Source of the DNA: Burkholderiales bacterium
GTDB taxonomy: Bacteria; Pseudomonadota; Gammaproteobacteria; Burkholderiales; SG8-41
Length of the DNA stretch: 64,000 bases
Direction: 5' to 3'
Assembly: GCA_030683105.1 (NCBI GenBank)
Contig: JAUXMZ010000037.1
Location: forward strand, 767-64,766
Shown here: piece after piece, positions 1 through 64,000 of the stretch
Layout: each line of letters starts with the position of its first letter
Numbering within the stretch: position 1 is the first letter of the stretch
Made by a program: the position numbers and the translations under genes
The notes under the pieces: generated by a model
Database searches by the model: none
The model's input: the letters and a program-made list of their open reading frames with translations, nothing else
What the model was told of the DNA's origin: nothing

Positions 1-234
1 GCTGTACCACACCTCGATCGGGCCCTGCGGATGACTGTCTTCGTTGCCCAGCGCAAGCAATGCGACCCGGCCCTCGATCGTGACTCTCAGGTAGCGAAAA
101 TTCGGATTCAGGCTGGCGCTGTCCACGCCTTGGCCCTTGACGGCATACTGCACGGTTTGCACGACCGCGTTCATGCCGGAAGTACAGGCAGAAAGCGCAC
201 AGACCAACAAGACTGCCGCGGCGGGATTACGCAT
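1..234 (-). CDS. YjbF/GfcB-family lipoprotein, N-terminal part (gene runs off the left edge)
   Basis: Not in the ORF track because no stop lies in the window. The reverse-strand ATG at 234 gives MRNPAAAVLLVCALSAC-TSG (signal peptide plus lipobox LSAC), then ...NFRYLRVTIEGRVALLALGNEDSHPQGPIEVWYS, which looks YjbF-like. It lies directly downstream of a YjbE-like gene. Confidence 0.5.
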   Translation of the reverse strand, partial: MRNPAAAVLLVCALSACTSGMNAVVQTVQYAVKGQGVDSASLNPNFRYLRVTIEGRVALLALGNEDSHPQGPIEVWYS

Positions 235-521
235 CTTCACTGCTGCTAAGCCAGGGCCAGGCGCGCAGCCCGAGCAGGCAGATAGCGTTGCGTCTTCCGT
301 ATCATTGCAATGACTTTTCCCCGGAGACCCAAGAAGGACGAAAAAACATGACGCGCGGCGGCACGGCATGCGCGATGGAAAATACTTCAACAGGAAGATA
401 TTTTACAACTATTGAGCGTTTCATAATGGATGACTCTCGAAACGCTCAATCCGAGTACGAACAACGCCATAAAAAAAGCCCTAACTCGCGTTAAGGCTTT
501 TTCAGCGTGCGTGTTGATGAA

Positions 522-833
522 TTACGGCGTGGTGCCGGTAGTTCCCGTGGTCGTGGATGAACTGCCCGACGCCACCGCAGCGACAACAGCCACGCCAATG
601 GCAATAGCGGCGATGGTGCCGACTGTCACTCCGCCAACCGCCGCACCGGTGGCGCCACTTGCGCCTGCAGAACCAGTGCCAGTACCCGTACCCTTACCCG
701 TAACATCATCAGTCTTGGCTTGGGCGACCTGGGCGTTGCCCTTGACCACAGCCTTCGGGGCTTGCTGCGCAAAGCCGAGCGAAGAGGTCGCAAAAAACCC
801 AGATAACGCAATGAACAATATTGTCTTTTTCAT
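522..833 (-). CDS. yjbE: YjbE-like small secreted Gly/Ser/Thr-rich protein (exopolysaccharide-associated)
   Basis: 103 aa. It has a signal peptide (MKKTILFIALSGFFATSSLGFA), low-complexity GTGTGTGSAGASGATGAA and a C-terminal SGSSSTTTGTTGTTP tail. Architecture is as recalled for E. coli YjbE. The overlapping plus-strand ORF 430..858 is its antisense shadow. Confidence 0.5.
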   Translation of the reverse strand: MKKTILFIALSGFFATSSLGFAQQAPKAVVKGNAQVAQAKTDDVTGKGTGTGTGSAGASGATGAAVGGVTVGTIAAIAIGVAVVAAVASGSSSTTTGTTGTTP

Positions 834-1087
834 GTTGACTTACTCCGTCATTTCTTAGGAAAGGTTTTATAATCAGTGCTAACACCACAAACGAATTATT
901 ATTTCGTTTTTGTTTTATTTTTTTGTAAGGCGCCTCTTCCCGTAAAAAATAACAACGAACACCATCCCGGACCCTTGATAATACACACTTTTAATAAAAA
1001 ATATAACCCCATTCCACCTCATGATAAATAGCCTGAAACAGGTATATTATTGAATAATATCAATAAGATACTCCAAATACTGAGAGC

Positions 1088-1277
1088 GTGATTCGTACCC
1101 TCCGGGTATTTGCTTTGCGGCATGGTTCGTTGTACGTGGTACGTGGCTCGTGACCGTCAAGCGTACCCGCTTGACGGGTACGACCCACGACCCACGACCT
1201 TTGACACTAATCACTAATCACCAGTCACCAATCACTGGGGTTAGCACGAGCCACGTACAACGAACCACGTACCACGT
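1088..1277. repeat. Composite repeat island (heptamer tracts, 27-nt P box, stem-loop) arranged as an imperfect large palindrome
   Basis: P box CCCTCCGGGTATTTGCTTTGCGGCATG at 1098-1124. Stem-loop GTACCCGCTTGACGGGTAC at 1163-1181. CGTGGTACGTGGCTCGTG (1134-1151) is mirrored by CACGAGCCACGTAC...CCACGTACCACG (1246-1277), and TAATCAC-type heptamers lie at 1207-1233. Confidence 0.9.
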
Positions 1278-1352
1278 TATTATGGTGTTTGCGGTGACGA
1301 TTAAACCTATAACCAGCAGCACTGCCCCTCTATCGCCGGCCTCCAGGTTCCC

Positions 1353-2939
1353 ATGAAAATACGCCTCCCATCATTCATCATCGCCGGCCTGCTGGTGGTC
1401 TTCTTCGCACTCGCCATCACCCAGCGCCCCCAGACCTTTTACCCTGAGGTTGATATCGATGTAGATGCTTCTGGCGGACCTCTCACGCTCAGCTTTCTCT
1501 TCAACAGCCGCCCAACATTACAGAACTGTGAAGCCCTTACCGGCAACATCGCGCGGGTGGTGCTCAAACAGTGCCCGCAATGCCGCGTCAAACTCATCCA
1601 ATGCGACAGCACCTTGGATCAAACCCAAATAAACCTGCTCAGCAACGACCCGCTGAGCACGCCTTCCGGGCGCATGGCCAACGGCGTCCTCATCTTCCGC
1701 TCCACCAACATGGATCTCGCCCTCGCGAGCTGCCAGGCCACCGAAAAACAGTCTGCCGCCGGGATCAATCCGGTCAAATGCTATCCCGCCAACACCCCGC
1801 GCATGAAGCCCGATGCCCGGTCAGTGCTCAGCCTATGGTCCCTGGTGGTCCTGTTTGCCGCGTTCGCCGCCGCCTGGTTCTCCGGCTGGCTCATCGTCAA
1901 ATACGAACACCTGCATGCCCATCTCTCGCATGACCACGTCGGCACCGGCCCGCAGAAAAATCACGCCCAACCCACGCCCCGCATCGGCGGGCTGGCGGTC
2001 ATGGTCGGCCTGCTGGTGGCCGGAGGAATCATGCTCTTCGCCGACGCCTTGCCGGGTGAACGCGAATTCGGGCTCCTGCTGATCGCTAGTGTTCCAGCCT
2101 TTGTCGGCGGCCTGGTCGAAGACATCATCAAGAAAGTCAGTGTGTCCGATCGCCTGCTGCTCACCATGCTCTCCGGTGCAGCCGCCGCCTGGCTGCTGGG
2201 AGCCGCGCTCAACCGGCTGGGTATCCCCGGCGTTGATCAGGCGCTATCGTGGCTGCCCTTCGCGGTGATATTCACCATTTTCGCCGTTGGCGGCATTGCC
2301 AACGCCATCAACATCATCGACGGCTACAACGGGCTGGCCACCGGATTCGCGATCATCGTGCTTGCCGCCATGGCTTTTGTTGCCCATCTGATCGGCGACA
2401 ACCTGATCTTTACTACTGCCCTGGCCATGGCCGGGGCCTTGTTCGGTTTTATGGCCTGGAACTGGCCCGGCGGCAAAATCTTTCTGGGGGATGCCGGCGC
2501 CTATCTGCTTGGCTTTATCCTGGCCGAGTTGTCTGTGCTGCTGGTCGTGCGCAACCCGGAAGTTTCGCCCTGGTTCCCGCTGGTGCTGTTGATCTACCCG
2601 GTGTTCGAGACCTTCTTTTCCATCTACCGTCGCAAGTTCATGCAGGGACTCTCCGCGATGCAGCCGGATAACAAGCACCTGCATCAACTGATCCACGACA
2701 ACGTAGTCCCGCGTGGTGTTCGCTCCGGCGCCCGCCTGAACAAGCTCGATGCCAACAACCGTGTTGCTAAGTATATTTGGTTGCATGCCATCGTCACTGC
2801 CGTGCTGGGTTGCCTCTTCTGGCAATCAACACCGGTGCTGATCGGCATCGCCATCGCCTACTGCGTCTTCTATTTCGTCAGCTATCGGCAGATCGTCCAA
2901 TGGAAAGCGGTGCCTGCCGGATCGCGGAAGCGGGTCTGA
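1353..2939 (+). CDS. Polyprenyl-phosphate sugar-phosphate transferase (MraY/WecA GT4 family) with an extra N-terminal domain
   Basis: 528 aa. The polytopic C-terminal part carries the family signature NAINIIDGYNGLATG and ...PTPRIGGLAV.... The first ~170 aa form a TM-flanked Cys-containing segment not expected in plain WecA. Confidence 0.8.
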   Translation: MKIRLPSFIIAGLLVVFFALAITQRPQTFYPEVDIDVDASGGPLTLSFLFNSRPTLQNCEALTGNIARVVLKQCPQCRVKLIQCDSTLDQTQINLLSNDPLSTPSGRMANGVLIFRSTNMDLALASCQATEKQSAAGINPVKCYPANTPRMKPDARSVLSLWSLVVLFAAFAAAWFSGWLIVKYEHLHAHLSHDHVGTGPQKNHAQPTPRIGGLAVMVGLLVAGGIMLFADALPGEREFGLLLIASVPAFVGGLVEDIIKKVSVSDRLLLTMLSGAAAAWLLGAALNRLGIPGVDQALSWLPFAVIFTIFAVGGIANAINIIDGYNGLATGFAIIVLAAMAFVAHLIGDNLIFTTALAMAGALFGFMAWNWPGGKIFLGDAGAYLLGFILAELSVLLVVRNPEVSPWFPLVLLIYPVFETFFSIYRRKFMQGLSAMQPDNKHLHQLIHDNVVPRGVRSGARLNKLDANNRVAKYIWLHAIVTAVLGCLFWQSTPVLIGIAIAYCVFYFVSYRQIVQWKAVPAGSRKRV

Positions 2940-2949
2940 AAAGGGGACG

Positions 2950-3246
2950 CTACTTGTAGCCGTCTTCTCGTTGGTGCTTGATAGCGAGAATCGTCACGAC
3001 ATCCAAAGAGGATTCGAAGCGGTACAAGGCAAGGTAGCCAGTGGCGCCAAAGTCGATCACAAGCTCACGAAGATCATCATAGTCTTCCACCGGCCTGCCT
3101 ATCATGTGAGATTGTTTGAGCGGCATAAACGCCTCGCGGATCGCAAGCACGGCCCGTTTCGCGGCGTTTGAATCTTTACCGAGCAGAAATGTGTGAAGCC
3201 GGTATATATCGGATTGCGCTCGTGCAGACAGTCTTACGTGTGGCAT
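2950..3246 (-). CDS. parE: ParE/RelE-fold type II toxin
   Basis: 98 aa. ...RLHTFLLGKD...RPVEDYDDLRELVIDFGATGYLALYRFESSLDVVTILAIKHQRE is typical of plasmid-stabilisation ParE toxins. It overlaps the upstream antitoxin gene. Confidence 0.8.
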   Translation of the reverse strand: MPHVRLSARAQSDIYRLHTFLLGKDSNAAKRAVLAIREAFMPLKQSHMIGRPVEDYDDLRELVIDFGATGYLALYRFESSLDVVTILAIKHQREDGYK

Positions 3247-3542
3247 GCCGTGATGGGCGCATCAGGATTCTGTTGTACGTCATCTACCCACGCGCTGAAC
3301 TCATCGAGCGTAATATGCAATCCCGTTTCCTTGTAGTGCTCGAAGGATTTATCGGCGGCCTTGATAAAATTTTGTCGCGCTTCTTCACGCTGCACGTATT
3401 CGAGAATGGCTTCCTTCATGAGGTAATGCGGGGTGCGCTTCTTCATGGCAGCCAGCGAAGCAATCCGGTCGCGGTCAGCAGGGTCGAGTTTGATCGTGAC
3501 CGTACCGGGAGAACGTGGTTTTTCGATAGCAGACGTTTTCAT
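3234..3542 (-). CDS. parD: Ribbon-helix-helix (CopG/ParD-like) antitoxin
   Basis: ORF 3234..3599 trimmed to the internal ATG at 3542 (MKTSAIEKPRSPGTVTIKLDPADRDRIASLAAMKKRTPHYLMKEAILEYV...). It has an RHH-type N-terminus and is paired with ParE. Confidence 0.7.
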   Translation of the reverse strand: MKTSAIEKPRSPGTVTIKLDPADRDRIASLAAMKKRTPHYLMKEAILEYVQREEARQNFIKAADKSFEHYKETGLHITLDEFSAWVDDVQQNPDAPITACHT

Positions 3543-3718
3543 GGCAGCACCAAGTGTTAAAAGGTAACACCATTTTAATTGGCAAGCCAGGTAAGTCAAG
3601 CAAAAACAAAGCTCCCCCTGTCATTGCGAGGAGCGACGCCGAGGACGGCTCCGCGGTGAAGGCGGAGTTCATGCCCTTTCAGGGCGGCGACCGGAAGGCA
3701 GCTTGACCGGGGTTCAAC

Positions 3719-3824
3719 GTATCACGAATCACGATTCACGAACCACGAACCACGTACCACGAACCATGCCGCAAAGCAAATACCCGGAGGGTACGAATCA
3801 CGATTCACGATTCACGAATCACGG
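3719..3824. repeat. Heptamer tract island with a reverse-oriented P box
   Basis: CACGAAT/CACGATT/CACGAAC units flank CATGCCGCAAAGCAAATACCCGGAGGG (3765-3791). Confidence 0.9.
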
Positions 3825-3910
3825 CGCAAATCATTGGGTAGCGTCCCCTATACAAGTGGAGTGGGAAATACCCACTTGACCAATAGCCCACAATAAGCGA
3901 GACTTACGAG

Positions 3911-4198
3911 ATGGCAACCCACACCCAAACCCGCCACAAAAACACCGATTCCAAGGGCCGAGTGACACTTGGCGGCCACTTCGCGAACCGCGCTGTTATC
4001 GTCGAGCACCGGAGCGCCGACGAGGTCGTAATCCGGCTCGCGCGCGTGATCCCGGAGCGCGAAGTATGGCTCTACGAAAACCCAAAAGCCCTGGCATCGG
4101 TGCGGCGTGGACTTGACCAGGCCCGCAAGGGCAACATCACGAAGAACCCGCCGGATCTGAAAGCGGCTGCGAAACTCGCCGAGCAGCTTAAGAGTTAA
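3911..4198 (+). CDS. AbrB/SpoVT-type antitoxin
   Basis: 95 aa. The N-terminal ...DSKGRVTLGGHFANRAVIVE... swapped-hairpin motif is present. It sits 6 nt upstream of a RelE-fold toxin gene. Confidence 0.65.
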   Translation: MATHTQTRHKNTDSKGRVTLGGHFANRAVIVEHRSADEVVIRLARVIPEREVWLYENPKALASVRRGLDQARKGNITKNPPDLKAAAKLAEQLKS

Positions 4199-4204
4199 GG
4201 ACTG

Positions 4205-4555
4205 ATGCCCTTTACGCTTGTCTGGCTTGAGGCGTCAGCGGACACCTTTCACGAGCTTGAAGCGGCGGCCCGGAAGTCGCTCGAGAACCGGCAGAAATCC
4301 AGGAAAGCAAAGACCTCGAAGCAGGAGGGTCTCTTCAAGCAAGTCGTAAAGTGCGTTGAACTCCTCCAGGCAAACCCGCGCCACCCGGGCCTCAAGACAC
4401 ACGAATACGACTCAATCGAGAACCCCTACGATCCTGACACGAAGGTCTTCGAGGCGTACGTTCAGAACCGCACGCCCGGCGCCTACCGCGTCTTCTGGTG
4501 CTACGGTCCAAAGAAGGACGAGATCACGATCATCGCCATCACGCCGCATCCGTGA
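4205..4555 (+). CDS. RelE/ParE-superfamily type II toxin
   Basis: 116 aa. The C-terminal ...FEAYVQNRTPGAYRVFWCYGPKKDEITIIAITPHP is typical of RelE-fold toxins. Confidence 0.7.
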   Translation: MPFTLVWLEASADTFHELEAAARKSLENRQKSRKAKTSKQEGLFKQVVKCVELLQANPRHPGLKTHEYDSIENPYDPDTKVFEAYVQNRTPGAYRVFWCYGPKKDEITIIAITPHP

Positions 4556-4608
4556 GGTAGACTACGGCTATAATCAGCAACTGATCGGCTGGCTTGAGGA
4601 GTGCTTCC

Positions 4609-4833
4609 ATGAATTATCGCGACATCATCACTATCGAGTCGGGCAAACGAAGCGGCAAACCCTGCATTCGCGGGATGCGCATCACGGTCTACGACGTGCT
4701 CGACTACCTTGCATCGGGCATGAGTATCGAGGACGTGCTGCGTGACTTCCCTTACCTGACGCGCGAGGACATCAATGCGTGCCTTGCCTACGCAGCTGAT
4801 CGCGAGCGCGGCCAGCTCGTTGCCAAGGCGTGA
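4609..4833 (+). CDS. DUF433 antitoxin-like protein
   Basis: MNYRDIITIESGKRSGKPCIRGMRITVYDVLDYLASGMSIEDVLRDFPYLTREDINACLAYA is the DUF433 signature. It has a 4-nt overlap with a DUF5615 gene. Confidence 0.8.
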   Translation: MNYRDIITIESGKRSGKPCIRGMRITVYDVLDYLASGMSIEDVLRDFPYLTREDINACLAYAADRERGQLVAKA

Positions 4834-5162
4834 AGCTGCTGTTCGACCAGAACCTCTCTCCGTTTCTTGCAAGCCGACTGGCGGACATTTTTCCCGAATC
4901 GGCGCACGTTCTGGATGTCGGACTGGACAGGGCCGACGACGCCGCCGTATGGAACTACGCCCGCGCCAACAGCTTCATCATCGTGTCGAAGGATTCCGAT
5001 TTCCACGAGCGCAGCGTGTTCTCGGGCGCGCCACCCAAGGTAGTATGGATCAGAAGGGGCAATTGCTCCACCGAAACCATCGAGCAGTTGATGCGCGTGC
5101 ATGCCGGTGATATCACGAACCTGTTGACCGATGATGCTGCGCGTTTTCTGATCCTCTTCTGA
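4830..5162 (+). CDS. DUF5615 (PIN-like/Mut7-C-like) putative toxin
   Basis: 110 aa. MKLLFDQNLSPFLASRLADIFPESAHV...IIVSKDSDF... It is the canonical partner of DUF433. Confidence 0.75.
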   Translation: MKLLFDQNLSPFLASRLADIFPESAHVLDVGLDRADDAAVWNYARANSFIIVSKDSDFHERSVFSGAPPKVVWIRRGNCSTETIEQLMRVHAGDITNLLTDDAARFLILF

Positions 5163-5317
5163 GCCGGATAGCGTGGGCTGAGCCCAACGAAATCGGCAGC
5201 AATGAGGATGCTGCGTCTCTCGTAGCGCCCGGTGGTATGAAATATCGCGTGGTGCGTGATAGGATGTACTTCACATGTTCAGCAAGCGCTTCGGGAAGTC
5301 GATAGTGATAACGGACC

Positions 5318-5491
5318 ATGAAGACAATTTACTATCCGCAGGACGACATTCTGGAAATCCACCTGAGTGACAAACCCGTTGCCCGTGAGGTGTCGCAAGA
5401 CTGAAATGTGAATGTCAGCTACGCCGAGGACGGTTCCGTCGTGGAACTGGTGATTCTGGACGCGGTGAAGGCGGGGTTCATGCCCCACTAA
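5318..5491 (+). pseudogene. DUF2283-family gene interrupted by an in-frame TGA
   Basis: ATG at 5318 gives MKTIYYPQDDILEIHLSDKPVAREVSQD. A TGA follows at 5402-5404, and the same frame then continues NVNVSYAEDGSVVELVILDAVKAGFMPH to the stop at 5489-5491. The two halves together match the DUF2283 layout. Confidence 0.6.
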
Positions 5492-5566
5492 TCACCAATT
5501 ATTCATTTCAATACCCCCTTGAGGGGTACTAATTACCAATCACTGGTTTTAATCGCCAATCACCAG
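5489..5566. repeat. Repeat island (AATCACC-type heptamers plus stem-loop module)
   Basis: TAATCACCAATTATTCATTTCAATACCCCCTTGAGGGGTACTAATTACCAATCAC.... The same module recurs at 6816-6870. Confidence 0.85.
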
Positions 5567-5581
5567 CCGCCGGAGACGGCC

Positions 5582-6118
5582 TCAGACGGCTAGCAGACGC
5601 TGCATATCCCGCTGGAAGGCCGGTTCCAAGTCCAGGTCATGCAACTCTTTGGCAAGATTGAACTGTCTGTTTGTCTTGGCCACCTCCAACAAACTATCCT
5701 CTATCTCATAGTTTCCGCGGCTCTTTAGCCAGTCGAGAACAGTTGCAAGGTGCCAGATAGTCGGCGTCCCTTCGTGTACCGGAGGAGGGAATACCGAATT
5801 CACCTGGATTGCCAACTTCCGAATGTTCTGCCGGCTGAAACCCAGGAGCTTCGCAATATCGGTCAGTCCAACAAAATCAGGAGCAGCCTCAACAAGTTCT
5901 GTATCCGGGATGGCTCGCTTGACATCAGCGAAGGCGCTTAGTACAGCTTCCGAAGCGGACTTTGCTTCTCGCGTGAAGTCGAGACCGATTCGACCTGGTT
6001 GTCCAATCCCCACCAAGGCATCTGTGCAGCCTGCTTCACCCAGACGCTCAACGAGCTCGTCAATGTTCGCCTCAGGGCTCTTGAGGGCTAATTTCAAGGT
6101 GAATTGATATTCAGTCAT
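5582..6118 (-). CDS. Helix-turn-helix DNA-binding protein of unknown function
   Basis: ORF 5582..6184 trimmed to the ATG at 6118 (MTEYQFTLKLALKSPEANIDELVERLGEAGCTDALVGIG...). The central ...GLTDIAKLLGFSRQNIRKLA... looks like an HTH. The family was not firmly recognised. Confidence 0.45.
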   Translation of the reverse strand: MTEYQFTLKLALKSPEANIDELVERLGEAGCTDALVGIGQPGRIGLDFTREAKSASEAVLSAFADVKRAIPDTELVEAAPDFVGLTDIAKLLGFSRQNIRKLAIQVNSVFPPPVHEGTPTIWHLATVLDWLKSRGNYEIEDSLLEVAKTNRQFNLAKELHDLDLEPAFQRDMQRLLAV

Positions 6119-6249
6119 CGTCGTTCTCCTGGCCGGTGGCACTGCCCTCCACCGCGCGATTGCGCGGGTTGCAATTATCGACATCCATTCGCTTCCGCAT
6201 GTCGCAGGGCGCCTTCTACTTCTTTCTTAGGGTGTGATGTTCTTGCCAT
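6111..6249 (-). pseudogene. Possible remnant of a small gene once coupled to the HTH gene
   Basis: ATG at 6249 reads MARTSHPKKEVEGALRHAEANGCR then stops. A +1 frame continues DVDNCNPRNRAVEGSATGQENDDD and ends in GATGACTGA, overlapping the downstream ATG. This suggests an internal deletion. Identification is weak. Confidence 0.2.
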
Positions 6250-6416
6250 GAACTCTCGATTCGAAAAGTAGCACTCGCCTGAAGAGTTGTCAAGTGACAA
6301 CTCTGCGCGTAAAGAGGACGCCACCCAATGGCACTACCTTGAGCAAAACACCTTTCCAATCAATTGGATAAGAAGTTTGAGCTTCCCTCTGTTTTTCGTC
6401 TCCCAAGGGTGCGGTC

Positions 6417-6611
6417 TCAAGCCGCCATTTTCTGCTCATACTGAGCCTTGATCCGGTCCTGCAGGAACCGAATCGGCGACTTGTAGCCGAGCGTGGAGTG
6501 GCGACGACTCCGGTTATAAAACACCTCGATGTAATCGAACAGACCGGCCATAGCCTCGGCGCGGGTCGCATAGCGCGTGACATGCACCCGTTCGTTCTTC
6601 AGGCTGTTGAA
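6417..6611 (-). mobile_element. IS3-family transposase C-terminal remnant
   Basis: ...FNSLKNERVHVTRYATRAEAMAGLFDYIEVFYNRSRRHSTLGYKSPIRFLQD... is the end of a DDE integrase-core OrfB. Upstream of it the sequence switches into the repeat island. Confidence 0.8.
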
Positions 6612-6614
6612 GGG

Positions 6615-6875
6615 TGCGCTCGACGGGTACGAACCATGCCGCAAAGCAAATACCCGGAGGGTGCCAATCACTAATTACCAATCACTGCCTTTAACACCAA
6701 TCACCGGTTCTAGTCACGATTCACGAACCATGCCGCAAAGCAAATACCCGGAGGGTACGAACCACGTAACACGAACCACGGCCTTTCTCACGAATCGCGG
6801 CCTTTGATTCACCAATCACCAATTATTCATTTCAATACCCCTTGGGAGGTACTAATTACCAATTACTAATCACGG
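6615..6875. repeat. Large composite repeat island (two reverse P boxes, heptamers, stem-loop module)
   Basis: P boxes at 6635-6661 and 6729-6755. CAATCAC/CACGAAC units are present, and CATTTCAATACCCCTTGGGAGGTACTAATTACC lies at 6826-6860. Confidence 0.9.
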
Positions 6876-6880
6876 CCCTT

Positions 6881-7005
6881 GATCTTCTGGCCATCAATCA
6901 CATAGTCTGTGGAGTAATGCACCAACACCGCACCAAGGGCCTGTCCCTCTTCGGCTAAAACTCCGGGGGCTGCGGCATTTACAGCGAGAGCAACAGAGTT
7001 GGCCC
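6881..7005 (-). pseudogene. Fragment resembling dTDP-4-dehydrorhamnose reductase (RmlD)
   Basis: Reverse translation gives ...VNAAAPGVLAEEGQALGAVLVHYSTDYVIDGQKI, matching the RmlD NAxAP...LA...GAxLVHxSTDYVFDG region. It is cut off by the repeat island. Confidence 0.35.
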
Positions 7006-7100
7006 CAAACGCCCACGCTCATTGCCTGCGTCGGTGCCTTCTGCGTGTTTTACGTGGCGCAATACCGGCAGCTTGAGCGGTGAGGATATCGCACAAGTGA

Positions 7101-7778
7101 TCAAATCCGCCCCCTGACCAAATACAAAATCCACGCCAGCGACTCGTAACAAACCGTTTGCCAGCGACCCAGACCTTTTACCAAGGAATACTTGGTCAGG
7201 CTCGTGCTTGCACCTGTTTGGTAGTCCACAGGATACGGAGTCACATTCCAGCCAGTATGCCGGAATGTCGCCAGGGCGCGCGGCATGTGGGCGGCAGAGG
7301 TCAACAACAACCAAGGTCGATGAATATCCATGCCAGGTAAGACCGCCGTGAATGTCGAGTTTTCGTACGTCGTAGTTGAGGTATGTTCATAAATCACACG
7401 AGGCTCCTCAATGCCCATTCCTTTGAAAAACAGCATTGCCTGCCTGGCCTGCGGCGCCTTGCCTGACTTGGGATCAACTTCCCCCCCGGTGTAGACCAAT
7501 TGCAAATGTGGAAACGCGCGTAGAAGCGCGACAGGTTCCGTCATGCGCTCAGCCGCCTCATTCAGCAGCACCGTTCTGCGTGTTTCCCAGATGCTGCCGG
7601 TATACAAGGCGCCACCCAGAACGACAATACCCGCATATGCGGCCAACGAGCTATCCGGCTTCGCGTGCCGATCTTCAAACAAGCGCAGGCATGCATCGGG
7701 TAACGGCAACCACCCGATCAAGAATACGAAGCCAAGCGCCCAGACCAAGCCGCGCGGGATAAATCGCTTAACGGCCAT
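7101..7778 (-). CDS. DUF218 (YdcF/ElyC/SanA-family) protein
   Basis: ORF 7101..7988 trimmed to MAVKRFIPRGLVWALGFVFLIGW.... It has ...GIVVLGGAL..., ...TGGEVDPK... and TSTTTYENS... motifs typical of DUF218. Confidence 0.65.
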   Translation of the reverse strand: MAVKRFIPRGLVWALGFVFLIGWLPLPDACLRLFEDRHAKPDSSLAAYAGIVVLGGALYTGSIWETRRTVLLNEAAERMTEPVALLRAFPHLQLVYTGGEVDPKSGKAPQARQAMLFFKGMGIEEPRVIYEHTSTTTYENSTFTAVLPGMDIHRPWLLLTSAAHMPRALATFRHTGWNVTPYPVDYQTGASTSLTKYSLVKGLGRWQTVCYESLAWILYLVRGRI

Positions 7779-8541
7779 CACCCAGAAAGCGCTGCCGGGC
7801 CGCTGCGCGCAATACATTCCATAAAAAAATGGGTGCCGAAACAAACATTCGCCGCCACAAACGCCGCGGTTCCTGCAGCAAACGCGGTAGCCACTCCAGC
7901 CCCAATCTCTGAAAAATTGGGTGAGATCGTTTAACTCGCCCAGTATAAAAATCAAAAACCGCACCAATCGCTGCTGCGAAGCGCACATCCAATCGATGCA
8001 AATTCTGATAAATCCACTTCTCCTGCTTTGGTGCCGTCATCCCAACCCAAAGAATATCTGGACTAACCCGATTGATAGCTGCGATCATCGTCTCCAACTC
8101 TTTCTCGGTGTAGTCTTGCTTAAATGGTGGCGAATAGCTTCCTGCGAATCGAACTTGTGGATAATCCCGTTCCATCCTTACCCGTATTTCCTCCAGGCGA
8201 TCTGGAGTGGAACCAAGAAAAAAAACACTAAGTCTGCCAAGCTCATTCGCTTTGGAATTCAACGCATAAAAAATGTCACTGCCCGTTATGCGCTGACGAA
8301 TATTCCCACCAAGTAAATAAGACGCAAGCACAATGCCGCTACCATCCGGAATCAACCAGTCAGCTCCGTGCAATGCATCTGAAAATTCACTTTCATCCAA
8401 TGCGGCCACATAGGAATGAGGATTGATACAAGCCAGCCAGCATGGAGAAACATTATTAGTGATCCGCGACACTACAGAATCCACACACTGCTCAAGCGAC
8501 CCGGAATAAACGGTGTAACTCAATATATTCCGATACGTCAT
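7768..8541 (-). CDS. WecG/TagA/CpsF-family glycosyltransferase (GT26)
   Basis: 257 aa. ...NPHSYVAA...ADWLIPDGSGIVLAS...FFLGSTP...ILWVGMTAPKQEKWI... is the GT26 pattern. Confidence 0.8.
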   Translation of the reverse strand: MTYRNILSYTVYSGSLEQCVDSVVSRITNNVSPCWLACINPHSYVAALDESEFSDALHGADWLIPDGSGIVLASYLLGGNIRQRITGSDIFYALNSKANELGRLSVFFLGSTPDRLEEIRVRMERDYPQVRFAGSYSPPFKQDYTEKELETMIAAINRVSPDILWVGMTAPKQEKWIYQNLHRLDVRFAAAIGAVFDFYTGRVKRSHPIFQRLGLEWLPRLLQEPRRLWRRMFVSAPIFLWNVLRAAARQRFLGDGR

Positions 8542-9548
8542 TGCACGCTCTTATCACTATATTGTTGCCATCGCCACAAATCACTACACATCTCATCCAA
8601 GCCGCGCGCTGCCACCCAGCCAAGCTCCGCCTTAGCCAGGCTAGCTTTGGCATAGCAAATGGCGATGTCACCTTCCCGTCTGCCCACGATGCGATAAGGC
8701 ACCGGCTGCCCCGTCGCACGCTCAAAAGCAGCGATCATTTCCAGCACGCTGTAGCCGCGCTCGGTACCGAGATTGTAGGTAAAGACACCCGCCGCTTGAC
8801 CGAGCTTTTCCAGTGCCTTTTTGTGGCCATTGGCTAAATCCGAAACATGGACGTAATCCCGCACCCCGGTGCCATCCGGGGTCGGCCAATCGTTGCCATA
8901 CACCGACAACACACTCAACTTGCCCGCTGCCACTTGCGACAGATACGGCATCAGATTATTGGGAACGCCGCTTGGGTCTTCACCGATCATGCCGCTCTCA
9001 TGCGCGCCCACCGGATTGAAATAACGCAGCATCGCGATATGCCAACGTTCATCGGACACGAACAGGTCGCGCAGGATTTCTTCATTTATCAGCTTCGACC
9101 TGCCGTAAGGATTAGTCGCCTTAAGCGGAAAATCCTCACTGACCGGAACGCTCGCCGGAACGCCATAAACGGTCGCGGACGAACTGAACACCAGTTTGAA
9201 CACATCAAACTCCGCCATCACCTGACACAGCGCTAAGGTGCTGCCGATGTTATTGTCGTAATACTGCAAGGGTTTCTGGACTGACTCACCCACTGACTTC
9301 AACCCCGCGAAATGGATCACCGCATCAACCTTGTGCTCAGTAAAAATACCACGCAAGGTTTCCCGGGTACGCACATCCGCCTTAACCAGCACCGGGCGTT
9401 TGCCTGAAACTGCCGCCACCCGATCCAGCACACTAGCTTTGCTGTTGAGCAGGTTGTCAACGATCACCACCTCATAACCCGAGCCCAATAACTCCACGCA
9501 GGTATGGCTACCGATGAACCCAGTCCCGCCCGTTACCAATATCTTCAT
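8538..9548 (-). CDS. galE: UDP-glucose 4-epimerase
   Basis: ORF trimmed to MKILVTGGTGFIGSHTCVELL.... It has ...SSSATVYG..., YGRSK and ...RDYVHVSDLA... motifs of GalE. Confidence 0.9.
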   Translation of the reverse strand: MKILVTGGTGFIGSHTCVELLGSGYEVVIVDNLLNSKASVLDRVAAVSGKRPVLVKADVRTRETLRGIFTEHKVDAVIHFAGLKSVGESVQKPLQYYDNNIGSTLALCQVMAEFDVFKLVFSSSATVYGVPASVPVSEDFPLKATNPYGRSKLINEEILRDLFVSDERWHIAMLRYFNPVGAHESGMIGEDPSGVPNNLMPYLSQVAAGKLSVLSVYGNDWPTPDGTGVRDYVHVSDLANGHKKALEKLGQAAGVFTYNLGTERGYSVLEMIAAFERATGQPVPYRIVGRREGDIAICYAKASLAKAELGWVAARGLDEMCSDLWRWQQYSDKSVQ

Positions 9549-9595
9549 GAACATTCGCCTCAACTCTACGCACTCACATAATTTCAATCTTCAGC

Positions 9596-10804
9596 TTACT
9601 TTTTTCTTGACGATCCAACTTCCTTTGCCTGCTCATAAATCGCCATCAACATCCGGTAATTCGCCTCTTCGGTATACAAAGCTTCAAAAGACCGCCGTGC
9701 CCCCGCAGCCAAACATTCCAGCTTTCCCGTCGACCCCCAGGCCGCGCGCACTGCCGCCAGCAGCGACTGCGGATCGTCCGGCGCAAACACCACGCCGTTC
9801 TCGCCTTGCTGCACAATCGAAGGCAACGGGCCGATATTTGACACCGCCACAGGTGTGCCAAAAGCAAACGCTTCCCGTACCACCATGGGGAAACCTTCGA
9901 AACATTCAGACGGCAATACCAGCAGGCGGGCACGGGCAATCTCGTCCCGTGCCGCAGCACCCGCCAACTGCCCGAGAAAGCGAATCGGCACCTCCGGCGC
10001 CATGGCGGCCAGTCGCTCCAGTTCGCGACGCAGGCCCCCATCACCCACGATGCGTAATTCCGGTGCCGATGCACCCCACATCAACCACGCCCGAACCAGC
10101 GCCAGCACCCCCTTCTCGGCCGTCAGTCGTCCGGCAAATATCACGCTCGGCCTGCGAGCTGCCCAGGGCACGATGGCTGGATCGCCGGGGTAAAAGTTCG
10201 GTTTGACATGCACCAGGTCGGCAGGCAAACCGGCTACGATCATCCGCTCACGTTGAAATTCAGTCAGCGCGACAAAGGCATCGACCTGCTTCGACCATGT
10301 GTTCAAGTGCCGGTGCAATGCCACTTTGGCCGCCAATGGCAGCGTTGCTAGGCGGCTGCCCCGATAACAGCCATGCCGCACAGCGGGCAGCACGGAGCGG
10401 CTGTCCAGACATTCGGTGCAGACCTGACCCGCCCGCATGGGAATGGCTGCTGGGCAAAACAGGCGGTAGTTATGCAGCGTCAACACCCGCGCTGCGCTGC
10501 TGCCAATTGCATAAAAAATAGCAGGCGAAATCAGAGGAAAGGTGTTATGCACATGCACTATGTCAGGCTGGAAGCTATCCACTATCCTGCGCGCAGCACG
10601 AACCATCCACGGGTTCCAGGGCGTTGCCAGTGCGCCCTGTACCGCGCCGACTAGGCCCTTCGCACGAATCTTGTCACTGTGGCGAGTAAATTCGGCGACA
10701 TCATGGCCCCGCTCCCGCAGCAAAGTCTTTTCCGCGTCAAACACCTGGTTCTCGCCTGATGGCGCAGATGAGCCATAATAATTATGTGCTAACAGGATCC
10801 GCAT
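9596..10804 (-). CDS. Glycosyltransferase family 4 (GT-B, group 1)
   Basis: 402 aa. MRILLAHNYYGSSAPSGEN... at the N-terminus and ...FAGRLTAEKG...LLVLPSECFEGFPMVVREAFAFGTPV... (E-x7-E region). GC-rich. Confidence 0.8.
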   Translation of the reverse strand: MRILLAHNYYGSSAPSGENQVFDAEKTLLRERGHDVAEFTRHSDKIRAKGLVGAVQGALATPWNPWMVRAARRIVDSFQPDIVHVHNTFPLISPAIFYAIGSSAARVLTLHNYRLFCPAAIPMRAGQVCTECLDSRSVLPAVRHGCYRGSRLATLPLAAKVALHRHLNTWSKQVDAFVALTEFQRERMIVAGLPADLVHVKPNFYPGDPAIVPWAARRPSVIFAGRLTAEKGVLALVRAWLMWGASAPELRIVGDGGLRRELERLAAMAPEVPIRFLGQLAGAAARDEIARARLLVLPSECFEGFPMVVREAFAFGTPVAVSNIGPLPSIVQQGENGVVFAPDDPQSLLAAVRAAWGSTGKLECLAAGARRSFEALYTEEANYRMLMAIYEQAKEVGSSRKK

Positions 10805-10834
10805 TTCATTCCCGAGTCTGCAGAGCCAATTTTC

Positions 10835-11731
10835 TTAGCGTGATTCCTTTAAAAGGATTTCATCTGCCGCTATACGTATCTGTTTCATAATCTGTCTATC
10901 ATAATAATCTCTCAAAAGCACTAGAATCGGACGAATCGGCTTGGCCATAGATTGCCCTGCTTTTAACAATAAACGCTGCCTTGTTGAAATGTTTTGCCTT
11001 TTCATTGAGTCATGACTTTGGAAACCATCCATAAGACCACTATGCCAAGCTTCTTTTGCATGCGTCTTTGCCATGGAGGATTCACCTCCAATCCAATGCT
11101 CAGCCCCCACACCAAGCCATGACTGTATCGCAGTAAGTTGCTCTGGAATTGATTCGTAGTCTACGGAATAAGTGATATCTATCGGAAGTCTTGAAAAAAT
11201 CGCCTCATAGCTCTCTTGAAAGGCTGCAAAGCGAAGAGGATTACGATTGTAATAGCCAAAATCCACTCGAAATTGTGACTCAAACACATTTAGCGGGTTC
11301 CGGCGCAAAACAAGAAAGCGTCCACCCGCCTCTGCAAACAATTTCCACCTGCTAACAATTCGAGTGGTTTTCCAAATAACAATCGCAACTTGAGACGGTT
11401 CACGATTGGTTTTAAGCGCACAAGCCAATCCCAGTCGGACTAGTGTTTTCGCGTGATCGGCTGGAACCATACATGCCTGCGCCTCTTCAAATGAAAGCAA
11501 TGATCCGGACGGGGAGCTAGCAAGAAAAAATGCAGCCAATCTGCTTGGATCGGACAATTCATCAGGGGAAAGCAATTCAAGTATTTGAGGAAAATAGGAT
11601 TCAGGAAGGCAAACAATACCTTTCAAGCGATCTAACTCCGTTATTAAGACGGTACTACCACTTCGTGGAAGTGAGTAAATGCAAGCAAGAGCAGGGCTTA
11701 TATTTTCAAAAGTCGCAAGGCCAATATTCAT
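10835..11731 (-). CDS. PAPS-dependent sulfotransferase-family protein
   Basis: 298 aa. It has a 5'-PSB-like motif LPRSGSTVL and a 3'-PB-like RRNPLNVFES. This is the first gene of the AT-richer block. Confidence 0.65.
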   Translation of the reverse strand: MNIGLATFENISPALACIYSLPRSGSTVLITELDRLKGIVCLPESYFPQILELLSPDELSDPSRLAAFFLASSPSGSLLSFEEAQACMVPADHAKTLVRLGLACALKTNREPSQVAIVIWKTTRIVSRWKLFAEAGGRFLVLRRNPLNVFESQFRVDFGYYNRNPLRFAAFQESYEAIFSRLPIDITYSVDYESIPEQLTAIQSWLGVGAEHWIGGESSMAKTHAKEAWHSGLMDGFQSHDSMKRQNISTRQRLLLKAGQSMAKPIRPILVLLRDYYDRQIMKQIRIAADEILLKESR

Positions 11732-11739
11732 AGACTCTC

Positions 11740-12936
11740 TTATTTAATTAGCGATTCATAAAACTTTAGATAGGCTAAAACTGTTTTTTCCGAGTCAAGC
11801 TTTACACTAAGCAAGCTTCGTGCCTTATCCACGATAGTTTGCGCATCTTCTAATGACGCCAATAAAGCTGAAACGTTATCAGCGAAACCTGACACATCAT
11901 TGTCATTAAATGGCGCCAGCCAAGGATAATCAGGGGAGAAAATCTCGGATAGGACTGGCAAACGAAATGCAGCAACAGGTATCCCCGTAAGAACCGCCTC
12001 GGCCGCCAAACGCCCATAACCCTCAAAGCGTGATGGAAATAGCAATATGTCAAAATCAGAAAGAAGCTCAACCAGATTTGGCAGGGGAGGAGCCAGTTGA
12101 ACTAGCCAACCGGGTGGAGGTGTGTCCCGAAGCTTTGACAACAGGCCTTCCTCGATCCCCTCACCATAAATAAACAGAGAAAACTGTGTATCAGGTGGTA
12201 CCTTAATCTGCCTTAGAATTGCAGGCAACAGATCACACCCTTTTTGAAACTCAAAACGGCCAGCAAACAATAGCCGAATATCTTTTTTTTGGACTCGTAA
12301 GTTAAATAGACGCTCGCGAGTTAATGGGACTGTAATTGGATTATAAATAGTCGAATCGCTAGTGACTGGTTTTAACCCACATGCGCTTCTCCATCTTTGG
12401 AAACTTTCGCGAACAGCATTACTTACATAAACTACAGGCGTATCACCAAGCCTACTCTCACACCACGCACCTAAACGTTCCCAACGAGACCAAAGAACAG
12501 TGTTATGAATCGTACGAACAACGGGAATACTCTTTAGCGATTTATCAATGGATAAACATAAAACATAAGCAAACTCAGGGATTTCTGTGTTGAGATGAAC
12601 GATATCGGGGCGAAATTCTCGAACTATGCGCCGCAATCTCCAAGCAGCAGCCAAAAAACCACCCAGTTTCCACGGTAACTTAACCCCGTTGAATACAGCA
12701 ATGCCTTTTCTTTTGGCCTCCCGAGTCATGCTCTGTCCAACAGCACTGCTGTCATCTCCTAAAACTGCAGCCACTCCCATTTCTACACGGCCATCAAAAA
12801 GACGCGCAAGTTCAAAGGTGCATTTCTCCGCACCGCCAAGCTCGTAATGAGATATCACGTGGAGGATTCTGAGTGTTTTACTATGGTTAGGAACTTTGTT
12901 CTGGAGTGCCAAAGTAATTTCCCTTTTATGAAACAA
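11740..12936 (-). CDS. Glycosyltransferase family 4
   Basis: 398 aa. ...ILHVISHYELGGAEK... and ...FAGRFEFQKG...LLFPSRFEGYGRLAAEAVLTGIPV.... Confidence 0.75.
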   Translation of the reverse strand: MFHKREITLALQNKVPNHSKTLRILHVISHYELGGAEKCTFELARLFDGRVEMGVAAVLGDDSSAVGQSMTREAKRKGIAVFNGVKLPWKLGGFLAAAWRLRRIVREFRPDIVHLNTEIPEFAYVLCLSIDKSLKSIPVVRTIHNTVLWSRWERLGAWCESRLGDTPVVYVSNAVRESFQRWRSACGLKPVTSDSTIYNPITVPLTRERLFNLRVQKKDIRLLFAGRFEFQKGCDLLPAILRQIKVPPDTQFSLFIYGEGIEEGLLSKLRDTPPPGWLVQLAPPLPNLVELLSDFDILLFPSRFEGYGRLAAEAVLTGIPVAAFRLPVLSEIFSPDYPWLAPFNDNDVSGFADNVSALLASLEDAQTIVDKARSLLSVKLDSEKTVLAYLKFYESLIK

Positions 12937-12953
12937 ATAAAATTACTGGGCCA

Positions 12954-13256
12954 TTAATTTACTGTGGTCGTTGGTATTATCTTTGTAATCCTAAGCATCC
13001 TTTGAATATCTTGGGTTTCAATGCCTGTTATGTGCCCAAAACTTTTCAGTGTCCCTGGGTCAGAAACTCTTAATCCGTTCTTAAAGCCAGCTTCGATGTA
13101 GAAATCTAACGACCTGTAAACGACGGGAAAACCTTGCCATTTTTCATCCGTAGCCGGCCCAACCAATTCATGTCGACGCTCTGCTTTTGATTGGAGTAAG
13201 AGCTTCAGTGGGTTTATTAAAGTTCTCAGTATAGATTTGAGCTGTGCCATTTTCAT
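12954..13256 (-). CDS. Hypothetical protein
   Basis: ORF 12954..13343 trimmed to MKMAQLKSILRTL.... It fits the tight operon spacing. No family was recognised. Confidence 0.35.
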   Translation of the reverse strand: MKMAQLKSILRTLINPLKLLLQSKAERRHELVGPATDEKWQGFPVVYRSLDFYIEAGFKNGLRVSDPGTLKSFGHITGIETQDIQRMLRITKIIPTTTVN

Positions 13257-13260
13257 TCCT

Positions 13261-14439
13261 CTATATACCACCGGCACGATGGCCCGGCTTACGCCCCAAT
13301 GCATCCAATATACCGCTAGTAACGTTGTACACCATGTTTTCAATGGTATAACGTGCCGCAGTTAGTCCGGCATTTATGGAAAGAAGCTTCAGTCGCTGTG
13401 TGTCGCGCAATAGCTCTACAACCCCATTCGCATATGCCTGGCTATCTCCTGACAACATTAGCCCGTTCACACCATTCTCCAAGTACGCAATTTCCGGGCT
13501 ATGCAATGCATCAACTGTTGTTATCAGCGGTAGATTCGCCGCAAAGCTATCTAAAATTGCCAGCCCCACTAAGCCTGGCATCAAGAAAACCTGGGCCATC
13601 CGAAAGCATACTGCCTTATCATTTCCCACAAGGGGGCCTAGATAACTCACATGCGGGCAGTATGCCGCATGAAGACTAATGAAATCGGCCTCAGGCCCGC
13701 CACCAATCACAATTAAATGGAATCCCGGTATTGCTGCAGCGATGAGGCCAGCGCAATCCAGCAAAAATGGCAAACGTTTTTCCCGGTAAAGTGCGCCACA
13801 ATAGAGTCCCACTGGATCATTATCTTTGATCCCTAATCGCATACGCATAGAAGCCAAATCCGCTGGCGTCACTGAGCTTACTTCTTTGCGAAAGCCGGCA
13901 GTGTCGATGGCATTTTCTATCACGCTAATTTTGCGCGGCAAAACTCCAATTGATACCAAGTGTTGTCGGGTGTCTACGGTATAAGCAAACCACCAGTCTG
14001 AGGCATTTGCGAGACGACGCTTGATGCGTTCACTAATGGAGCTTGGGTCGCCTTGAAGGTTTTTGCCATGACCCCAGAATGCGATGCGCTTGAGGCCAAG
14101 CGCCGATAGTGCCAACAATGGGTAGTTCAGTAAAATCCGTGTCGCCTGGACAACAATAATGAGGTCTGCTCGAAAGATTGCTGACAACGGCGGGAATTGA
14201 AGAAAGAGCCGATTATTGAACAAATACAAGCGGGGAATTTTTTTTCCTAGTGGCGGAGATAGGTCGACATCATCGCGTCTAAGAGCTACAAGCGTGTTTG
14301 AATCACTATACATGACTGTCAAGTCGACATCAGATGCAGCCAACGCCTCATAAAGCTGCTCATAAAACACCTTCCGATACTGTTTTACATTCGCAAGAAT
14401 CACTAAAACACTACGACGTTTATTTTTGGATATCTGCAT
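13261..14439 (-). CDS. Glycosyltransferase (GT-B, group 1-like)
   Basis: 392 aa. ...YCGALYREKRLPFLL...FLMPGLVGLAILDSFAANLPLI... has a GT4-like C-terminal domain. Confidence 0.65.
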   Translation of the reverse strand: MQISKNKRRSVLVILANVKQYRKVFYEQLYEALAASDVDLTVMYSDSNTLVALRRDDVDLSPPLGKKIPRLYLFNNRLFLQFPPLSAIFRADLIIVVQATRILLNYPLLALSALGLKRIAFWGHGKNLQGDPSSISERIKRRLANASDWWFAYTVDTRQHLVSIGVLPRKISVIENAIDTAGFRKEVSSVTPADLASMRMRLGIKDNDPVGLYCGALYREKRLPFLLDCAGLIAAAIPGFHLIVIGGGPEADFISLHAAYCPHVSYLGPLVGNDKAVCFRMAQVFLMPGLVGLAILDSFAANLPLITTVDALHSPEIAYLENGVNGLMLSGDSQAYANGVVELLRDTQRLKLLSINAGLTAARYTIENMVYNVTSGILDALGRKPGHRAGGI

Positions 14440-14442
14440 GAG

Positions 14443-15171
14443 TTACCTTCCCAACCTGCAACCTTCTGAAGATACTTCTAATACGGTCATAGATGCCGGT
14501 CGTAACGAAGACATTCTTTTCAGCATTTGTTCCAGTTTATTCCACAACCCATATTTTTCGACCTCCCAACTATGACCCCAGATATGCAGAACTCCATTAG
14601 TGTGAGCCATCGATTCTGCAATTACCGGAAGACGATCCCACCAGTTTTCAGCCTGAATTGCCAGCTTGAGCGTTGCTGCACGCCTAGACCACGAACCATA
14701 CCGTAAGAAATTTTTAACCAATATATCCTTTGTATGAGGAAAATATTGCAATGTGGTTGGTAAACTATAGGGGCTACCATTGCAATCGATGCGGAGATTC
14801 TCTATGGTGCGGCCATAACAAAATCCGGATTCAAGCACTGCGTCACGTATAGAAGCGTTCACACGTCCGCCCGGATAACAAAAACCTTTAATCTCACGGC
14901 CAAGATATTGCTCGACACCTTCTTTTCCACAGCGAATTTGGTGGTGCACTTCTTTTTTATCAAGGCCTGTCAGATAAACGTGATCCAAAGTGTGCCCACC
15001 AATCTCGAAAGAATGCGAGAGCCTGCGCAACGCTGAACCGCTTAAGACGGGGCGCCCTTCGCTGTTGCGGACCGGTACGAAGAACGTACCGCTAAAGCCA
15101 TACCGAGCAAGCATGTCGGCAATTCGCTCATCATGCGGGTGACCATCATCCCAAGACGTAACTAATATCAT
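14443..15171 (-). CDS. Polysaccharide deacetylase (NodB-homology) family protein
   Basis: 242 aa. MILVTSWDDGHPHDERIADMLARYGFSGTFFVP...IGGHTLDH.... Confidence 0.75.
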   Translation of the reverse strand: MILVTSWDDGHPHDERIADMLARYGFSGTFFVPVRNSEGRPVLSGSALRRLSHSFEIGGHTLDHVYLTGLDKKEVHHQIRCGKEGVEQYLGREIKGFCYPGGRVNASIRDAVLESGFCYGRTIENLRIDCNGSPYSLPTTLQYFPHTKDILVKNFLRYGSWSRRAATLKLAIQAENWWDRLPVIAESMAHTNGVLHIWGHSWEVEKYGLWNKLEQMLKRMSSLRPASMTVLEVSSEGCRLGR

Positions 15172-15932
15172 TTCTGCCGAATAATCTTGCGTGCAAAAAC
15201 GGCACCACCCATGTAGTAACCACCGGGGGGTAGAAAATAATCAATTCCAAGCGCAATCCATAAAAAAGGTTGCACGGGAACAGTTAATGCCATAACTAGT
15301 GCAGCGTGCGTAACACCCAACCAAGAACGGTTTGCGCGCCACCCCCTTCTCTGGCCAGGAATTAAATGTTGAATCGCCCAGGTAACAGCACATGCCACGG
15401 CAAAGAAGCCCCCCCCCCGGCGATCAGTATGGATCATCTCAAATCCTCTACTATTCAATGCATGTGTCATTCCTTCCATCGTCCAGCGACGAAAATCGTG
15501 TGCGTCACATTCTGGGTACAAAAACGGAAAGGTAAGCAGTACATAGCCATTGGGCAGAAGCACCCGTGTAATCTCATCCAACATCCGTTCAGGATCTGGC
15601 ACATGCTGAATCACATCAAAGGCCACCGCCAATTGTATCTGGCCATCTGGTATCGGCAATTGACATACGTCGGCGATCAGTTTTGTGCGCGTGGACGGAA
15701 CCAGATCAACAGGGATGTAGTGATTTATGTTAAACGACTTACGAATCTCAAACTCGTAGGGAGTAGTTCCTGCCCCAAGGTCCAAGCAACGCGGAGTCGG
15801 CACTGAAAAACAAACATCCCTGCCAGCTAGAGCTATGAAACGTCGTGCGATAAATGACACTGGACTTACAAAACGTTTATAAATACGAACAGCGCTCACC
15901 AAATGCGCCACAATTAAGGGGGCCGCATTCAT
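15168..15932 (-). CDS. Class I SAM-dependent methyltransferase
   Basis: 254 aa. Motif I-like CLDLGAGTTPY and ...AFDVIQHVPDPERMLDEITRVLLPNGYVLLTFP.... The C-terminal part is hydrophobic. Confidence 0.7.
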   Translation of the reverse strand: MNAAPLIVAHLVSAVRIYKRFVSPVSFIARRFIALAGRDVCFSVPTPRCLDLGAGTTPYEFEIRKSFNINHYIPVDLVPSTRTKLIADVCQLPIPDGQIQLAVAFDVIQHVPDPERMLDEITRVLLPNGYVLLTFPFLYPECDAHDFRRWTMEGMTHALNSRGFEMIHTDRRGGGFFAVACAVTWAIQHLIPGQRRGWRANRSWLGVTHAALVMALTVPVQPFLWIALGIDYFLPPGGYYMGGAVFARKIIRQK

Positions 15933-16735
15933 TTCGAACGCTTCGCAATCACACTGAGCGTTCCTGAAACCCTTAGTGCTTGCATCAGACGCACCGCTAC
16001 CAGAGTTTTCAAGCCCGGGCGCTGGACAGGACTAAACACAACGCGCCTGAGATCATGGAATCCCGCTGCTTCCAAGTGAAACTTCAGACTCGGCCAATCA
16101 AACAGGAACAAATGGAATTTTTTTTGTGCTTCGCGCCAATGTCCGTTTTCTATACGAGCCCGCAGGCCTTTCCGGTTGGGGGTTGTGACCAATAGACTTC
16201 CATCGGGAGCAATAACACGATGCAGCTGCACGAGCGTGCCCTGTAAGTCTGTGAGATGCTCAACCACCTCGATCATACTGACGGTATCGAAATGATCATT
16301 TGGAACTTCGTCAAGATTGCTCATCAGTGAGAACCCGCGCTTTTCCCTGCAGAAGCGCCGGGCATCGGAGGAAAATTCAATACCACTTGCCTCCACGCCA
16401 TTAGCACGAAGCCTCTCAACGAGAGCGCCACTACCCGCGCCGTAATCCAGCACCCGCGCACCAGTCCGCCACAAAGAGCGCCGAATAAATTCCGCATAGG
16501 ATCTTGCAGCATAACCACCAGACTCTTGGTTTGTATTGCCACTGCCAATCTTTTCTTCGACATAAGCTTGTCGATAAATTTCCTCGAGTTCACTCAGGGA
16601 AGGAAATCTCTCCCGGAAAGCGATGCCACACTCTGTGCAAACGCGAAAATCAATCTCCCCTTCTTCAAAGGCCTGCACCAGCTTTTTCCTGTGAGAAACG
16701 CAAGGGCACTGCATCATGCCAACTTCCAATGTCAT
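15929..16735 (-). CDS. Class I SAM-dependent methyltransferase with N-terminal Cys-rich (zinc-ribbon-like) segment
   Basis: 268 aa. VLDYGAGSGALVERL...MIEVVEHLTDLQGTLVQLHRVIAPDGSLLVTTPN. Confidence 0.75.
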   Translation of the reverse strand: MTLEVGMMQCPCVSHRKKLVQAFEEGEIDFRVCTECGIAFRERFPSLSELEEIYRQAYVEEKIGSGNTNQESGGYAARSYAEFIRRSLWRTGARVLDYGAGSGALVERLRANGVEASGIEFSSDARRFCREKRGFSLMSNLDEVPNDHFDTVSMIEVVEHLTDLQGTLVQLHRVIAPDGSLLVTTPNRKGLRARIENGHWREAQKKFHLFLFDWPSLKFHLEAAGFHDLRRVVFSPVQRPGLKTLVAVRLMQALRVSGTLSVIAKRSK

Positions 16736-16745
16736 TACGGCCCCC

Positions 16746-17594
16746 TCAAAAACGCAATAGCCCCTTGATCCAAAACTTCACATAAGGATTTATCCATAAT
16801 AGCGGCCACAACAAGCCGCCATGCCGATATGTAAAGACCAACCACTCTTTGGGAGGTAGTCCCTTGGGGCCCATCATCCGTTTCCACCGTTCTTGCACTG
16901 GCGAACGAACATCCGTCCACATTCCTTTCCCGGCATTCAAGTCACACGTCCCTACAAAACCGGGGGCAACCCATATCTTGCAGCCCAACTTTCGCGCCCG
17001 GAAACCGTAATCCATATCCCCCATGCTGTGCGTAAAACTGCCATCCAGATTTTTGGCAAGCTTCACAACGCCGCGTGAAAGCAAAACACAGTTGCCATTC
17101 ACTGTATCGCACAGTACCGCCTCACTCTGCGGCATCACCTTGACCATCTTCAGCGGGTTCCATTGGCTCACTTGCCGCCATCCACCATAAGTAAGCTGCC
17201 CGCTTTTTTGATCTTGTGTTGAGCCGACGATAATCAATAGGGCACGATCCGCCTTACTCAATCGCTCATGCGTTGAAATCAGGACACCGAGAGCATTCGG
17301 ATAAAGATGCGTATCATCGTTTAACAAAACGTAGTAATCAAAATCGCCCTCCATCGCCAAGCTCAATGCTTGTCGCATCGCACCATTCCAATAAAGGCTG
17401 CCAGAACCTCGAATCACCCTAATTGCCGGAAATTGCTCAAGCACCGCATCGGCCGTTCCATCTGTGCTTCCATCGTCAAGCAGGATCACACTCACCTCAA
17501 TCGAGGTATCCCTCACTTGCTGAACAATTGAAGCTATGCAATTTAGTGTTTTCTGTCGCCGGTTGTGGCAGGCGATAACAAAGCAGACGCGCAT
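16746..17594 (-). CDS. Glycosyltransferase family 2
   Basis: ORF 16746..17615 trimmed to MRVCFVIACHNRRQKTLNCIASI...ILLDDGSTDGT...YVLLNDDTHL.... The ATG sits 1 nt after the upstream stop. Confidence 0.75.
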   Translation of the reverse strand: MRVCFVIACHNRRQKTLNCIASIVQQVRDTSIEVSVILLDDGSTDGTADAVLEQFPAIRVIRGSGSLYWNGAMRQALSLAMEGDFDYYVLLNDDTHLYPNALGVLISTHERLSKADRALLIIVGSTQDQKSGQLTYGGWRQVSQWNPLKMVKVMPQSEAVLCDTVNGNCVLLSRGVVKLAKNLDGSFTHSMGDMDYGFRARKLGCKIWVAPGFVGTCDLNAGKGMWTDVRSPVQERWKRMMGPKGLPPKEWLVFTYRHGGLLWPLLWINPYVKFWIKGLLRF

Positions 17595-17595
17595 C

Positions 17596-18747
17596 TCATT
17601 GAACTGCACGAACATATTCCTGCTTTCTGGTCTCTTGCCTCAAGCGCTTCACGCTAATCGAGAGCTTTTTACCTAAAGAGGTCAGCATGAACAGGTAAAA
17701 GATAATAAAATCTACCAAGAACGAGGTGAAGTAATAGCCGTCAGTTGCAGCTCTAATCAAGCTGGCGAAATAAATCATAAATAGTATTTTGTTAATTCCA
17801 AATAAGGCGAAAGCAACGTAACCGATTAGCCCAAAATACAAGCAAGAAAAGATCCCCACTTTTTTGTATAGATTCAAGTACGAGTTATGTAGATTCTCAA
17901 CCTCTTTCAGGCTCACTTCATGATCGATAAAACTAGCCTCCTTGGGAAACCCAACGACAATGCTATGAGTGTCAAGTTTGTCGAAGAAATCTGTCCACAA
18001 TAAAGCTCTGCTCATAACGAACTGGCCCGATGTCAGCCGTTCGAACAAGAGCGTTGATTCTACCCATCGAGATGCCACAAGCCCAACCAGGGCAATAAAT
18101 ACCAAACCCAAGACACCGTGCTTCAGTCTTAACCTAAGATTTACCACAAGGTATCCAAACATCAGCGCGATTGCCACCACCGTTGATGAGACCCCGGCAG
18201 ACATGATTGCAATCATGGGCATTACAAACATTGGCCAGTGATGTGGTTTGATGCGATTGGTAATGCATACCGCGTAGTAGATAAGGTAATACTGCAACAG
18301 GACAACCCCAACAAAGTTTCTTGAAGCCCCAACAGTTTCGCCACTAATCGCTGTATATAGCGCCTCCTCTAAATTACCATTCCGCAAGTAATACAAAACG
18401 AGATACAGGCATAAAAAAACGAATACTCCAAGAAGTGGCATTGATAATTTGAAATACCGGAAAGCCACGAACCCAAGCAAACCGCTTAGAATAATTGCGA
18501 GAATGAATGAGTCGTATTCTTTTATGACAATGGGGACAATACATATCAACAGGGCAAAAAACAAAATATAGACAAGTATTTTTTCTGCTTCAGCACGCCT
18601 GGAATACCAAGCTAAGACAATAGAAAAAATGACAATGCCTATAGCAAGGCGCATCGTGATCGATGTGGAAATCGGGAGCGCGGGAAATAACGGTCCCAAC
18701 ACGAGCAAAGGAAACACCAATATCGAAATCAGCGGGATGTTAAACAT
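17596..18747 (-). CDS. Wzy-like polysaccharide polymerase / O-antigen ligase-like membrane protein
   Basis: 383 aa. It is AT-rich with about 10 predicted hydrophobic spans and no other motif. The position in the cluster fits Wzy. Confidence 0.55.
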   Translation of the reverse strand: MFNIPLISILVFPLLVLGPLFPALPISTSITMRLAIGIVIFSIVLAWYSRRAEAEKILVYILFFALLICIVPIVIKEYDSFILAIILSGLLGFVAFRYFKLSMPLLGVFVFLCLYLVLYYLRNGNLEEALYTAISGETVGASRNFVGVVLLQYYLIYYAVCITNRIKPHHWPMFVMPMIAIMSAGVSSTVVAIALMFGYLVVNLRLRLKHGVLGLVFIALVGLVASRWVESTLLFERLTSGQFVMSRALLWTDFFDKLDTHSIVVGFPKEASFIDHEVSLKEVENLHNSYLNLYKKVGIFSCLYFGLIGYVAFALFGINKILFMIYFASLIRAATDGYYFTSFLVDFIIFYLFMLTSLGKKLSISVKRLRQETRKQEYVRAVQ

Positions 18748-18749
18748 TT

Positions 18750-19742
18750 TCAGACTTGCGCATTCTCTTCATGCTCAACAACCTTTTTGAGTACAATTAA
18801 ATAACTGTCACCACGCCCAATGAAGTCTACAAATCTTGTTATCAACTGTGGCAACAGAATCAATTGGGTTGCCATTATGATTTTGTTCATCAACACCTTA
18901 GGTTGCCATAGACTACGTGGTTTCACGCTCCAGAATGAAGATGGGGCACCTTCCCCCGGGTAACTTAACAGATGAATCCACTGGTAACACAGCCAACTCG
19001 AAGAGGTCACGGTTTCAATTCTTTCCACAATCAGGCCTGCCTTCTCAGCCGCAAGTTCCAACGAGCGAATTGAAAAGAATTGCAAATGATAAGGCGTGTG
19101 CCAATTGATCCAGCGACTTCCAAATATCTTTGCTCCCCAACCATTTGCATTGGGAGTACTCAAAATTGCTGCCCCTCCGAGCCTTAGCACTTGGGCAATT
19201 CCGCGTAGTGTCTCCACTGGGTCAGTTACATGTTCTATCACTTGACTCATCGTAACGTAGTCAAACGAATTGGGAGCGTATAGTTTGGGATCAAACAGCC
19301 CCACATGAACTTTGAAACCAAACTTATCCGCCACACGACGTATGTTCATATCCGCTTCTACACCATACACGTCGCACCCACGAGCTTGGTGATATCCAAG
19401 GGACTCTCCAAAACCACAGCCAATATCGAGAACTCGAACGTTACGAGGAACCCAGCGAAATGCGCCACTTCTCGCCCCATTCAACCATGCCTTGAACCCA
19501 TGGGTTTCTTGATGCGGCTGAAAATCTTCCAGATTTAGTGCTGAGCGAGGGTAATAATTAGAGTAGAGATTGCCCAATAACTCAGGGGAAAAATCACCAT
19601 CCAAAAACACATGTCCGCAATTACGGCACTTTAACAGTTGAAATCTTCCCGGATAGCCATAGCGATCATCATAAAGTCTGAGGGTAGGCGATGGGGTCTG
19701 ATGATCACATATTGGGCAATTCATCTTATTCGTAATAACCAA
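18750..19742 (-). CDS. Class I SAM-dependent methyltransferase with N-terminal zinc ribbon
   Basis: 330 aa. CPICDH...CRNCGHVF, then VLDIGCGFGESLGY...MSQVIEHVTDPVETLRGIAQVLRLGGAAILSTPN. Confidence 0.75.
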   Translation of the reverse strand: MVITNKMNCPICDHQTPSPTLRLYDDRYGYPGRFQLLKCRNCGHVFLDGDFSPELLGNLYSNYYPRSALNLEDFQPHQETHGFKAWLNGARSGAFRWVPRNVRVLDIGCGFGESLGYHQARGCDVYGVEADMNIRRVADKFGFKVHVGLFDPKLYAPNSFDYVTMSQVIEHVTDPVETLRGIAQVLRLGGAAILSTPNANGWGAKIFGSRWINWHTPYHLQFFSIRSLELAAEKAGLIVERIETVTSSSWLCYQWIHLLSYPGEGAPSSFWSVKPRSLWQPKVLMNKIIMATQLILLPQLITRFVDFIGRGDSYLIVLKKVVEHEENAQV

Positions 19743-19744
19743 TT

Positions 19745-20611
19745 CTAAATTTTTCTCAAAACAACTAGCATGTGATCGGGGCCGAGCGCGGGCAACCCTT
19801 GGTAATTACCAAGTAATATTTTTTTTCTGAAGTATTGAGCCAATACCCAGAAAATGGATTTCATGTATCCAACAGAAGCGTACGTTCCGTCAATTGAAAG
19901 AAGTTCAAAATCATCTAACTCCCGGAAAAATTGCCTTGATGGGAAAACAATATGCTCAGGTGCCTTCAGATACCACCAATCATTTTTGGTCAAGCGCGCA
20001 CTGAGCGAATCTACGTCCCCTGTGAGAAGTATCAATACACCTCCCTCAACCAATAACTGTTTAAATTTTATAATAGACCCCAGTAGATCATGAAGATGCT
20101 CAACAAGATCAAATGCAGTGATGACATCAAATTGACCCCTTACCTCATCAATTGAAGAAAATGAGCGATGTCCCTTGTCACACAATATCGCCTGACTCGT
20201 TATTGATGGCTCGACCCCAAACGTATAACACCCCTTCGAACCCGCAAAATCTAATAATGAGCCAATATTACAACCAACATCCAGAACCCTTTTACCCTCA
20301 ATGAAATACTGCTTCAATCGATGAACAATATTTCTAGGCTTCTCTTCAACAAAGCCAGTTTGTCTCAACCACTTTGTGTTCGATTCCCCATTTTTATACA
20401 ACTCAAGTGCATCGTTCTCGTGCAGAATGTTCTGAGTGAACCAAGATTTGCATGATCCACATTGGCAAATTGATGAAACCTCCTGCAGTTCAATTAGGTG
20501 CGTTGAGAACATCACAGGTTTTCTGTAGTCAATCTTTCCCAAGTACTCAATATCTTTTGAAAGACATAATGGGCAAGCGCTCCATTTATGGTCATTTTTA
20601 ATAGTTAGCAT
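19745..20611 (-). CDS. Class I SAM-dependent methyltransferase
   Basis: 288 aa. CPLC...CGSC, then VLDVGCNIGSLLDF...AFDLVEHLHDLLGSIIKFKQLLVEGGVLILLTGD. Its ATG lies 2 nt from the inferred IS end. Confidence 0.7.
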   Translation of the reverse strand: MLTIKNDHKWSACPLCLSKDIEYLGKIDYRKPVMFSTHLIELQEVSSICQCGSCKSWFTQNILHENDALELYKNGESNTKWLRQTGFVEEKPRNIVHRLKQYFIEGKRVLDVGCNIGSLLDFAGSKGCYTFGVEPSITSQAILCDKGHRSFSSIDEVRGQFDVITAFDLVEHLHDLLGSIIKFKQLLVEGGVLILLTGDVDSLSARLTKNDWWYLKAPEHIVFPSRQFFRELDDFELLSIDGTYASVGYMKSIFWVLAQYFRKKILLGNYQGLPALGPDHMLVVLRKI

Positions 20612-20629
20612 CTCAGTAGTGTCCGGACG

Positions 20630-20873
20630 TTAGTCGAATAGATTCAACTGATTAGCGTCAAGGGACGGAATGTCTTCGGTGACGATGTGGTTAAGCAGTT
20701 GATCCAATGAGATTCTCTCGAACATGGTTAGGCTCAAAATTTGTAGCATTTCATAGAGGCTCGCCGAAAGGTTGAGCCGTTTTTTGACGATGACGACGAG
20801 CACATAGACCGAGACTGTGATCCTGATTTGAGTCTTGACTGCGTTCTCCGAGGTGCCGAAGAAGACTTTGATA
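20630..20873 (-). pseudogene. IS4-family transposase, C-terminal fragment
   Basis: Reverse translation gives KVFFGTSENAVKTQIRITVSVYVLVVIVKKRLNLSASLYEMLQILSLTMFERISLDQLL...NLFD then a stop. Confidence 0.8.
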
Positions 20874-20907
20874 TGGACTTGCCCCGCTTTCGTGGACGGT
20901 TGGTTTC

Positions 20908-21771
20908 CTAAACGATCGCAGTCTCGCGAGTCAGTAGTCTCCTCTCGTAGTTAACGGATAACAAGTAGCCCAGGGAAGAATGCCGACGATGTGGGTTGTA
21001 CCAGCCCTCGAGCCACTCGAACACCGCCATGCGGGCTTCGGTCTGCGTCTTGAACCGGCGCCGGTTCAGCAGTTCACGTTCCAGGGTAGCGAAGAAGCTC
21101 TCGGCCATGGCGTTATCGTACGCATCGCCGACCGATCCCATGGACGGCATGACGCCCATTTCACGGCACCGTTTGCCAAATGCGTAGCTGGTGTATTGGC
21201 AGCCCCGTTCGGAGTGGTGGATCACCCCCTGTGGCCGACGTTGCATCAGGGCCATGTTCAGCGCGCTCATCACCAGTTCGGTGCGCAGATGCGTTTCCAT
21301 CGCCCAGCCCACAATGCGGCGCGACCAGACATCCAGCACCACCGCCAGATACAGAAAGCCGTACCATGTCGGAATGTAGGTGATGTCGGCGACCCACAGA
21401 CAATCCGGCCCCGCGGCCGCAAACTGCCGCTCGACCAAGTCCACCGCGCGCCCCGTCGTCGGATCCACTATCGTGGTGCGCACAAAGCACTGAGGAGTGA
21501 CGCCGCACAAGTCAGCGGCCTGCATCAATCGCGCCACGCGCTTATGGCCAACGTGAATGCCGTGATCGTCGGCCAGTTCGGCATGAATCGAAGGTGCCCC
21601 GTACGCGCCTCGGGAGCGGCGATGAATACCGTGGATCAGTGCAGTCAGCGCAATATCCGCTCGCGCACGTGCTGACAGCGGCCGATATTCCCACGCGTAG
21701 AACCCGCTCTTGGAGACTTTGAGCAACCGGCACATGAGCGCCACCGGATTTCGGGCCTGGTTTGCCTTCAC
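20908..21771 (-). CDS. IS3-family OrfB (DDE integrase core)
   Basis: 287 aa. ...NPVALMCRLLKVSKSGFYAW...WVADITYIPT...HHSERGCQYTS...DNAMAESFF...YNPHRRHSSLGY.... Confidence 0.9.
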   Translation of the reverse strand: MKANQARNPVALMCRLLKVSKSGFYAWEYRPLSARARADIALTALIHGIHRRSRGAYGAPSIHAELADDHGIHVGHKRVARLMQAADLCGVTPQCFVRTTIVDPTTGRAVDLVERQFAAAGPDCLWVADITYIPTWYGFLYLAVVLDVWSRRIVGWAMETHLRTELVMSALNMALMQRRPQGVIHHSERGCQYTSYAFGKRCREMGVMPSMGSVGDAYDNAMAESFFATLERELLNRRRFKTQTEARMAVFEWLEGWYNPHRRHSSLGYLLSVNYERRLLTRETAIV

Positions 21772-22084
21772 GAATCCGAAGAGCGCTTCGGTGTCGCGGT
21801 GCTCTCTTTCGCAAAAACCGGGCCGCGGCTTTTGACAGGATCTCCCGCTCCAGCTTGAGCTGCCGGTTCTCGCGCCGCAGCCGGCTTAACTCCTGCCGAT
21901 CTTCGCTCGTCAGGCCGCCGTCTCCTCGACCCGCGTCCCGCTCGGCCTGTTTGACCCACTGCCGGATCGACCACCCCGTGCAGCCAAACTCCTGCTCCAG
22001 ATCGGCGAATTTACGCCCGGCCCGGACCAGCTCGACCATCTGGCGCCGGAACTCCGGCGGGTACTTCCGTTGCTTGTTTGCCAT
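21542..22084 (-). CDS. IS3-family OrfA (HTH/leucine zipper); only the first ~90 codons are OrfA-like
   Basis: ATG at 22084 gives MANKQRKYPPEFRRQMVELVRAGRKFADLEQEFG...LRRENRQLKLEREILSKAAA. After the T5 run (A5 on the plus strand, 21813-21817) the frame reads through non-homologous sequence. Confidence 0.75.
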   Translation of the reverse strand: MANKQRKYPPEFRRQMVELVRAGRKFADLEQEFGCTGWSIRQWVKQAERDAGRGDGGLTSEDRQELSRLRRENRQLKLEREILSKAAARFLRKRAPRHRSALRIREGKPGPKSGGAHVPVAQSLQERVLRVGISAAVSTCASGYCADCTDPRYSSPLPRRVRGTFDSCRTGRRSRHSRWP

Positions 22085-22138
22085 TTCGAACACCTCTCTT
22101 TGTGACAATGGAGTGTCCACTGAAACGGGTCAAGTCCA

Positions 22139-23064
22139 ATACGAAGATGCTGCTTTATCCATTTGAAAAACAACTCGACCTGCCACCGGTATCGATAGAG
22201 ATCGGCGATAGTGATCGCCGGCAGCGCGAAGTTGTTGGTCAGGAACACCCGCCGTTTGCCGGTCTTGGGGTCTTTGAACTTGATGCGGCGCAGTGGCCTA
22301 TTGAAGTCTTGGCGCGAGTAGAAACCGGCGAGCGCGATGGTTCGATCGCAAATCAAGCCAGTGCTTCGATCGACCGGATGGGAATAACGCCGATGGGCTT
22401 TGAGGTTGGATTTGGCGCGCGTCACAAAGATGCTGTCTGCTTCGTGCAGGCGATGGAGCCGTTCGAAATCGAGATAGCCTCGGTCCATGATGTAGAAGGC
22501 ACCCGGTTCTGGCAGCAACAGGTCCAGAGCATCGACGTCGTGAAGCTTGCCGTCGCTGATGTGCAGAAACGTGGGGATGTTGCCGCGCAGATCCAAGAGC
22601 GTGTGCAGCTTGATGGCTGCTTTGGTCGAGCGAAACGGTGCCCAAGGAAACACCGACATGCACAAATCGATGGTGCTGGCATCGAGCGCGTAGACCGTCT
22701 CCTTCTGATCGACGCCAAAGGGTTCCGCAGCATAAAGGGGGCGGGCTATTCCAATGAGCGATTGTGCAAACTCGGCATAGATGTGCCAGTCGCGCACTTC
22801 GTTGGCATCAGCCAACGTGCTGCGCGATACCCGGGTCTTGATCCCCATGTGGTACAGCTTGCTCGCTTGGGCTCGCAGACACGCTTCGATGTCGCGCAAG
22901 CTCTCGCGATAGGTCAGTTGGGCAAAGGCCATGCAAAGATATTGATCGAGGCAGGAAAAGCTCTTGACCTTGTGCTCGCCGCCATAGCGCGCCACGCAAC
23001 GGCGAAACGTCGTCAGCGGCAAATGCTGCGTGACTTGCGCGAACACCAATTTGCCCAAGTGCAT
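22139..23064 (-). pseudogene. IS4-family transposase, N-terminal fragment (DUF4372 + DDE)
   Basis: MHLGKLVFAQVTQHLPLTTFRRCVARYGGEHKVKSFSCLDQYLCMAFAQLTYRESLRDIE...YRYRWQVELFFKWIKQHLRI, then the IS3 end. Confidence 0.85.
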
Positions 23065-23186
23065 CGAAGTCCCCTGCGAGTAAGTTCCTCGCAGGATCGC
23101 AAATTGCCGCAGAGAAGTTCAAATCGAGACCAGAAAAAATCATGAGTTATCTATTTCAGATCAACCAATTATTGCGTTTCTGTCGT

Positions 23187-24104
23187 TCAACATCCGGACA
23201 GCAGTGATTTGGACAGATCAGTTAATATAGCGGAAATATTCTTTCTCCTATACGCATCAATGTAAGTTACCGAACTCGCATTAATGATTTCAACCTTTAG
23301 ATTTTTGGCGTAGTCCGCAACCCTCCTATGTCCTTCAAACATTTTACCAAGCACCTGAAAGAGGGTATCCATTGTAAATATTCTTTCATCTGAACCATCC
23401 ATGGAAAAAGGCTGCAGCCCGACATTCTTGTCATAAAAGTGCACATCTTTTATACAGACTCTGTTTTCATCATCCAGAGCCAATGTCTCATGCCAAGAAT
23501 GATCCGCGCCAAGGAGGAATATTTTTTTGTACCCGATTCGGAGCGCCAAAAAGAGGGCGGTGACCAACACCGTATGCGCAGGTGGCATACCTAAGTTGCG
23601 GTCAAAAAGCATATTCAGAACACTCTCTCTTCCCCAAAGCGGAACATTGTTATAGAACAACAAGCTGATATTCTGTGAATTTGAGAAAATCTCATTCAGG
23701 AATTCCTTGGCTTCGAATGGAACGCATACCAACAACGGCCAAGAGGTATCGCTAATCATTCGATCAAACAGGCGTTTCCTTATTAAAATGGTTTTATCCG
23801 GCGCCGCTGATGACCACCACATTGGATCGGCAATAACGTAGTACTTTGGCCGTACTATCCTGTATAAATCCGATTCAGGAAAGCGACCAACACAAAATGT
23901 GTCCAATTTTTGGATAACATCTAACTTGTCGCGAATATCTCCATCCAGTGATGGTCCATTTCCGAACACCACGCAAGGCACATTAGGCTTCGTCAGCTTC
24001 GGCATATTCACTCGAAAGCGCGAGCGCATCGCGACTCTCTTTAAAGACATCGCAGTCTTTAACAGCTCTTTCAAGTCAATGGCCATATTCCTAAGCTTGA
24101 GCAA
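23187..24104 (-). CDS. Putative nonulosonic-acid (sialyl-type) transferase, DUF115/GT42-like
   Basis: 305 aa. VVFGNGPSLDGDI resembles the GNGPSL motif of Cst/Maf-type enzymes. HTVLVTALFLALRIGYKKIFLLGADHSW resembles the second conserved block of CstII (...AVAIALGYKEIYLSGIDFY). The last 6 codons and the stop come from the IS terminal repeat. Confidence 0.55.
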   Translation of the reverse strand: MLKLRNMAIDLKELLKTAMSLKRVAMRSRFRVNMPKLTKPNVPCVVFGNGPSLDGDIRDKLDVIQKLDTFCVGRFPESDLYRIVRPKYYVIADPMWWSSAAPDKTILIRKRLFDRMISDTSWPLLVCVPFEAKEFLNEIFSNSQNISLLFYNNVPLWGRESVLNMLFDRNLGMPPAHTVLVTALFLALRIGYKKIFLLGADHSWHETLALDDENRVCIKDVHFYDKNVGLQPFSMDGSDERIFTMDTLFQVLGKMFEGHRRVADYAKNLKVEIINASSVTYIDAYRRKNISAILTDLSKSLLSGC

Positions 24105-24145
24105 GCATTGATTAAAACTGGACCAGATATTTTCAGCGTAAATTA

Positions 24146-26143
24146 CTATTTCTTCTTAAATTCAAAATGTTCGCGACGCGTACGTTGTTCTGGGGGCATA
24201 TATTTCAGAAATATCCCATCACTTTCAACCCGATTATTTTCCAGCAGGACACCTGACTCTGCGTCTTTATCGATACCGAATGGCTCTGACGCGACAAACA
24301 TATTGTTTCGCACAAGATTGTACTTCGGTGCAGCCGGTTCATCATCAATAATATTACTTAGGTGAGGATAGCGATCCGAATATGGCGCACGATTAAACGG
24401 CACCGAAGTTAATCGCTTTTGAAGCGTACCGTTGGGATCAAGTGCGCTTGCACGCGCCCAACCCAGGCCCCTTGCGTCAAGATGAATTGCCGGTGAGCTA
24501 AAATAGAACAAGTTGTTTTCCACCACATTATCTCTGCCACCACCAATAAATACCGGTTGCGAAACCCGAGCAAAAACGTTTCCACGAACCACGATTCCGC
24601 TCGCCATATCATCCAGATAGATACCCATCACTCCTTCTTTTGATTGAATCATTCCACCTATGTCATGAACGAAATTATCCTCAATGACCGTACCACGGGC
24701 AGTCCAGTCCCGGCCTGTATATATTGCGCCCGCGTCATCGGTTTCCAAAACGACTCTGGATATGTCATTGGACACAATCCGGTGATCGTTTCCCCAGAAC
24801 ATGATTGCGGCATGAGGTGCATCAGCGATCACATTGCCTTCTACTCTATTTCCGACACCTTCGATCGCGACTGCCGGTCGGTTGGTTCGGCCTAATCTGC
24901 TGAAACGTTGGATTTTGCTTTTTTCCACGAACAATCCGGCCGGTGTCAGTGTCTTTCGGTCTCCGCTATCTAATACGACGCCGCCCTCAGCTGTCTGATC
25001 GATCTCAACCTCTTTCAATCCGCTATTGCGCCCGCCGGAAATAACCATTGCTCGGTTGCCAACATTTCGAATGATGCAACGTTCAATCACTACGTTCTCG
25101 CTGTCCTTCAGCAGAATTGCATCACCACGTGCCTCTTCGAAAGTCAGATTTTCAACTCTCACGTTTTTTGCGGACTCAAAGCGCAGTAAAGTATCCGTTA
25201 CCGACACTTCCAAATCGCCATCCTTTACTTGTGCTAATGGCCAGAAATACAGAGTGGATGTCGTTCGGTCTAAGTACCATTCGCCTGGTTGATCCAACTC
25301 CGACAACGCATTCTGCACGCGAATTCTTTGCCCGGCGCGAATGCCACCACGTTTCGGTATAGCTCTCAATATGAGCACATTCATTGGGACATCAACCGCC
25401 TCCACACGAATCTCCTCGTCTGCCCAATCACGCGCAAAATATCCATAAGCTGATAGTTCCGGTTCGTCGGCCAGATCGATCAATGACTTACCATCCAGTC
25501 CGACGTAGCGCCCCATTCTCTCTTTGTCACGCGCAGTTGCAGGTATGTTGATGCGGGCAAATCCATCATTCGGCCACATGGCTATCGGCATCGGTTGCCC
25601 ACGAAAGAACAGCTCGGAGCGCGGAGCAATTGGATATCCGAAACCTCGTTCTATAGGGGAACCGAAAGATAAAACGAGCGTTTCGCTCAAGTGGATCGAT
25701 CCTACGTGGGATCGTGCCAGAACTGGCATTCGAGCTGGCATCTCACCGCCTTTAAGCTTGGTAAATCCACTCAGCACTTTTCCACCCGACAGAACCGCTG
25801 GTTCGCTCCCCTCTTGCTTGGGTCCGGTAATCGTAAGTCTCCCTACTGTTGCCTTGCCATTGCCCCAACGTATCAGCAGTGGAGCATCCAGCCGATACAC
25901 CCCGCCCTCAAGCATGATTCGAACATTCGGCATGTCACCCTCAATCTTCTGCCGCCATTCTCCACGATTGAGATAATTTATCGCTCCTTGCAAAGATAGC
26001 TTATCTAGGCATCGCACTCGAGTATCAGCGCACGGTATGGGAACATCGCCGCCATCGCGGGTCACCCTAAATTCCCAGTCCGAAGCCTCAGCGTATGAAA
26101 AAGAAAAGAGAAGGAATGATACTGAGACGAGTATGCGAAACAT
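24146..26143 (-). CDS. Secreted right-handed parallel beta-helix repeat protein (possible polysaccharide lyase/hydrolase)
   Basis: 665 aa. The signal peptide is MFRILVSVSFLLFSFSYAEA. Repeated PbH1-like turns are present (...NVVIERCIIRNVGNRAMVISGG..., ...HAAIMFWGNDHRIVSNDI..., ...GIVVRGNVFA...). Confidence 0.7.
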   Translation of the reverse strand: MFRILVSVSFLLFSFSYAEASDWEFRVTRDGGDVPIPCADTRVRCLDKLSLQGAINYLNRGEWRQKIEGDMPNVRIMLEGGVYRLDAPLLIRWGNGKATVGRLTITGPKQEGSEPAVLSGGKVLSGFTKLKGGEMPARMPVLARSHVGSIHLSETLVLSFGSPIERGFGYPIAPRSELFFRGQPMPIAMWPNDGFARINIPATARDKERMGRYVGLDGKSLIDLADEPELSAYGYFARDWADEEIRVEAVDVPMNVLILRAIPKRGGIRAGQRIRVQNALSELDQPGEWYLDRTTSTLYFWPLAQVKDGDLEVSVTDTLLRFESAKNVRVENLTFEEARGDAILLKDSENVVIERCIIRNVGNRAMVISGGRNSGLKEVEIDQTAEGGVVLDSGDRKTLTPAGLFVEKSKIQRFSRLGRTNRPAVAIEGVGNRVEGNVIADAPHAAIMFWGNDHRIVSNDISRVVLETDDAGAIYTGRDWTARGTVIEDNFVHDIGGMIQSKEGVMGIYLDDMASGIVVRGNVFARVSQPVFIGGGRDNVVENNLFYFSSPAIHLDARGLGWARASALDPNGTLQKRLTSVPFNRAPYSDRYPHLSNIIDDEPAAPKYNLVRNNMFVASEPFGIDKDAESGVLLENNRVESDGIFLKYMPPEQRTRREHFEFKKK

Positions 26144-26190
26144 ATCAGTAACCTAATAAATGTATGCAGTGGAGCGAGAACACTGACACC

Positions 26191-27453
26191 TCACCACTCA
26201 GTCAAAGCTTTTTTCCAGGGCATTGGCCATACTTTATTGGCAAGATACCATGTCCCCAGGAACAACACGGCTTGAGAACCCATAAAACCATACCCCGCAC
26301 CTGCCAGACCAAATTTACTGATCAGCAGGTAGGTCGCGACCACATTGATCACGCCTGAGGTAAGTGTGATGATAGCCAATCGGGCCGTTGCACCAGCCAA
26401 AAATACGTAGTTCGTCACCATGAAATACATTCCGCCGAACGCGAATCCAGCTGCCACGTATATTACGACTTCAGCGCCTGTACGAAACGCTTCGCCTACA
26501 AGCACGGAAAGAATTGCAGGCGCCAATAGACCTAGCGACAGTGCCATAACTATAAGTAAGAGAAAATAGAGGTAGGTGTAGCGAACGATTTGAATTTTTT
26601 GAGCGCCATCCCGGTTTTTAAGGTGCTCAAACAGCCACGGTGCATACGCCCGATTAAATGCACCTGTAAGAAGGCTCAACACCATCCCGATTTGCATAGC
26701 AACGGTATATATCCCGGTTTGAGAAACGCCCAGGATATTGGTGACCATGATCCGATCAACTGCCGCGATTAGCAAGCCTCCAAGCATATGTGGAATAAGC
26801 GGCACACCGAACCTAAGCGCATCCTTGATATATTCCAAGCTGATCGGCGACCGAATCCACCCGTCGCGCCACAAACTTGCAGCAGCAATGACCATTACGA
26901 TGGCTGAGGCTATCACGATACCTAATGTGCGACCCTCCCATGCAAGACCGATCACCAGGACTAACCAAAGAGACAGCCCCGCATTCAGCCCACTTTGTCC
27001 GATCTGCATGGCTCCATATTTCCACGCTTGCTTGGAAACCTGCCAAAGTAAAAGCCTGGCTAACACCACGAACTGCATGGCGGCAACCAATACCGCAATC
27101 ATTAACCAATCGCCGGGTACGCCGGACATGGACTCCAATATCCCCTTGGATAAGAAGGTACAAAGCAATACCATAGCCGTACTGGCCATCAGAATCAGCA
27201 AACAGCTTGCAGCATATCGAGGGAGATCGATTCTTTCCTGCTCAAAATAACGAACTTCCAACGCTCCTTGTGCTCCCAACCCGGTAAATGCGGAAAATAT
27301 GGAAACCATAATGCCGAACATGGCGACTATTCCGTAGTCAGCAGGACTTAATACACGGGTAAGTATAGGCAATAGCAAGAAGGGAATCGCCGCTGTAACG
27401 ATATTTGACCCTGTGTAGATACCGGCTGATTTCATCAGCCCTTTGGTCTTCAT
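26191..27453 (-). CDS. wzx: Wzx-type oligosaccharide flippase (MOP superfamily)
   Basis: 420 aa with about 12 hydrophobic spans. The N-terminus MKTKGLMKSAGIYTGSNIVTAAIPFLLLPILTRVLSPADYG is typical of polysaccharide-biosynthesis flippases. Confidence 0.75.
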   Translation of the reverse strand: MKTKGLMKSAGIYTGSNIVTAAIPFLLLPILTRVLSPADYGIVAMFGIMVSIFSAFTGLGAQGALEVRYFEQERIDLPRYAASCLLILMASTAMVLLCTFLSKGILESMSGVPGDWLMIAVLVAAMQFVVLARLLLWQVSKQAWKYGAMQIGQSGLNAGLSLWLVLVIGLAWEGRTLGIVIASAIVMVIAAASLWRDGWIRSPISLEYIKDALRFGVPLIPHMLGGLLIAAVDRIMVTNILGVSQTGIYTVAMQIGMVLSLLTGAFNRAYAPWLFEHLKNRDGAQKIQIVRYTYLYFLLLIVMALSLGLLAPAILSVLVGEAFRTGAEVVIYVAAGFAFGGMYFMVTNYVFLAGATARLAIITLTSGVINVVATYLLISKFGLAGAGYGFMGSQAVLFLGTWYLANKVWPMPWKKALTEW

Positions 27454-27514
27454 GCTCCTACTTTATTTACTGGCAGGAGGTCATCGTCACAATGACGAAA
27501 CCAAGTGCATAGGA

Positions 27515-28723
27515 TCATTCGGCCTGATGTTTCAATATCCACTTACCATCAACCTTTTCCCATAAGTGAGGTGAGCGAAATTTATCAACAGTCTCAAAGA
27601 ATTTTTCTTCTGAAATGTCGATGTAATCCAAGAATCCTTTGAAATACTTTTGCGGGAATTCTTGATCATATTTATGAACCAGATGCACCCCCTCTTCTCT
27701 TGTAATCTTTCCATTACGAATCTCCTGCGCTGCATCATAAGTTGCGCGACCGATACCGAACTTAATGAGTGTCGTGTAGTAGTGGAACATGTCTATACGG
27801 TCATCAATGCTGCTGTACTTTGAGTAGGTACCCTCCGTCCGCTCACTATTGGCCTGAAAACCAGTGTTCTCGACAGCATAGTAGTAGCATTCTTGCGGAT
27901 CCCACTTCAGGTAGTAACCGAGGTAGTGCACTTCAACACCTTTGCTTTCGAGATAATCCGCATTCGGTGGAATGTAGGGAACGAAATCGTTCAGCTGAAA
28001 CTGGCCATCGGAGATGATGTCTTTGACTGGCTTGCCACCCAATATCATTTCTTCTGGATTGCCGACTGAAAAGAACTTTCGATCCATGGTGGGAACATGG
28101 TTGTCATCGGGATTGTTGCCATACTCGGCTTGATTCTCACCATACATCACCAACTTCACACCAAACTTGGCTGCCATCAGCGGGCCGATGATGCGTTGGC
28201 CTACAATGAACGGCTGAAAAGGATGCAGCAGATTGAGAAATGCCTGTTGGGTCAAATAGCGATGCAGGCGTCCGTTCGGTGTAAACAGGATGTTGTCCAA
28301 GCCGCCGACATGCATCCAGTTTTCGAAATTTTTCCATCCAATCTCGGTGTACTCGTGCGGAGCCCAAGTGACCGTAAGCGGATTCATCCCATACTTGTAT
28401 TTGAGTATGTGCGAAGTGTAGGCGCTATCTTTTCCGCCACTCCCTGGAACGATCACATCATACCCTCCATCTTTACGACGGTGTTGATCCAGCAGTTCAA
28501 TCAACGCTTGCTCTCGCTTTTCCCAATTAATCTGCTTCTCTTTCACTTCATGGTAACGACACGCATCACACACACCCTCATCATCAAACCCTATCGTTGC
28601 TTTATTTTCTTCCTGCTTGTGCTTGAACTCCACCGTCGAACTTGGACGTTGGTTGGAAATCACACAGTGCTTACAAAATACTACGTTTTCAGGAAGTCCA
28701 TAATAGGCTTGACTCATTTTCAA
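27515..28723 (-). CDS. N-acetyl sugar amidotransferase (PP-loop ATPase; WbuX/PseA-like)
   Basis: 402 aa with the PP-loop VIVPGSGGKDSAY and an N-terminal Cys cluster. It is followed by HisH/HisF paralogues, as in wbuXYZ-type sets. Confidence 0.75.
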   Translation of the reverse strand: MKMSQAYYGLPENVVFCKHCVISNQRPSSTVEFKHKQEENKATIGFDDEGVCDACRYHEVKEKQINWEKREQALIELLDQHRRKDGGYDVIVPGSGGKDSAYTSHILKYKYGMNPLTVTWAPHEYTEIGWKNFENWMHVGGLDNILFTPNGRLHRYLTQQAFLNLLHPFQPFIVGQRIIGPLMAAKFGVKLVMYGENQAEYGNNPDDNHVPTMDRKFFSVGNPEEMILGGKPVKDIISDGQFQLNDFVPYIPPNADYLESKGVEVHYLGYYLKWDPQECYYYAVENTGFQANSERTEGTYSKYSSIDDRIDMFHYYTTLIKFGIGRATYDAAQEIRNGKITREEGVHLVHKYDQEFPQKYFKGFLDYIDISEEKFFETVDKFRSPHLWEKVDGKWILKHQAE

Positions 28724-29700
28724 TTTACCTTACGTCCAACAAATAAAAATTCAGTTGCGTTAAGCACACCAGTTTCAACAAGAATGCGGTCCATTTCTCT
28801 CAAGAATTTCGCAACAAGAGTATTAGTTTCTTCATCAAAACGAAGCCCTCCGATAAACTCATGGAAAAAAGCATATCGCCACTCAAATCGTTCTTGCTGA
28901 AAAAAACTGCTTAACTGGGGATACATTTCAGCATATCCAGCTTCATTGTCATTGATGGACTGGACCTTTTCACCATTTTCGTTTTCATACCTGAGTGAGT
29001 TGTATATTTTATCTACCTCTGCCATGAGTTGATTTCTGTCGACAGATAGCTCTTGATGCTTATAAAAGTTGCTGTTGATGGATAGTAGCGTGCTTAATAA
29101 ATGCACAAACGCGGCATTACCCGGAGTAACCCTATCCCGCACAGGTTCATGGGCAATGATTAATCCATTTGGCCGAATGAGTTCTTTTGCTCTTTGCAGC
29201 GTAGCTGTCTGATTTGGAAAATGATGGAGCGCTCCTAAGAACACCACGACATCAAATGAATCATTTTGCAGTTTTGGTGAGGAGTATAAATCACCTGAAA
29301 TGTAGTCGAGTGTTCCTCGCTGATCAACCCATGGATCTTGTGCTGAAAATTTGGATGCAATCTCAACGCATCTTGCAGAGATATCCAAGCCAATCACATT
29401 GAATCCATTACGCGCAAGCTCCAAGCTCAAATATCCGGGCCCACAGCCGACCTCCAATATCCGTATTTCGCCCGGTTTCTTATCAAGGGAACCGATGATC
29501 GAATCGCGAATAACTTCAAATTGCTCACCAAAATCAAGTTTCACATACGCCGGACGGCGCCAGGGGTTGTTGTAGAAATAGTCGCATGGCTCAGCAAGCC
29601 TGATATCCGGAACGTGTCCGTTAGCAATACGTTCTTCAATTTGACTATCGAAAGCCTCTGCTTCTTGATGAAGGTCGTTGTCAATATTCTGGATCTTCAT
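28720..29700 (-). CDS. Class I SAM-dependent methyltransferase
   Basis: 326 aa. ILEVGCGPGYLSLELARNGFNVIGLDIS...VVFLGALHHFPN.... Confidence 0.75.
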   Translation of the reverse strand: MKIQNIDNDLHQEAEAFDSQIEERIANGHVPDIRLAEPCDYFYNNPWRRPAYVKLDFGEQFEVIRDSIIGSLDKKPGEIRILEVGCGPGYLSLELARNGFNVIGLDISARCVEIASKFSAQDPWVDQRGTLDYISGDLYSSPKLQNDSFDVVVFLGALHHFPNQTATLQRAKELIRPNGLIIAHEPVRDRVTPGNAAFVHLLSTLLSINSNFYKHQELSVDRNQLMAEVDKIYNSLRYENENGEKVQSINDNEAGYAEMYPQLSSFFQQERFEWRYAFFHEFIGGLRFDEETNTLVAKFLREMDRILVETGVLNATEFLFVGRKVN

Positions 29701-30341
29701 AATTTTTGTCCATCGGAACTTGAAATAATATTTTGTAACACACGCAACCCTGACGGACCGCTTTTTTCAGGGTGGAATTGGGTACCCCAGACATTACCAT
29801 TTTGCACAGCCGCAACGATGTCGTGCCCCAAGTAAGATACGGTTGCACTGAGATTCTCTGTTTTCACGCCAGTTGCGGCGTAGCTGTGCAAGAAATAGAA
29901 ACGCATTTCTTTGTCGGAAAACCCGTCAAACATAGTCTCACGGCCCTGCTCGGATGGACGAATCGTAGTCCAAGCGATATGAGGCAACCGTCCTTCGTTA
30001 GGAAGGATCGGAATGATACTTACTGTACCGGGGATCAAACCTAAGCCATCGGTTGAAAAAAACTCAGTCCCCTTCTCGAACAGCAACTGCATACCCAAAC
30101 AGATGCCAAGCACGGGGCGCCCAGATTCAATGTATTTGCGTATCACAGGAATAAGTCCTGACTCCACCAAATTTGCCATACCATGTGGGAATGCACCGAC
30201 TCCGGGGATGATTAGGCCATCAGCACGCAAGATGGTGGCTTCATCGTGCGAAACCTCCGCACTAGCCCCGATCGCCCGTAATGCGTTGCTCACGCTTCGA
30301 ACATTGCCAAGTCCATAATCAAGAACAACGATGTTCTTCAT
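29697..30341 (-). CDS. Glutamine amidotransferase, HisH paralogue (WbuY-like)
   Basis: 214 aa. MKNIVVLDYGLGNVRSVSNAL...LIIPGVGAF...GICLGMQLLF...GTQFHPEKS. Confidence 0.85.
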   Translation of the reverse strand: MKNIVVLDYGLGNVRSVSNALRAIGASAEVSHDEATILRADGLIIPGVGAFPHGMANLVESGLIPVIRKYIESGRPVLGICLGMQLLFEKGTEFFSTDGLGLIPGTVSIIPILPNEGRLPHIAWTTIRPSEQGRETMFDGFSDKEMRFYFLHSYAATGVKTENLSATVSYLGHDIVAAVQNGNVWGTQFHPEKSGPSGLRVLQNIISSSDGQKL

Positions 30342-31087
30342 TTCACCCTGCTCGCTCTTGCTACCTCTATACTTTTTCGCAAGGCATCAACGGAAGTCGT
30401 TTTGTAATGCAGCACGGAAGCGAAACATAGCCCGCTCGGCTCAGTAACTTCGAGAAGGTCAGCGATGTGTCTGGGCTGTCCATAGCCTCCGCTGACAATG
30501 ACTGGAATTGAAACGGCCTCGTTCACCGCACGCACAAGTGGTACATCGAAACCTGATTTTGTGCCTTCCTGATCTACTGAGGTGAGCAGCAGTTCACCTG
30601 CACCAAGTTCTTGTAACCGCCTGACCCAATCAAGCACCTGCAACCCGGTTTTCTCTCGCCCCGTTTCCATGTACGCCTCCCAGCCGCTTGCTGTTCGCTT
30701 GGCTTGCACAGAGGCAACTACGCACTGGCTCCCATATCGCTTGGCCACTTTTTCAATCAATTCTGGTTCCCGGATGGCGGCGGTATTGAGCGCAACTTTA
30801 TCGGCCCCCGCATCTAACGCTTGCTCAATATCGGCCAGATTGCGCAAACCACCTCCGATAGTAATCGGCACGAAGACCTCTTCTGATGCCTTTCGAATCA
30901 CCGAGAATAGATTATTTCGGTTATACAAACTGGCTACCGCATCGATGAAAACGATCTCATCAATGCCTGCTTCGTAATAAGCTCTGGCCAACCGGTTTGG
31001 GTCTCCAACCTTGCGCAACCCTTCCAAATGAATTCCCTTGATGACGAACTCGTTCTTGACATCAAGTCGCGCAATAACCCTCATCAC
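30338..31087 (-). CDS. Cyclase subunit, HisF paralogue (WbuZ-like)
   Basis: 249 aa. ...RVIARLDVKN...GADKVALNTAA...LLLTSVDQEGTKSGFD...IPVIVSGGYG.... Confidence 0.85.
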   Translation of the reverse strand: MMRVIARLDVKNEFVIKGIHLEGLRKVGDPNRLARAYYEAGIDEIVFIDAVASLYNRNNLFSVIRKASEEVFVPITIGGGLRNLADIEQALDAGADKVALNTAAIREPELIEKVAKRYGSQCVVASVQAKRTASGWEAYMETGREKTGLQVLDWVRRLQELGAGELLLTSVDQEGTKSGFDVPLVRAVNEAVSIPVIVSGGYGQPRHIADLLEVTEPSGLCFASVLHYKTTSVDALRKSIEVARASRVK

Positions 31088-32232
31088 ACTACCTGATCCA
31101 CAAAGCTTTTCTGGGTTTCTATTTCCCAGAACTTCGGATTCTTAAGAATCTCATGGAAGCGCTCGTCGCTACCACCGTTCCCGAACAAGGCATGAGCCTG
31201 CCTAAGCATTGATCCGACATCTTCCAAGGCTTTTTTGATATGTGTTGGTTCAATTACTACGTTCAATACGCTATCGCACTTTACCCGATTGTTCTGCCGC
31301 GTTCCCAGGTTGATTGCCGGAACCCCAAAATGTGGGGCCTCTCGCACTCCAGCACTGGAATTACCCATGATGAAGCGGGCATTCTTCAGAAGAGTTAGAA
31401 AATACTCAAACCGCATAGAGGGGTATATCCGTATTTGTTTCAACCCTCTTAAGCGTTGGTACTCTCCAAGAATGATGTCGGTTCCAAAGTCATTGTTTGG
31501 GTAAATCACAACGTAGTTAAATCCAGACTCAATCACCCGATCAACTACTGTTCTGATCTGATGCTGCAAATTATCCGACTCTGTAGTCACGGGATGAAAC
31601 ATCAATATTCCGTATTCAGAAAAATCTAAACCGTAATACCTTTTCACCTCCTCGATCGTCGGTAAGGTTTCAGAATTCATCACATCAACGTCCGGTGAGC
31701 CAATGACGTGTATCGTCTCGCTGCGCTCGCCAAGCTGATTCAGCCTAATCTTTGCTGTCTCATTTGCAACGAAGTGAATGTGTGATAGTTTTGAAACCGC
31801 GTGGCGAATAAGCTCATCCACTGTTCCAGAAACCTCCCCCCCCTCGATATGCCCCACTAAAATATTGTTCAATGCCCCCACCGCTGCCCCTGCAAGTGCC
31901 TCGACTCGGTCTCCATGAACGATTATCAAGTCAGGCTTGATTTCCTTAACATAATCCGAAAGTCCAGATATGGTCTTCGACAATATGTGATCCATGCTGT
32001 CACTGGCATTCTGATTGATAAACTTATGTATGTTCCGGTAATAAGCTTTCTCAACCTCTTCGCAGGTGTAGCCATACTTGGATAGCATATGCATTCCTGT
32101 AACAAAGACGTGCAATTCAAAATCCACATCATTGCGAAGACGATTCATCAGCGATTTCAACTTACCGAAATCTGCGCGCGTCCCTGTCAAAAATACCACT
32201 TTCCGAATTTTTTGTACTGAAGACATGATCAA
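31084..32232 (-). CDS. neuC: UDP-N-acetylglucosamine 2-epimerase (hydrolysing), NeuC-type
   Basis: 382 aa. ...KVVFLTGTRADFGKL...IIVHGDRVEALAGA...GHIEGGEVSGT...GNSSAGVREAP.... Confidence 0.85.
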   Translation of the reverse strand: MIMSSVQKIRKVVFLTGTRADFGKLKSLMNRLRNDVDFELHVFVTGMHMLSKYGYTCEEVEKAYYRNIHKFINQNASDSMDHILSKTISGLSDYVKEIKPDLIIVHGDRVEALAGAAVGALNNILVGHIEGGEVSGTVDELIRHAVSKLSHIHFVANETAKIRLNQLGERSETIHVIGSPDVDVMNSETLPTIEEVKRYYGLDFSEYGILMFHPVTTESDNLQHQIRTVVDRVIESGFNYVVIYPNNDFGTDIILGEYQRLRGLKQIRIYPSMRFEYFLTLLKNARFIMGNSSAGVREAPHFGVPAINLGTRQNNRVKCDSVLNVVIEPTHIKKALEDVGSMLRQAHALFGNGGSDERFHEILKNPKFWEIETQKSFVDQVV

Positions 32233-33272
32233 GCCAAGATGATATCGGTTCTTTTTATTTGAAATCCACGACGGATGGGAGCCGTAGCGACTTTTCCAAG
32301 AAGCGATTCATAGTCCATCACCGTAAAATCGCCGCCACCAGGACGCTTAACCCAGATATTTTCTTCACTCAGTTTTTGTCCCGGGGCGATATCTTGTATA
32401 GCCACGACAGATGCAAATGCAAATGCAATCGTTGAAGCCTCCGCATCAACGGGCCCCTTCTCCCCCCCTCTAGCAGCGAAGATGATGTTAGAACCCTCAA
32501 TTAATTCCTTCAAAGCGACAGTATCCATAGAGCAAATAATATCTGGCCCATGACGATCCATCCGGTCCGTAAAGTGTCGCTCAAGAATCGAAGCGCCAAG
32601 TGCCACAGCACCCAAACAAGGATAATTCGACGTCGTGTGGTCTGATAGACCGACTACCGCATCAGGAAAGGCTTCTTTCAACTGTGTGATTGCACCAAGT
32701 CGAACAAGGTTAGGCGGTGTAGGATACACATTGGTACAGTGTAGTAGCGCAAATGGCACTTTGGCCTTTCGCAAAATTTCCACCGAAGGACGTACCGACT
32801 CAATCGAATTCATTCCCGTGCTGATAATGACAGGTTTGCCGGAACGAGCAATGTGTTTGATCAACGGATAGTTGTTGCACTCACCAGAGCCAACCTTAAA
32901 AGCCGGAATATCGAATTCGACCAGACGATCCACTGCTGCACGCGAAAATGGGGTGCTAATAAAAATTACCCCGCGCTGCTGAACGTGGTTCATCAGCGAT
33001 CTTTCTTCCTCCTCCGAAAGCGCACAACGGTCCATTATTTCATAGATAGAAACATCCGCATTACCTGGAATTACCGACTTGGCCTCGTCGGACATCTCAT
33101 CCTCGACGATGTGCGTCTGATGTTTGATTATCTCTGCACCAGCATCGATAGCAGCATCAACCATGGCAATAGCCGTTTCAAGCGAACCTTCATGGTTAAT
33201 ACCGATTTCAGCAACAACAACTGGGGGATGGCCATCACCGATCAAGCGATGAGCAATTTTAAATTCAGCCAT
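32229..33272 (-). CDS. neuB: N-acetylneuraminate (nonulosonate) synthase
   Basis: 347 aa. ...PVVVAEIGINHEGSL...AGAEIIKHQTH...STPFS...FKVGSGECNNYPL...LHCTNVYPTP..., with a C-terminal SAF-like end. Confidence 0.9.
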   Translation of the reverse strand: MAEFKIAHRLIGDGHPPVVVAEIGINHEGSLETAIAMVDAAIDAGAEIIKHQTHIVEDEMSDEAKSVIPGNADVSIYEIMDRCALSEEEERSLMNHVQQRGVIFISTPFSRAAVDRLVEFDIPAFKVGSGECNNYPLIKHIARSGKPVIISTGMNSIESVRPSVEILRKAKVPFALLHCTNVYPTPPNLVRLGAITQLKEAFPDAVVGLSDHTTSNYPCLGAVALGASILERHFTDRMDRHGPDIICSMDTVALKELIEGSNIIFAARGGEKGPVDAEASTIAFAFASVVAIQDIAPGQKLSEENIWVKRPGGGDFTVMDYESLLGKVATAPIRRGFQIKRTDIILA

Positions 33273-33972
33273 TACTTGTCTCCAGAATATTTTTCAAGCG
33301 GTGGATGTCTTCTTCAGTATCGACATCAACACTATCCTTTTCGCTCATTATAAAAGGCAGACTTCCGTTCGACGGAAACCCTCCACGCTCAATGAAGTCC
33401 GATACCCGAAACACATAAATCGCACCATTCGGAATGTACACACTAGGTAAATCTTGACGCTGCGCGTTCGACAATTTCTCATCGAACAAGGATTGAAGGC
33501 GCCTATTGGAATCTAATACGAAAGATTTGAAAGGAGATGCCTTTAGCTCTGTCACGCTTACAAGCGTATGCGCTTTCTGAGCAACCATCATCTCTAGCGC
33601 TTCATCAATGTGACTGGCAGTTCGTAATGGCGAAGTAGGCTGTAAATACACAATATAGGGGTCCTGCTTGCGTAGCTGCCTTGGAATCACAGTCAAGAAG
33701 TGGTTTACAACCTCTACTGCAGAGGCTGTGTCGGAAGCATATTCCGCTGGACGTACAACTGTATTGGCACCTAATGCACGCCCACAGCCTAGTATTTCGT
33801 CATCATCCGAAGAGACATGAACACTATCGATGTAATGAGATTTACTAGCAGCCATTAAAGTGAACTCAATGAGCGGGCGCCCTGCTACAACACGAAGATT
33901 TTTTCTTTTAACTCCCCTTGAACCTCCTCGCGCTGGAATAAGCGCAACAACCGTCCTTCCACAAATTGGCAT
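33265..33972 (-). CDS. neuA: Acylneuraminate cytidylyltransferase (CMP-nonulosonate synthetase)
   Basis: 235 aa. VVALIPARGGSRGVKRKNLRVVAGRPLIEFT...LQPTSPLR.... Confidence 0.85.
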   Translation of the reverse strand: MPICGRTVVALIPARGGSRGVKRKNLRVVAGRPLIEFTLMAASKSHYIDSVHVSSDDDEILGCGRALGANTVVRPAEYASDTASAVEVVNHFLTVIPRQLRKQDPYIVYLQPTSPLRTASHIDEALEMMVAQKAHTLVSVTELKASPFKSFVLDSNRRLQSLFDEKLSNAQRQDLPSVYIPNGAIYVFRVSDFIERGGFPSNGSLPFIMSEKDSVDVDTEEDIHRLKNILETSNG

Positions 33973-34029
33973 TATTTAACTCCTACAGAATCAATGGCAT
34001 ACAATGTTATTTCCGTCCCCAATCCCGTA

Positions 34030-34440
34030 TTACTCGAACCCCAGTGCATTGATGTCGGCAGGCTCAAACGGATTGCGTCCGTCGAAGATCACCGGGTTCT
34101 TCAGGCGTGAATTGATGACACTGAAGCCTGAGCTCTTGAAGGCTTTCCACTTAGTCACGATGATGAGTGCATCGGCGTTGTTAAGAACATCCCGCGGGGT
34201 TGCAACGAAATTAAGTTGGCGTTCTCCCTCAATGTCGGCAGTGAAGCGCAGCCGGCCGACGGCGACGTTCTTTTGCACCATGTGCTCAAGGCCGAGTTCG
34301 TAGAACGGAATATCGCTTTCCGGAAGGATACGGATCTTGTTGGCGCCGACGTCGAGACAGAGGACGTCGTTGTCGACCTCCGCGAGACAGGTGCCAGAGA
34401 CAAGGCTGACGTAGCCGGTGCCGTTGACGGTGATTTTCAA
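34030..34440 (-). pseudogene. ugd: UDP-glucose/GDP-mannose dehydrogenase gene with a large internal deletion
   Basis: The 136-aa ORF joins an N-terminal Rossmann part (MKITVNGTGYVSLVSGTCLAEVDNDVLCLDV...GRLRFTADI) directly to a C-terminal tail (...ALIIVTKWKAF...IFDGRNPF...). About 300 aa of a normal enzyme are missing, and the GxGxxG motif is degraded (NGTGYVS). Confidence 0.75.
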
Positions 34441-34482
34441 TGCTTATTGGGTGCTTGAAAGTCGGCGCTGGCGAGACGGCAC

Positions 34483-34545
34483 TCACTCGTGGTAATCCAT
34501 GGCCTTCTAACCATGCTTCTTGAGGAGTTCGTCGCGTTAGACGGA
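34483..34545 (-). pseudogene. Decayed duplicate of the gmd 3' end
   Basis: TCACTCGTGGTAATCCATGGCCTTCTAACCATGCTTCTTGAGGAGTTCGTCGCG aligns with 35160-35222 (TCATTCGTGATAATCCATGGCCTTGTAGCCATGGTGCTTGACGAGTTCGTCGCG). It translates as RDELLKKHG*KAMDYHE* against gmd's [17 protein letters not shown]. Confidence 0.8.
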
Positions 34546-35163
34546 CATCTTTGGCGAAGCGATGATGCCGCGGACCTGGATGCATGCCATCACAGTTGCC
34601 ACGCTCTCTTCCACCGACATGCTGACACTGTTGATGACGATTTCCGCGTTGTCCGGTTCTTCATAGGGCGAACTGATGCCGGTGAATTCCTTAATTTCGC
34701 CTGTACGTGCTTTGCTGTAGAGACCTTTAACGTCTCGCGCTTCGCACACTTCGATGGGGCAGCGGCAGTAGATTTCCACAAAGTCGGCGCCGACGAGACG
34801 ACGAACACGATCGCGGTCGGCGCGAAGGGGGGAGATAAATGCGCTGAGGACAATGATACCTGCATCTGCGAGGAGCTTGGTCATTTCCCCAATACGGCGG
34901 ATGTTTTCATGGCGATCCTCGATGGAAAAACCCAAGTCGCCGCACAGGCCATGGCGGACATTGTCGCCATCGAGAACGTAGGTGTGGCAGCCAAGTTGGT
35001 GCAGATGCTCTTCGACAGCGTGAGCGATAGTCGATTTTCCGGCGCCGGAAAGGCCGGTAAACCAGACTACGGCACCCTTGTGGCCGCTCAACTGCTCGCG
35101 ACGAGCGCGGGTCACGGTGGCGTGATGCCAGACAGTGTGAAAACTCCGGGGGCTATGGGTCAT
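34537..35163 (-). CDS. cysC: Adenylyl-sulfate (APS) kinase
   Basis: ORF 34537..35283 trimmed to the ATG at 35163, which overlaps the gmd stop (ATGA). It has the P-loop GLSGAGKST and ...[12 protein letters not shown]...ENIRRIGE...FISP.... Confidence 0.85.
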
Positions 35164-36296
35164 TCGTGATAATCCATGGCCTTGTAGCCATGGTGCTTGA
35201 CGAGTTCGTCGCGCTCGGCGGATTTGAGGTCTTCGCGGACCATTTCGGCGACGAGTTCGTCGAAGGTGGTCTTGGGCGTCCAACCTAACTTCTCGCGTGC
35301 TTTGGAAGCGTCACCCAATAGCGTCTCTACCTCTGTTGGCCTGTAATAGCGGGGATCAACGCGAACGATTATATTTCCGGTGATTGGTGATTCGTGATTA
35401 GTGATTGGTAAAGACTTGGCACTGAGTGCCGAGTCAAGAATGCCGATCTCGTTTACGCCCTCGCCTTCCCAGCGGATTTTCATGCCGAGTTCTTTCGCGG
35501 CGGCGTTGACGAAGTCGCGCACGCTGTATTGCACGCCGGTGGCGATGACGAAGTCTTCGGGTTTGTCCTGTTGCAACATTAGCCACTGCACCTCGACGTA
35601 GTCGCGGGCGTGGCCCCAGTCCCGTAACGAATTCATGTTGCCGAGGTAGAGGCAGTCTTGCAGGCCAAGTTTGATTCGGGCGAGTGCTCTGGTGATTTTG
35701 CGGGTGACGAAGGTTTCGCCGCGGACGGGGGACTCGTGGTTGAAGAGGATGCCGTTGCAGGCGTAGATGCCGTAGGCCTCGCGGTAGTTGACGGTGATCC
35801 AGTAGGCGTAAAGCTTGGCGACGGCATAGGGGCTGCGCGGGTAGAAAGGAGTGGTTTCCTTCTGGGGAGTCTCCTGAACGAGGCCGTAGAGTTCGGAGGT
35901 GCTGGCCTGGTAGAAGCGGGTTTTCTTTTCGAGGCCGAGGATGCGGATGGCTTCGAGCAGGCGCAGGGTGCCCATGCCGTCCACATCAGCGGTGTATTCG
36001 GGGGACTCAAAGCTGACCGCCACGTGAGACTGGGCGCCCAGGTTGTAAATTTCATCAGGCTGCGTTTCTTGCACGATGCGCACGAGGTTGCTGGTGTCGG
36101 TGAGGTCACCGTAATGCAGCTTGAAGCGCGCGTTCTGGATATGCGGGTCTTGGTAGATATGGTCTACCCGCTGAGTGTTAAACGAGCTGGCGCGCCGCTT
36201 GATGCCGTGGACGACGTACCCTTTGCCCAGCAAAAATTCGGCAAGATAGGCACCGTCCTGGCCGGTAATTCCTGTAATGAGCGCAACCTTTTGCAT
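35160..36296 (-). CDS. gmd: GDP-mannose 4,6-dehydratase
   Basis: 378 aa. [23 protein letters not shown]...YNLGAQSHV...ASTSELYG...[10 protein letters not shown].... It contains a heptamer-repeat-encoded loop (see 35379..35409). Confidence 0.9.
35379..35409. repeat. Heptamer tract inside the gmd coding sequence
   Basis: GGTGATT GGTGATT CGTGATT AGTGATT GGT on the plus strand. On the coding strand it is translated as ...[12 protein letters not shown].... Confidence 0.9.
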
Positions 36297-36321
36297 GCGT
36301 GGATCCTTTACTTTTTTTTGA

Positions 36322-37257
36322 TCAGTTCAAAGTTGAAAGGTAGCTAGCATAAGCTTTAGCAATACCTTCTTTGAGTTGCGTTTTAGCTTTCCAGCCCAGG
36401 TTCGTCATCCTCGAAACATCCAGCAACTTTTGTGGAGTGCCATCAGGCTTGGTGCTATCAAACACGATTTTCCCCTTGAATCCGACGACATCCATAATAA
36501 TTTCAGCTAATTCCCGGATGGGAACGTCGGTTCCGATGCCAATGTTGTAGATGCCGTCGCCAATTCCTTGTTCCATCAGGAAAATGCAGGCATCCGCCAT
36601 ATCGTCGACGTAAAGGAACTCACGCCTCGGTGTACCGGTACCCCAGATAACGAGTTCACTTTTACCATTCTGTTTTGCCTCCAACGTCTTTCGAATGAGC
36701 GCGGGCAGCACATGACTATTCGCAAGATCGTAGTTGTCGTTGGGGCCGTAAAGATTATTAGGCATAACAGTAACGTATCGAGTACTGTATTGGTGGTTGC
36801 AGCTCTCGCAAGCTTTTAGCCCAGCGATCTTGGCGATAGCATAGGGTTCATTTGTCGGCTCCAGTGGGCTGGTAAGGAGGTATTCCTCTTTGATCGGCTG
36901 GGGACAGTCGCGCGGGTAAATGCAGCTCGAACCGAGAAAACAGAGATCCTTTACACCTGCTTTGAGAGCACCGAGGATAAGATTATTCTGGATGGTGAGG
37001 TTCTCTAAGATGAAGTCAGCGCGGTAGGTGTTATTGGCAAGGATGCCCCCCACTTTGGCAGCGGCGATGAAGATGTAATCGGGTTTTTCCAACTGAAGGA
37101 AATCAAAGGCGGCTCGCTGATCAAGGAGATCGAGTTCCTTCCTGGTTCGGGTAATTAAGCGAGTGTAATCGCCTTGCTGAAGTCGGCGCACCAGAGCGGA
37201 ACCGACCATGCCGCGATGGCCGGCGACGTAAATTTTAGCGTTCTTGCCAATGGTCAT
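36322..37257 (-). CDS. fcl: GDP-L-fucose synthase (GDP-4-keto-6-deoxymannose epimerase/reductase)
   Basis: 311 aa. ...[19 protein letters not shown]...AAKVGGI...GSSCIYP...YAIAKIAG.... Confidence 0.9.
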
Positions 37258-38729
37258 TACTTACTCCGACCGTAGTTATCTTCGAATCGAACGATATCGT
37301 CTTCGCCCAGATAGCTGCCCGACTGGACTTCGATCATCTCCAATGGGGTCTTGCCGGGGTTCTCCAGACGGTGAGCGGTGCCCAGTGAGATGTAGGTGGA
37401 TTGGTTCTCGGACAACAGGAATGTTTCTTCCCCACGAGTGACCTTGGCCGTACCCTTGACCACGATCCAATGCTCTGCACGGTGGTGGTGCATTTGCAAA
37501 CTAAGTTTGGCGCCGGGCTTGACAGTGATACGCTTGACCTGGAAGCGCTCGCCCACATCAACGCAATCGTATGCCCCCCATGGTCGGGCGGCGCGGCGGT
37601 GTTGCGTGGCTTGGGGAGCGCCGGTTGCCTCCAATTCAGCAACCACCGTCTTGACCAGCTCAGCATGGCTGCAGGCCGCAACCAGAAGTGCGTCCGGGCT
37701 GTCTATGATAAGGAGATCCCGGGTCCCCAGCGCGACCACGGGTCGATGTGGGGCATGGATGTAGGTATTGTTGGCTTGCACTGCCCTGCCTTGACCATGA
37801 ATGCGGTTGGCCATTTCATCGGCAGGGGTGAGCTCTGCCACGGCGTTCCAACTCCCCACGTCGCTCCACTGACCGGTAAAGGGCACCATGGCGACCTTGT
37901 CGTGATGCTCAAGCACGGCGTAATCGATGGAATCGCTTGGGCAGGCGGCAAAGGCCTCTGGGTCCAGCCGGATAAAGAGGCCGTCCTCGGTTTGCTGCGC
38001 CGTGGCCAGGCGGCAGGCCGTAAGGATGTCGGGGGCGTGCTGTTCAAGCGCCATGATGATGGTGCTGGCCTTGGCCAGGAAGATGCCGGCGTTCCAATAA
38101 TGACCGCCGGCCAGGAGAAGTTGCCGGGCGCTGTCGGCGTCCGGCTTTTCGATGAAGCGGGCGACATTGAAAACCGGTGGTTCGTGGTTCGTACCCGTCG
38201 AGCGGGTATTGAAAAGAATGCTTCGTTGGTCGTTGTTCGTTGATCGTGGATCGTGATTCACGACTTTTATGTATCCATAGGCAGTGCTGGGAAACGTGGG
38301 CAGCACCCCGAAGGTGACTATGTAACCCGCCTGGGCAGAAGGCACACCTTTCTGAATTGTGGCTGCAAACGCTTGTGCATCGGGAATATGGTGGTCTGCC
38401 GGAGCGAACAGCAAAAGCTGATCCGGCTGGGCATTGAGCGCCGCAACCGCCATAGCGGGTGCCGTGTTGCGGCCGACGGGTTCCAGTATGTGTCGCGCGC
38501 TGACGCCCGCGGCCTCTGCTGCCTCCTGCACGAGGAAGCGGTGCTCGTCGCTCGCCACGGTTTGCATCTGCGGCGAGATGTGCTTTACGCGCTCCAGCGT
38601 CAGTTGCAGCAAGCTTTTGCCATTGATCAGCGGCACGAATTGCTTGGGAAAAGCTTTGCGCGACAATGGCCACAGGCGCGTACCCGAGCCACCGCAAAGC
38701 AGGACAGGAAGGATGTTCGTCACACTCAT
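37257..38729 (-). CDS. manC: Mannose-1-phosphate guanylyltransferase / mannose-6-phosphate isomerase
   Basis: 490 aa. ...VLLCGGSGTRLWPLSR...GRNTAPA...WSDVGSW...QVKRITVKPGAKLSLQMHHHRAEHWIVVKGTA.... It contains an in-frame composite repeat (38176..38258). Confidence 0.9.
   Translation of the reverse strand: MSVTNILPVLLCGGSGTRLWPLSRKAFPKQFVPLINGKSLLQLTLERVKHISPQMQTVASDEHRFLVQEAAEAAGVSARHILEPVGRNTAPAMAVAALNAQPDQLLLFAPADHHIPDAQAFAATIQKGVPSAQAGYIVTFGVLPTFPSTAYGYIKVVNHDPRSTNNDQRSILFNTRSTGTNHEPPVFNVARFIEKPDADSARQLLLAGGHYWNAGIFLAKASTIIMALEQHAPDILTACRLATAQQTEDGLFIRLDPEAFAACPSDSIDYAVLEHHDKVAMVPFTGQWSDVGSWNAVAELTPADEMANRIHGQGRAVQANNTYIHAPHRPVVALGTRDLLIIDSPDALLVAACSHAELVKTVVAELEATGAPQATQHRRAARPWGAYDCVDVGERFQVKRITVKPGAKLSLQMHHHRAEHWIVVKGTAKVTRGEETFLLSENQSTYISLGTAHRLENPGKTPLEMIEVQSGSYLGEDDIVRFEDNYGRSK
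38176..38258. repeat. Composite repeat (heptamers + stem-loop + heptamers) inside the manC coding sequence
   Basis: GGTGGTT CGTGGTT C-GTACCCGTCGAGCGGGTAT-TGAAAAGAATGCTT CGTTGGT CGTTGTT CGTTGAT CGTGGAT CGTGATT. It is translated as NHDPRSTNNDQRSILFNTRSTGTNHEPP. The same composite is intergenic at 45494-45627 and 49576-49690. Confidence 0.9.
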
Positions 38730-38852
38730 GGTTCGTGATTGGTGTTAAGGGCGGTGATTAGTGTTAAGGGCGGTGATTAGTAACTAGAATCAGTGATTAG
38801 TGACTGGTAATTGGTGAATCAAACAACCGTGGCTCATTGATCGTGGTTCGTG
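38730..38852. repeat. Repeat island (heptamers plus two GTGTTAAGGGCGGTGATT boxes)
   Basis: It begins immediately after the manC start codon. K boxes start at about 38741 and 38760. Confidence 0.9.
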
Positions 38853-38858
38853 TCGCCA

Positions 38859-39368
38859 CTATCCTTCTCGTTTTTTTTCGGAGCGGAGGATGGCCATGCG
38901 CTTCGACACGGGTCGCGCTTCTCTGAGCAGGGTGTCCCAATCTTCGGGCGGATGGCCAGAATCGAGCATTTTGCGGAACACGCGATAGGCATCGTTGCTG
39001 CTCTCGTAGGCTCGTTTGGTGTCTTCGTCATTGACCCATGCGTAGACGATAATGCGTTGCGCCGCGTGGAACCGGAAAAACAATCGGTACTGCTGATAGA
39101 ACCTGGCGCGAAACCAGTGCTTGCGGTCGGCGCCCAGAGTATCGCCCTGACGGTATTCCGGACGCGTGGGATCTGCGGGGATGACTTCAAGCGCGAGCCT
39201 GGCGATCGCCGCCAGGCGCTTGGTGCTGTTTTTCTGCTTGTTGGTCTTGGGGTCCCTGGCCTTGAGGGCTTCAACCCTGGAGATCAGTTCTTCGACCTGG
39301 TGGAGAAACAAAGGATGGGCAAACAGGCTCCAGCCATTAACAATCAACGGGGCCTCCGGCAGACTCAT
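38859..39368 (-). CDS. yhaV: YhaV-family type II toxin (ribonuclease)
   Basis: 169 aa. ...NGWSLFAHPLFLHQVEELI...YRQGDTLGADRKHWFRARFYQQYRLFFRFHAAQRIIVYAWVNDEDTKRAY.... Confidence 0.8.
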   Translation of the reverse strand: MSLPEAPLIVNGWSLFAHPLFLHQVEELISRVEALKARDPKTNKQKNSTKRLAAIARLALEVIPADPTRPEYRQGDTLGADRKHWFRARFYQQYRLFFRFHAAQRIIVYAWVNDEDTKRAYESSNDAYRVFRKMLDSGHPPEDWDTLLREARPVSKRMAILRSEKKREG

Positions 39369-39688
39369 TCGTCTGCGGGATTCAGCGCGGCCTCGAGATC
39401 GACCTTGACCCCCTTGGTCAGAGCGCGCATGCGCTTGGCCAAATCGGTATCGATGGCGCGCAAATGCTGCGGATGTTCAGCGATATTCCGGGCCAGGAAA
39501 TCCAGAAAAGAGCCCAGAACCGGGTCGTCACTCTGTTCGGCACGCTGCAAAATCACGGAGCCGTTGCTCTGCACGACATAGCGAATGCGGTCGCGCTTGC
39601 CGAGCTTGAGCGCGCGACGCACGGCATCCGGCACGGTCGTTTGATAGCGATCGGTCAGCGTGGATTCGAGTTCAAAGGTAGCAGACAT
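39365..39688 (-). CDS. prlF: PrlF/SohA-type (AbrB-fold) antitoxin
   Basis: ORF trimmed to MSATFELESTLTDRYQTTVPDAVRRALKLGKRDRIRYVVQSNGSVIL.... An AGGAA lies 7 nt upstream, and the gene has a 4-nt overlap with yhaV. Confidence 0.8.
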   Translation of the reverse strand: MSATFELESTLTDRYQTTVPDAVRRALKLGKRDRIRYVVQSNGSVILQRAEQSDDPVLGSFLDFLARNIAEHPQHLRAIDTDLAKRMRALTKGVKVDLEAALNPADE

Positions 39689-39718
39689 GACCATTTCCTT
39701 TCTGAACAGATACAGAAG

Positions 39719-39744
39719 CATGGTAATGCACACGCATTACCATG
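39719..39744 (-). promoter_or_regulatory. Perfect palindrome upstream of prlF (candidate operator)
   Basis: CATGGTAATGC-ACAC-GCATTACCATG has 11-bp perfect arms and lies 31 nt upstream of the prlF start. Confidence 0.5.
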
Positions 39745-39780
39745 TCAATGTCGCTCAAAGGCCGGGGCGGGCTTACCCCA

Positions 39781-39960
39781 GTGATTAGTGATTGGTGATT
39801 AGTGATTGGCACCCGCCGGGTATTTGCTTTGCGGCATGGTTCGCACCCTCCGGGTATTTGCTTTGCGGCATGGTTTGTACCCGTCTAGCGCACCCCTCGA
39901 GGGGGTATTGAAAAGAAGGTATTAAAGTGAATGGGTCGTGGGTCGTGAGTCGTTGTTCGT
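39781..39960. repeat. Composite repeat island (heptamers, tandem P boxes, stem-loop modules)
   Basis: P boxes lie at 39812-39838 and 39846-39872, a 34-nt pitch. GTACCCGTCTAGCGCACCCCTCGAGGGGGTATTGAAAAGAAGGTATT and CGTGGGT CGTGAGT CGTTGTT units are also present. Confidence 0.9.
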
Positions 39961-40344
39961 CTATTGCTGTTCTTGTAAGCGCATTAGCAGTAGCTTTTGC
40001 TCCGGCAGGAAATGACTGAGACGGTCGTACACCGCTAATGCGTGCTTGGCATTGTATGTATGAGACATCCGATTCCTCGCCTCGAGCATTTCCAGCCAAG
40101 TCTCCTCGTCACTAATCCAGCCGAGGCTGAATGCTTGCTTTAAGCATGCCTTGGGAGATGCACATTCCGGCAAGCCTTGCGACAACGATGCGAGTTTGAT
40201 CGATTTCCATGCGAGTTCAAAGGAAAATTCAAAGTACTGGATGCATCCGGCCTTGATCAAATCGCTGTCTGCAGGCACCGATAAGGCGCTCTCCAGTTGT
40301 GACAGGGCTGTTTCATAATCCGCGAGGATCCAGTTCTCACTCAT
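39961..40344 (-). CDS. Nucleotidyltransferase substrate-binding protein, HI0074 family (HEPN-type toxin partner)
   Basis: MSENWILADYETALSQLESAL...IQYFEFSFELAWKSIK...ARNRMSHTYN.... It has an 8-nt overlap with the MNT gene. Confidence 0.75.
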   Translation of the reverse strand: MSENWILADYETALSQLESALSVPADSDLIKAGCIQYFEFSFELAWKSIKLASLSQGLPECASPKACLKQAFSLGWISDEETWLEMLEARNRMSHTYNAKHALAVYDRLSHFLPEQKLLLMRLQEQQ

Positions 40345-40651
40345 ATAAAACCTCAATGTGCTCCATTGCCCGTTCTCTGAATTCGGGATTGACTCGATTT
40401 AGATCCACCCAATCAATTTTATAAAGAGTGGGCAAATCGTCAAACGTGTCCTCTATCGCAAAAAATGTTTTCAAAGGCAGCGGTTCGTCACCATACGCGC
40501 CTACGTCGAAATCGGAGCGTGGGCGCGCTTTCCCGGTCGCTCGCGATCCAAACAGAAAAACCCGATGCCCTTTTAACTCGGTCTTATATCGGAGCAATTG
40601 CTGCTTGAGCATAGCCTTGATTTGTACGGCTCGTTGGTCGTTGGTCGGCAT
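40337..40651 (-). CDS. Minimal nucleotidyltransferase (MNT) domain protein
   Basis: 104 aa. ...VFLFGSRATGKARPRSDFDVGAY.... The first ~7 codons (MPTNDQR) are written in heptamer units. An alternative start is at MLKQQL. Confidence 0.75.
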   Translation of the reverse strand: MPTNDQRAVQIKAMLKQQLLRYKTELKGHRVFLFGSRATGKARPRSDFDVGAYGDEPLPLKTFFAIEDTFDDLPTLYKIDWVDLNRVNPEFRERAMEHIEVLYE

Positions 40652-40700
40652 TCGTTGTTCGTTGTTCGTTGTTCGTTGTTCGTGTTAAGGGCGGTGATTA
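40632..40700. repeat. Heptamer tract (CGTTGGT x2, TCGTTGT x4) plus K box
   Basis: It overlaps the MNT start codon at 40651. Confidence 0.9.
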
Positions 40701-40878
40701 GAACTCATCTCAAAAACCCCTCTACCCCGATTTTGGGGGAGAGGGCAGGGTGAGGGGGGCAGGAAAACATTGGCATATTGCACCGTGAAATTGACTGGCT
40801 TATTGCCCCTCTCCCCAACCCTCTGGCCCTAGGCCACCCCGTCCCCATCAGTGCGGGGAGAGGGAGTATTTTTGAGAC
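40701..40878. repeat. GC-rich CCCCTCT...AGAGGG hairpin repeats in an inverted pair enclosing only ~44 bp
   Basis: GAACTCATCTCAAAAACCCCTCTACCCCGATTTTGGGGGAGAGGGCAGGGTGAGGGG ... CCCCTCTCCCCAACCCTCT...GCGGGGAGAGGGAGTATTTTTGAGAC. The same family occurs at 51578-51665, 52581-52665 and around the DUF559 gene. Confidence 0.8.
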
Positions 40879-40898
40879 ACGCTCTAGTAACTGGCGGC

Positions 40899-41228
40899 CT
40901 AGAGTTCCAGCACCGTGCGCAAGCTCTGCTCTACGGCCGCCATCTCCGCGCGGTTGAGTTTTCCCAAGGTTGCGCCGATTCGAGATTTATCGACCGCACG
41001 GATCTGATCGATCCGCGCATTCGAATTCGCGCCGGCCGAAGGCACGGATACTACGAGCGGTGGCCGAGGCGTACTGCTGCTCGAAAGTGGAACCACCACC
41101 ACCGTGAGCCGCTTGTCGTTGAGTACCGAGCGGGACACGATGACGCAAGGCCGCTGTTTCCTGATCTCCGCTCCTACCGTGGGATCCAGGTTGACCCACA
41201 CCACGTCACCGCGCTCGAGGCTTTTCAT
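40899..41228 (-). CDS. mazF: MazF/PemK-family type II toxin
   Basis: ORF trimmed to MKSLERGDVVWVNLDPTVGAEIRKQRPCVIVS...VVVVPLSS.... Confidence 0.75.
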   Translation of the reverse strand: MKSLERGDVVWVNLDPTVGAEIRKQRPCVIVSRSVLNDKRLTVVVVPLSSSSTPRPPLVVSVPSAGANSNARIDQIRAVDKSRIGATLGKLNRAEMAAVEQSLRTVLEL

Positions 41229-41478
41229 TCGCAGCATGTTCTTCCATGCCATCGCCTATGGTCGCCTCCCAGTCGCGCATCTCCTGCGCGAGCTCAGGAT
41301 TGCGCAGTTCCTCGTCGGTGACGGCAGCGGCGATCCGGGTCAGTTCGTCCTCTTGGCGCGCGACCGCTTTTGCCACCAGATCGGCAATGAACTTATTGCG
41401 CTGGCGCGCGGGAACTGCCGCTTTGAACCGGGCGGCGACGTCTTCGGGGAGCCTGATCAAGATTTGTTGGGTTGACAT
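41206..41478 (-). CDS. Ribbon-helix-helix antitoxin
   Basis: 90 aa. MSTQQILIRLPEDVAARFKAAVPARQRNKFIADLVAKAV.... It overlaps the MazF-like gene. Confidence 0.6.
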   Translation of the reverse strand: MSTQQILIRLPEDVAARFKAAVPARQRNKFIADLVAKAVARQEDELTRIAAAVTDEELRNPELAQEMRDWEATIGDGMEEHAANEKPRAR

Positions 41479-41514
41479 ATTCCATGCCTCATTTGCCTTG
41501 CTCTATTTTAACAA

Positions 41515-41531
41515 TTGATATCATATATCAA
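41515..41531 (-). promoter_or_regulatory. Palindrome upstream of the RHH antitoxin (candidate operator)
   Basis: TTGATAT-CAT-ATATCAA is nested in an outer CCTTGC...GCAAGG symmetry, about 40 nt upstream of the start at 41478. Confidence 0.4.
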
Positions 41532-41717
41532 TAGGCAAGGTACACCACATCATAACTAATGGCCAACAAAATCATCGCGCTAGGTCGAGGTTCGCAGGCC
41601 GTTGTTCGTTGTTCGTGTTAAGGGCAGTAATCCATATTATGGATAGTTGTAAAGCCCGCAGCTTCTGCGGCAGGCGTAACCCAATTTCTGCCACTGGTCG
41701 CGGCCGGGGCGCCGCCG

Positions 41718-42929
41718 CTATCTGCCCAGGAGATAGCGGCGCAGGAGGTCCAGCCGTGCGGCTTGCTCGGGATTTTGGCGGGCTTTTTGGCCGGCCTCCT
41801 TAATAAATGCCCATATGACGGCCAGGAAGCCTGCCACAAGGGCGGTCAGTATCACGATAAGCGCGCGTTTGGGACTGGACCTGCGATCAGGTTCGATGGC
41901 CTTATCCATGACCTGGATGATGGAGGAATCCTTGGCTTCGTCGATCTTGGCAAGCCCATACTGCTGCGCGAGCAGTTCGTAGACCGTTTCGTTGTACTTC
42001 AGATCGCGCAACAGACCCAGGTTGTCGATGCCTTCGCTATTGGTTTTCTGAGCATCTTCAGGTTTGCCAGCGGCACCCTCTATTTTCGCAAGCTGGCGTT
42101 TCATCGCTTCCAGCTCCTGCTGTGCCATCAACAGGTCAGGGTTGCGCTCGGCGGCAAAGGTTCGCATGGCGCCGATCTGCACTTCCTTGACGGTGATCTG
42201 TGCCCGCAATCGGGCGCTGCTTTCCGCCATGCTGCGGCCCTGGCCTTCGACCTGGACGAGGCCGCCTTTTTCCAGCGCCTGCCGGGCAGTCGCTTCGGAT
42301 TTGGTGAGATTGACCTTGGCCTGCTCCAACTGGCGTTCGAAAAACAGGCGACGCTGGGCGGCTTCGGTCACTGCCAGCACATTGGTCAGTTTATCGAGCT
42401 CCTCCACATAGGCATTGGCGAGGGTGGCCGCGCGCTTTGGATCCTTGTCGTCCACGGCGATGGAAATTATGCCGTCCTTGCCGGAGGTGATCGTCGACAC
42501 GTTCTCCAGTTGTTTACGGGTGTGGGATTGGTATTCCTTCCCGTAAAGCTTGTTCAGATCGAAGCGCTGGATCAGGTTGTCCGCCACAGTACGGCTCTTG
42601 AGCATAGCGACGTACATGTCGTTGGGGTTCTTGATGCCAGCCACTCCGCCAGCCAACCCGGCAACGGCGCCGAGCTGGTTCAGCATGGCGGAAGCGGTCG
42701 ACTGGCTTTGCTGCGGCGGCAGGATCTTCGTCGTCGCCGTGAAGATAGGGGTCATCAGCAAGCTGACGATCACGGCGAGAACCGCGGCCAGGAAGGGAAG
42801 GCCGAGGATTAGCTTCTTATGCTTCGCCAGGACGATGGCGAGATCAATAAGATTGATCTCGTCATCGTCTGGTGGCTCAACACTTGTGATTGGTGATTGG
42901 TGATTGGTGATTAGTGATTCTTCGCTCAT
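41718..42929 (-). CDS. Wzz/chain-length-determinant family protein (no kinase domain)
   Basis: 403 aa. It has an N-terminal TM (LILGLPFLAAVLAVIVSLLM), a long coiled-coil periplasmic part and a C-terminal TM (ALIVILTALVAGFLAVIWAFI). Residues 5-16 ([12 protein letters not shown]) are encoded by heptamer units. Confidence 0.75.
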   Translation of the reverse strand: MSEESLITNHQSPITSVEPPDDDEINLIDLAIVLAKHKKLILGLPFLAAVLAVIVSLLMTPIFTATTKILPPQQSQSTASAMLNQLGAVAGLAGGVAGIKNPNDMYVAMLKSRTVADNLIQRFDLNKLYGKEYQSHTRKQLENVSTITSGKDGIISIAVDDKDPKRAATLANAYVEELDKLTNVLAVTEAAQRRLFFERQLEQAKVNLTKSEATARQALEKGGLVQVEGQGRSMAESSARLRAQITVKEVQIGAMRTFAAERNPDLLMAQQELEAMKRQLAKIEGAAGKPEDAQKTNSEGIDNLGLLRDLKYNETVYELLAQQYGLAKIDEAKDSSIIQVMDKAIEPDRRSSPKRALIVILTALVAGFLAVIWAFIKEAGQKARQNPEQAARLDLLRRYLLGR

Positions 42930-43051
42930 GATTGGTGATTAGCGTTAAAAACAGTGATTGGCGAACGGCGGTGATTGGTAACTAGAACCAGTGATTAGTA
43001 ATTAGTAATTGGTGTTAAGGGCAGTGATTAGTAACTGGTAATTAGTGATTA
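42883..43051. repeat. Repeat island spanning the wzz-like start codon
   Basis: TTGTGAT TGGTGAT x3 TAGTGAT lies at 42884-42918, inside the CDS. Heptamers and K-box variants then run up to 43051. Confidence 0.9.
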
Positions 43052-43736
43052 GCAAGGCTTGGTGTTGGTTAGCGCGGCTGAGCACCCTATCGTCGTCAGC
43101 GCCAGGCTCCATTTCGGCAACGTAATCCACCTCGTGGCCGTCTTCCCGGAGCCGCAGCACAATCGGCCTGTCAACGCCTTCGTGAAGAGTCCCTAACATA
43201 GTGAAACACGTGTGCGTTGCGAGTCAAAATTGGTGATGACGCGAAGGATGGCGCAGAGCATATCGCGAATATGGTCAAGCCGGCCGACAAAGTGTCCCGT
43301 GCAGGGCGGAGCAGGTTCCAAGTGTTCTATGCTTGGATGCGACCCCGGAGCGGGACGAAAGCGCGCCATCATGTACGGGCCTAATGCACGCCTGCGCGGT
43401 CGCATCCCCGCAAGCGGGGCCCCTGCTCCACGCTTCGGCGCGCCGCCGATTTTGATCGCAACCCTTCGGGCTGACACGAGTTTTGGCCTGTCGCCCCCGG
43501 CTCTCGGCGAGCGCAGCTTTGGGGCGGAGACGGGGGCCGGGGGGTGCCGCAACTCCCGCAACCGGGGCTTGGGCGCCGTTCCCGCAAACGGGCCTGCGGC
43601 AAACGAGTCACGGCGCCCCCTTGTCGCTCCCCTTGCCCATATTCGCGATATGGCCTGCGGAAAGCTTCGCGTCCTGAGCCAAAATCGTGCCAGCGCATCT
43701 CGCGTTTCACTATGTTAGGGACTCAAAGAGCTTCAC
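43002..43736 (-). pseudogene. DUF5615 (PIN-like) toxin gene, interrupted by a MITE and 3'-truncated by heptamer repeats
   Basis: The GTG at 43736 overlaps the DUF433 stop. Deleting 43187-43724 plus one AA restores GTG AAG CTC TTT CAC GAA GGC... = MKLFHEGVDRPIVLRLREDGHEVDYVAEMEPGADDDRVL.... After ~50 codons the frame runs into repeats (...ALLITNYQLLITALNTNY*). Confidence 0.7.
43187..43724. mobile_element. MITE-like non-autonomous element (538 bp) with 21-bp perfect terminal inverted repeats
   Basis: GAGTCCCTAACATAGTGAAAC lies at 43187-43207 and its reverse complement at 43704-43724. The imperfect IR extends to ~95 bp and includes CATATCGCGAATATGG in both arms. The element is flanked by AA/AA and has three CCCGCAANCGGG hairpins inside. 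Confidence 0.8.
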
Positions 43737-43969
43737 GCAGCCTTATCGGCAATCGGATAGATCACATCCCCTCGAAGTGCTTGCGCAGCAAATTCGAGTG
43801 CCGCCAATATGTCGTCTTGTTTCAGGCGCGGATGCGCTTCCAGGATTTGCTCCGTAGACTCCCCGTGCGCGAGTTTTTCCAGGATGCTTTCCACGGTAAT
43901 ACGGGTGCCAGCAATAACCGGTTTACCCATCATCACAGTCGGATTGGATTCAATATGTGCTTGATTCAT
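43733..43969 (-). CDS. DUF433 antitoxin-like protein
   Basis: MNQAHIESNPTVMMGKPVIAGTRITVESILEKLAHGESTEQILEAHPRLKQDDILAALEFA.... Confidence 0.75.
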   Translation of the reverse strand: MNQAHIESNPTVMMGKPVIAGTRITVESILEKLAHGESTEQILEAHPRLKQDDILAALEFAAQALRGDVIYPIADKAA

Positions 43970-44043
43970 ATAGACCTCCGTAGAATTATTATTATACACA
44001 CCCTACTCGACAGCCTTGGGGCGCGGCTTAATGGCCGTGACTG

Positions 44044-44087
44044 GTGTCAAAAAACAGTGATTAGTGATTAGTGATTGGTGATTAGTA
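44044..44087. repeat. Heptamer tract with K-box variant
   Basis: GTGTCAAAAAACAGTGATTAGTGATTAGTGATTGGTGATTAG. Confidence 0.9.
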
Positions 44088-44091
44088 GTCA

Positions 44092-44412
44092 TCAACTGCC
44101 AGCCTGGCTTTTTATGGAGCGGATCAGGCCTTGAAGCATTTTCGATATTGTTTCCAGATGATTCTGTAATTCGTCAAGTTTGCGGCTATCACCTAATCCT
44201 ATTTTTCTTGATATCTCGATCTGCGTATCCAGTTCACTGGCCGAACCCAGGGCAATGTAGAGGAACTGCAGAAATTCCTTGTTGCCTTGCCGCGCTGCGC
44301 CTTCCGCGATGTTGCTCGCGATCGAGACAGCACTTCGTTTCATTTGGCTGACAATACCGTATTGCTCGTCCTTCGGATATGCCTTGGTCAGTTCGTAGGT
44401 GTCCCGTGCCAA
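44092..44412 (-). pseudogene. Four-helix-bundle protein (23S rRNA IVS-protein family), N-terminally truncated copy
   Basis: ...ARDTYELTKAYPKDEQYGIVSQMKRSAVSIASNIAEGAARQGNKEFLQFLYIALGSASELDTQIEISRKIG.... It lacks the first ~16 residues of the neighbouring paralogue. The upstream end is a repeat tract. Confidence 0.6.
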
Positions 44413-44448
44413 AGGCAGTGATTAGTGATTAGTAACTGGTGATTGGTA
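44405..44448. repeat. Heptamer tract with K-box variant
   Basis: CGTGCCAAAGGCAGTGATTAGTGATTAGTAACTGGTGATTGG. Confidence 0.9.
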
Positions 44449-44452
44449 GCCA

Positions 44453-44818
44453 TCAACTGCTAGCCTGGCTCTTTACGGAGCGGATCAGGCCCTGAATCAT
44501 TTTCGATATCGATTCCAAATTCTCTTGCACTTCAAGAAGCTCCTTGGTGTCCCCTAAGCCTATTTCCCTTGACACCTCGATTTGTGTATCTAACTCGCTT
44601 GCCGAACCAAGAGCAATGTACAAAAACTGTATAAATTCCTTGTTGCCCTGCCGTGCCGCGCCTTCAGCTATGTTGCTAACCACCGACACGGCGGCGCGGC
44701 GCATTTGGGAAGCCAAACCATACATTTCCTCTTTAGGATAGCCGTTCGTGGCATGGTATACCGCTTTGACCAACTGGATACCGTGTTTCCAGACTTCTAG
44801 GTCTTTGTGCGATTTCAT
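44453..44818 (-). CDS. Four-helix-bundle protein (23S rRNA IVS-protein family)
   Basis: 121 aa. MKSHKDLEVWKHGIQLVKAVYHATNGYPKEEMYGLASQMRRAAVSVVSNIAEGAARQGNKEFIQFLYIALGSASELDTQIEVS.... Confidence 0.8.
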   Translation of the reverse strand: MKSHKDLEVWKHGIQLVKAVYHATNGYPKEEMYGLASQMRRAAVSVVSNIAEGAARQGNKEFIQFLYIALGSASELDTQIEVSREIGLGDTKELLEVQENLESISKMIQGLIRSVKSQASS

Positions 44819-44822
44819 AAAT

Positions 44823-44937
44823 CGGTGATTGGTGTTAAGGGCGGTGACTGGTGACTGGTGATTGGTGATTAGTGACTGGTAATTGGTGAATCAACAACCG
44901 TGGCTAGTGGTTCGCGGATCGGGGGTCGTTGGTCGTG
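44823..44937. repeat. Repeat island (K box, GTGACTG/GTGATTG units, CGTTGGT units)
   Basis: It overlaps the 3' end of the parE pseudogene, whose tail ...NRTTNDPRSANH* is repeat-encoded. Confidence 0.9.
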
Positions 44938-45219
44938 CGGTTCTTCCAGTAACCTGGCCTTCTGCTAGTGTGGGCGATTGCTACAACGAGGAATTCGTCG
45001 CGGTACTCAAGGTAAATGATTGCATAGGGGAACCGGTTGGTCACGCCGCATCCGATTCCCGATAGATCTCCCTGAGGCCGGAAACTGCTGAACAAATTGG
45101 GTTGCCTTCACGAACTCCGAGAGGAACGCTGCGCCAAGTCCAACCTGCCGTTCATCATAGAACCCAGCCGTCTCAACCAGTTCGACATCAGCCTCCGCCG
45201 ACAGCCGTACCGGCTTCAC
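44904..45219 (-). pseudogene. parE: ParE/RelE-family toxin gene with a 1-nt frameshift
   Basis: Frame A reads MKPVRLSAEADVELVETAGFYDERQVGLGAAFLSEFVKATQFVQQFPASGRSIGNRMRR.... Frame B reads ...VTNRFPYAIIYLEYRDEFLVVAIAHTSRRPGYWKNR. The two join around 45040-45046. Confidence 0.7.
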
Positions 45220-51671: not shown

Positions 51672-52184
51672 TTACGCGGCGGCTAACAGCCAGTCGCGGT
51701 CGACTTTCAGGCGGTTCATTTTGCCCAGCATCTCTAGCAGGACGATCACCCGCTCTTCGCCGGTTTCCTGGCTGAATACGCCTTCCAGGCCGGTGAACGG
51801 GCCGTCCACGAATTTCACCGTCGCGCCGGGCTGGAACACCGTGCGCTGCAAGTGCATCCCGGCGGCAGCGTCCTGCCGCGCCCGCAGTTCTTCAATCAAT
51901 GCATCCGGCACCACCGCCGGTTGCCCGCCGAACCTGACCAGGCCAGAGACGCCGAAAGTAGAGCGCACCGGGGCCAGGCTTTGCGTCTCATCCCGCGGCC
52001 TGAGAAACAGATACCTTGGAAACAGCGGCTCGATCCGTTCCACCCATTTGCCCAGGCGCCGGTGCCGGCCCATCAGGCGCGGCAGGTAGACCGCATAGCC
52101 CTGGTTCTCAAGATGAGTCACTGCAAGCTCTTCGCCGCGGGGCTTGCAGAATACGATATACCATTGATTATCATGGTTTTTCAA
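51672..52184 (-). CDS. rfaH: RfaH/NusG-paralogue transcription antiterminator
   Basis: 170 aa. ...WYIVFCKPRGEELAVTHLENQGYAVYLP...EPLFPRYLFL...VKFVDGPFTGLEGVFS (NGN + KOW). Confidence 0.8.
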   Translation of the reverse strand: MKNHDNQWYIVFCKPRGEELAVTHLENQGYAVYLPRLMGRHRRLGKWVERIEPLFPRYLFLRPRDETQSLAPVRSTFGVSGLVRFGGQPAVVPDALIEELRARQDAAAGMHLQRTVFQPGATVKFVDGPFTGLEGVFSQETGEERVIVLLEMLGKMNRLKVDRDWLLAAA

Positions 52185-52189
52185 TGTAA

Positions 52190-52504
52190 TCAGCCCTCCA
52201 CTTCCCGCTTCAGTTCTTCGATCTCGTGCTTCAGCGCATCGTATTCCGCCATCTTGCGCCGCAGAAAATTCACGGTAAGCGTTGCTTTTTGCTCGATGCC
52301 GCTCGGAGTAAGCAGATAGGCATAGCTGAGTTTGTCGCGGTTGTTGCGGAAATTGCGCGCCTTGATCCAGCCCTTTTCGATCAGCGCGGCGAGGCAGTAA
52401 TTGATTTTGCCCAAGCTGACGCCCAGCTCACGCGCCAGTTCCCGCTGGCTCAGGTTAGGCTGTACCTCGAGCAACTTGAGTAATCGGTAGTGCGATTCGT
52501 CCAT
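52190..52504 (-). CDS. MarR-family EPS-associated transcriptional regulator
   Basis: 104 aa. MDESHYRLLKLLEVQPNLSQRELARELGVSLGKINYCLAALIEKGWIKARNF...YLLTPSGIEQK.... Confidence 0.8.
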   Translation of the reverse strand: MDESHYRLLKLLEVQPNLSQRELARELGVSLGKINYCLAALIEKGWIKARNFRNNRDKLSYAYLLTPSGIEQKATLTVNFLRRKMAEYDALKHEIEELKREVEG

Positions 52505-52520
52505 AGCAGCAGGTCTTGCT

Positions 52521-52584
52521 AGTGATTGGTGATTGGTGATTGGTGATTAGTGTTAAGGGCAGTGATTGGTAACTAGTGATTAGA
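52521..52584. repeat. Heptamer tract plus K box
   Basis: AGTGATT GGTGATT GGTGATT GGTGATT AGTGTTAAGGGCAGTGATTGGTAACTAGTGATTAG. Confidence 0.9.
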
Positions 52585-52665
52585 ACTCATCTCAAAATCC
52601 CCTCTCCCCCCGTGCTCAGGGGGACCTCGGTGCCGCTCGACGGTAGAGGGCAGGGTGAGGGGGCA
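52581..52665. repeat. GC-rich hairpin repeat, right member of the inverted pair bracketing marR-rfaH
   Basis: GAACTCATCTCAAAATCCCCTCTCCCCCCGTGCTCAGGGGGACCTCGGTGCCGCTCGACGGTAGAGGGCAGGGTGAGGGGGCAG. It has the same 5' leader as the copy at 40701. Confidence 0.85.
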
Positions 52666-52832
52666 GTAGTGCGGGAATCCCTTCCCGCCGAGGTGTCGGC
52701 AAGGATTGCCGACCTACGCTATGGGGCAGCATCTCCAGCAACTCTCGTTTAGCGGCAAAATTACTGGCTTACCCTCTTGTACATGGCCTGTTCAATCGTT
52801 GAACGGTGATTCAAACAAATCCCAGGGAGAAT

Positions 52833-52871
52833 GTCAAATTAAATGGGCCCCGAGGACCGGGGGCATTTAAT
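52833..52871 (+). repeat. 38-bp GC-hairpin repeat, copy 1 (direct repeat flanking the phd-PIN module)
   Basis: GTCAAATTAAATGGGCCCCGAGGACCGGGGGCATTTAAT. Confidence 0.85.
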
Positions 52872-53017
52872 CAGTAATTGGTGATTAGTGATTGGCACCC
52901 TCCGGGTATTTGCTTTGCGGCATGATTGGTGTCAAAGGCCGTGGTTCGTACCCGTCAAGCGAGTGTTGAAAAGAAGGTATTGAAAGGAAGGTATTGTGAA
53001 GAATGGGTCGTGCGTGG
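52872..53017. repeat. Composite repeat island (heptamers, P box, stem-loop module)
   Basis: The P box lies at 52898-52924. GTACCCGTCAAGCGAGTGTTGAAAAGAAGGTATTGAAAGGAAGGTATTGTGAAGAATGGGTCGTGCGTGG ends at the PIN gene stop. Confidence 0.9.
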
Positions 53018-53449
53018 TTATCTAGCGGGGGCGATCACGTTGAATCCCTCCCGCTGCACTGCGGCCGTAAGCCGCTCATCCAGGCACACAAAATCAAGGG
53101 AGGAAGGCCGGTGGTCGCTCGCCAGGATCGCCGCAGCCAGTTGCAGCGAATCGGCAACGCGAAGATTATGCACGCGCAACAAGCGTATTGCTGTTTCCTT
53201 AAGCGCCTCGACCGGCTGCACCTCTTGCCATCCGGATGTCAGCGCCCGCAAACGCGTCAACGCCTCTGCAAGAGAATCCGGCGATATTGCGCCCTGCCGC
53301 TCAAGACGCGCCAATGCGGAAATGCATTCCACACCAGTACCCCACCAAGCGATTATCAATGGGTCTTCCCGGTACAAGTCAACGACGAAGGAAGTAGCCG
53401 GCTCCTCTGCCAGAAGCGGGACAATCGCGGAACTGTCCCAGAACTTCAC
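53018..53449 (-). CDS. vapC: PIN-domain toxin
   Basis: GTG at 53449 overlaps the antitoxin stop (GTGA). It reads VKFWDSSAIVPLLAEEPATS...VADSLQLAAAILAS...FVCLDERL.... Confidence 0.7.
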   Translation of the reverse strand: MKFWDSSAIVPLLAEEPATSFVVDLYREDPLIIAWWGTGVECISALARLERQGAISPDSLAEALTRLRALTSGWQEVQPVEALKETAIRLLRVHNLRVADSLQLAAAILASDHRPSSLDFVCLDERLTAAVQREGFNVIAPAR

Positions 53450-53745
53450 CGGCTTTCGTCGCGTTCGGAAAACAGTGCCTGAAGGATACTCGCCCCCTCC
53501 TTGACCTTGGGCGGGCGCTTCTCCCAAAGCAGGTTCGAGGGTTTGCTGCTCGCGCGCCGAATGATCCCGTTGCGCTCAAGGTGCGCCAGGCATCCTTTGA
53601 GATCAGCTTGATCGTCATTGCCGACAGGCTCCAGCCGCGCCACTGGACGATCCCGATCCGTGATAAGTATGGTTTCACCGTGACGCACTTTATCAAGCAG
53701 TGCGCTCAATTGGTTTTTTGTTTCGGTTATTGAGGCTATTTTCAT
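53446..53745 (-). CDS. phd: Phd/YefM-type antitoxin
   Basis: 99 aa. MKIASITETKNQLSALLDKVRHGETILITDRDRPVARLEPV.... Confidence 0.75.
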   Translation of the reverse strand: MKIASITETKNQLSALLDKVRHGETILITDRDRPVARLEPVGNDDQADLKGCLAHLERNGIIRRASSKPSNLLWEKRPPKVKEGASILQALFSERDESR

Positions 53746-53775
53746 AAAGCTATAATAGCCTTTTGCTGAAAGGCC

Positions 53776-53813
53776 GTCAAATTAAATGGCCCCGAGAGCC
53801 GGGGGCATTTAAT
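53776..53813 (+). repeat. 38-bp GC-hairpin repeat, copy 2
   Basis: GTCAAATTAAATGGCCCCGAGAGCCGGGGGCATTTAAT, in the same orientation as copy 1. Confidence 0.85.
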
Positions 53814-53814
53814 T

Positions 53815-54031
53815 CGTGGGGCGTGGCTTAAAACCAGTGATTAGTGACTCAAGAACAGTGATTGGTGAATCAACAACCGTGATTGGTGATTAGTGATTGG
53901 TGATTGGCGAATCGTGGCTTAAAACCAGTGACAGTTACTGGTGATTAGTGATTGGTGAATCAAACCCAGTGCCTGGTAATTTGGTTTAAACGACCAACCA
54001 CTAATCACTAATCACTAATTACCAATCACGG
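53815..54031. repeat. Long heptamer/K-box-variant island ending in a reverse-oriented tract
   Basis: GGCTTAAAACCAGTGATTAG occurs twice. GTGATTG/GTGATTA units follow, then CCACTAATCACTAATCACTAATTACCAATCACGG abuts the export-protein stop. Confidence 0.9.
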
Positions 54032-54033
54032 AA

Positions 54034-56790
54034 TCAAAATCCTTTCAGGACTTTGATCCCCGCCACGCCCAGCGCGAACTGGTAGAAGATCTGCGACCAG
54101 TCTTTCAATTCTTTGGTGAGACGGAATTTCTCGAGCCGCACCGGCACCACAACCGTGTCGCCCGGCATCAGGCGTTCGCCCTGGAAGCTGCCGCCAAAGA
54201 ACCAGCCGCCCGATTGGCGGCGGCTGATGACCGAGCCATCGGCCCGGATCACGTACAGGCTGTCGGTTTCCGCATCGACAGTAGGCCCGCCAGCCTGGGC
54301 CAGATAATCCGAGACCCGCTTGTCGGGCTGGAAAATGAACGCGTTTTCGTTGTACACCTCGCCGATGACGTTGACGATGGACGGCCGCGAGGGCACGACG
54401 AAACGGTCGCCGTCTTCCAGGGCGAGGTCAGGCAAGGCGCCGGGATGGGTCGCCTCCGGGCCGGGCAGTTCGAGCACGATGCGCCCGGTCGCACGCACCT
54501 GGCGCAGCCGGGCGATCAGTGCCTGCTGCGCGGCCGTATCTGCCTTCACAGCCGATGTGTCTGCGTCCGAAATTACGTTTTGACTCCCGGTAATGGCAAT
54601 GCGTTGCATCTCACGTTCCAGGCGACTGACGGCTTCTTCGAGTTTCTTTTGCTGGAAGGCGCGGGTCGATTCGCGTGTGAACTCCGCCCCGAACAGGTAG
54701 GCATTCGGGGTGAGGCCGCCTATCCGCGTGATCAATTGACGCAACGTCTCGCCGGGCAGCGCCTGATACATACCCGCATGGTTGAATTCACCCTCTGTCC
54801 GGATGTAAACCCTTTGCTTGGCCAGCGGGACCTGGATCTCGCTCTTGGAAAAAATCGTGATTTCATCGCCCGCGCTGAGCAACAGGTTGTTCTGCGCGTC
54901 ACCCTCGATGACAGCTTTGCCCAGGTTGAACGGCACCAGCGTCCGGGTAAGATCGATGGGTTGCAGCCGCACCAGGTTGGCATAGTCCCAGGTGATTTCG
55001 TTATTGCCTGTCACGGCGCCGGTGTGCAGCCAGTAACTGTAGTAGTCGATCAGCCATTGCGCGCTGGGAATGACATCGCGCACGCGCATGCCTTCGCGCC
55101 AGGCAAAGCGCCGCGGGTTGCCGCCGATGACGCTGCCGCGCAGCAGCACGTCGTTCTCGGTTTTCGGCAGCGCATCCTCGAAGGAATAGATGGTGACCAC
55201 ATCGCCCTGTTCGAGCATGACGTTCTCGCGCGCGTCGCCGCGGATGGCCTTGCCCAGGTTGAAGGCATACATGCGCGTCACGAGATCCTTGCGGTCAAGG
55301 CGCTGAATCGTGGCGTAGTCGAAGTTCACTTCACGCCGGTTGTAGTTGGCGTACAACCCGCCGCTATTCTGCCGCTGCCAATAGGCGGTGGTGATGAGGG
55401 CGTTCTGATCGACGAGAAGATCGGTGACGCGCATGCCCTGGCGCCACGGGTAGCGCGCCGCCGCCGCGACATTGCCCTGCAGGCGCACGGCATTGTCGAA
55501 GCGCGGCGTGATCGAGGCGACAGTAATCACGTCGCCGTCCTGCAGTTTCCGCGCGAGGCCGGCCTGGTCCAGTGCGAACTCGTCCACCCTGCGCACGGTG
55601 CGATCCACGATGCGTTCGACGATGGCTTTCTGGCCCTGCGCCGTGGTGGTGAAGCCGCCGGCGAGCTTGATGAGCTCCGCGAAGGTGGTCGTGTCCTTGA
55701 GCTCGAAGATCGCCTGCGTGTTCACGCTGCCCGAGAGCGCGGCGAGTTGGCCGACGGGGGGTATGTAGATCACATCGCCGGGCAGGAGCCGGGCGTCTTT
55801 GGATTTGTCGCCGTTTACCAGCAGGTCGTACATGTCGAATTCCGCGACAATCTGGGTGCCGCGCTTGAGCTGGATGCGGCGCATGGAGCCCTTGGCCGAT
55901 GGGCCGCCGGAGGCAAACAGCGCATTGACCAGGGTCGAGAGCGAACTCACCGTGTACACGCCGGGGCGGGCAGCTTGACCGACGACGAACACCTGGATCG
56001 AGCGCAGTTCACCCATCGTGACATTGAGTTCGAAGTTGCGGAAGTTCCGGCCGATCGCCGTCTTCAGAAATCCGTGCAAGTCCTGGAACCGCAAGCCCGC
56101 TACAGACAGCGTGCCCACTTTCGGGATATTGATCTGCCCATTGCGATCAACGACGGCGGTGTACTGGACATCGATCTGGCCCCAGGCCTGAATGACGATG
56201 CTGTCGCCGGGCCCGATCACATAGTCTGATGTGACGGGAATACGGTCCACCGGCGCGAACGTACTCGGCGCGCCCTGGAACAGGTTGTAGCCGAACAGGG
56301 GGAGCACGAGGCCGGTCGATTGGGCAACGAAGTCCTGGAACTGGTTGCGCTCATTGATGTCGACGAACCCCGGGGCTTGGGGCTGGGCCTGTATTTGCGG
56401 CTGGGTTTGCGTATCAGGCTGCGCGGCGGCAGCGGCAGGTATGGCAGTGGGCGCGGACACGCCCGGGACGGTCGCTCCGGGGGCAGTCGCTCTGGGAGCG
56501 GTCGCTCCGGGGGCAGTCGATGCCGCGCCGGGCCGGGAGGCGGCTGGCGCCTGTGCAGGAGAAACCGGAGTTCCCGGGATAGACGCACCGGAGGCAGGAC
56601 GACCCGCCGGGGTGGCGGCTGGTTGATTGGTAATGACAGGGGTTTGAACAGGGGCGGCGGGGGCCGGGGCTGCCGATGAGGCGGGAGCGGCGGATGAGCC
56701 CGCGCCGGTGCCGCCTCCGAGGTCTTGCGCCTGCGCCAGCGCGGGCAGGAACAGCAAAACGAACAGTAGTCGATGCAATCCTGAGGTCAT
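54034..56790 (-). CDS. Polysaccharide export protein (Wza-like, multiple SLBB domains) with Ala/Pro-rich N-terminal region
   Basis: 918 aa. It has the signal peptide MTSGLHRLLFVLLFLPALAQA, ~130 aa of low-complexity A/P/T/Q sequence, and then repeated ...GDVIxI...V.V.GEV..PG-type SLBB units. The long plus-strand ORFs here are antisense shadows. Confidence 0.8.
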   Translation of the reverse strand: MTSGLHRLLFVLLFLPALAQAQDLGGGTGAGSSAAPASSAAPAPAAPVQTPVITNQPAATPAGRPASGASIPGTPVSPAQAPAASRPGAASTAPGATAPRATAPGATVPGVSAPTAIPAAAAAQPDTQTQPQIQAQPQAPGFVDINERNQFQDFVAQSTGLVLPLFGYNLFQGAPSTFAPVDRIPVTSDYVIGPGDSIVIQAWGQIDVQYTAVVDRNGQINIPKVGTLSVAGLRFQDLHGFLKTAIGRNFRNFELNVTMGELRSIQVFVVGQAARPGVYTVSSLSTLVNALFASGGPSAKGSMRRIQLKRGTQIVAEFDMYDLLVNGDKSKDARLLPGDVIYIPPVGQLAALSGSVNTQAIFELKDTTTFAELIKLAGGFTTTAQGQKAIVERIVDRTVRRVDEFALDQAGLARKLQDGDVITVASITPRFDNAVRLQGNVAAAARYPWRQGMRVTDLLVDQNALITTAYWQRQNSGGLYANYNRREVNFDYATIQRLDRKDLVTRMYAFNLGKAIRGDARENVMLEQGDVVTIYSFEDALPKTENDVLLRGSVIGGNPRRFAWREGMRVRDVIPSAQWLIDYYSYWLHTGAVTGNNEITWDYANLVRLQPIDLTRTLVPFNLGKAVIEGDAQNNLLLSAGDEITIFSKSEIQVPLAKQRVYIRTEGEFNHAGMYQALPGETLRQLITRIGGLTPNAYLFGAEFTRESTRAFQQKKLEEAVSRLEREMQRIAITGSQNVISDADTSAVKADTAAQQALIARLRQVRATGRIVLELPGPEATHPGALPDLALEDGDRFVVPSRPSIVNVIGEVYNENAFIFQPDKRVSDYLAQAGGPTVDAETDSLYVIRADGSVISRRQSGGWFFGGSFQGERLMPGDTVVVPVRLEKFRLTKELKDWSQIFYQFALGVAGIKVLKGF

Positions 56791-56837
56791 GCAGAATTAT
56801 CCGGAAACGTTACAAGAAGGAAAAGATTTTTCAGTGC

Positions 56838-57179
56838 CTAGGGCCTGTTAACAATTACCGCGTGAGATGCGTTGTGGCCAAAATTGTCGATGGCAAGACG
56901 CTAGTCGCAGCCAATATCGCGAATATTGGCAAGACGAGCAACGAAGCAAGCGGCGATTTTGGCCACAACCCGGAGGGACGGGACGCTGAGCAACGGCTTT
57001 GCCGTTGCGCGTCCCATAATGGGCCAGAATACGGACCGCGAGCGCGTAGCGCCCGCTCGGGGCCCATGGCGTTGTCGCACCTTCGCTTATTTGCCATGGG
57101 GCAAACCGCGCTCGGCGCTCCTAGCCCTGAGCCCAAATCGCCTCCGTCGCACTCATGTGGTAATTGTTAACAGGCCCTA
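56838..57179. mobile_element. MITE-like element related to the one at 43187..43724, 47 bp upstream of the export-protein start
   Basis: The 22-bp perfect inverted termini are CTAGGGCCTGTTAACAATTACC (56837-56858) and GGTAATTGTTAACAGGCCCTAG (57159-57180). If TA is a target duplication within CTAG, the element proper is 56840-57177. Its interior is homologous to the first MITE (GCGTTG..CAAAATTG...ATATCGCGAATAT...CGATTT(T/G)GGCTCAGG). Confidence 0.75.
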
Positions 57180-57364
57180 GAAACCGAGAGAAGTATAGCT
57201 TTTTCCCTTTTGGGCGTCTATTGGGCATCACGCCAAAACGGCCCATATGGTTCCCATGTCGCAGTGTGATCGCGGGTGTCATGGCACGCGTTGCGGTGGC
57301 GTTGTCCAGCACAGCGCAGGTCATGTTGGCGCTTGAACGTCATGCATGGAGCTTTGGACAACGC

Positions 57365-57555
57365 AAAGCAATTCTTATTCCCTCTCCCCCAACCCCTCTG
57401 ATGAAGCCCCTACGCTTCGGTATCCCACACGTGGGAGGGGAGCTATCTTATTTATTACAACGCGTGGGAGAGGGGAGCTATCTTATTCCCAGCCAGCCTT
57501 TACTCCCCTCTCCCGCTTGCGGGAGAGGGGCCGGGGGAGAGGGTGCAGCGTATCT
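57365..57555. repeat. GC-rich CCCCTCTCCC/GGGAGAGGGG hairpin repeats flanking the DUF559 gene (left)
   Basis: ...CCCTCTCCCCCAACCCCTCT...CGTGGGAGGGGAGCTATCTTA...CCCCTCTCCCGCTTGCGGGAGAGGGGCCGGGGGAGAGGGT.... The last unit encodes the DUF559 C-terminal tail SPGPSPASGRGE. Confidence 0.8.
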
Positions 57556-57856
57556 GTTCCAATACCCCTTCCAACTGCTGCATGACGTCGTTATTCCAGA
57601 AACGCAGCACCGTATAGCCTTGGCTGCGCAACCACGCATCCCGGTGCCGATCATAGGCCACCTGTTCGGCATGTTGGCCGCCGTCGAGCTCGATAATCAG
57701 CCGGCGCTCCAGACAAACAAAATCCGCAATGTAGCGGCCCACTGGCTTCTGCCGCTTGAATTTCAAACCCATGAAACGATGCGCACGCAGGTGATACCAC
57801 AGCCGTTGCTCGGCTTCGGTCTGGTTACTCCGCAAGACTTTCGCTTTCTCCAGCAT
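57500..57856 (-). CDS. DUF559 endonuclease-domain protein
   Basis: 118 aa. ...LRSNQTEAEQRLWYHLRAHRFMGLKFKRQKPVGRYIADFVCLERRLIIELDGGQHAEQVAYDRHRDAWLRSQGYTVLRFWNNDV.... Confidence 0.85.
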   Translation of the reverse strand: MLEKAKVLRSNQTEAEQRLWYHLRAHRFMGLKFKRQKPVGRYIADFVCLERRLIIELDGGQHAEQVAYDRHRDAWLRSQGYTVLRFWNNDVMQQLEGVLEQIRCTLSPGPSPASGRGE

Positions 57857-57864
57857 TCACGCGG

Positions 57865-58015
57865 CCCTCGATTCCCTCTCCCCCAACCCCTCTCCCACAC
57901 GCGTGGGAGAGGGGAGCTATCTCACTTATTCTCACGCGCTTGGAAGAGGGGAGTCCTTGCTTCTTTCCGCCCTCCCCCATCTCCACCCTGCCCTCCCCTT
58001 TGAAGAGGGGGGTTT
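57865..58015. repeat. GC-rich hairpin repeats flanking the DUF559 gene (right)
   Basis: GATTCCCTCTCCCCCAACCCCTCTCCCACACGCGTGGGAGAGGGGAGCTATCTCA...CCCTCCCCTTTGAAGAGGGGGG. Confidence 0.8.
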
Positions 58016-58194
58016 GCAATTCAAGTCAACTCATGAGTGATTCCAGCGCGGCGAGGTGCGCCAGCCCGGTGTCGACGCCGGCCACAGCATTCACCCGGCC
58101 CTCGGCTCCCTCTCCCGGCACCTTGCACTGCACGCCCACCAGCATCAGCTAGCCTGCGCACGGTATTCGCGCCGCTCAACAGTTGTTCCCAGAC

Positions 58195-59349
58195 TCAGCG
58201 CTCGCCCAGGGACTCGTTGATGGTCTTGGTGATCGGCTTGGTGAGATAGCGCCATACTGTATTGCTGCCGGTCAGGATCTCCACCGTGGCGGTCATGCCC
58301 GGCTGGATGTCGATGCGCTGGTTGCGCCGGCTGACCAGACTGTGCGCGCCCGTCTTGATCTGCACCCGGTAGTAGGGCTGGTCGTTGCCGCGCACCTCTT
58401 CGTTCAGGGTGTCGGCGCTGATGTAGATCACCTCGCCCATGAGCGTGCCGTAGATGGTGTAGTCGTAGGCATCGAGTTTGACGGTCGCGGGCAGGCCGGG
58501 TCTGACGAAGGCGATATCTGCGGGCTTGACCTTGACCTCGATGATCATGTCGTCGTTCAGCGGCACGATCTGCATGATCTCCTCACCCGGTTTGGCCACG
58601 CCGCCCAGTGTCGTCAGGCGCACGTTGCGCACCACCCCGTCCATGGGTGAGCGGATCTCGGTGTAGTCGAGTTGCTCCTTGCGCTGGGCGAGGACTTGCA
58701 GGACGCTGGCGAGATCTTCCTGGGCCTTGGCCAGATCGGTCTGGATGTCCTGCAGGTACTTGTTGCGCCGGTTGGTGATCTGGCCCTGGATGTCCGCGGC
58801 CTGGCGCTGGAGTTTGAGTATTTCGGCCCGGCTCACATCGCCGGTCTTGACCAGAGGCAGGTTCATCTCGAGTTCCGCGTTGATCAGCGTCCGGGACTGC
58901 TCCAGCGCGCTGATTTCCTCGCGCACGGCGGCCTGCCGCTTGTTGAACAGCGCCAACTGGGTAGTGCGAAACTCCGGGTATTTGGCCAGCTCCGGCGGAA
59001 ACCTGGGTTCGCCGCCGAATATCTCGGCATTCAGCCGGGCGACGGCAGCCCTGAGCGCCGCCGCTTTGGAGGCGCTTTCCAGGTAACCGGCTTCGGACCG
59101 GGTCTTGTCAAAGCGCGCCAGGAGTTCCCCGCGCTTGACCTGAGCGCCTTCACGCACCGGCAGCGCAGCCAGCACGCCGCCATCCGGCGCCTGGATGACC
59201 TGGTTGCGCGAGCTGGCAATGACCTGGCCGCTGGCGCGCGTGATCTGGTCCAGTTTCGCCCAGTTGGCCCAAATCAGGAATCCGACGATGGCCAGGGCGG
59301 ACCCCCAGATTAACATCCGGCCTGATCCCGCTGTCTGATAGGTCGTCAT
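58195..59349 (-). CDS. HlyD-family type I secretion periplasmic adaptor
   Basis: 384 aa with an N-terminal TM, a long coiled coil (...LQRQAADIQGQITNRRNKYLQDIQTDLAKAQEDL...) and the C-terminal ...TAHSLVSRRNQRIDIQPGMTATVEILTG... pattern. Confidence 0.85.
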   Translation of the reverse strand: MTTYQTAGSGRMLIWGSALAIVGFLIWANWAKLDQITRASGQVIASSRNQVIQAPDGGVLAALPVREGAQVKRGELLARFDKTRSEAGYLESASKAAALRAAVARLNAEIFGGEPRFPPELAKYPEFRTTQLALFNKRQAAVREEISALEQSRTLINAELEMNLPLVKTGDVSRAEILKLQRQAADIQGQITNRRNKYLQDIQTDLAKAQEDLASVLQVLAQRKEQLDYTEIRSPMDGVVRNVRLTTLGGVAKPGEEIMQIVPLNDDMIIEVKVKPADIAFVRPGLPATVKLDAYDYTIYGTLMGEVIYISADTLNEEVRGNDQPYYRVQIKTGAHSLVSRRNQRIDIQPGMTATVEILTGSNTVWRYLTKPITKTINESLGER

Positions 59350-61430
59350 GCCAGCTTCTCCTGGGGGGCGGGCTGGGGCCGGCCCGAAAGTTTCGCCAGC
59401 ACGGCGTCCCGTGGGCCGTCCAGCAGAATGCGTCCGGCCTGCAGCACAATCAGCCGGTCGAGCAGCGGCAGCAAGGCGGTTTTATGCGTCGCCGCCACCA
59501 GGGTTGTGCCTGCGGCGGTGATTTCGCGCAGCAGGCTGACGATGCGCGCCTCGGTCACCGAATCCATGGCCCCGGTCGGTTCATCCAGCAGCCACACTTT
59601 GGGTCCGGCTATCAGGGTGCGGGTCAGCATGATCAGCTGCTTCTGCCCGCCCGACACGCCCTGCCCGCCCTCCGTGATCGCCAGCGCCAGCCCCTTGGGC
59701 TGTCCGCCGATGAACTCGATCAGCCCGGTGCGGCGCGCGGCCTGCAATATCGCCTCGTCGCCGGGATCGGGCAGGCCCATCAGCAGGTTGTCGCGCAGTG
59801 TGCCGCTGAACAGGCGCGAGTCCTGGGGCAGGTAGCCAACTGTTTCGCGCGCCACCGCCGGATCGAGCAGTGCGAGGTCCACCCCTCCCAGAAATATCTT
59901 GCCTTCGACCGGCCGATACAGCCCGGAGGACAGCTTGAGCAGCGTGCTCTTGCCCGAACCTATGGCGCCGAGCAGGCCCACGCGCTCGCCCGGCTTGATC
60001 TCCAGGCGTTCCACCTCGAGGGCCGGGCGAGTGGCCATGCCGTAAGCAAAGCGCACGCGCTCGAAACGCAGCCCGCCTTCCAGCGCCTGCGGCGCCAGCG
60101 CATGCGCCGCGTCGTCCGTTTCGCTGGGCAGGGCGATGATCTGGTCCAGCCCCTCGATGGCGGCACGGGCGTGAGCCCACTGCACCATCACACCCGGCAG
60201 TTGGACGATGGGCATCATCGCCCGGTTGCTGATGATGGTGCATGCCAGCAGGCCGCCCATGGTCAACTCGTTTATGGTGACGAAATAGGCGCCCAGCGCC
60301 ACCAGGGCGACATAGCTGAACTGCTGGAGCGCGACCGTGAGGTTTTGCGCCAGGGCCGAATAGGTGCGGATGCTCTGATCCGACTCGGCCGTTTCAGCAA
60401 CCAGGCGATTCCAGCGCGCCTGCACTTTCCATTCCGCGCTGTTTGCCTTGAGTGATTCTGCGCCGTCCACCGCCTCCACCAGCAGCCCGGCCTTGCGGTT
60501 GTTGCCGGCCAGGTTAAGCCGGGTGTGCCGTTGTATGGCGCGCTGGAACATCAGCCCCGCCACCAGGGCGATCGGCAGCGCGATGATCGGCACGGCCACC
60601 ACCCAGCCCCCCACCAGCGCGATCACAAAAATGAAGAACACCGCGAAAGGGATATCGGCGAGCACGAACAAAGAGGTCGACGCGAGCACCCCGCGCACCA
60701 TCTCGAAGCCCTTGACCTGCGAGGCCAGCGTACCTACCGAGGCGGGGCGGGCTTCCATGCGGATGCCCATCATGCGGCTGAAAAACCATTCGGACAGCTG
60801 CTGATCGATGGCGTTGCAGGTCCGGTCCACTGTGTGGCTGCGCACCTGCTTGAGCAAAAATTCCAGGCCCACGGCCAGCGCCACGCCCACACTCAGCACC
60901 CACAGGGTCTGAAAGCCCTGGTTGGGAATCACGCGGTCGAAGATTTGCATGGCGTAAAGGGAAGTCGCCAGGGTCAGCAGGTTGATCAGCCCTGTCGCCA
61001 GCACCGCCTCCAGGAACACGCTCTTGCGCGCCATCAGTGCCCGCCAGACCAGGCGCATGGCACGGGGCGCGGAGACGGAGATCTCCGAACGGCGGGGCAG
61101 GGAAAGGCATTCCACGTCGTCGAGCCGTTCCAGAGACAAGGCGGAACCGTCCAGCCGTTGGGCGCGCCACAGACCATCCGCGCCCCGGCTCTGAACCAGA
61201 AGCCAGCCCAGATCGGCGCGCCAGCCGGCCAGCGGCAGGTTGGCCGGCGTCGGGCCGCGCAACCGCGCGGGGTCGCCATCGAGCCCCGCGGCGCGCCAGG
61301 CCTCGGCGAACAGCGCTGCCGCGCTCAACCCCTCGGGCAGATTGGCGAGGTCGCCGAGGCGCCCGCCTGAAACACGCTGGCCCGCCAGGCGCGCGGTCTT
61401 GTCGATCAGCGTGGCAATGTCGTCGTTCAT
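59346..61430 (-). CDS. Type I secretion system permease/ATPase (ABC exporter, LssB-like)
   Basis: 694 aa with a ~130-aa N-terminal extension, six TM segments, Walker A GAIGSGKST, signature VSGGQKQ and Walker B WLLDEPT. Confidence 0.85.
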   Translation of the reverse strand: MNDDIATLIDKTARLAGQRVSGGRLGDLANLPEGLSAAALFAEAWRAAGLDGDPARLRGPTPANLPLAGWRADLGWLLVQSRGADGLWRAQRLDGSALSLERLDDVECLSLPRRSEISVSAPRAMRLVWRALMARKSVFLEAVLATGLINLLTLATSLYAMQIFDRVIPNQGFQTLWVLSVGVALAVGLEFLLKQVRSHTVDRTCNAIDQQLSEWFFSRMMGIRMEARPASVGTLASQVKGFEMVRGVLASTSLFVLADIPFAVFFIFVIALVGGWVVAVPIIALPIALVAGLMFQRAIQRHTRLNLAGNNRKAGLLVEAVDGAESLKANSAEWKVQARWNRLVAETAESDQSIRTYSALAQNLTVALQQFSYVALVALGAYFVTINELTMGGLLACTIISNRAMMPIVQLPGVMVQWAHARAAIEGLDQIIALPSETDDAAHALAPQALEGGLRFERVRFAYGMATRPALEVERLEIKPGERVGLLGAIGSGKSTLLKLSSGLYRPVEGKIFLGGVDLALLDPAVARETVGYLPQDSRLFSGTLRDNLLMGLPDPGDEAILQAARRTGLIEFIGGQPKGLALAITEGGQGVSGGQKQLIMLTRTLIAGPKVWLLDEPTGAMDSVTEARIVSLLREITAAGTTLVAATHKTALLPLLDRLIVLQAGRILLDGPRDAVLAKLSGRPQPAPQEKLA

Positions 61431-61502
61431 TATCGGGTTCCTGTGGGTGCAGCCGTCGAAGAGGTAATACGCCGTGTCATTGAAACTAAAAAATATCGAC
61501 TA

Positions 61503-61641
61503 GCCACAGAGAACACAGAGTTCACAGAGTTCACAGAGAAAAAACAGTACGTTACATCGGGTTTGTCATTCACCCGGCGGGTGATCCTTGCAAATGTGGA
61601 CAAGACAATGGTTTCTCTGTGTTCTCTGTGGCCTCTGTGGC
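61503..61641. repeat. Inverted arrays of 9-nt units (NNCACAGAG) flanking a ~70-nt spacer, between tolC and the ABC gene
   Basis: The left arm is GCCACAGAG AACACAGAG TTCACAGAG TTCACAGAG (61503-61538). The right arm is TTCTCTGTG TTCTCTGTG GCCTCTGTG GC (61613-61641). The spacer holds the palindrome TCACCCGGCGGGTGA. Confidence 0.85.
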
Positions 61642-61656
61642 TTGAACTGTTTTTTT

Positions 61657-62874
61657 TCAAGGTTGAACGGCTCCCGAGGCGATGGTCAACGTCCCGGTCA
61701 GCGCGCGCAGCCGCAGACTGGAGGCCAGCATCTGGGCGCGCGCATCGTCCGCCGCCAGCTCCGATTGCGTGGCCTCGCGCACCGCGTTCAGCACGTCGAT
61801 CCAGGTCTTGCGGCCGGTGGTGTACTGGCGGGCGTAGGACTCGGACACCTCGATGGACATGGCGCGCGCCTGATTGGCGTTTTCCAGGCGCAGGCGGGCC
61901 GCCACCCACTCGTTCCAGTCGAACGTGATGCGCTCGCGCGCATCGCGTTCGGCCGCCTCGCGCGCCAGGCGCGCGGCCTCGCGCCGGGCAACGGCCGCAT
62001 CCACGCCGGATTTTGCGGACAGGCCCGCGCCGGGCTGTGCCGACAGCACCAGCATGGCGCGATTGTCCGTCGTCTGCCCCGCGCTGCTTTCCAGGCGCAA
62101 AACCAGTTGCGGCATGTAGGCCGCGCGTTTGGAGGCGATATCGGCGTCGGCGACCTCCTCTTCGCGGGTCAGTCGCCGCAGCGTCGGCGAATGTGCCAGC
62201 ATCTGGGTCAGGGCGGCATCCAGGCCTGCGGGGGCGCCGGCTTCGCTCAAGCCCTGCTCGGTGATTGCCGTCACCGGCTGACCGGCCAATTGCGTCAGTT
62301 GCGCCAGGGCATTGTTGAGCGCCTGGGTGGTCACAGACAGCTCATTGGCACTCGCATACAAACGCGATGCCGCCAGACGCTGGTCCGCCAGCGGGCTGAC
62401 CTCCTGCGTGACGCGCCGCCGGATCATCGCGAGCAATTTCTCGTGTTCCTTCACGCCGGCCACACCGTGTTGCTGCCGCGCCTGCTGGCGCAGCGCCTCG
62501 GTGGTCGCGGCGATAACCTTGATGGCCAGTTCCTGCCTGGCCTCATCCAAAGCCGCGCCGGCGGCATCGAGCCGGCTGCCCGCTGCATCGATGCCGGCAG
62601 TGATGCGCCCGCCGGTCCACAGGGGTTGATCGAGGCGCAGCAGGCCAGCTCCGCCGCTTTGCGTGCTCGCCTCCAGAGTGGGCGTAGGGTAGCGCTGCCA
62701 TTCGGCGCCTTCCCGCTCCGCCTGGGCGGCATCCTGGGCGGAGCGCTTACCCAGCACCAGCGGATGGTTGGCCAGGGCCTCCTGCAAAACCTTCCCAAAG
62801 GTCCAAGGCTGTTGAGCCTGGGCAGTTGCTGCCACAAAGCTCAGGGCGGCGATGGCCAGGATTCTGAATTTCAT
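61657..62874 (-). CDS. tolC: TolC-family outer membrane efflux protein
   Basis: ORF 61657..62916 trimmed to MKFRILAIAALSFVAATAQAQ (signal peptide). It has two repeated coiled-coil/beta halves typical of TolC. Confidence 0.8.
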   Translation of the reverse strand: MKFRILAIAALSFVAATAQAQQPWTFGKVLQEALANHPLVLGKRSAQDAAQAEREGAEWQRYPTPTLEASTQSGGAGLLRLDQPLWTGGRITAGIDAAGSRLDAAGAALDEARQELAIKVIAATTEALRQQARQQHGVAGVKEHEKLLAMIRRRVTQEVSPLADQRLAASRLYASANELSVTTQALNNALAQLTQLAGQPVTAITEQGLSEAGAPAGLDAALTQMLAHSPTLRRLTREEEVADADIASKRAAYMPQLVLRLESSAGQTTDNRAMLVLSAQPGAGLSAKSGVDAAVARREAARLAREAAERDARERITFDWNEWVAARLRLENANQARAMSIEVSESYARQYTTGRKTWIDVLNAVREATQSELAADDARAQMLASSLRLRALTGTLTIASGAVQP

Positions 62875-62915
62875 TGCAATTTTCCTGTTGAACTCGAGCC
62901 TGCTCTTATCCGCCA

Positions 62916-63191
62916 TCAGTCCCGCTTCAAATCCCGATAGAAGTTTTCATGCGAACCCAAGGACAGGAGCTTGATCGCATCCTCGTCCTGGGCTACGCGG
63001 TAGGCGACCAGGACAAGCTGGGCCTTGACCCGGTACTTGTAGACCCGCACCCCCGCCAAGTCGCCCTTCTTCATTTCGCCGGCATCTGGATCGGCAACAA
63101 TAACGCGTGCCGCCGTATCCAAGGACTCCTTCTCACTTGGATGCAACTTCTTCGCCGCCCGCGAAAAACGCGGCGTGGCGATCAGCTTCAT
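62916..63191 (-). CDS. RelE/ParE-family type II toxin
   Basis: 91 aa. ...DPDAGEMKKGDLAGVRVYKYRVKAQLVLVAYRVAQDEDAIKLLSLGSHENFYRDLKR. Confidence 0.75.
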   Translation of the reverse strand: MKLIATPRFSRAAKKLHPSEKESLDTAARVIVADPDAGEMKKGDLAGVRVYKYRVKAQLVLVAYRVAQDEDAIKLLSLGSHENFYRDLKRD

Positions 63192-63418
63192 CCGAATTTG
63201 TATTCACTGCCCATGCCGGCGCGGTCTTCCTCGATGCCCACCAGGGTATCGACGATGAACCCTATCGACAGGTCGGGGTTTTCCTCCGCCGCCCGCCCAA
63301 TCCGCGCCCAATACTCGATTTGCTTGGGTACCGAGCGTTGCATAGCGGCGGCATAAGGCTTGGCCGCCTCCACCAGCGCATCAGACAGCTTCAATGTGGT
63401 CGCCATGAGAGACTCCAT
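63188..63418 (-). CDS. ParD-like antitoxin
   Basis: 76 aa. ...TLKLSDALVEAAKPYAAAMQRSVPKQIEYWARIGRAAEENPDL.... It has a 4-nt overlap with the toxin gene. Confidence 0.65.
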   Translation of the reverse strand: MESLMATTLKLSDALVEAAKPYAAAMQRSVPKQIEYWARIGRAAEENPDLSIGFIVDTLVGIEEDRAGMGSEYKFG

Positions 63419-63600
63419 TACACGTTAAGAAGTTTCATAATAGCGCAATAGGCGATAAAAAGAAACCGAACACAACAAAAGGAAACGACACTCAGCACGA
63501 ACGGGGTGGCCCCCATTTTGGTGGGAGACCGTTCGCCCTGAGAGCAAAGCGTTGCCGCGCCTGCTGCCGCAGCATGAGAAGCCTTTTATATTGAAGCGGG

Positions 63601-63987
63601 TCAAACCTTCCGCACCGGGCCGGGATACTGCGCCACAAAGGAATCGGCGGTCAGCAGGGTGATGCCCTCTACCATCGCCTGAGCAACCAGCATGCGGTCA
63701 AAGGGATCCTTGTGGATGGACGGCAAGCCGTCGACAGCGACGGCATGTTCGCTGCCAATGGGAAGCTCGCTATAGCCGTTGTCCAGCAACCCTCGGCGCA
63801 GCAGTCGTGCATCTACCTGAAAATCGCCGCGGCCCAGCCCGCGTTTGATCGCGATCTCCCACAGGCTGGCCGCGCTAAAAAACAACTCATTCTCCGGCGC
63901 CTCGATCAGGGCGCGGGCGTCCCCGGATAGCCGATCCGGCGCCCCTGCCGCCCACAGCAGTAGATGCGTGTCCAGCAGCAGTTTCAT
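63601..63987 (-). CDS. vapC: PIN-domain toxin (VapC/FitB-like)
   Basis: 128 aa. MKLLLDTHLLLWAAGAPDRLS...ASLWEIAIKRGLGRG...HKDPFDRMLVAQAMVEGITLLTAD.... It is a paralogue of 49764..50150. Confidence 0.8.
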   Translation of the reverse strand: MKLLLDTHLLLWAAGAPDRLSGDARALIEAPENELFFSAASLWEIAIKRGLGRGDFQVDARLLRRGLLDNGYSELPIGSEHAVAVDGLPSIHKDPFDRMLVAQAMVEGITLLTADSFVAQYPGPVRKV

Positions 63988-64000
63988 GCGTCACCGCCGA
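63984..64000 (-). CDS. 3' end of an upstream (presumed antitoxin) gene, cut by the window edge
   Basis: The stop TGA at 63984-63986 overlaps the PIN ATG (ATGA). Only 4-5 codons are visible. Confidence 0.3.

Follow-up and report, generated by a model that had tools for sequence, protein, structure and literature searches.

Correia elements of Neisseria, ERIC/IRU and RUP are hairpin-forming bacterial MITEs that range from 100 to 160 bp in length and that duplicate TA or use other targets. For the IS5-derived MITEs of bacteria, the eukaryotic counterparts are the Tourist/mPing-type MITEs of the related PIF/Harbinger superfamily. Target duplications in the IS5 family measure 2-4 bp and are typically a 3-bp TNA among IS1031-type members. 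DUF433-DUF5615 modules are putative type II toxin-antitoxin systems with a PIN-like toxin. In the IS1031 group of the IS5 family, a three-nucleotide insertion site has been named as a common feature (PMC2516522).

The window analysed here is a stretch of 64,000 nucleotides from the genome of a Burkholderiales bacterium, whose assembly comprises 4.12 Mb in 78 contigs. It contains a DUF433-DUF5615 locus in which a repeat element interrupts the DUF5615 gene (Table 1). An earlier note on this DNA described the element as a 538-bp MITE with perfect 21-bp ends, and further proposed that its precise excision would restore the gene. The description of the element holds, and the two ends are exact reverse complements of each other. 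Judging from its multiple copies, terminal inverted repeats, target duplications, lack of a transposase and the presence of empty sites in relatives, the element is a real MITE, as the note had stated. The copy in the window is very probably an old, decayed member of a non-autonomous family that is confined to a lineage of uncultured Burkholderiales and Betaproteobacteria. The proposal of a restorable gene did not survive: the DUF5615 gene is dead by two lesions, the MITE and a truncation associated with heptamer repeats, and the MITE is not a reversible switch.

Table 1. Features of the DUF433-DUF5615 locus and of the inserted MITE, in window coordinates.
Feature	Position	Strand	Evidence or remark
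Heptamer-repeat tract, AGTGATT-type, in place of the 3' 55-60% of the DUF5615 gene	42990..43052		Tandem Repeats Finder; alignment to intact homologues
DUF5615 remaining body, HEGVDRPIV...QALLIT, about residues 5-52 of about 117 aa	43041..43186	-	Pfam PF18480, profile positions 4-54 of 110, E = 1e-9
Left flank GAA	43184..43186		Degenerate copy of the expected 3-bp TWA target duplication
Whole 538-bp MITE copy	43187..43724	+	+ strand is the family 'forward' orientation (alignment A2); relatives of 265-538 bp in own genome and related genomes
Left terminal inverted repeat GAGTCCCTAACATAGTGAAAC	43187..43207	+	A-to-G at position 14 mirrored by T-to-C in right end
Family-core left arm, element 1-107, holding CATATCGCGAATATGG at 43259-43274	43187..43293	+	Alignment of eight own-genome copies; BLAST blocks
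Module A, element 108-257, nested 150-bp dispersed repeat, 69% G+C, own inverted ends	43294..43443	+	Absent from core copies; elsewhere in the C30 copy and stand-alone at C72, C60, C73, C13 and C1
Family-core centre, element 258-302	43444..43488	+	Copy alignment
Module B, element 303-434, nested 132-bp insert, 77% G+C, two CCCGCAANCGGG hairpins	43489..43620	+	Elsewhere in the C56 copy and at G002:C154
Family-core right arm, element 435-538, with inverted CATATCGCGAATATGG at 43637-43652	43621..43724	+	Alignment; BLAST
Right terminal inverted repeat GTTTCACTATGTTAGGGACTC	43704..43724	+	Exact reverse complement of GAGTCCCTAACATAGTGAAAC
Right flank AAA	43725..43727		Degenerate copy of the expected 3-bp TWA target duplication
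DUF5615 5' stub GTG AAG CTC TTT	43725..43736	-	GTG overlaps the DUF433 stop as GTGA
Intact DUF433 gene, putative antitoxin partner, 78 aa	43733..43969	-	Pfam PF04255, E = 2e-23

The window copy is best described as a 265-bp core that carries two nested GC-rich modules, one in each arm. The terminal arms match perfectly over 21 of 21 nt and extend to 24 nt at 96% complementarity, and further inward an imperfect inverted repeat (43238-43290 with 43621-43673) covers 53 nt at 79%. When the element is compared with itself by BLAST, positions 1-93 pair with positions 446-538 at 78%. The inverted repeat that the earlier note had extended about 95 bp inward is more accurately viewed as a pair of arms, each of which folds back on itself (see below). 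The junctions read ...CGTGAA, then the element, then AAAGAGCTTCAC..., which begins AAAGAG. Modules A and B, which have only the CCCGCAANCGGGG hairpin in common, are located at mirror-image sites of the opposite arms beside GACAAAG and its partner CTTTGTC; module B adjoins TTGTCGC, the partner of GACAAAG. The three CCCGCAANCGGG-type hairpins mentioned in the earlier note are present (at 43406, 43554 and 43580), as are both copies of CATATCGCGAATATGG, and the CCCGCAANCGGG-type motif occurs 37 times in the whole genome where about 6.5 occurrences are expected. The interior is GC-rich and non-coding, as had been reported. The G+C content of the element is 63.8%, compared with 60.1% for the genome and 53.6% for the window, and the core, at 54%, is lower than either module. 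None of the three internal ORFs (109-168 aa) has a Pfam match, and these ORFs cannot be conserved since most family members lack the two modules that the ORFs cross. The window copy shares 93-95% identity with the nearest copies and is judged to be old because it has diverged from these closest relatives by about 5-7%.

Further copies, which the earlier note had left to be sought, were found in the same genome and beyond it. BLAST gave 75 matches to the element in its own genome, and at least eight of these are longer copies (265/266, 392, 414 and 538 bp). Five consist of the core of 265-266 bp (C13:30714-30978, C76:41560-41825, C64:26633-26898, C50:69257-69521 and C40:69869-70134), while core plus module A makes up a 414-bp form (C30:205-618), core plus module B a 392-bp form (C56:32176-32567), and the window copy carries both modules. 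Five mini forms of 46-50 bp amount to hardly more than the two ends. The same terminal inverted repeats, with the pattern GAG-NNNN-TAACATAATGAAAC, are found in every copy. The family is present in 23 of 41 related genomes, and a scan of public genomes that used one genome per species yielded 87 loci with forms of 50-678 bp, nearly all of them with titles that name uncultured Betaproteobacteria or Burkholderiales MAGs of soil, groundwater, peat and lake origin. A 50-bp mini form occurs 13 times in public genomes, in the majority of cases with TTA or TAA on both sides. No match to the element was found in a plasmid collection. At one site (C68:22583-22628) genome G000 has a 46-bp mini form where the sister species G002 has a 222-bp copy, which indicates that some minis at least arise by deletion in place.

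The length of the target duplication was determined from copies in which both ends are present. Perfect 3-bp duplications flank 24 of 39 copies in the own genome and its relatives and 31 of 57 copies in the public loci. All of these 55 perfect cases, out of 96 copies scored, are TTA or TAA and none is 2 bp long, contrary to the 2-bp duplication (AA) on which the earlier note relied. Mismatches in the imperfect duplications are nearly always at the outermost base. The flanks of an orthologous insertion, the C56 copy, read ATA/TTA in G000 and TCA/TTT in G002, and this difference in decay implies that the duplications erode after insertion. The flanks of the window copy are not canonical TWA (Table 1).

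Empty sites were sought by comparing the joined flanks of 14 own-genome copies with six other species of the genus. In the clearest case, the C56 copy is common to G000 and G002, and its site is empty in G001, G003, G004 and G005; a clean single TTA is present in G001 and G005 (...CACAGC TTA TTGCTCGG...), and divergence is greater in G003 and G004. Sister species likewise have empty sites for the C76 and C11 copies, and the sites of the C40, C50 and C68 copies appear empty, with flanks that are too diverged for a clean alignment. These empty sites in sister species indicate that the family has been mobile. The comparison of empty sites that the earlier note had suggested thus succeeded for other copies but not for the window locus itself, for which 159 genomes of the bacterial family yielded no empty site. 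When metagenome contigs were scanned for this locus with exact 20-mers, the result was one true homologue (L261) and two hits due to chance.

Homologues of the DUF433 protein are 78 aa long and up to 90% identical to it, and the closest are encoded in metagenome contigs. In three contigs (L043, L044 and L045) an intact DUF5615 gene of 116-117 aa lies directly downstream of DUF433 with a GTGA overlap, so this overlap is indeed the normal junction of the two genes, as had been claimed. One of the three has a 23S-rRNA-IVP-type gene upstream, as in the window, and a fourth intact pair is the one in L261 from the exact 20-mer scan. The MITE does split the DUF5615 gene, since it lies 12 nt into the reading frame (codon 4-5) and the remnant on its far side matches the DUF5615 profile (Table 1). 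In a BLASTP comparison with the intact protein of L043, the remnant is 79% identical over 53 aa and nothing matches beyond. Homology to DUF5615 ends after ...QALLIT, at about residue 52 of 116-119, and is followed by the heptamer repeats, which occupy this whole part of the window. The DUF433 domain is complete and the DUF5615 domain is split and partial, and the locus does not encode a complete two-domain pair.

Since the core is non-coding, the family would be moved by a transposase supplied in trans. From the target duplication, the GAG ends and a sister family, we infer that this enzyme would be an IS5-family DDE transposase of the IS427/IS1031 type. The 3-bp T-W-A duplication together with ends that start with GAG suggests these two groups of the IS5 family. 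The sister family, another MITE family of this genome, has the ends GGGCCTGTTAACAAT and flanking CTAG, with one copy in the window at 56842-57176. The two families have a subterminal backbone in common (GCGTTG...CAAAATTG...CATATCGCGAATATGG). In related genomes the ends of the sister family match IS427-type insertion sequences of about 820 bp, in which two transposase frames overlap and are linked through an A9 slippery run, as at L070:1100-1919. The sister MITE resembles its insertion sequence over the terminal 16 bp or so only, and the shared internal backbone is therefore not a deleted insertion sequence. The IS427-type insertion sequences within the same bacterial family carry the ends of the sister MITE and not those of the window family.

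The earlier note had raised the prospect of a full-length element with the same ends that encodes a transposase, and no such element turned up in the genomes and the 87 public loci searched. A fuzzy search for the ends in the own genome, together with inspection of the ORFs beside every single end, returned only housekeeping genes. Searches of 25 to 159 related genomes with PF01609, PF13359 and an IS427-type transposase protein yielded no locus with these ends, and the 87 public loci contained no autonomous element, the longest form being 678 bp. IS427-type and Harbinger-type transposases are absent from the own genome, whose sole match to PF01609 is an IS4-like gene in the window (21910-23064) that is broken by an IS3-type insertion. 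One locus, L075, was considered as an autonomous parent and rejected, because its end matches by chance (16/21) and lies beside an unrelated IS4-like gene. As the assembly contains no such transposase gene, its copies are probably stranded, although an assembly of 78 contigs could lack a repeated insertion sequence.

Folding was examined in an alignment (A2) of 26 core copies from seven genomes. The two ends match each other within each copy and differ between copies, as in the pairs GAGTCCC/GGGACTC, GAGCCCG/CGGGCTC, GAGCGCC/GGCGCTC, GAGTGCC/GGCACTC, GAGTGCA/TGCACTC, GAGTACC/GGTACTC and GAGCGTC/GACGCTC, and the CATAGTG that is unique to the window copy is matched by CACTATG at its other end. 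RNAalifold predicts a Y shape, with a terminal stem (columns 1-29/241-270) and two self-folding arms (columns 30-129 and 139-240). Many of the predicted pairs occur as three or four pair types, and the covariation score is 0.183 versus 0.078 for the control. A model of the core as a single long hairpin was rejected, since no more than 7 of its pairs are compensated, 6 of them in the terminal stem; the variable positions accordingly co-vary within each arm. The consensus fold of the forward strand is more stable than that of the complement (-116.7 versus -102.9 kcal/mol), and the forward strand folds better individually in 21 of 26 copies (Wilcoxon p = 0.003). The test for a structured RNA that the earlier note had suggested thus produced a Y-shaped fold in the 26 core copies but no Rfam match: a search of Rfam 15 found no family match, and two chance-level miRNA hits (E >= 0.36) lie outside the element. 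The window copy itself is predicted to fold as a long arm-to-arm hairpin, with a z-score of -7.5 on one strand and -10.3 on the other, and each of its modules interrupts one arm. A long arm-to-arm fold of this kind is expected of any long inverted repeat.

Against the reading of the window copy as an old and decayed insertion stands the proposal that a MITE with a 2-bp AA duplication splits a working DUF5615 toxin gene, and that precise excision restores both frame and toxin so that the element acts as a reversible on/off switch. Joining the flanks and removing one AA does give the sequence that the earlier note had reported, GTG AAG CTC TTT CAC GAA GGC GTT GAC (MKLFHEGVDRPIV...), which opens a frame that matches DUF5615, and the GTGA overlap with DUF433 is the usual one. 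These observations notwithstanding, the proposal is very unlikely to be correct. A 2-bp duplication is found in 0 of the 55 perfect cases in the family, and removal of the element with 3 bp leaves the gene out of frame. In each of the four nearest intact homologues the sequence is GTG AAG CTC GTN GCC GAC GAA GG (VKLVADEGVD), and the window reads GTG AAG CTC TTT, the MITE, and then TTC AC GAA GG. The spacing from CTC to GAAGG is 9 nt in the intact genes, and in the window it is 8 nt if nothing is removed, 6 nt (in frame) if 2 nt are removed and 5 nt (out of frame) if 3 nt are removed, so that any reconstruction of the gene needs an extra deletion along with substitutions. The 2-bp reconstruction is one residue short and carries His in place of an Asp, part of the N-terminal ADE motif, that is conserved in 4 of 4 homologues. 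In addition, residues from about 53 to 117 of DUF5615 are gone, the divergence of the copy points to considerable age, and the assembly contains no candidate transposase. The frame-restoration argument is an instructive one, as it misleads if the length of the duplication is assumed rather than measured. An even less probable suggestion is that the element is a REP/REPIN mobilised by a RAYT enzyme of the Y1/HUH type, or else a Correia-like derivative of IS630, as its small size, many hairpins, multiple copies and mostly intergenic location might lead one to suppose. REPINs, which consist of short REP hairpins in inverted pairs, lack a target duplication, whereas the window family has a 3-bp duplication and terminal inverted repeats of 21 bp that start with GAG; Correia elements and IS630 derivatives duplicate TA, whereas the duplication in the window family is TTA or TAA; and the sister family has a DDE parent of the IS427 type.

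Alternatively, the core could be a structured nucleic acid under selection, that is, a transcript, or single-stranded DNA during transposition, that folds into a terminal stem and two long hairpins; the element would then do more than offer a transposase two passive sites to bind. This possibility is given more weight than the other two, though it too is improbable. Of the 96 pairs in the RNAalifold structure, 28 have pair-keeping changes on both sides, the stem formed by the ends included, compared with 14.9 +/- 1.9 in shuffled alignments (0 of 500 reach 28) and with 4-7 when the partners are slid by 1-3 columns. The co-variation is in the within-arm register, and when an arm-to-arm register is imposed, only 1 of the 45 internal pairs is compensated. 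Positions 4-7 of the ends always match, yet differ between subfamilies, and this extends to the 50-bp minis. Cells of the G-U type outnumber those of the A-C type by 158 to 14, an excess that is partly built into the structure prediction, and the forward strand folds better than its complement. On the other hand, the copies are related to each other and the counts are not independent events, and the same signature could arise from a neutral process, template switching at quasipalindromes, by which imperfect inverted repeats become more perfect (PMC7202029). The copies have no preferred orientation with respect to neighbouring genes (copies downstream of genes, 12 sense and 11 antisense; copies upstream of genes, 16 and 17), promoter and terminator signals are not above chance, and the lack of an Rfam match also counts against a selected structure. 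If the selected fold were real, it would mean a DDE-type MITE whose ends must base-pair, which is outside the standard picture of IS5-type transposition. The strong compensatory variation between the ends and within the arms is more than simple 'decaying junk' would lead one to expect, and to that extent counts against the reading of an old, decayed insertion.

The old, decayed insertion that we favour can be set out as follows. The unit of the family is a 265-bp core with 21-24-bp terminal inverted repeats that start with GAG; it targets TTA or TAA, of which the 3 bp are duplicated on insertion, and it depends for its movement on a transposase provided in trans. In the window, a copy inserted itself into the toxin gene of the DUF433-DUF5615 pair, 12 nt from the start of DUF5615, and the two GC-rich repeat modules were nested into the core later, one per arm. 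Heptamer repeats removed the 3' half of the toxin gene as well. The outcome is a dead toxin gene beside an intact antitoxin-like gene, with the MITE as one of two inactivating lesions.

At the level of the locus, a selfish repeat in an already dead toxin gene matters little. Both MITE families are useful annotation markers for MAGs of uncultured Burkholderiales, in which they break assemblies and create spurious ORFs. The compensatory variation constitutes a natural data set that could separate a selected folded intermediate from the neutral perfecting of a palindrome by template switching, and the compensatory maintenance of the fold is the single feature worth a bench test.

Compared with other DUF433-DUF5615 modules, the window locus has retained an intact DUF433 gene and the GTGA overlap, and the surviving 48 residues of its toxin are 79% identical to an intact partner; it differs in that its toxin gene is broken at codon 4-5 and ends prematurely after about residue 52, and the Asp of the ADE motif is gone. 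The window family resembles Correia, ERIC and RUP elements in being intergenic, palindromic and multi-copy, in forming long hairpins, and in having size variants that arise by internal deletion or insertion. It is distinguished from them by a 3-bp TTA/TAA duplication, a 265-bp core, a three-way fold and nested modules, and it showed no orientation bias or regulatory signal. The closest likeness in ends and target is to the IS5-derived (IS427/IS1031) MITEs of bacteria, which are likewise small, non-coding and multi-copy, are polymorphic for presence or absence between related genomes, have terminal inverted repeats that start with G(A/G)G and generate a 3-bp T-W-A duplication. Unlike these MITEs, the window family is without an autonomous partner in the genomes and the 87 public loci searched, and its fold is kept by compensatory changes.

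Covariation in the MITE was followed in an alignment of 26 core copies from seven genomes, which comprises copies from the source genome itself (contigs C13, C40, C50, C56, C64 and C76) together with loci L129-L167. Positions 4-7, 14 and 20 co-vary between the two ends of each copy in this alignment. Compensatory changes are seen as well in the stem of a local hairpin that each arm has around ATATCGCGAATAT, and overall 28 of the 96 predicted pairs of the MITE fold are compensated. Mini forms of the MITE, which are 46-50 bp in length, consist of the two 21-bp ends and a loop of about 8 nt, and most are bordered on both sides by TTA or TAA. Mini forms occur in the source genome (see table) and at 13 public loci (e.g. 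L194, L236 and L248), and one of the source-genome sites is occupied by a 222-bp copy (L126) in a sister species.

The MITE is present in several public records of MAGs under the title 'uncultured Streptomycetaceae' or 'Streptomyces sp.' (L171, L173, L177, L180, L188, L193, L212, L239, L247 and L248) and is otherwise almost confined to betaproteobacterial MAGs. The titles of these records are probably wrong.

The CCCGCAANCGGG hairpins belong to modules A and B, both of which are GC-rich and are found outside the MITE as well; genome-wide there are 37 such hairpins versus about 6.5 expected. At the MITE end, an outward-facing ATG (ATGTTAGGGACTC) is by chance in frame with the DUF5615 toxin remnant. 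The 65-aa ORF that this ATG opens has no evident ribosome-binding site and is probably meaningless. Dozens of heptamer-repeat tracts (GTGATTG/GTGATTA, TCGTTGT, CACGAAC) occur at many sites in the window, from about 1100 to 54000, where they separate the small genes of the toxin-antitoxin and four-helix-bundle types. The 3' portion of the DUF5615 gene has been replaced by one such tract, and at locus L044 an intact DUF5615 homologue is followed by similar heptamers.

Features located in the window and elsewhere in the source genome (G000; C, contig)
Feature	Location	Remarks
IS3-type element	window 20908-22120	two overlapping transposase frames; interrupts IS4-like PF01609-type gene
Heptamer-repeat tracts (examples)	window 42886-42942, 42990-43052, 44056-44086	
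65-aa ORF MLGTLHEGVD...	window 43002-43199 (-)	MITE-end ATG plus toxin remnant
CCCGCAANCGGG hairpins	window 43406-43419, 43554-43567, 43580-43592	
Second MITE family copy, 335 bp	window 56842-57176	ends GGCCTGTTAACAATTACC...; CTAG on either side
MITE mini	G000 C8:10991-11039	
MITE mini	G000 C15:11878-11927	
MITE mini	G000 C11:103423-103468	
MITE mini	G000 C50:63787-63832	
MITE mini	G000 C68:22583-22628	

The source genome has only one PF01609-type transposase gene, which is IS4-like (MHLGKLVFAQ...) and lies within window positions 20908-23064. A second MITE family is represented in this genome by about 20 copies or fragments, several of which are located at contig ends. In related genomes, IS427-type (IS5-family) insertion sequences about 820 bp long, which possess an A9 frameshift site (e.g. 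L070:1100-1919), have ends that match those of this second family.
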